From NCBI GenBank assembly GCA_035651555.1, contig DASRFL010000008.1, forward strand, positions 1-12,248: a stretch of DNA of 12,248 bases. Reading direction: 5' to 3'. This document shows, in pieces, positions 1 to 12,248 of this stretch. The position numbers and the translations under genes were made by a program. How positions within the stretch are numbered: the first letter of the stretch is position 1; each line of letters starts with the position of its first letter. Under the pieces are notes generated by a model that did not search any database, had not been told where the DNA came from, and saw nothing but the letters and a program-made list of their open reading frames with translations. Source of the stretch: Terriglobales bacterium (GTDB taxonomy: Bacteria; Acidobacteriota; Terriglobia; Terriglobales; Acidobacteriaceae).

Positions 1-135
1 TCCTGTTTCCGGACTCTTTACGACCAGCGTGTCGCCCCAACGGTGAGTAATAATGCCATTAACTTGGCTCTGGGAAAGCGCGCAAACCGACGCAAATAGA
101 AACATCAGAATCGCCGCAACGGCTCTCCTGTGCAT
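1..135 (-). CDS. Partial CDS (5' end only; the rest lies beyond the window start): N-terminus of an exported protein
   Basis: The reverse complement of 1-135 starts with ATG (133-135). It reads MHRRAVAAILMFLFASVCALSQSQVNGIITHRWGDTLVVKSPETG with no stop before the window edge. A basic N-terminus, hydrophobic core and small-residue site give a signal-peptide pattern. It is absent from the ORF track only because it is under 60 aa. Confidence 0.4.
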   Translation of the reverse strand, partial: MHRRAVAAILMFLFASVCALSQSQVNGIITHRWGDTLVVKSPETG

Positions 136-321
136 AACAACTACATTCATCACGCTCGACGAAATAAACGCATTTGTCTAAGTCAGCTCTAACAACAGTT
201 TTTGGGTAGCAATTGTGGCCATACATCGGCGAGCCAGAAAAATGCCCCGCCTCCTGCCAAGAGACGGAGCGAGGTAAAAGGCTTTACAGCATACGTGATG
301 GTGGAGGGGACGCTCCTCTAG

Positions 322-333
322 TTGCAATTGCAA
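322..333. promoter_or_regulatory. Perfect 12-bp palindrome TTGCAATTGCAA in the divergent intergenic region (candidate operator)
   Basis: Read directly: 322-333 is its own reverse complement. It lies between the divergent genes that start at 135 (minus) and 645 (plus). No binding protein can be assigned. Confidence 0.3.
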
Positions 334-418
334 GTTTTGACAGTTTGCACAACAAGTCATGTTCGGTAGCGTAACGGGGATTCGGTAACCTTTGAACCCA
401 AGGTGCGGATTGGACTGC

Positions 419-480
419 GGGGTGCGGACTTTGGCTTGTCATTTTCTCCGACGCTCCGCACCCCTCAGTCATGGACTGAG
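419..480 (+). other. Two abutting stem-loops in the long leader/intergenic region
   Basis: GGGGTGCGGA (419-428) pairs with TCCGCACCCC (455-464), a 10-bp stem with a 26-nt loop. It is followed directly by CTCAGTC (464-470), ATG, GACTGAG (474-480), a 7-bp stem with a 3-nt loop. GGTGCGGA is also repeated directly at 402-409 and 421-428. No T-tract follows, so this is not a classic terminator. Confidence 0.35.
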
Positions 481-578
481 CACGTGAAGGAAAGAGTAGC
501 CGCGAAAGTGCATCTACATGTTCTCAGCCTACTGTATGTGCTGGCGCACACATTGCGTTGGCACGGTTACCTGACACT

Positions 579-607
579 TTGACTCAAATTGCGACACAAC
601 GTAATTC
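579..607 (+). promoter_or_regulatory. Candidate sigma70-type promoter for the 645-1424 gene
   Basis: TTGACT (579-584), a 17-nt spacer, then TAATTC (602-607), about 38 nt upstream of the ATG at 645. The -10 element is imperfect. Confidence 0.3.
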
Positions 608-644
608 GACCGGTGCCCGCAAGTTCAACCAAGGAGTAAGCACA

Positions 645-1424
645 ATGTACTCAAGAAACGAAAACCTACAAACGTATTTGATACTGAGCGTCGGGACCGT
701 GCTCCTTTCCTTCACTCTGAGCACGTTTGCCCAGGTGAAGACAGAGACATCTACAACAAGCGGCTCCCCCACTCAGCAGGTCACTGTCGAACGTGGTGAA
801 GTCCTCCACGCTTCCGGTAATGACCTTATTATCAGAATGGAAGATGGCACGATCCGCGATTTCCCCCATGTATCCAACAACGCCCGGGTCACGGTTGATG
901 GCAAGGAAATGGGAATCCATGACTTGAAGCCGGGTATGAGGCTTGAGAAAACAACTATCATGACGACGACTCCGCAGATGGTCACTACAGTGCAAACTGT
1001 TACAGGAAAAGTGTGGCAGGTACATCCACCGAACACGGTGATTCTCACTTTGGCAGACGGTACAAATCAGCAATTCAAGATCCCGAAAGATCAGAAGTTC
1101 ATGGTTGACGGTCAGCAGAAGGACGCATGGGGATTGAAGAAAGGGATGAACGTATCGGCCACGAAGATCGTGGAGGAGCCCGTAACCCAGGTCGAAAGTC
1201 GAAGTCAGGTGAGCGGCTCTATGCCACCACCACCGCCTGCACCACCGGCAGATGCACCAATTTTGGTGGCAGTCATTATGCCGAGCCCTACTCCAGCGCC
1301 TCAGGCTACTCCGGCGGAGCTACCCAAAACTGGAAGCTTCTTGCCATTGGTTGGCATGCTAGGCGGTATTGCGGTGCTCATCTCGATCACTCTAAGGGCA
1401 ATTCGCCATGCACTAATGGGCTAA
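645..1424 (+). CDS. Secreted surface protein: signal peptide, two tandem ~58-aa beta-type repeats, Pro-rich linker, LPXTG-type (LPKTG) sorting signal
   Basis: ATG at 645 is preceded by AAGGAG (631-636); the ORF-track TTG at 558 has no such site. N-terminus: MYSRNENLQTYLILSVGTVLLSFTLSTFA|QV. Repeats lie at about nt 783-959 and 996-1169 and share the pattern TV..G.V....DGT..F..VDG....LK.GM...T.I. C-terminus: PPPPPAPP...LPKTG (1320-1334), then SFLPLVGMLGGIAVLISITL, then RAIRH. Confidence 0.8.
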   Translation: MYSRNENLQTYLILSVGTVLLSFTLSTFAQVKTETSTTSGSPTQQVTVERGEVLHASGNDLIIRMEDGTIRDFPHVSNNARVTVDGKEMGIHDLKPGMRLEKTTIMTTTPQMVTTVQTVTGKVWQVHPPNTVILTLADGTNQQFKIPKDQKFMVDGQQKDAWGLKKGMNVSATKIVEEPVTQVESRSQVSGSMPPPPPAPPADAPILVAVIMPSPTPAPQATPAELPKTGSFLPLVGMLGGIAVLISITLRAIRHALMG

Positions 1425-1560
1425 TAAGTTGCTTTTAGGTATCGAGCACGGGCACCCTACTGCTGTGTGCCCCGGAGGTCCTTTATCAGCAATTCGACGG
1501 TAAATATTCCATCTTTCTGAGTATGGTCGAACCCAGTCGTTCCATGATCGTTCTGCCGGG

Positions 1561-2700
1561 ATGCCTTTGTTCCGCGCAAGCTCATTAGCATCTCTTAGTG
1601 GATTCTTAATGCGCCCCGAGAATGATGCCGAATACATGCAGCGTGGACTTGAGCTGGCCATCCACATTGGCTTGCTCATTCTCTTGATCGGCGCTTGTAT
1701 CGTGATTCTGCGACCCTTCATACATCTAATACTGTGGGGAATCATCATTGCCATCGCTTTGTATCCAGGCTTTAAAAAGCTGCAGCGACTATTCGGCGGC
1801 CGAGATGGACTAACAGCTGTTGTATGCACCGTTCTAATGTTGGTGGTATTGATTGTTCCGGTCGTCTTGCTCACCGGGACAGTTGTTCAAGGGATCCAGA
1901 CGTTGGCGAGGCATCTCAAGGAAGGCACACTGGCTATCCCGCCGCCGCCTACAAATATCGAAAATTGGTTTTTGGTAGGGCCCTCCCTGAATAAGATGTG
2001 GAGTGCTGCTGCTACCAACCTTAGCGCAGCGCTAGCACCGTTGGCTCCGCAGATGAAAGCTGCAGTTCCTGTGCTCGTTTCCACCTCTGCTGGAATCGGT
2101 CTCACCGTTTTGGAATTTGCGCTCTCGATTTTGGTGGCGGGAGTTCTATTAGCTAACGCACAAAGCGGCGCTGCCACATCTCGCTCCATAGCAGAACGCC
2201 TATTTGGTGACCGGGCAGCCGAGTTTGAGACGCTAGCCGGGGCCACGATCCGGAGCGTCACGACAGGCATTCTAGGTGTCGCACTGATTCAATCGATTTT
2301 CGCAACACTTGGCTTCTTAATCATGGGGCTACCGGGCGCAGGCCTGTGGGGCCTTATCTTTCTGTTTGCCGCTGTACTTCAGGTGGGAATTGTCGTACTT
2401 ATTCCGGCTGCGATTTACGCGTTTGCGATCGCGAGCACAAGCAAGGCGGTGATGTTTCTGATTTGGTGCGCCATAGTTGCATTGATGGACAATGTACTGA
2501 AGCCGCTGCTTCTGGGGCGCGGTGTCGCTGTCCCCATCGCGGTGATCTTCTTAGGTGCGATCGGGGGATTTGTGGCAATGGGGATCATCGGCCTGTTCCT
2601 CGGCGCAGTCATCGTTTCGGTAGGTTACAAGTTATTCCTCGCTTGGCTGCACAGAGCAGGTCAAGACAAAGGAATGCAGCTCATGCGCAAGACAATCTGA
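1561..2700 (+). CDS. AI-2E family transporter (PerM/YhhT/TqsA-like, UPF0118) integral membrane protein
   Basis: Multi-TM protein. Its C-terminal half matches the family pattern I recognise: GLPGAGLWGLIF...LIPAAIYAF...DNVLKPLLLGRGVAVPIAVIFLGAIGGFVAMGIIGLFLGAVI. The start is uncertain; ATG 1561, 1609 and 1636 all lack a clear SD. Confidence 0.85.
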   Translation: MPLFRASSLASLSGFLMRPENDAEYMQRGLELAIHIGLLILLIGACIVILRPFIHLILWGIIIAIALYPGFKKLQRLFGGRDGLTAVVCTVLMLVVLIVPVVLLTGTVVQGIQTLARHLKEGTLAIPPPPTNIENWFLVGPSLNKMWSAAATNLSAALAPLAPQMKAAVPVLVSTSAGIGLTVLEFALSILVAGVLLANAQSGAATSRSIAERLFGDRAAEFETLAGATIRSVTTGILGVALIQSIFATLGFLIMGLPGAGLWGLIFLFAAVLQVGIVVLIPAAIYAFAIASTSKAVMFLIWCAIVALMDNVLKPLLLGRGVAVPIAVIFLGAIGGFVAMGIIGLFLGAVIVSVGYKLFLAWLHRAGQDKGMQLMRKTI

Positions 2701-2743
2701 AAGTCGGCCGACAATTACGAAGGCGATCCGCTGCTGGCCCGGT

Positions 2744-2767
2744 CGGCACTGTTCACCGCACTGTTAG
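2744..2767. repeat. Tandem 12-bp imperfect repeat (CGGCACTGTTCA / CCGCACTGTTAG; core GCACTGTT x2) just outside the cas1 stop
   Basis: Read directly: GCACTGTT occurs at 2746-2753 and 2758-2765, 9/12 identity between units. It lies 11 bp from the cas1 stop codon (2778-2780), inside the 77-bp gap to the transporter gene. Confidence 0.4.
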
Positions 2768-2777
2768 CGGAGGCAGC

Positions 2778-4313
2778 CTAATTTTTTAACACTCCCGCAG
2801 CTTCAGCTAGCACTTGCCAATGTCGAGGATGCGGAAGACGTTTGCCTGACCGAATACCGCTTGCATAAGGGAGTGAAACACCGATTGCAGCTGCAATTGT
2901 TGGAGCGGCAAGCTTCGCAAGCTGGGGCAAAATCCTTTCGCTATAGGTTTCCTTGTTCAGCCAAACAGGTTGTGAAGCTGCTGACCAGTTGCGTTTTGCC
3001 TCCTCGTGTTTTCGCAGGCATTCAGCGCGGGTCCTTTGCGCATCTGAACTCTGCGCTGCTACGCGTCCAACAGCCGCCGCCTTGATGAGGTTTGCCCGCG
3101 ATATCGGTATGGCACAATTAGCACAATTCCTTCGTCCGCGCACGATTGGCGTCCCGCATCCTTCACAGATGCTCTCCGGGCGGGGAGGATTCACTGCAAT
3201 CGCCGTACGAGCGACGCCCCTGGCGAGTCGTTTGTGCTCTTGCGTGAGTCGCGTGGCGTAAACAGTCCGGTAATTGGGCGTGGAAATTCCCGAAGCGAAT
3301 TTGCGCGCTACCCACTCCGCAATCGCGGCAACGGCACGTGCGCATGCAGGTGCAGTTTCAGACAAACGAACGGCGAACGATCCTATCAAGCGGCAGTTTC
3401 CATTGCGCTCTTCGAAAAACCAATCTCGCTTGAACGCCCCATGGAGAATCCAAGCAAGCAGATACGCATCTATTTTTGGACGGATGGCCTCGATTAGATC
3501 GAAGACTAGACTGTCCCTGATGGGTGAATCAACGTGCAAAACTCCGAGTCCCGGATCCATCCCTAGGGTGGTGATGGCAGCGCGCGTCGCTGACTCGCCA
3601 ACCGCGTACAGGTAATTCAAAATGGCGTTCCCTGGATTGCTAGCCAAACGTGGTGAGCCGGTCAGAGGTGATATACGGCTGCCGAACGTCCGCCAATGTT
3701 GGGGAACACGCCTAAGATCGCTCTTTGGGAAATTGATGCTTAAGTTAGCCCAAAGCGACCAGTAAAGTCGAGCGGCCTGAGATTCGAGCAAGCGGATTTC
3801 TTCGGCGCTGTTAGCCGTCCCAAGTTTTTCCCTAAACTCAATGATTATTTGTGCAGCTGCTGGGTTAAGCAACGTTTCGCGTGCGAGCTGCGCTTGACCA
3901 TTTAGCTTTTGTGCAATCAATTCGCGCGCGATCTCAAGGGCGACACCGGATTGTATTGCGAGTGCTTGGGCCCTACGCAATCGTGCATCGGATGGATACA
4001 CCGGGCCTGTGACAAAAAGTACTTTTCCGTTGCGCTCAAGTACGGAGACTGAAACGTCCTGGTCAGAGAGCCAGCGCAGCGCTGCCAGGGAGATGAACCC
4101 GTCAGCACCAATGATGACAAGTCTCTTCAAGCCGTGATTGACGCGCGGCAAGCGAAATGAACGGCGATCTATGCCGATGCCGTCCTCTAGTACCAAGTGC
4201 CCACCATCAACGTTCACTCTTATACCGTACCCGTACAGCGTGACAACACCGCCCCTTGGCACAAGTGAATTGAGGGATTGTGGCGGTTCAGATAAGTTTC
4301 TGATAGCCGTCAT
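2778..4313 (-). CDS. cas1: Cas1-family integrase (casposase-like) with C-terminal Zn-ribbon and HTH extension
   Basis: Residue numbering follows the ORF track. N-terminal beta domain: VVTLYGYGIRVNVDGGHLVLEDG...LKRLVIIGADGFISLAALRWLSDQDVSVSVLERNGKVLFV. Catalytic domain: ESQAARLYW (E205, nt 3783-3785), NAILNYLYA, and GMDPGLGVLHVDSPIRDSLVFDLIEAIRP (H288 nt 3534-3536, D300 nt 3498-3500, E303). This is the canonical Cas1 signature. CEGC...CANC lies at nt 3114-3167. The HTH-like tail IAAAIGVSLPYASGIRSGKRLPHPRHW lies at about nt 2808-2912. The preferred start is ATG 4313, with AGGAGG at 4325-4330; the ORF-track TTG at 4397 has no usable SD. Confidence 0.9.
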   Translation of the reverse strand: MTAIRNLSEPPQSLNSLVPRGGVVTLYGYGIRVNVDGGHLVLEDGIGIDRRSFRLPRVNHGLKRLVIIGADGFISLAALRWLSDQDVSVSVLERNGKVLFVTGPVYPSDARLRRAQALAIQSGVALEIARELIAQKLNGQAQLARETLLNPAAAQIIIEFREKLGTANSAEEIRLLESQAARLYWSLWANLSINFPKSDLRRVPQHWRTFGSRISPLTGSPRLASNPGNAILNYLYAVGESATRAAITTLGMDPGLGVLHVDSPIRDSLVFDLIEAIRPKIDAYLLAWILHGAFKRDWFFEERNGNCRLIGSFAVRLSETAPACARAVAAIAEWVARKFASGISTPNYRTVYATRLTQEHKRLARGVARTAIAVNPPRPESICEGCGTPIVRGRRNCANCAIPISRANLIKAAAVGRVAAQSSDAQRTRAECLRKHEEAKRNWSAASQPVWLNKETYSERILPQLAKLAAPTIAAAIGVSLPYASGIRSGKRLPHPRHWQVLAEAAGVLKN

Positions 4314-4400
4314 GGGAGCTGATACCTCCTGTGCGGTTAGGGCTTGCCATCTGCTGGTGACAGGGGCAGGCCCACTGTGGTTGAAACTTTTACCCAAACC

Positions 4401-5213
4401 TCACTTGCGCATCGCCTTTTTACGTTTGCGCTGGGGTTTCCCAAAGCGCGATTTATCAAACATTTGGTCAGGTCTTTGTGAACCTACGAGATTTATTGCG
4501 GTGCGAGTGCTTACACCAAAAAGTGCGCCCGAAAGCGCGCGAGAGAGGAACCAGATTTTCTTCAGCTGAGTGGACTTGCGATCAGACTTCGGAAACTTCG
4601 GATTTTTCTTCGCAGAAATGAATTCAGACGCGTATTGTGACAAATAGTTTGGAAGGCCGATTACATTCGATATGGGCCATGCGGGTACTCGTATTTCTTT
4701 TATGACTCCCGGTTCCACTTCGCGCGTCACGACCATAGATGCTTGGGCACAAATCTCCCGTACGCGTTCTGGTGTTTCAGCTTGCATTAATGCGTTGAAT
4801 ACTCCAGGCTCACCGGGGATCTTTAATACGGCTCTGGCTTCTTCTACCGCCTTCTCGCGCATCCACTCCCGAGTTACAAATAATGTTCCTTCTTCAATGT
4901 CGCGAAGGCGCTCTGCTTTCTGCTCTATTGGCAATCGACCAGATCTAATTTCTTCTTCGAGTATTTCGTGATGGCGTGCCTTCTGCTGTCCGTCGAGCTC
5001 AATAGGCATTTTCTCCAGCTCAGCCTCTAGGTCCGCGAACTTTTTCTTATCTAACCACCAGCGTGAGCCTCCCTCAATGAGTCTGCGGAAATCCCAATAG
5101 AACTGGTGCGCCATTGCGTACAGCGATCCGGGCTCGACTTCTCTTGGTCTGCCAGCTGGCATAATTAAAGGGCAAAATCTAGAGCGTATCGTTTGCGTAT
5201 GTGATCTACGCAT
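4401..5213 (-). CDS. Hypothetical protein (~271 aa), co-directional with and immediately upstream of cas1
   Basis: Long ORF with protein-like composition: charged helical stretches such as KKKFADLEAELEKMPIELDGQQKARHHEILEEEIRSGRLP, and a Lys/Arg-rich C-terminal tail FGKPQRKRKKAMRK. No family recognised. The start is ambiguous (ATG 5213 or 5162, or TTG 5279) and none has a good SD. Confidence 0.55.
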   Translation of the reverse strand: MRRSHTQTIRSRFCPLIMPAGRPREVEPGSLYAMAHQFYWDFRRLIEGGSRWWLDKKKFADLEAELEKMPIELDGQQKARHHEILEEEIRSGRLPIEQKAERLRDIEEGTLFVTREWMREKAVEEARAVLKIPGEPGVFNALMQAETPERVREICAQASMVVTREVEPGVIKEIRVPAWPISNVIGLPNYLSQYASEFISAKKNPKFPKSDRKSTQLKKIWFLSRALSGALFGVSTRTAINLVGSQRPDQMFDKSRFGKPQRKRKKAMRK

Positions 5214-5280
5214 AGTATACACGGGGTAATATGCACTTGCGAGAGCTGCAATGCAAGGGCAAGAAATGAGGTGTATCAAA
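5214..5280. promoter_or_regulatory. Divergent control region between the minus-strand (unknown + cas1) and plus-strand (HTH...polB) gene sets
   Basis: A 67-bp gap between divergent start codons. It is AT-rich, with TATACT/GTATAC and TAATAT (5227-5232) boxes. An adjacent inverted repeat, TGCGTA (5194-5199) N7 TACGCA (5207-5212), overlaps the 5213 ATG. Promoters are inferred from the geometry only. Confidence 0.35.
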
Positions 5281-5526
5281 ATGCGACGTGATGAAACGAT
5301 ACTCGCTGTAGGAATAGTCGAGGCCGCCCGAAGGTTGGGCCTCTCGCCGCGTACAGTCGCGACCCTTGTCGCTCAGAGAGAGTTGGGGAGCCGCAGGGTT
5401 GGTCGTCGTCGCGTCATACCCGTCTCAGCACTGGAGGATTTCTTGCGCGGTGATCACCTTACCGATGTTCGAACCAAGACTTCGGGGAATAACCCCAATT
5501 CGAAAGGAGCAACAGTATGTCGTTAA
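5281..5526 (+). CDS. Excisionase/MerR-like helix-turn-helix DNA-binding protein (HTH_17-type)
   Basis: VEAARRLGLSPRTVATLVAQRELGSRRVGRRRVIPVSALEDFL matches the excisionase-family HTH pattern (EaA..LgvS.rTv..l...GeL...rvGrr..Ip...L..fl). ATG at 5281 is preceded by GAGGTG (5267-5272). Confidence 0.8.
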   Translation: MRRDETILAVGIVEAARRLGLSPRTVATLVAQRELGSRRVGRRRVIPVSALEDFLRGDHLTDVRTKTSGNNPNSKGATVCR

Positions 5527-5861
5527 GAACGATGCTAAACAGCCGTAATACAGGCCAATCCGGGGCTCTGCTAAAAGGTTCCGACGTCCCTCACGGAGTT
5601 AAGTCAATAACCATTGAAGTAGCGGGCGTACGCGAACCACCTGAAGGGTTCAGCGCCGTCCTCATACTGGAGTTGAAGAAGCCGATCTACGGCAAGTCAG
5701 CTTGGGCCGTTAATAAAACAAACGTCAAGGCGCTCGTGCAGCTGTTCGGCGATGACGAGCACAAACTGGTGGGCAAAAAGATCAAGCTGGAAGTCATCTC
5801 TGTTCGTAATCCACAAACCGGCGAGATCGTGCCCAGCTTGGCGGTGAGCCCAAAGCAGTAA
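5517..5861 (+). CDS. Hypothetical protein, 114 aa
   Basis: ATG at 5517 with AAGGAG (5504-5509) 7 nt upstream. It overlaps the preceding stop by 10 nt, which suggests translational coupling. The composition is plausibly coding. No family recognised. Confidence 0.65.
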   Translation: MSLRTMLNSRNTGQSGALLKGSDVPHGVKSITIEVAGVREPPEGFSAVLILELKKPIYGKSAWAVNKTNVKALVQLFGDDEHKLVGKKIKLEVISVRNPQTGEIVPSLAVSPKQ

Positions 5862-5933
5862 TTGCAGTTGCTTTTGCACGTAACGAATCGAGTTTCCCTC
5901 GACTACGGAGGGAGCTCGGTTCGCGAGGTGCCA

Positions 5934-6479
5934 ATGCCTCGAAAGAAAGCCAAGTCGAAAAGAACGCGTTCGGAAAAGACGAGGCACAAGTCTCCTCCGG
6001 CTCGGTCGAGCAACAGCTTCCGGCAAGATTCAACCGGAGCCAAGGCGTTTGCCGTGTTAGCTCGCTCCCGGCGTACTGGTGAGTCGCCTGAAGCTGTTAG
6101 TCGCCAGTTTGGGACCTATTTCGCCGTTGTTCGCCGTCATCTTCCAGGTCATTTTCGTAAGGTGCGTGGAAGGTGGGTCCCGACAAAATCTGATCGATCG
6201 CCGCGAGGCAAACAGCTCCTCACGGAAGACGGTTACGAAAGGATCGTGGTTCGCGGTTCTAAGAAAGCCGCCGAGCTTAACCGATACAACCAGGTGGTGG
6301 CTCGTTTCATTCGCGGTAAAGATAAAGATCCGTCAGCACTCGCAGAGTTCGAGCGGAAACGCATAGCAGGTCATCGTTACCTCACCGATCCAGACAAGGT
6401 TTTCAGGTTGGCCGATGCAGGAATCATCAAGACCGATGAACTCGGGTCAGATCAGGTTTCGCGCGGAGGCAGGAGGTGA
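5934..6479 (+). CDS. Hypothetical highly basic protein (~181 aa)
   Basis: ATG at 5934 with GAGGTG (5925-5930). N-terminus: MPRKKAKSKRTRSEKTRHKSPPARS. An alternative TTG at 5862 abuts the upstream stop. The gene ends in a GTGA overlap with the next ORF. Confidence 0.6.
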   Translation: MPRKKAKSKRTRSEKTRHKSPPARSSNSFRQDSTGAKAFAVLARSRRTGESPEAVSRQFGTYFAVVRRHLPGHFRKVRGRWVPTKSDRSPRGKQLLTEDGYERIVVRGSKKAAELNRYNQVVARFIRGKDKDPSALAEFERKRIAGHRYLTDPDKVFRLADAGIIKTDELGSDQVSRGGRR

Positions 6480-6838
6480 AGCCTGCTCGACGAAAGAACA
6501 AGCGACTTGAAAGGTATTTGGAACGCGGAATCAAACCGCCTGACCTTCAATCGTTGGTCCTGGACGACGACCCGCTGTCCGGCCTGCAAGAAGATCACGT
6601 TGCAAGCCGTCAGCACGATTCCAAGCTCGTTGCTCCGGTCACACCGAAAGCTCATCAGCGGCTTGAGAGAAATCGAAATGCCGCTGGTGTCAGCAGGAAA
6701 TATGAGAAGAACCTGGTCAAGCGAACCATACAACGCCTTAGGTCGAGCGCCGTCTTTGACGAGCTCCAAGCCGAAGCAAAGTGGCGATGGGCTGAAGACC
6801 TCGAACTTAGTATCAAGAAAAACGCTGAGGAGCGCTGA
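6476..6838 (+). CDS. Hypothetical basic/charged protein, 120 aa
   Basis: GTG start in a 4-nt GTGA overlap with the upstream stop. Its TGA shares one nucleotide with the polB ATG (cTGATG at 6836-6840). The composition is helical and charged. The two other ORFs over the same DNA (6507-6887 plus, 6452-6880 minus) look like out-of-frame artefacts. There is no internal Met, so the start is uncertain. Confidence 0.5.
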   Translation: MKPARRKNKRLERYLERGIKPPDLQSLVLDDDPLSGLQEDHVASRQHDSKLVAPVTPKAHQRLERNRNAAGVSRKYEKNLVKRTIQRLRSSAVFDELQAEAKWRWAEDLELSIKKNAEER

Positions 6839-9753
6839 TGAATCCGCAAGTAAAAGATCTTGCTCTTCGTGTTCACACAAAGGTTGAAGGCGCTAAGCGC
6901 GCCAAATCACGATCACGTAAGCTATCCGGCCCGCAATCGCTGAAATGGGCTAAACACGCGCTGGTAATCGATTGTGAAACGACCACGGAAGAACTCGGCC
7001 AAAAATTAAACTTCGGCTTCTATCGGAAGTGCAAAGAAATCAATAACGAATTCAAAACGATAGAAGAAGGCATCATCTTTGCCGACGATCTCGTGAAACG
7101 CCTGGGCCACACCGCCCTAGCGCTATTGCAACACTTCGCGCGTTCACAGCCCGACACGATTTGCGGTCGCTTTGCCAAGATGAAGATCTACTCACGGTCT
7201 AATTTCGTTAAGAAAGTGTTCTTCCCGTGGGCAATTCTGAAGAAAGCTGCAATCGTCGGCGCAAACCTGGCATTCGATCTTAGTGTTCTTTCGGTCGCCT
7301 ATCACGAGCACAAAACGGAAAACGGCTTCTCCTCTGAACTAGCGGCGCGTTACAAGCGACGCGAACACAAGCGCTATCCACGGCTACGAACCGTTCCAAA
7401 GAATTCGCGAACCGCGTTCTTCGACTTGTCGGGAGGAACGGGCCCATACAAATGTGGTCGCAAGAATCGCGGAAGATTCCTAGATGTTCTGACGTTTGCG
7501 TTCGCAATGCGAAACAAGCATCTCAAGCTGAAAACGGCTTGCGGAATAGATGGTTGGAACGTTGCTGGCAAGCTGGATCACCAACCAACAGGGAAAGTGA
7601 CGTTACAAGAAATCGAATATTGCCGGGAAGACGTTGCGGCAACGCTCCGGCTACTGAACGCACAACGCAAAGAATACGACAGCTTCCCGATTGATCTGAA
7701 ACCGGAACGCGCGCTCAGCCCCGCATCGATCGCGAAGAGCTTCCTCGAAAGTATGGGAATTCAAAAACCGGCAGAGAAATATAAATTGCCGGATTGGATT
7801 CACGGCGTCGCCATGCAAAGCTACTACGGCGGCAGAAGTGAAGTTCGTATTCGCGATCTCGAACTACCGGTGATTTTGGTCGACTATACGAGCAATTATC
7901 CAACCGCTGCAGTGCTATTGAACGTATGGAAGCTAATGATCGCTGCGAAGATTCGCATTAAAGACGTTACCGAAGAGGCGCGCAGCACCCTGGGCTTGGT
8001 AAATCGCGATCGTTTGTTGAACCCACAATTCTGGGCTACGCTCGATTTCATCGCGCTAGTTGTGCCAGATGGTCACCTTTGCCCCGTACGTACTGAATAT
8101 GACGATGTCGACGGTGAATCAACGAATATTGGCTGCAATCCGCTGTTTTCCAGGACGCCAATCTGGCTAACCGGCCCGGACCTGGCAAACGCCGTTCTCC
8201 ATGGCCATCGAATAAAGATCCTTCGGGCTATCCGGCTCGTTCCTGTGGGCATTCAAAAAGGGCTCCAGCCGGTAAGAATTGGCGATCGCGTCATCGATCC
8301 CCGACGAGATAATCCGTACACCGCTTGGGTTGAGCTAAAAGAAGTCTCGTCTGGGACAATCAAACAATTTATTAAGGTGTTGCTGAACTCGGGAGTATAT
8401 GGATTGGCCGTCGAACTGAACTTGAAGCGCTACAGCAAGAACCGACCTAAGACGATCCGCATCTGGGCGGGCGACAAAGAGCTTCCTCCCACTAAGGACA
8501 CCAAAATCGAAATTCCCGGCCAGTGGTATTTCCCCTGGATTGCGACCCTCATCACGGGTGGAGGACGTTTACTGCTAGGCATGTTGGAGAAGGAACTCGC
8601 AACACTCCAGGGTAGTTACATGATGACAGACACGGACAGCATGGCAATCATCGCGAATGAAGAAGGTGGATTTATTCCGTGCCCTGGTGGACCGCATAAA
8701 ATGTCAGATGGGAAAGACGCGGTAAAAGCGCTTTCGCGCGCGGAAGTCGAGAAAATCACCGACCGAATTCAAAAACTCTCACCGTATAGCGCAAATATCA
8801 GACTATTGAAAATTGACAAAGCAAATTTAGATCGCAATGGTAAGCCGCACCAGCTCTTTGGAATCGGCTATTCGGCGAAAAGATACTGCCTGCGCACGGA
8901 AAAAGAGATCATCAAGCCCAGCGAGCACGGCCTTGGACCTTATTTCGTTCCAGCATATAAAGATGATGAACGCTTCTGGACGCCCGACGATTGCTTGAAA
9001 GGGGACGCGTATCTTCGCTGGGTGAAAGAACTATGGGAATTCATTCTTGGAATCAGAAAAGAATTGCCGAAATGGGCTAATTACTACTCGATGCGCAAAT
9101 ACGCGGTCACCACGCCAAATATTCTTACAAAATTGCGCCGTTTGAATCGTGACGCAGCAAAACCATACTCGTTTTGTATTGGTCCGATTTCATCTTTTGG
9201 GCATGATACAAAGGTTACCCCGTACTGCGAAAACCCCGAATTGTGGAAGGATCGCGAGTACATTTCGCTGAAAACCGGTCAGACAACGCGTTTGAGCAGC
9301 ATTGAAAATGATTGCGAAGGTGAAGAGAGCTTCGTTATTGACGATGCGCCCGAAAAACTTAAGAAGGTCATCGAGGATTATTCGAAATCAATCGAGCATA
9401 AAAGCCTCGCGCCGGATGGATCGAAGTGCGCGAGCGAAACGTGCGGCTTGCTGCGTAGACGCGCAATCAGAGCGAGTGGAATATTTAACTGGATCGGAAA
9501 AGAAGTAGATCGTGGAACTTCAACTGATCCGGAATTTTATTCAAATGAGACGCTCACTAAGTACGCACAAAATGGTTATCAATTTCCCGAAGCTCTAAAT
9601 AAATTTACAAACAGCGAGCTTGCAACGCGCACGGGATTATCCGAGAAAACAATTCGCGCGGCGAGAAGAAACAAGACGCGAACTCAGGCGACAACTGCTG
9701 CGAGATTATCGTGGTGCGCGCGTATGGTGCAAGAACACAGATCACAAGTGTGA
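6838..9753 (+). CDS. polB: Family-B DNA polymerase with 3'-5' exonuclease domain (971 aa)
   Basis: Motifs read in the translation:
- ExoI: VIDCETT (D45 nt 6970-6972, E47)
- ExoII: GANLAFDL (N143 nt 7264, D147 nt 7276)
- ExoIII: YCRED (Y261 nt 7618, D265 nt 7630)
- Motif A: VDYTSNYPT (D349 nt 7882)
- Motif B: KVLLNSGVYG (K513 nt 8374)
- Motif C: MTDTDS (D598 nt 8629, D600 nt 8635)
- KxY: AKRYC (K681 nt 8878)
An HTH-like C-terminal tail, ELATRTGLSEKTIRAARRNK, lies at about nt 9610-9672. Confidence 0.92.
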   Translation: MNPQVKDLALRVHTKVEGAKRAKSRSRKLSGPQSLKWAKHALVIDCETTTEELGQKLNFGFYRKCKEINNEFKTIEEGIIFADDLVKRLGHTALALLQHFARSQPDTICGRFAKMKIYSRSNFVKKVFFPWAILKKAAIVGANLAFDLSVLSVAYHEHKTENGFSSELAARYKRREHKRYPRLRTVPKNSRTAFFDLSGGTGPYKCGRKNRGRFLDVLTFAFAMRNKHLKLKTACGIDGWNVAGKLDHQPTGKVTLQEIEYCREDVAATLRLLNAQRKEYDSFPIDLKPERALSPASIAKSFLESMGIQKPAEKYKLPDWIHGVAMQSYYGGRSEVRIRDLELPVILVDYTSNYPTAAVLLNVWKLMIAAKIRIKDVTEEARSTLGLVNRDRLLNPQFWATLDFIALVVPDGHLCPVRTEYDDVDGESTNIGCNPLFSRTPIWLTGPDLANAVLHGHRIKILRAIRLVPVGIQKGLQPVRIGDRVIDPRRDNPYTAWVELKEVSSGTIKQFIKVLLNSGVYGLAVELNLKRYSKNRPKTIRIWAGDKELPPTKDTKIEIPGQWYFPWIATLITGGGRLLLGMLEKELATLQGSYMMTDTDSMAIIANEEGGFIPCPGGPHKMSDGKDAVKALSRAEVEKITDRIQKLSPYSANIRLLKIDKANLDRNGKPHQLFGIGYSAKRYCLRTEKEIIKPSEHGLGPYFVPAYKDDERFWTPDDCLKGDAYLRWVKELWEFILGIRKELPKWANYYSMRKYAVTTPNILTKLRRLNRDAAKPYSFCIGPISSFGHDTKVTPYCENPELWKDREYISLKTGQTTRLSSIENDCEGEESFVIDDAPEKLKKVIEDYSKSIEHKSLAPDGSKCASETCGLLRRRAIRASGIFNWIGKEVDRGTSTDPEFYSNETLTKYAQNGYQFPEALNKFTNSELATRTGLSEKTIRAARRNKTRTQATTAARLSWCARMVQEHRSQV

Positions 9754-9843
9754 AGAAGGCGATTTAGCATAGTGAAGTTTAGATACCACTAGAATACAGA
9801 CCAGTAACGCGAACTATCACGAGCGAAGAAGGAAAGGACGACT

Positions 9844-10048
9844 TTGCGACAACCGGAATTAACAAGTGTGTGCACGATGCCAGAGATCAAAAACTGTATG
9901 AGCTTTGCCGTAGATCAGCAATGAGAAAGATTCAGACAAGCTGATTGCATTGGTCCAAAAGCTAACGAAACTTCTCGCTGAAGAGCAGGACGAAATCAAG
10001 GCCAAAATCAAGGCGAACGCCGGGAAACGCGTGTCGATTATTGAGTAG
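9844..10048 (+). pseudogene. Small ORF split by a +1 frame change (possible frameshifted small-protein gene or assembly error)
   Basis: GGAAAGGA (9831-9838) then TTG at 9844 (in-frame ATG at 9877) gives ...CTMPEIKNCMSFAVDQQ, then TGA (9922-9924). The +1 frame continues (9914-10048) as ISNEKDSDKLIALVQKLTKLLAEEQDEIKAKIKANAGKRVSIIE*, but it has no start codon of its own. Confidence 0.3.
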
Positions 10049-10121
10049 GCTTGCGTAAGTGGAAGGCAAAATGAAGAGGAAATCTACCTAGAATTTCCCG
10101 AGGCCCCGCAGAGGTATAGGT

Positions 10122-10150
10122 GTCTCTGTTGAGACGAAGGCATGGCCTTC
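10122..10150 (-). terminator. Two short hairpins just downstream of the LuxR-type regulator stop (weak terminator candidate)
   Basis: GTCTC (10122-10126) TGTT GAGAC (10131-10135), and GAAGGC (10136-10141) ATG GCCTTC (10145-10150). They begin 5 nt after the stop codon at 10155-10157. The stems are short and no U-tract follows. Confidence 0.25.
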
Positions 10151-10154
10151 TCAG

Positions 10155-10874
10155 TCACAGGCCAGTGGCTACATCCTCTCGACCATTCGCCGAACCTGTG
10201 AAGCGCGACACGCCTGGGAGCGGCACGTGGATGATCTCGTTTGTCACTGCGTACAGCACCAAACTGGCAAGGGAGTGAAGTTTGAGCTTACGCATGATAT
10301 TGCTGCGATGGGTTTCGGCCGTTTTTAATGAGATCCCTAAGAGACGGGCCACTTCCCTGGAACTGTTGCCCTCGCCTACGAGCTGAATGACCTCGCGCTC
10401 CCGAAGCGACAACTGGGATAGCTTGATCACGGGAGGAACAGCTTGGTCGCGCGACACGTAACCGTTAAGGATCAAATCGGACACACCAGCGCTGAACATC
10501 GACCTGCCCCCTTGAAGAGCTTCTACTGCTGTCACAAGGTCCTGAGTGGTGTCCGACTTAAAAAACCACCCCCGGACCCCGATTTCCAGACATTCGCGGA
10601 TCACTTGCTCGGAGGCCACATCGGTCACGACCAGTATTCTCAGGTTCGGATCGTGGTTCAGAATCTGTCGCGCCGCCTCCACGCCATTCAGCAGGGGCAT
10701 GCAAATATCCAAAATGACCAGGTCTGGCTTCAACTGCATGCATTTCTCGACGGCATCCCGCCCATCCGCAGACTCACCGCAGAGTTCCCAATCTGGGTGG
10801 GAGGCTAAGAGTGAGCCCAGGCCCAGGCGGAACACCGGATGATCGTCCACCACCAGAATTCGAAAGGTACTCAT
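10155..10874 (-). CDS. Two-component response regulator, NarL/FixJ (LuxR-type HTH) family
   Basis: REC domain: ILVVDDHPVFRLGL...KPDLVILDICMPLLNG. LuxR HTH: LSLREREVIQLVGEGNSSREVARLLGISLKTAETHRSNIMRKLKLHSLASLVLYAV. ATG at 10874 with GAGGT 6 nt upstream; the ORF-track TTG at 10889 is rejected. Confidence 0.9.
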   Translation of the reverse strand: MSTFRILVVDDHPVFRLGLGSLLASHPDWELCGESADGRDAVEKCMQLKPDLVILDICMPLLNGVEAARQILNHDPNLRILVVTDVASEQVIRECLEIGVRGWFFKSDTTQDLVTAVEALQGGRSMFSAGVSDLILNGYVSRDQAVPPVIKLSQLSLREREVIQLVGEGNSSREVARLLGISLKTAETHRSNIMRKLKLHSLASLVLYAVTNEIIHVPLPGVSRFTGSANGREDVATGL

Positions 10875-10928
10875 GGCAGGACCTCGCAAGCGCCATAACG
10901 AAATTTATCAAGGTGTCAGCGTGCCGTC

Positions 10929-10944
10929 TGATCAGAATTGCTCA
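10929..10944. promoter_or_regulatory. Palindrome-like operator TGATCAGAATTGCTCA upstream of the LuxR-type regulator gene
   Basis: Inverted half-sites TGATCA and TGCTCA with a 4-bp spacer, 14/16 identical to the site at 11821-11836. It lies 55 nt upstream of the ATG at 10874. A GATAAAT box (minus-strand reading of 10903-10909) lies 20 nt downstream of the site. Confidence 0.4.
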
Positions 10945-10995
10945 ACTGGTGCTTGCGGTGCCGCGCCCTGCGAAGCATCCGTTGAGCGCCGCCTG

Positions 10996-11020
10996 AGCGT
11001 GGCACAGAAGGGCCACTGCT
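10996..11020 (-). terminator. Bulged hairpin downstream of the CheY-like regulator gene (weak terminator candidate)
   Basis: AGCGTGGC (10996-11003), loop ACAGAAGG, then GCCAC-T-GCT (11012-11020): an 8-bp stem with a 1-nt bulge. It lies 30 nt after the stop at 11050. No U-tract follows. Confidence 0.25.
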
Positions 11021-11049
11021 TGCGAGGCTGTGCAATATTTGGGCTGTGC

Positions 11050-11703
11050 CTACGCGACAGATTCCTGCGGAGATTTCAGAAAAGCTGCTTTCCATGCCGC
11101 CCGTTTTTCAGGCGAGTTCACGGAGCGGGAAAAATCAATGATGTAGGTGACTTCGTGAGGACAGTAGATGCAGGCAGTCTTCAGAACCTCGCCGGCTGGT
11201 TCATGATCAACCGTGAACGGGAACGATCTCAGGCATTGCGTACAGGTCAGAAGGACGAAAGGGTTACCATTCTGATCCTTACCATTTCGCGGAATCCACA
11301 CCGGAGCATTCTCTCCCTTGTGTTGGACAGGACCCGTTCGGATGAGGTCAGCAACAATCTCTAAGAGCTTCGCGGCACTTTCCTCGCCTTTAGCGTAGAA
11401 GGCGTCAGCTATGACTCCTCCAGGCACGGCGCCGGAGGTATACGCACCGCTAGCCGCCACCACCATAACGTTTGGGAACCTGCGTCTCACTACGGACAGC
11501 AACTCGAATCCCGACATTTGGGGCATATTAAGATCGGAGACCACCAAGTCCGGGAGCTTCTGTTGCATTTGCAAAAGCGCGTCAAACCCATCATTTGCGG
11601 TGGTGACCTCGTAGCCTTCCTTCTCGAGCACTCTAGAGAATGTCAAACGTACCGCCTCGTCATCTTCGACCACAAGTATGCGTGTTTTGGATTTGCTACA
11701 CAT
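11050..11703 (-). CDS. CheY-like response regulator receiver domain fused to a C-terminal CxxC...CxxC domain
   Basis: REC domain: RILVVEDDEAVRLTF...LPDLVVSDLNMPQMSGFELL. C-terminal ~80 aa: LLTCTQCLRSFPFTVDHEPAGEVLKTACIYCPHEVTYIIDF, which is Zn-ribbon-like. ATG at 11703 with GAGGTG 4 nt upstream. Confidence 0.85.
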   Translation of the reverse strand: MCSKSKTRILVVEDDEAVRLTFSRVLEKEGYEVTTANDGFDALLQMQQKLPDLVVSDLNMPQMSGFELLSVVRRRFPNVMVVAASGAYTSGAVPGGVIADAFYAKGEESAAKLLEIVADLIRTGPVQHKGENAPVWIPRNGKDQNGNPFVLLTCTQCLRSFPFTVDHEPAGEVLKTACIYCPHEVTYIIDFSRSVNSPEKRAAWKAAFLKSPQESVA

Positions 11704-11820
11704 CGGGCACCTCGCGCATTGAATGTGCCAGAGGGAAAGTCATTTATCGTGCTTTAAGTCTCTCATCGGAATTCCTGAGTGTCTGGCCAAAAGTGTACAC
11801 CTGAGCTGCACCTTTGTTGG

Positions 11821-11836
11821 TGAGCAGAATTGCTCA
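11821..11836. promoter_or_regulatory. Palindromic operator TGAGCAGAATTGCTCA between the Crp/Fnr gene and the CheY-like regulator gene
   Basis: Perfect 6-bp inverted arms, TGAGCA N4 TGCTCA. A third half-site TGAGCA lies at 11843-11848. The site is 118 nt upstream of the ATG at 11703. A GATAAAT box (minus-strand reading of 11742-11748) lies between the site and the gene. Confidence 0.4.
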
Positions 11837-11870
11837 GTACATTGAGCAGGGCAGGACCGCGCCGTGGAAG

Positions 11871-12248
11871 TTAATCGTGCAGAACTACGTTGAGCAGTGA
11901 ACTGTGGACTTGCAAACCACCGTTGTAATGAATGAAACCTAATTTCCGGAATCGGTTCATGAAGAAGCTGACTCGCGACCGCGTGGTACCGACCATCTCA
12001 GCCAGGGTCTCCTGGCTAATCTTGGGAATCACGGTCTCAGGAGTACCGTCTTTGCCAAAATGAGCAAGTAAAAGCAGAATGCGGGCCAGTCTTTTTTCGC
12101 TGGAATTAAAAAGTTGGTCGACCAGATCTTCTTCGTAGCGGATATTTCGAGCCAGCAAATACGCCACGAACAGATCCGAAAGCGAGTGTTCGCGGTGAAG
12201 CGCATCCATCATTGCCTTCTTCTCTACCCGCAGAAGCTCGCAGTTGGT
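11871..12248 (-). CDS. Crp/Fnr-family transcriptional regulator, C-terminal part (the 5' end lies beyond the window)
   Basis: The frame stays open to the window edge (TNCELLRVEKKAMMDAL...). The tail is typical of Crp/Fnr proteins: RLARILLLLAHFGKDG...ISQETLAEMVGTTRSRVSFFMNRFRKLGFI (HTH). Confidence 0.85.
   Translation of the reverse strand, partial: TNCELLRVEKKAMMDALHREHSLSDLFVAYLLARNIRYEEDLVDQLFNSSEKRLARILLLLAHFGKDGTPETVIPKISQETLAEMVGTTRSRVSFFMNRFRKLGFIHYNGGLQVHSSLLNVVLHD

Follow-up and report, generated by a model that had tools for sequence, protein, structure and literature searches.

A cas1 gene and a gene for a family-B DNA polymerase (PolB) lie close together in a 12,248-bp stretch of DNA from a Terriglobales bacterium, raising the question of whether the pair belongs to a casposon, to a CRISPR-Cas system, or to some other mobile element. 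An earlier note on this stretch, which we call the window throughout, had proposed a bacterial casposon-type element. Comparison with related sequences leads us to a similar view with considerable confidence: positions 2778-9753 very probably constitute the complete and intact gene core of a casposon, itself without a terminus in the window, from a very large soil-bacterial family found in Acidobacteriota.

The window is also characterized by several absences. The earlier note had reported no array, cas2, cas4, or effector gene, and this held up: array scans of the window found no CRISPR-like array, and PADLOC returned Cas1 as its sole match, with no cas2, cas4, or effector. No tRNA was found in the 12,248 bp, and searches against Pfam, NCBIfam, PADLOC, and PHROG found no tyrosine or serine recombinase domain in the core.

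The gene core of the window

Table 1. Genes of the core and its surroundings (window coordinates).
Feature	Coordinates	Strand	Remarks
288-aa secreted or anchored protein + AI-2E transporter	558..2700	+	PF01594, 7e-29
Casposase gene	2778..4313	-	Cas1 domain, C-terminal Zn ribbon, HTH-like tail; probable 511 aa
292-aa accessory ORF	4401..5279	-	upstream of cas1, co-directional
HTH_17 / excisionase-family DNA-binding protein	5251..5526	+	opens the polB-side operon
114-aa ORF	5517..5861	+	69-76% identical to same-position ORFs of L056 and L074
205-aa core protein	5862..6479	+	HTH-like N-terminal half
120-aa HNH-derived ORF	6476..6838	+	directly upstream of polB; Zn-binding cysteines gone
Family-B DNA polymerase, protein-primed (phi29-like) type	6838..9753	+	971 aa; C-terminal HTH
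LuxR-type response regulator, second response regulator, Crp-type regulator	10155..12212	-	Pfam

The mechanically called ORF of the casposase spans 2778-4397 (-), with a likely start at M29 (coordinate 4313), where all homologs begin. It matches PF01867 (8e-37) and TIGR00287 (9e-31, over the TIGR00287 cutoff), and its catalytic residues E205, H288, D300, and E303 are unchanged across 21 homologs, in agreement with the earlier description of a Cas1 homolog with a complete catalytic signature. The C-terminal ~200 aa consist of a Zn ribbon (CxxC...CxxC; C411/C414/C425/C428) and a conserved HTH-like tail, both invariant in the homolog alignment. The CRISPR subtype-specific NCBIfam Cas1 models scored at best 75-88 bits, against cutoffs of 385-560 that none reached. 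The best PDB match, by profile and by fold, is the casposase of Methanosarcina mazei (6OPM), at only ~25% identity and by a narrow margin over CRISPR Cas1 structures in both comparisons (104.8 versus 100.6 bits by profile; E 1.5e-16 versus 3.5e-15 by Foldseek). Source annotations name the family protein "CRISPR-associated endonuclease Cas1".

The polymerase matches PF03175 (DNA_pol_B_2) at 2e-6, barely over the cutoff. Across 33 homologs, ExoI (D45/E47), ExoII (F146/D147), ExoIII (Y261/D265), motif A (D349/S352/Y354/P355), motif B (K513/N517/Y521/G522), motif C (D598-T599-D600, reading M-T-D-T-D-S), and KxY (K681-R682-Y683) are all invariant, so the claim that this protein carries every exonuclease and polymerase motif stands. 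An AF2 model (pLDDT 86) has the PolB fold, the five top PDB matches are phi29 DNAP, and residues 905-945 weakly match HTH_36. In piPolBs, a KH-X8-KTRG motif replaces KxY (PMC5695915); the polymerase here has the canonical KxY and is not of the pipolin type.

Between the two enzymes lies an excisionase-type HTH gene, as the earlier note had recognized (PF12728, 8e-11; TIGR01764, 5e-9), which is kept in place in L002/L069, L010, L020, and L106. The four ORFs that could not be placed at that time are those of 292, 114, 205, and 120 aa in Table 1. Neither the 292-aa nor the 114-aa ORF has a family match in Pfam, NCBIfam, PADLOC, or PHROG; 5 delimited elements have a homolog of the former in the same place, and elsewhere its slot is filled by unrelated or distant families (f4, f7, f8, and f21). 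The 205-aa protein has no Pfam match and a weak match of its C-terminus to PHROG 29425, and its gene, found in 31 of 35 delimited elements, ranks third in conservation within the family. The 120-aa ORF aligns with HNH-type genes (CxxC..(E/D)HH..CxNCH) upstream of polB in the relatives, an alignment in which H41 and H60 are the only invariant residues; in the PDB, the family profile best matches the McrA HNH domain (6GHC, E 0.009). The earlier statement that no HNH nuclease is present is thus right in part: all four cysteines are missing from the ORF in the window, as they are in L001 and L069, but the gene is homologous to the HNH-type gene of the relatives. All seven core ORFs are intact.

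An acidobacterial family and its promoter targets

Relatives in GTDB species genomes number 359, the best 80 of which are all from Acidobacteriota, and several genomes hold two or more copies. Every relative stems from metagenomic data, either as a metagenome-assembled genome (MAG) or as a contig. For counts of gene linkage, terminal inverted repeats (TIRs), and target-site duplications (TSDs), we used 79 Acidobacteriota loci located via Cas1. PolB is present in 71 of these, usually 2-5 kb away and divergent, and a 14-bp direct repeat (<=1 mismatch, mostly perfect) lies directly outside inverted repeats in 36, a combination found in 0/79 shuffled and 0/7 control loci. These counts bear out the casposon-type reading of the earlier note. 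No description of this acidobacterial family was found in the searchable literature, consistent with its further suggestion of a possibly undescribed lineage.

The inverted repeats extend for 21-300 nt and in most cases match at 24 of their first 24 nt. The elements that they delimit measure 7.6-18.6 kb and carry Cas1 in 35 of 35 cases. Their TIRs are 35-300 bp long and begin 5'-GGG(G)(T/A), which gives the transferred strand an end of ...TATCCC-3' or ...ACCCC-3'. By gene content, the closest delimited relative of the window copy is L069 (PolB 45% identical, same o292-HTH-o205-o120 order), an element of 15,262 bp whose TIR and TSD are both perfect, and the closest PolB relative, at 78% identity, is L001, in which no TIR pair was recognizable within 22.9 kb. 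Contig CAWDNS010000002.1 holds three tandem elements with one 14-mer in common. TIR-only miniature derivatives of 223 bp occur, as do decayed copies (L083-L085), some being PolB-only. Taken together, TIRs, TSDs, multiple copies, tandem arrays, and miniature derivatives are the hallmarks of a transposon.

Cargo genes lie on both sides, outside the core, and vary between elements, including TIR-domain, RT, deaminase, and RHS genes. Defense genes often neighbor the relatives of the window locus and, like cargo, vary by element. One degraded copy adjoins a phage-integrase fragment.

The delimited relatives are inserted at the -35 box (TTGAC) of sigma70-type, housekeeping promoters. The target pattern, TTG[AT]C followed after 16-18 nt by TAnnnT, is found at 31 of 36 sites, versus a background of 2.7%. 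The 14 bp that are duplicated consist of TTGAC and the 9 bp preceding the -35 box, and the promoter survives because one 14-bp copy remains joined to the -10 box. At least seven MAGs have an insertion at one and the same valS promoter, and in others the insertions are at the promoters of rpmH/rnpA, thrS, lysS, and nuoB. Tandem arrays with a common 14-mer arise because insertion repeats at the same site.

These features suggest how the element might move. The protein with Cas1, Zn ribbon, and HTH would be the transposase and, by analogy with the M. mazei casposase, may join 3'-OH ends 14 bp apart. The promoter might be read by its C-terminal domains, by the small HTH proteins, or by both, much as CRISPR adaptation reads the leader. 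The phi29-like PolB would copy the element, probably in a protein-primed manner from the G-run termini, and a candidate for the terminal protein or, alternatively, for binding the ends at the TIRs is the 205-aa core protein.

Borders of the window copy and competing explanations

Five different scans of the 12,248-bp window found no TIR, TSD, or promoter-type junction, and the earlier note was correct to report no terminal inverted repeats. It had also counted their absence as a departure from casposons, a point of less weight than it was given: TIRs occur in relatives within the family and are only missing from the stretch that the window covers. Measured in 33 delimited relatives, the distance between cas1 stop and terminus is 1.2-8.8 kb (median 5.2 kb) and never below 100 bp, and the median from the polB stop is 2.6 kb. 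The window leaves 2.8 kb and 2.5 kb past the core on these two sides, less than or about equal to the usual distance, so absent termini are to be expected even if the element is intact. The ends that had been placed at 2701 and 10154 are unsupported and unlikely to be borders, since the cas1 stop of relatives is never less than 1.2 kb from an end. Nor is it supported that the flanks are ordinary cellular genes: the 288-aa protein and the AI-2E transporter possibly fill, as cargo, the slot that follows cas1, and the regulators are possibly cargo downstream of polB. The delimited element of L005 encloses a Crp homolog (73% aa identity), and L009 and L058 carry RR-GGDEF genes as cargo. A comparison of flanks, suggested earlier as a way of locating an empty site by BLASTN, did not yield one. 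In the sole close flank relative, metagenome contig L099, the AI-2E gene has 81% DNA identity exactly up to window position 2701, beyond which the sequences diverge, and no similarity is regained on the far side. Most likely, the true ends of this copy lie outside 2701 and 10154, and beyond the window at least on the side of cas1, unless they have been lost.

Such a loss would make the locus an immobilized or domesticated remnant, a casposon-derived core fixed in the chromosome as a module that possibly serves the host, with the AI-2E and regulator genes as its true flanks. We consider this unlikely but worth serious thought, given the lack of a terminus in the window, the decayed copies elsewhere in the family, and the HNH-like ORF without its cysteines. 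The cas1 stop is also separated by only 77 bp from a full-length AI-2E gene in convergent orientation, and the closest relative of that gene diverges exactly past its stop codon. However, the seven core ORFs are unbroken and their catalytic residues all conserved, the cysteine-less HNH variant is also present in L069 with its perfect TIR and TSD, and the margins of the window are at or below the usual distance to a terminus, so that absent ends are to be expected. An intact casposon core therefore remains our preferred reading.

Two further explanations would deny Cas1 the role of a transposase. In one of them, the gene serves CRISPR adaptation or a new defense system, with an array or effector just beyond the window and PolB as a partner in immunity. 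The source annotations and the defense genes around many relatives are in keeping with this, as are L039 and L105, in which a genuine CRISPR array, with 15-16 repeats 36-37 nt long and spacers that are unique, begins 21-24 nt past the stop codon of a full-length casposase. These arrays, however, occur at only 2 of ~95 loci, their two repeats are unrelated, and the closest relatives of L039 and L105 have none; in the window, the AI-2E gene fills the position after cas1. Together with the missing cas2, cas4, and effector, the low scores of the CRISPR subtype models, the cargo-like variation of the defense genes, and the transposon hallmarks of the family, this makes the explanation very improbable. 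In both L039 and L105, the casposase lies in an element with the usual PolB, and L105 also has a canonical TIR and TTGAC junction. We favor the reading that the two arrays are cargo in the usual cargo slot, where they are probably part of a CRISPR-Cas locus interrupted by the contig end. It is improbable, if somewhat less so, that the family is a living bridge between casposons and CRISPR, its casposase feeding these arrays or having founded them without Cas2; if true, this would be the first natural intermediate in the casposon-origin scenario for CRISPR adaptation. The other explanation, a pipolin-like or other integrase-driven self-replicating island with PolB as replicase and Cas1 incidental or in a non-transposase role, seems to us the least probable of all. 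A PolB of the pPolB/piPolB supergroup (PF03175), an excisionase-type gene in the core, neighboring defense genes, and the copy beside a phage-integrase fragment would suit it. Pipolin direct repeats usually lie at tRNA genes, whereas the relatives here are bounded by TIRs and 14-bp TSDs rather than att direct repeats; their Cas1 is universal in delimited elements, the core has no tyrosine or serine recombinase, and PolB has KxY, not KTRG (PMC5695915).

Comparison with known systems

Adaptation by CRISPR Cas1-Cas2 resembles this family in the Cas1 fold and catalytic residues and in staggered attacks that duplicate the target, steered by an adjacent "leader"-like sequence. It differs in using Cas2 and an array, neither of which is in the window, and in duplicating a 25-50-bp repeat instead of 14 bp (PMC6977970), and the DNA integrated here is an element of 7-19 kb. 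With these differences and subtype models far below their cutoffs, we did not assign the locus to CRISPR-Cas adaptation modules. Pipolins, too, are self-synthesizing elements of bacteria; their PolB falls in the pPolB/piPolB supergroup, and they act as carriers of exchangeable defense genes (PMC11551731). They have tyrosine recombinases and a KTRG motif (PMC5695915) in place of the Cas1 integrase and KxY seen here, and their flanks are direct repeats (PMC11551731), unlike the TIRs and TSDs of this family. The window, with no recombinase domain in its core, no tRNA, and relatives with TIRs and TSDs, was not classed among them.

The three casposon families each share some features with the window, and none fits in full. 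Family 1, from Nitrosopumilus and other Thaumarchaeota, has a PolB of the protein-primed type and a conserved small gene upstream of it that could encode a terminal protein (PMC4046053), both as here. It is archaeal, targets the aEF-2 gene at its 3' end (PMC9939771) rather than promoters, and has a compact Cas1 that lacks the HTH and Zn domain (PMC8464041); the ~200-aa C-terminal Zn ribbon and HTH of the window Cas1 set it apart from this family. Family 3, of which only four elements have been described (AceAut-C1, NitAL212-C1, HenMar-C1, and StrAlb-C1), has bacterial hosts and HNH and HTH accessory genes, as in this family (PMC4046053). The Cas1 of AceAut-C1 has a C-terminal Zn-binding domain plus HTH, the same architecture as here (PMC4046053), so that the Zn ribbon is not the departure from known casposons for which the earlier note took it. 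Compared by description only, family 3 fits in host and Cas1 architecture and differs in PolB, which there nests in the RNA-primed-like clade of family 2 and is kin to RNA-primed archaeal PolBs, and here is of the protein-primed type; we did not assign the window to it.

Family 2 (M. mazei MetMaz and Aciduliprofundum boonei AciBoo-C1) was set aside as well: its PolB belongs to an RNA-primed-like "CDTDS" group (PMC7544198), and that of the window is DNA_pol_B_2/phi29-like, with TDTDS (M-T-D-T-D-S) and KxY. Its hosts are archaea instead of Acidobacteriota, it inserts into the 3' end of a tRNA gene instead of at a promoter -35 box, and its casposase does not have the extra Zn ribbon. The two are alike in several respects. 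Both have a core of Cas1, PolB, HNH, and HTH (PMC4046053) and a casposase of the Cas1 type that bears an HTH at its C-terminus. In M. mazei, the TSDs produced by the casposase are 14 bp long and the casposon termini have the sequence 5'-TATATCCC (PMC6977970), corresponding to the 14-bp TSD and ...TATCCC-3' ends of the acidobacterial elements. Both also insert site-specifically, steered by the sequence adjoining the duplicated segment, and form tandem arrays with a common TSD (PMC9939771).

Genes of the window and their closest matches

The Cas1 and PolB genes reported in the earlier note, like the array-free character of the window, were borne out by a gene map that we built from the six-frame ORF list and family scans. 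In the window, no tRNA gene, CRISPR-like array or Rfam match was found, and Cas1 was the sole match returned by PADLOC.

Predicted genes of the window
Feature	Coordinates	Strand	Family match
288-aa protein, C-terminal LPKTG-hydrophobic-basic tail	558-1424	+	
AI-2E transporter	1561-2700	+	PF01594, 7e-29
Cas1-family protein	2778-4397	-	
292-aa unknown	4401-5279	-	
HTH_17/excisionase protein	5251-5526	+	
114-aa unknown	5517-5861	+	
205-aa unknown	5862-6479	+	
120-aa ORF	6476-6838	+	
PolB, 971 aa	6838-9753	+	
LuxR-type response regulator	10155-10889	-	
Second response regulator	11050-11703	-	
Crp-type HTH protein, truncated by window end	11871-12212	-	

Both proteins matched families that the earlier note had named, Cas1 clearly (PF01867, 8e-37) and PolB just passing (PF03175). 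Cas1 also scored above the cutoff of the generic TIGR00287 model, and each of the CRISPR subtype-specific models fell far below its own. An alignment with 20 homologues places the true start of Cas1 probably at M29 (coordinate 4313). The residues E205, H288, D300 and E303 are invariant in this alignment, as are a CxxC...CxxC Zn ribbon and a C-terminal HTH-like segment, and the four residues follow the pattern of the E. coli Cas1 active site, E141/H208/D218/D221 (PMC4046053). The best solved relative in a profile search was the Methanosarcina mazei casposase 6OPM (4e-29), with A. fulgidus Cas1 a close second; a fold search with the AF2 model (pLDDT 74) put 6OPM at ranks 1-3 with 25% identity, by narrow margins.

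PolB found no match in the PDB by sequence, and a fold search was needed. Its AF2 model (pLDDT 86, pTM 0.85) is best matched by phi29 DNA polymerase, and the exonuclease and polymerase motifs are all invariant in 33 homologues, down to 37% identity. The protein keeps the canonical KxY motif (K681-R682-Y683) where pipolin polymerases have KTRG (PMC5695915), which sets it apart from piPolB.

The C-terminus of the 288-aa protein consists of LPKTGS followed by a hydrophobic stretch and basic residues, a sortase-type (LPxTG-like) sorting signal that is unusual in an acidobacterium. The protein also has a proline-rich linker, and a homologue with 50% identity lies near an AI-2E gene in the related locus L093. 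The 400-bp gap after polB holds a 12-nt tandem motif (AAATCAAGGC) and a short open frame at 9940-10047 that lacks an ATG or GTG start, comprises about 33 codons when read from TTG (..LVQKLTKLLAEEQDEIKAKIKANAGKRVSIIE*) and may be a gene remnant.

Conserved module, ends and cargo of the family

Protein searches recovered thousands of Cas1 homologues (~510 aa, 55-66% identity) and hundreds of PolB homologues (~980 aa), from Terriglobales or other Acidobacteria MAGs wherever the source names an organism. At E < 1e-30, an exhaustive profile search gave 1,759 Cas1 clusters (50% identity), and every one of the best 150 has the full Cas1, Zn ribbon and HTH architecture. Scanning one genome per GTDB species yielded 359 loci; the best 80 are all from Acidobacteriota, with two or more copies in several genomes. 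Among 79 loci from these best 80, 71 carry a PolB homologue, typically 2-5 kb upstream of cas1 and divergent, and in two loci cas1 and polB are co-directional.

Clustering of ORFs in delimited elements, those with both ends fixed, identified three near-universal genes, PolB (35/35), Cas1 (35/35) and a 205-aa family (31/35), together with a small gene directly upstream of polB. The small gene encodes the motif CxxC..(E/D)HH..CxNCH, and we assign it as HNH-like on this motif and a profile match to the HNH domain of McrA (6GHC, E 0.009), its best; Pfam had no match for the core genes when single representatives of the HNH-like, 205-aa and slot genes were searched. With Cas1, PolB, HNH-like and HTH genes found, the classical casposon core (PMC4046053) is present. 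The 120-aa ORF of the window is a homologue of the HNH-like gene that has lost all four cysteines, as have the versions in two related loci, L001 and L069. The remark in the earlier note that no HNH nuclease was seen is half right, as a gene of this descent is present; judging by its sequence, the HNH protein is degenerate in the window's sub-lineage.

The ends of the family came to light when inverted repeats were sought beyond the module; the first to be flagged, in one relative (L050), was a 36-bp perfect repeat with a 14-bp direct repeat on its outer sides. The same terminal sequence recurs as inverted pairs enclosing the module in four others (L031, L056, L079 and L082), and in L023 it makes up the outer pair. 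Each of these pairs has its own perfect 14-bp duplication. A general scan looked for 14-bp direct repeats (at most one mismatch) that directly abut, on the outer side, two sequences complementing each other in at least 16 of 24 positions. It was positive in 36 of the 79 loci, and the matches were 24/24 and 14/14 in most of them, compared with 0/79 shuffled copies and 0/7 unrelated control loci. The elements so delimited are 7,638-18,616 bp long (median 14,367 bp). Their terminal inverted repeats (TIRs) span 21-300 nt and begin GGG(G)(T/A), so that the 3' ends read ...TATCCC or ...ACCCC.

Two other readings of such repeats were considered and rejected. The 36-nt GGGGTGAGAAC... might have been a generic REP-like repeat of the genome; instead, its copies pair up in inverted orientation around the module and are accompanied by perfect 14-bp target-site duplications (TSDs). 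In L015, a 132-bp inverted repeat (5012-5143 and 11509-11640, 94% identical) overlaps cas1 and could pass for a TIR; it lacks a TSD and is an inverted duplicate of the cas1 3' end located about 300 bp beyond polB. A third partial copy of the cas1 3' end lies 1 kb beyond cas1 (12536-12589), and these fragments are probably the remnant of another copy and not a terminus.

In many cases an element directly adjoins the TIR of another, different one; 223-bp TIR-only miniature copies exist, and decayed, Cas1-less PolB copies adjoin IS genes. These tandem, miniature and decayed copies, like the TIRs and TSDs, are marks of mobility, and many copies look recently mobile, their TIRs and TSDs being perfect.

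Some arrangements are elaborate. On one contig (CAWDNS010000002.1, ~538-571 kb; L056:892-21497 and L004:6220-17315), three elements (13.1, 9.1 and 11.1 kb) follow one another head to tail beside one promoter, with a common 14-mer (CTCCTGGCATTGAC) between them, and the middle one has PolB without Cas1. L023 (4055-18931) is nested. Its outermost repeats are the two copies of TSD1 (GTCAAACCCGGGGA); next inwards come two identical TIR-only mini-elements of 223 bp, and between these a 14-mer X (CTTTCTGGTTTGAC) stands on either side of a 14.4-kb element whose TIRs are different (GGGGATAGCTATACA..). The mini-element was apparently duplicated around the large element, and simple successive insertions do not account for this order. 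The decayed copies in L083 (10001-13425), L084 and L085 have truncated PolB genes (861 and 754 aa) and no cas1; one has IS66-type genes and a lone TIR of the family as neighbours, the other an 87-aa phage-integrase fragment.

Gene content outside the core is nearly all element-specific. The cargo includes TIR-domain proteins, a deaminase, a reverse transcriptase, RHS/YD toxins, serine recombinase and ParB-like genes, IS elements and RR-GGDEF regulators; L005 also carries a homologue of the window's Crp protein (73% identity). Gene-call neighbourhoods agree with variable cargo, which starts a few tens of bases past the cas1 stop. In two of the window's closest relatives, the genes beside the core are defence-like: an RNase T-like exonuclease, a reverse transcriptase, an ORC/Cdc6-like ATPase, Vsr, a DNA methylase and HxsD/radical-SAM genes in L001 (13002-18578), and a D12 methylase, a HATPase_c_3 protein and an AAA_15/21 ATPase in L086 (5384-9231). 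No TIR pair was found in L001.

Target promoters and the borders of the window copy

When insertion sites were oriented by a common GTCAA motif, the flank proved to be a sigma70-type promoter reading away from the element. The duplication ends in TTG[AT]C at 34 of 36 sites and is followed by 16-18 nt and then TAnnnT at 31 of 36 (background 2.7%). The 14 bp thus comprise 9 bp upstream of the -35 hexamer and its first five bases, and after insertion one copy of the duplication stays joined to the -10 box and the promoter is rebuilt. The genes downstream are of the housekeeping kind: valS in at least seven MAGs, rpmH/rnpA, thrS, lysS, nuoB, a rhomboid-like gene and one for a conserved secreted protein. 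Because the 9 variable bases differ among insertions at one promoter, the specificity determinant is probably the promoter itself, in a role that would resemble that of a CRISPR leader or of the tRNA segment for known casposases (PMC9939771, PMC6977970). No known RNA is under the control of the targeted promoters, since Rfam gave nothing at threshold in the window or six loci.

No terminus, TSD or promoter junction was found anywhere in the 12,248 bp of the window. Generic repeat finding, blastn-short of the outer flanks, a TSD-anchored scan, junction motifs, blastn-short of all 72 known TIR ends and two TIR HMMs gave nothing above chance there. Among 33 delimited relatives of the divergent type, the distance from the cas1 stop to the terminus is 1,170-8,751 bp (median 5,232 bp) and never 100 bp or less, and that from the polB stop is 81-5,276 bp (median 2,632 bp). 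The left border at 2701 proposed in the earlier note, 77 bp after cas1, would accordingly be without precedent. As the window holds 2,777 bp and 2,495 bp beyond its core, set against these medians, absent termini are to be expected for an intact element. The AI-2E and response regulator genes adjoining the core both read towards it, and the family inserts beside outward-reading promoters, which argues that the true ends lie further out. A search for an empty site with the AI-2E protein found none among the metagenome contigs that it matched, and look-ups of the exact PolB and P0001 proteins, intended to carry the sequence past the window, gave no record. The only close relative of the AI-2E gene, in L099 (84% aa, 81% nt), matches the window to 2701 and diverges exactly after the AI-2E stop codon, which fits a cargo-module boundary or a host/element junction alike; L099 has nothing in common with the right flank, and L090-L093 have only a loose neighbourhood in common with the window. 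We consider it likely that the element, or its remains, extends beyond 2701-10154. Loss of the ends from the window copy, which would also leave the window without termini, seems rather unlikely.

CRISPR arrays, mechanism and placement among casposons

In two relatives, L039 and L105, a genuine CRISPR array starts 21-24 nt after the casposase stop. The L039 array (6869-7829; MAG contig JBEKQY010000380.1, Ca. Korobacteraceae) is built from a 36-nt repeat (GTTGTGGATGGCCGAGAATCACCGCTCAGGTACACT) that occurs 15 times, and its spacers, all unique, measure 26-29 nt; it starts 24 nt after a full-length casposase gene (5333-6835), with the usual PolB upstream. In L105 (11537-12674; GCA_009712145.1, VFSW01000398.1) the repeat is another one, of 37 nt (CTTTCAATCCTGCCCCGCACGAAGCGGGGATTGCAAC), and is present 16 times, with the degenerate copies nearest cas1; the spacers are 35-38 nt long, and one is duplicated. 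Its casposase is 78% identical to that of L039, and the canonical terminus of the same element (TTGAC, then GGGATAGGAG..) lies on the polB side at 3438. Both arrays run into the contig end.

The simplest reading is that these arrays are CRISPR cargo in the usual cargo slot. They are absent in the nearest relatives of both loci (L103, L106, L107 and L108 among those of L105), and their spacers have no significant match among the related loci compared. Less probably, arrays and casposase are functionally linked, which would be very interesting if true. The presence of an array next to a casposase in two cases makes the casposon-to-CRISPR question directly testable.

By analogy with casposase biochemistry (PMC6977970, PMC9939771), the Cas1-like protein, probably a tetramer, would join two ...CCC-3'-OH ends to target strands 14 bp apart, and repair would then duplicate the 14 bp. 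The M. mazei casposase cannot do without its C-terminal HTH (PMC6977970, PMC9939771), and here the Zn ribbon and HTH may together position the casposase on the promoter. The type of PolB suggests replication by a phi29-like strand-displacing polymerase. Sliding-back during protein-primed initiation is known from phi29- and PRD1-type systems, and the terminal G-runs would permit such a step. A candidate for a terminal or end-binding protein is the 205-aa core protein, whose gene lies upstream of polB; aligned with its homologues, it has an HTH-like region and no diagnostic feature.

The accepted scenario for how CRISPR adaptation arose gives casposons a central place. Known ones are few and mostly archaeal, with only four bacterial elements defining 'family 3'. 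The present family adds a very large bacterial group, and its elements ferry defence and toxin genes in soil Acidobacteria. Its insertion rule, exactly at the -35 TTGAC of housekeeping promoters that are then rebuilt, is unusual, and a target rule that reads promoters offers a natural system for studying how a Cas1 integrase reads a 'leader'.

Judged at the family level, the element is a casposon by structural definition. Literature on casposons or casposases with Acidobacteria, and casposon papers from 2023-2026, describe no such family, in a search of incomplete coverage that makes an earlier description possible; the pairing of a phi29-like polymerase with an HTH/Zn-ribbon casposase was likewise not found described in the literature searched. 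The M. mazei casposon is strikingly similar in both its end sequence (5'-TATATCCC) and the 14-bp duplications made by its casposase (PMC6977970). Going by their descriptions (PMC4046053, PMC7544198, PMC9939771), the known families are set apart from the window element, which fits none of them and which we rate as a new casposon family: family 1, from Thaumarchaeota, has a protein-primed PolB but a bare Cas1; families 2 and 4 come from archaea and have a PolB of another group; and the bacterial family 3 includes AceAut-C1, which has the same architecture of Cas1, Zn-binding domain and HTH but an RNA-primed-like PolB.

Follow-up and report, generated by a model that had tools for sequence, protein, structure and literature searches.

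The analysed stretch of DNA, referred to here as the window, comprises 12,248 nt of contig DASRFL010000008.1 (assembly GCA_035651555.1, Terriglobales bacterium). It carries a gene for a Cas1-family integrase and, in divergent orientation, a gene for a family B DNA polymerase (PolB), with several small genes between them. The following features were recognised.

2701–2777, junction on the Cas1 side: boundary between the stop codon of an AI-2E transporter gene (2700) and about 2830
2778–4313, minus strand: Cas1-family integrase gene (511 aa from the ATG at 4313)
2796–2954, minus strand: Xre-type helix-turn-helix (HTH) domain ending in an invariant PHPRHW (codons 2817–2834), from Pfam, AF2 and Foldseek
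2988–3122, minus strand: helical hairpin of two long helices leading from the zinc ribbon to the HTH (AF2 helices 398–420 and 423–442, pLDDT 72–84)
3114–3167, minus strand: putative zinc ribbon or knuckle, CxxC-N10-CxxC (four invariant Cys, weak Pfam matches)
3183–3284, minus strand: linker from the Cas1 core to the C-terminal module (residues 344–377 of the 511-aa protein, AF2 pLDDT <50, variable alignment columns)
3387–4232, minus strand: Cas1 core with N-terminal beta domain and catalytic helical domain (Pfam match at aa 56–337, AF2, Foldseek, invariant catalytic residues)
4401–5279, minus strand: ORF of 292 aa in a variable slot, co-directional with and directly upstream of cas1 (no Pfam, NCBIfam or PHROG match)
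5251–5526, plus strand: small HTH_17 (excisionase/MerR-like) protein that leads the polymerase-side operon (Pfam HTH_17, E 8e-11)
5517–5861, plus strand: ORF of 114 aa (no family match in Pfam, NCBIfam or PHROGs; rare, 2 of 80 loci)
5934–6479, plus strand: core gene of the orf205 family, about 175 aa (clustered in 73 of 78 loci, position and strand fixed)
6476–6838, plus strand: core gene of the orf120 family, about 110 aa, directly 5' of polB (51 of 78 loci have it, placed between PolB and the orf205 family)
6838–9753, plus strand: divergent family B DNA polymerase of 971 aa, PF03175 (organellar/viral, protein-primed) type, with complete exonuclease and polymerase motifs
9550–9717, plus strand: C-terminal HTH of PolB, homologous to that of the Cas1 tail (weak Pfam HTH_36 match at aa 905–945; hhalign)
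9725–10154, junction on the polymerase side: boundary between about 9725 and a response-regulator gene at 10155

The mechanically called ORF for Cas1 is longer (2778–4397, minus strand, 539 aa from a TTG at 4397), and the ATG at 4313 is its Met29, the position at which nearly all homologues begin when the family is aligned. Residue numbers for Cas1 (E205, H288, D300, E303, C411 and so on) follow the 539-aa ORF.

Comparisons of sequence confirm that the predicted product is a Cas1-type integrase with an intact active site. Pfam Cas_Cas1 matches aa 56–337 of the 539-aa ORF with an E-value of 8.1e-37, and the NCBIfam model TIGR00287, whose cutoff is 71.7, gives 107 bits. The catalytic set proposed in a preliminary description of this DNA (E205, H288, D300 and E303, with H-x11-D-x2-E spacing) is indeed present and is invariant in all 22 family members aligned. 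In a phmmer alignment with the Methanosarcina mazei casposase (PDB 6opm), E205, H288 and E303 fall on E162, H232 and E247, the active site of that enzyme (Hickman et al. 2020, PMC6977970). The same enzyme is the closest solved fold when the AF2 model (overall pLDDT 77.5; 80–95 over the core) is searched with Foldseek (E 4e-17, TM(target) 0.75). The casposase-like identity suggested earlier is thus supported by the fold and by the linkage to PolB, while the Cas1 sequence taken alone is insufficient: the family profile gives the CRISPR Cas1 of A. fulgidus 104.8 bits vs 104.6 for the casposase, which are equal scores, and the name “casposase” therefore rests on gene context.

Beyond the core, the protein continues for about 194 aa, in agreement with the extension of about 190 aa containing a CxxC-N10-CxxC motif that had been noted before. 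The motif, CEGCGTPIVRGRRNCANC, supplies C411, C414, C425 and C428, all four of which are invariant in sets of 22 and 30 homologues. These invariant cysteines, together with weak Pfam matches to DZR (9 of 14 members) and Zn_Ribbon_1 (5 of 14), back the earlier zinc-ribbon call, and from them we infer that the motif binds metal. The helix-turn-helix proposed for the C-terminus is likewise borne out by Pfam HTH_3 in 12 of 14 members (HTH_31 in 11) and by Foldseek, where the best matches to this segment (AF2 pLDDT about 90) are Xre-type domains (AcrIIA15 NTD, Aca11 and DdrO; E 0.3–2, TM(target) about 0.55). The tail IAAAIGVSLPYASGIRSGKRLPHPRHWQVL is conserved, with S508, Y511, A512, R516, G518, P522, H523, R525, H526 and W527 invariant in 22 members. 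That the extension might be a separate gene fused by a frameshift or an assembly error was considered and rejected, as more than 100 full-length homologues (55–66% identity, 505–530 aa) share the architecture and cover about 94% of the query, as expected of one conserved protein.

The polymerase is highly divergent. Its score against PF03175 is 27.3 bits (cutoff 25.8), and the same assignment is precomputed for most of its homologues; PF03175 is the only model to match, the RNA-primed-type PolB model giving no hit, and sequence and profile searches of the PDB returned no usable match. Assignment to the PF03175 type is thus weakly supported by the sequence. The motifs themselves are well preserved: N143/F146/D147, Y261/D265, D349/S352/Y354, Y521/G522, D598-T599-D600 and K681-R682-Y683 are invariant in 24 homologues, and D45/E47 nearly so (at least 90% of the 24). 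At its C-terminus the polymerase carries an HTH that is related to the one ending Cas1. Profiles of the two tails align by hhalign with a probability of 92.5% (E 5e-7, 53 columns), and within single loci the protein similarity of the two tails exceeds z = 3 in 12 of 57 cases, with a maximum z of 13.

Among GTDB species genomes, 365 relatives of Cas1 were found, and the best 80 are all from Acidobacteriota; a profile of the Cas1 tail retrieves 3304 cluster representatives at E ≤1e-3. Searches of 2.9 million viral contigs and of 72,556 plasmids brought up no relative of the family. In 73 of the best 80 of the 365 loci, PolB lies within 10 kb of Cas1 in a fixed divergent layout, and the distance between the two stop codons is about 6–7 kb in most related loci. 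The Cas1-PolB pair, which we regard as a casposon-like element, is widespread in soil Acidobacteriota, and we found no description of an element of this type in the literature searched.

Clustering of ORFs across the loci yielded four core families (Cas1, PolB, orf205 and orf120) and no conservation beyond them. Members of the orf205 family have a basic N-terminus, an HTH-like segment and a near-invariant Tyr close to the C-terminus (by the family alignment, the protein begins at Met25), and weak HTH_23/28/29 matches were obtained for 5–6 of 31 members; more speculatively, the product is a candidate accessory DNA-binding or terminal protein. The orf120 gene overlaps both neighbours, indicative of translational coupling, and its family has no match in Pfam, NCBIfam or PHROGs. 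The remaining genes vary. Homologues of the 292-aa ORF occur in 9–10 of 80 loci and the slot is elsewhere occupied by unrelated families of 342, 182 or 307 aa, while the HTH_17 protein, with a PHROG excisionase/regulator match (E 1e-4), is found in 8 of 80; cargo also differs between loci. Weak HTH matches apart, Pfam returned nothing for the variable and small core ORFs. Searches of the window for HNH genes (Pfam, NCBIfam, PHROGs), for Cas2 or other Cas genes (Pfam, NCBIfam), for tyrosine recombinases (Pfam) and for a CRISPR array were all negative, there being no tandem repeats and no Rfam match, and the conserved core contains no capsid or packaging genes. In one related locus (L097) genes for an RT, an ORC/Cdc6-like ATPase and a Vsr/methylase lie nearby, giving it defence-like surroundings.

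Similarity to the three closest elements ceases about 28 nt short of the polB stop codon. The terminal inverted repeats (TIRs) implied earlier at 2701–2777 and 9754–9850 could not be substantiated: local alignment of the two regions scores 15 vs 16±2 for shuffled sequences, and not a single inverted 8-mer is shared. Local alignment, exact words and a repeat search found no TIR in the junction regions of the window, where very short terminal motifs are possible. Nor were TIRs found in about 50 related loci in searches that reached 700 nt or 5 kb past the ends, with the exception of locus L021 and weak signals in L003 and L004, and no terminal k-mer is conserved across the family. In L021 an intact-looking element is bounded at both ends by a 140-nt inverted repeat (92% identical), which includes the final 47 codons of cas1 and thus encodes the Cas1 tail. 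L004 has a degenerate copy of the tail past polB, and in L003 the two 3' ends are similar in register (72% at the nucleotide level). As for target-site duplications (TSDs), the longest flanking direct repeats (7–10 nt) match the distribution obtained with shuffled-partner controls; a 9-nt repeat in the window, GAAGGCGAT at 2719–2727 and 9755–9763, is at chance level (expectation about 0.26). The window contains no tRNA gene, and none was found within 10 kb in 45 loci.

An empty site was sought through the AI-2E transporter in metagenome contigs and none was recovered. The closest host contig (L093, 81% nucleotide identity) matches up to 2701, at the transporter stop codon, and lacks both the element and the right flank of the window. 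Flanks differ in nearly every locus, several divergent copies may reside in one genome (64–74% identical, the median for random pairs being 60%), and decay products are found, among them a Cas1 copy split by an IS, solo tail remnants, and truncated or PolB-only remnants. The different flanks, multiple copies, remnants and IS-split copy point to the behaviour of a mobile genetic element. Near-identical copies within a genome, the sign of recent transposition, were not seen, and some positions are kept between related genomes (L066/L071, L008/L024 and L013/L026). One candidate end of the element, directly after the HW codon where L013 and L026 diverge, was discarded, since past the break the two sequences go on to encode the conserved last helix; the break resembles a site of recombination between lineages of the element.

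Of the traits of the casposon superfamily, the locus shows a Cas1 integrase with its catalytic residues, a PolB within the element and no CRISPR association; the window shows no TIR or TSD. The C-terminal zinc module, described earlier as unfamiliar in casposases, has a published precedent, as Cas1 of the family 3 element AceAut-C1 from Ca. Acetothermum autotrophicum has a C-terminal zinc-binding domain and HTH (Krupovic et al. 2014, PMC4046053). To judge from the published description alone, the order of domains is the same, zinc-binding domain and then HTH. AceAut-C1 is also alike in its bacterial host, a Cas1 unlinked to CRISPR and paired with PolB, and intergenic insertion. Family 3 polymerases, however, are of the RNA-primed type within the family 2 PolBs, whereas the one described here is a highly divergent PF03175-type enzyme, and unlike family 3 the window has no HNH gene and neither TIR nor TSD. 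The novelty thus lies in the element rather than in the zinc module: it is the combination of this Cas1 with a divergent, motif-complete PF03175 PolB and two small conserved ORFs that is less ordinary.

With family 2, represented by the M. mazei enzyme, the element shares the best structural match, the aligned E/H/E site, a C-terminal HTH on Cas1 and an HTH ending PolB as well. The two Cas1 proteins are only about 25% identical (Foldseek alignment), the host there is archaeal, and its tail of 60–70 aa has neither zinc ribbon nor helical hairpin, compared to about 190 aa here; between the two HTH segments no sequence homology was detected, the comparison of the proteins yielding a single matched stretch. 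Deletion of its HTH abolishes all integration activity of the M. mazei casposase, although DNA binding by the isolated HTH was not detectable and the domain is invisible in the crystal (PMC6977970). Family 2 elements have 31-bp TIRs, a 14-bp TSD and tRNA targets, unlike the tRNA-free surroundings found here. Family 1, known from Thaumarchaeota (for example Ca. Nitrosopumilus koreensis AR1; PMC8464041), has a PF03175 PolB and a small conserved gene just 5' of polB, as here. The polymerase type is compatible with that family, but its hosts are archaeal, its Cas1 lacks an HTH or any fused domain and its target is the 3' end of the aEF-2 gene, in contrast to the 190-aa Cas1 extension and Acidobacteriota hosts of the present element. 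Pipolins (PMC5695915) are likewise integrated elements of bacteria that are self-synthesizing and encode a divergent PF03175-like PolB, but their piPolB has KTRG in place of KxY and an altered first Asp of motif C, where K681-R682-Y683 and D598-T-D600 are invariant here, and they integrate by tyrosine integrases rather than by Cas1. CRISPR adaptation Cas1, finally, differs in being accompanied by Cas2 and an adjacent array.

Of the possible explanations we favour one in which the gene at 2778–4313 (minus strand) probably encodes the integrase, a casposase, of a casposon-like element that is compact (about 7 kb) and extends at most from 2701 to 10154. The best reading is that this element represents a new bacterial casposon-like family with Cas1 as its integrase. 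Both outermost genes are transcribed away from its centre, cas1 on one side and the polymerase gene on the other. By analogy with characterised casposases, the Cas1 core would join the 3'-OH ends of the element to host DNA, and the zinc-ribbon/HTH module would contribute the capacity, missing from the core, to bind DNA sequence-specifically, a role suggested by the loss of integration activity in the M. mazei enzyme without its HTH. As this HTH is present on the polymerase too, the sites that the module recognises most likely lie at the ends of the element itself or close to them, which would bring integrase and replicase to one DNA. The polymerase would copy the element, possibly by protein priming, and the conserved ORFs upstream are candidate terminal or accessory proteins.

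Xre-type HTHs are typical of repressors, and the tail HTH could accordingly be a regulator or bind a host site in a Cas1-PolB module that has been domesticated by its hosts, for example for defence or for DNA repair or synthesis, and is immobile. The absence of TIRs and TSDs from the window or most loci, the lack of near-identical intragenomic copies, the orthologous positions kept in three pairs of genomes and the location of some loci amid defence-like genes (L097) are all consistent with such a module. We nevertheless consider it unlikely, since flanks differ nearly everywhere and genomes may hold at least two divergent copies, since frequent decay products are unexpected for a beneficial host system, and since the 140-nt TIR of L021 and an HTH common to integrase and polymerase suit end recognition more than regulation. 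The intact KxY and DTDS motifs of the PF03175-type PolB, the co-residence of divergent lineages in one genome, and the small conserved ORFs 5' of polB, the usual position of terminal-protein genes (Krupovic 2014, PMC4046053), could also be taken to indicate a small linear replicon, plasmid- or virus-like, whose polymerase is protein-primed and which is acquired horizontally without intragenomic transposition; integration of the linear genome would fall to Cas1, whose tail would bind the terminal sequences or a terminal protein complex. The absence of relatives from the viral and plasmid collections and a core free of capsid or packaging genes make this quite unlikely, and it departs from the favoured casposon-like reading mainly in lifestyle, with the role of Cas1 the same. 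It is extremely unlikely that the gene is an orphan CRISPR adaptation cas1 whose C-terminal part is a fusion artefact. The generic TIGR00287 score and the equal scoring of the A. fulgidus protein and the casposase would allow it, but the window has neither a CRISPR array nor Cas2 or any further cas gene, the PolB linkage is fixed, and more than 100 independent assemblies repeat the full-length architecture with invariant tail residues.

The machinery of CRISPR adaptation is proposed to descend from casposons. In the literature searched, only a handful of bacterial casposons are reported, and all of them are assigned to family 3 and have polymerases of the RNA-primed type. With members in hundreds of Acidobacteriota species genomes and among thousands of metagenome proteins, the present family would much enlarge this sample and would break the presumed tie of host domain to polymerase type. 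In size and conservation the C-terminal DNA-binding region surpasses the essential HTH of the M. mazei enzyme, which would make this a tractable casposase, and the HTH common to integrase and polymerase hints at how both reach the ends of the element. In annotation, genes of this family should be kept out of counts of CRISPR cas1.

A bolder version of the casposon-like reading, which we put forward tentatively and consider rather doubtful, is that this is a new and abundant bacterial casposon family, joining a family 1-like polymerase of the protein-primed type to a casposase with zinc-binding domain and HTH (cf. the one family 3 element), and that its termini are, or once were, inverted repeats encoding the HTH. 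As cas1 and polB read outwards into these terminal repeats, both would acquire the same end-binding domain, and this would explain the sharing of an HTH between Cas1 and PolB both here and in family 2. Leads to such HTH-encoding termini are the TIR of L021, the tail copy in L004, the 3'-end similarity in L003 and the solo tail remnants.

The Cas1 protein of this stretch most likely acts as integrase for a casposon-like element. The cas1 gene and that of a family B polymerase (PolB) face outward, and both element ends are abutted by ordinary chromosomal genes.

Gene layout in the window (ORF list and Pfam; rightward genes form one diverging operon of overlapping genes)
Stop at 2700: AI-2E transporter, abutting the cas1 end
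2778-4313, (-): cas1, leftward
Upstream of cas1, (-): 292-aa ORF, leftward
Operon, (+): small HTH_17 protein, rightward
Operon, (+): 114-aa ORF, rightward
5934-6479, (+): ~181-aa ORF of the orf205 family (listed at 205 aa when counted from a TTG farther upstream), rightward
6476-6838, (+): 120-aa ORF of the orf120 family, rightward
Operon, (+): 971-aa family B polymerase (polB), rightward
10155-10889: LuxR-type response regulator, beyond the polB end

Neither tandem repeats nor an array, an Rfam family or a tRNA were found in the window, and its proteins gave no Cas2 or HNH match in Pfam, NCBIfam or PHROG. GC content is 0.45–0.47 across 8750-10000 (the 3' part of polB and intergenic DNA) vs 0.53–0.57 in the flanking host genes, and AT skew is strongly positive along the polymerase operon.

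In the six-frame ORF list cas1 extends over 2778..4397(-), encoding 539 aa from a TTG start. Position 4313, the start in the preliminary description, is Met29 of this ORF, and because nearly all homologues begin there in the alignment, a length of 511 aa is most likely. The sole identical database entry (P0001, 434 aa, 100% identical) starts ~77 residues into the 511-aa protein, its N-terminus apparently cut off by automatic annotation. Pfam Cas_Cas1 matches aa 56-337 (E 8.1e-37), and the generic NCBIfam cas1 model scores 107 bits, over its cutoff. The proposed catalytic residues E205, H288, D300 and E303 (539-aa numbering), with the spacing H-x11-D-x2-E, are indeed all present and invariant across the family alignment, and in a phmmer alignment E205, H288 and E303 fall on E162, H232 and E247 of the M. 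mazei casposase (6opm), which form its active site according to Hickman et al. (PMC6977970). The AlphaFold2 model (pLDDT 77.5) consists of a Cas1 beta domain and a helical catalytic domain followed by the C-terminal extension, and Foldseek against the PDB placed casposase 6opm at the top (E 4e-17, TM 0.75 on target), with A. fulgidus Cas1 next. Since the family profile gives equal scores to the CRISPR Cas1 of A. fulgidus and to the casposase (104.8 vs 104.6 bits), the designation “casposase” must rest on context.

After the core, the model shows a disordered linker (344-377 of 511) leading to a small zinc knuckle; two long helices follow, and then a compact domain of four helices with a pLDDT of ~90. 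The CxxC-N10-CxxC motif reads CEGCGTPIVRGRRNCANC and the protein ends in ...GVSLPYASGIRSGKRLPHPRHWQVL. The tail alone gave weak yet consistent Foldseek matches to Xre/Cro-type HTHs (the AcrIIA15 N-domain, Aca11, DdrO, C-proteins), while Pfam assigned HTH_3 to 12, HTH_31 to 11 and double-zinc-ribbon models to 9 of 14 family tails. Among 5.8 billion proteins searched, more than 100 of ~505–530 aa matched with 55–66% identity over ~94% of the query, and in alignments (n=22 and 30) the four cysteines are invariant, likewise S508, Y511, A512, R516, G518, P522, H523, R525, H526 and W527. A fusion by frameshift or assembly error can be excluded, as these full-length homologues keep the Cys4 motif and the tail residues. 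The extension with its zinc motif and HTH tail, as first described, is thus confirmed. The zinc ribbon had also been thought unfamiliar among casposases, but it is not new: a zinc-binding domain is N-terminal in NitAL212-C1 and, together with an HTH, C-terminal in AceAut-C1 (PMC4046053; review PMC9939771), the latter as in the present Cas1. More interesting are the family itself, its host range, the polymerase type and the shared tail.

A 311-aa Resolvase (PF00239) protein on a 1.4-kb contig (P0220) is 50% identical to the Cas1 tail module over 76% of the module, which hints that a serine recombinase may also carry the module, unless the gene call is a chimera.

The C-terminal end of PolB is likewise an HTH. 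Profiles of the Cas1 and PolB tails match over 53 columns (92.5% probability, E 5e-7), and in 12 of 57 loci the two tails of one element resemble each other significantly, for example in L050 (z 13), where Cas1 ends in ...IRLGRRRPHPRHWQLLAKLV and PolB in ...ARTGRRRPHDRNQKLLEALV. An HTH common to Cas1 and PolB was reported for archaeal family 2 casposons by Krupovic et al. (PMC4046053), and in the M. mazei casposase deletion of the HTH abolishes integration (PMC6977970). The zinc-ribbon/hairpin/HTH module would serve as the sequence-specific DNA-binding arm of the integrase and, because the polymerase has the same HTH, the sites bound would be the element's own ends.

The polymerase is very divergent, with only 27 bits to Pfam PF03175, 3.8e-7 to a PHROG polymerase family and no PDB match by sequence or by profile; most homologues carry a precomputed PF03175 label. 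Residues of ExoII, ExoIII, motif A (DxxSxYP), B (YG), C (DTD) and KxY (K-R-Y) are invariant in 24 homologues, with the ExoI pair D45/E47 nearly so (at least 90%), and judged by these motifs the enzyme appears to be active and capable of proofreading. A piPolB can be ruled out, as those have KTRG in place of KxY (PMC5695915). The orf205-family protein (5934-6479; alignment A5) combines a basic N-terminus with an HTH-like segment and, near the C-terminus, a tyrosine that hardly varies (Y195, window ORF numbering). As its gene precedes a PF03175-type polB, the protein might, as pure speculation, be considered a candidate for a terminal or priming role.

With each GTDB species represented by one genome, a scan detected 365 relatives. 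The best 80 of them all come from Acidobacteriota/Terriglobia MAGs, several with two or more copies. By tblastn of the window proteins, no more than 10 kb separates PolB from Cas1 in 73 of these 80 loci; the divergent layout is near-constant and the two stops are ~6–7 kb apart in most. ORF clustering of 78 loci gave a core of Cas1 (77), PolB (73), the orf205 family (73) and the orf120 family (51), with a variable slot immediately upstream of cas1 and no conserved family beyond the two outward-facing genes. The small ORFs had no informative family match apart from weak HTH hits.

Terminal inverted repeats (TIRs) at 2701-2777 and 9754-9850, implied by the preliminary description, were not borne out: the best inverted alignment scores 15 vs 16±2 in shuffles, and the two junction regions share no inverted 8-mer. 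In some 50 related loci, searches to 700 nt and to 5 kb gave no inverted repeat; the termini have no k-mer in common, and direct repeats in the flanks do not exceed those of shuffled-partner controls. Similarity between elements ends at the extreme 3' ends of cas1 and polB, and between the window and its three closest relatives ~28 nt before the polB stop. In L021, a related locus, a 140-nt inverted repeat (92% identical; 4941-5080 and 11446-11585) comprises the last 47 codons of cas1 in one arm and lies 17–156 nt past the polB stop in the other, with no obvious target site duplication (TSD) at its edges; the Cas1-tail coding sequence recurs a third time, on its own, at 12443-12562, ~850 nt downstream of cas1. 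A degenerate copy of the tail is present past polB in L004, and in L003 the 3' ends of cas1 and polB have 72% nucleotide identity over 46 nt in the same register. We regard these end repeats as leads; at 2 of 57 loci they do not amount to a rule.

The window carries a 9-nt direct repeat, GAAGGCGAT, at 2719-2727 (19 nt past the AI-2E stop) and 9755-9763 (2 nt past the polB stop). Its position is TSD-like, but ~0.26 such repeats are expected by chance and the family has no such pattern. Two related MAG loci, L013 and L026, are 98.5% identical over 9 kb and diverge abruptly at 11497, immediately past the TGG codon in the invariant PHPRHW motif, with the conserved last helix still encoded past the break in both. 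The break resembles a point at which element lineages have recombined, in the nucleotide stretch that is conserved best. Their left break (~2470) is 2.5 kb past polB, beyond a deaminase-domain gene.

The element agrees with the casposon superfamily in gene content but not in TIRs or TSDs, and for this reason we file it as casposon-like in its working rather than as an established member of one of the described families. The known bacterial casposons, family 3, have RNA-primed-type PolBs and an HNH nuclease (PMC4779613; PMC8464041), whereas the present element has a PF03175-type PolB and no HNH match. The thaumarchaeal family 1 is defined by protein-primed PolBs and its Cas1 has no extra domain (PMC4779613; PMC8464041); the proposed family 5 is of hot-spring origin (PMC9755687). 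A literature search, with subscription titles outside its coverage, found no paper tying casposons to Acidobacteria.

Flanks and neighbouring cargo that differ between loci, multiple divergent copies within genomes, and decay products speak for a mobile element. The decay products (L098, L099/L100, L101, L102) include a cas1 split by a DDE transposase (IS) insertion, a solo 204-aa Cas1-tail ORF, and truncated polB genes without cas1, one beside IS66-type genes and one beside a phage-integrase fragment. Against recent activity count the identity of only 64–74% between copies within one genome, the lack of a recovered empty site, and the lack of relatives in plasmid and viral collections.

The closest full relative of the window element (L097; PolB 78% identical) is followed, at 13002-18578 and 21585-22928, by genes for an RNase T-like exonuclease, for a reverse transcriptase and for an ATPase of ORC/Cdc6 type. 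Vsr and a DNA methylase are encoded farther on. All of these could be cargo or a defence island; none of these is found in the window. One flanking block, made up of two ParB/RepB-like genes and a large serine recombinase, is at the Cas1 end in one genome (L028:11638-14986) and inverted at the PolB end in another (L072:321-3780). Common blocks likewise lie inverted at opposite ends in the pairs L062/L066 and L011/L017, and other mobile or invertible DNA may harbour or adjoin the elements.
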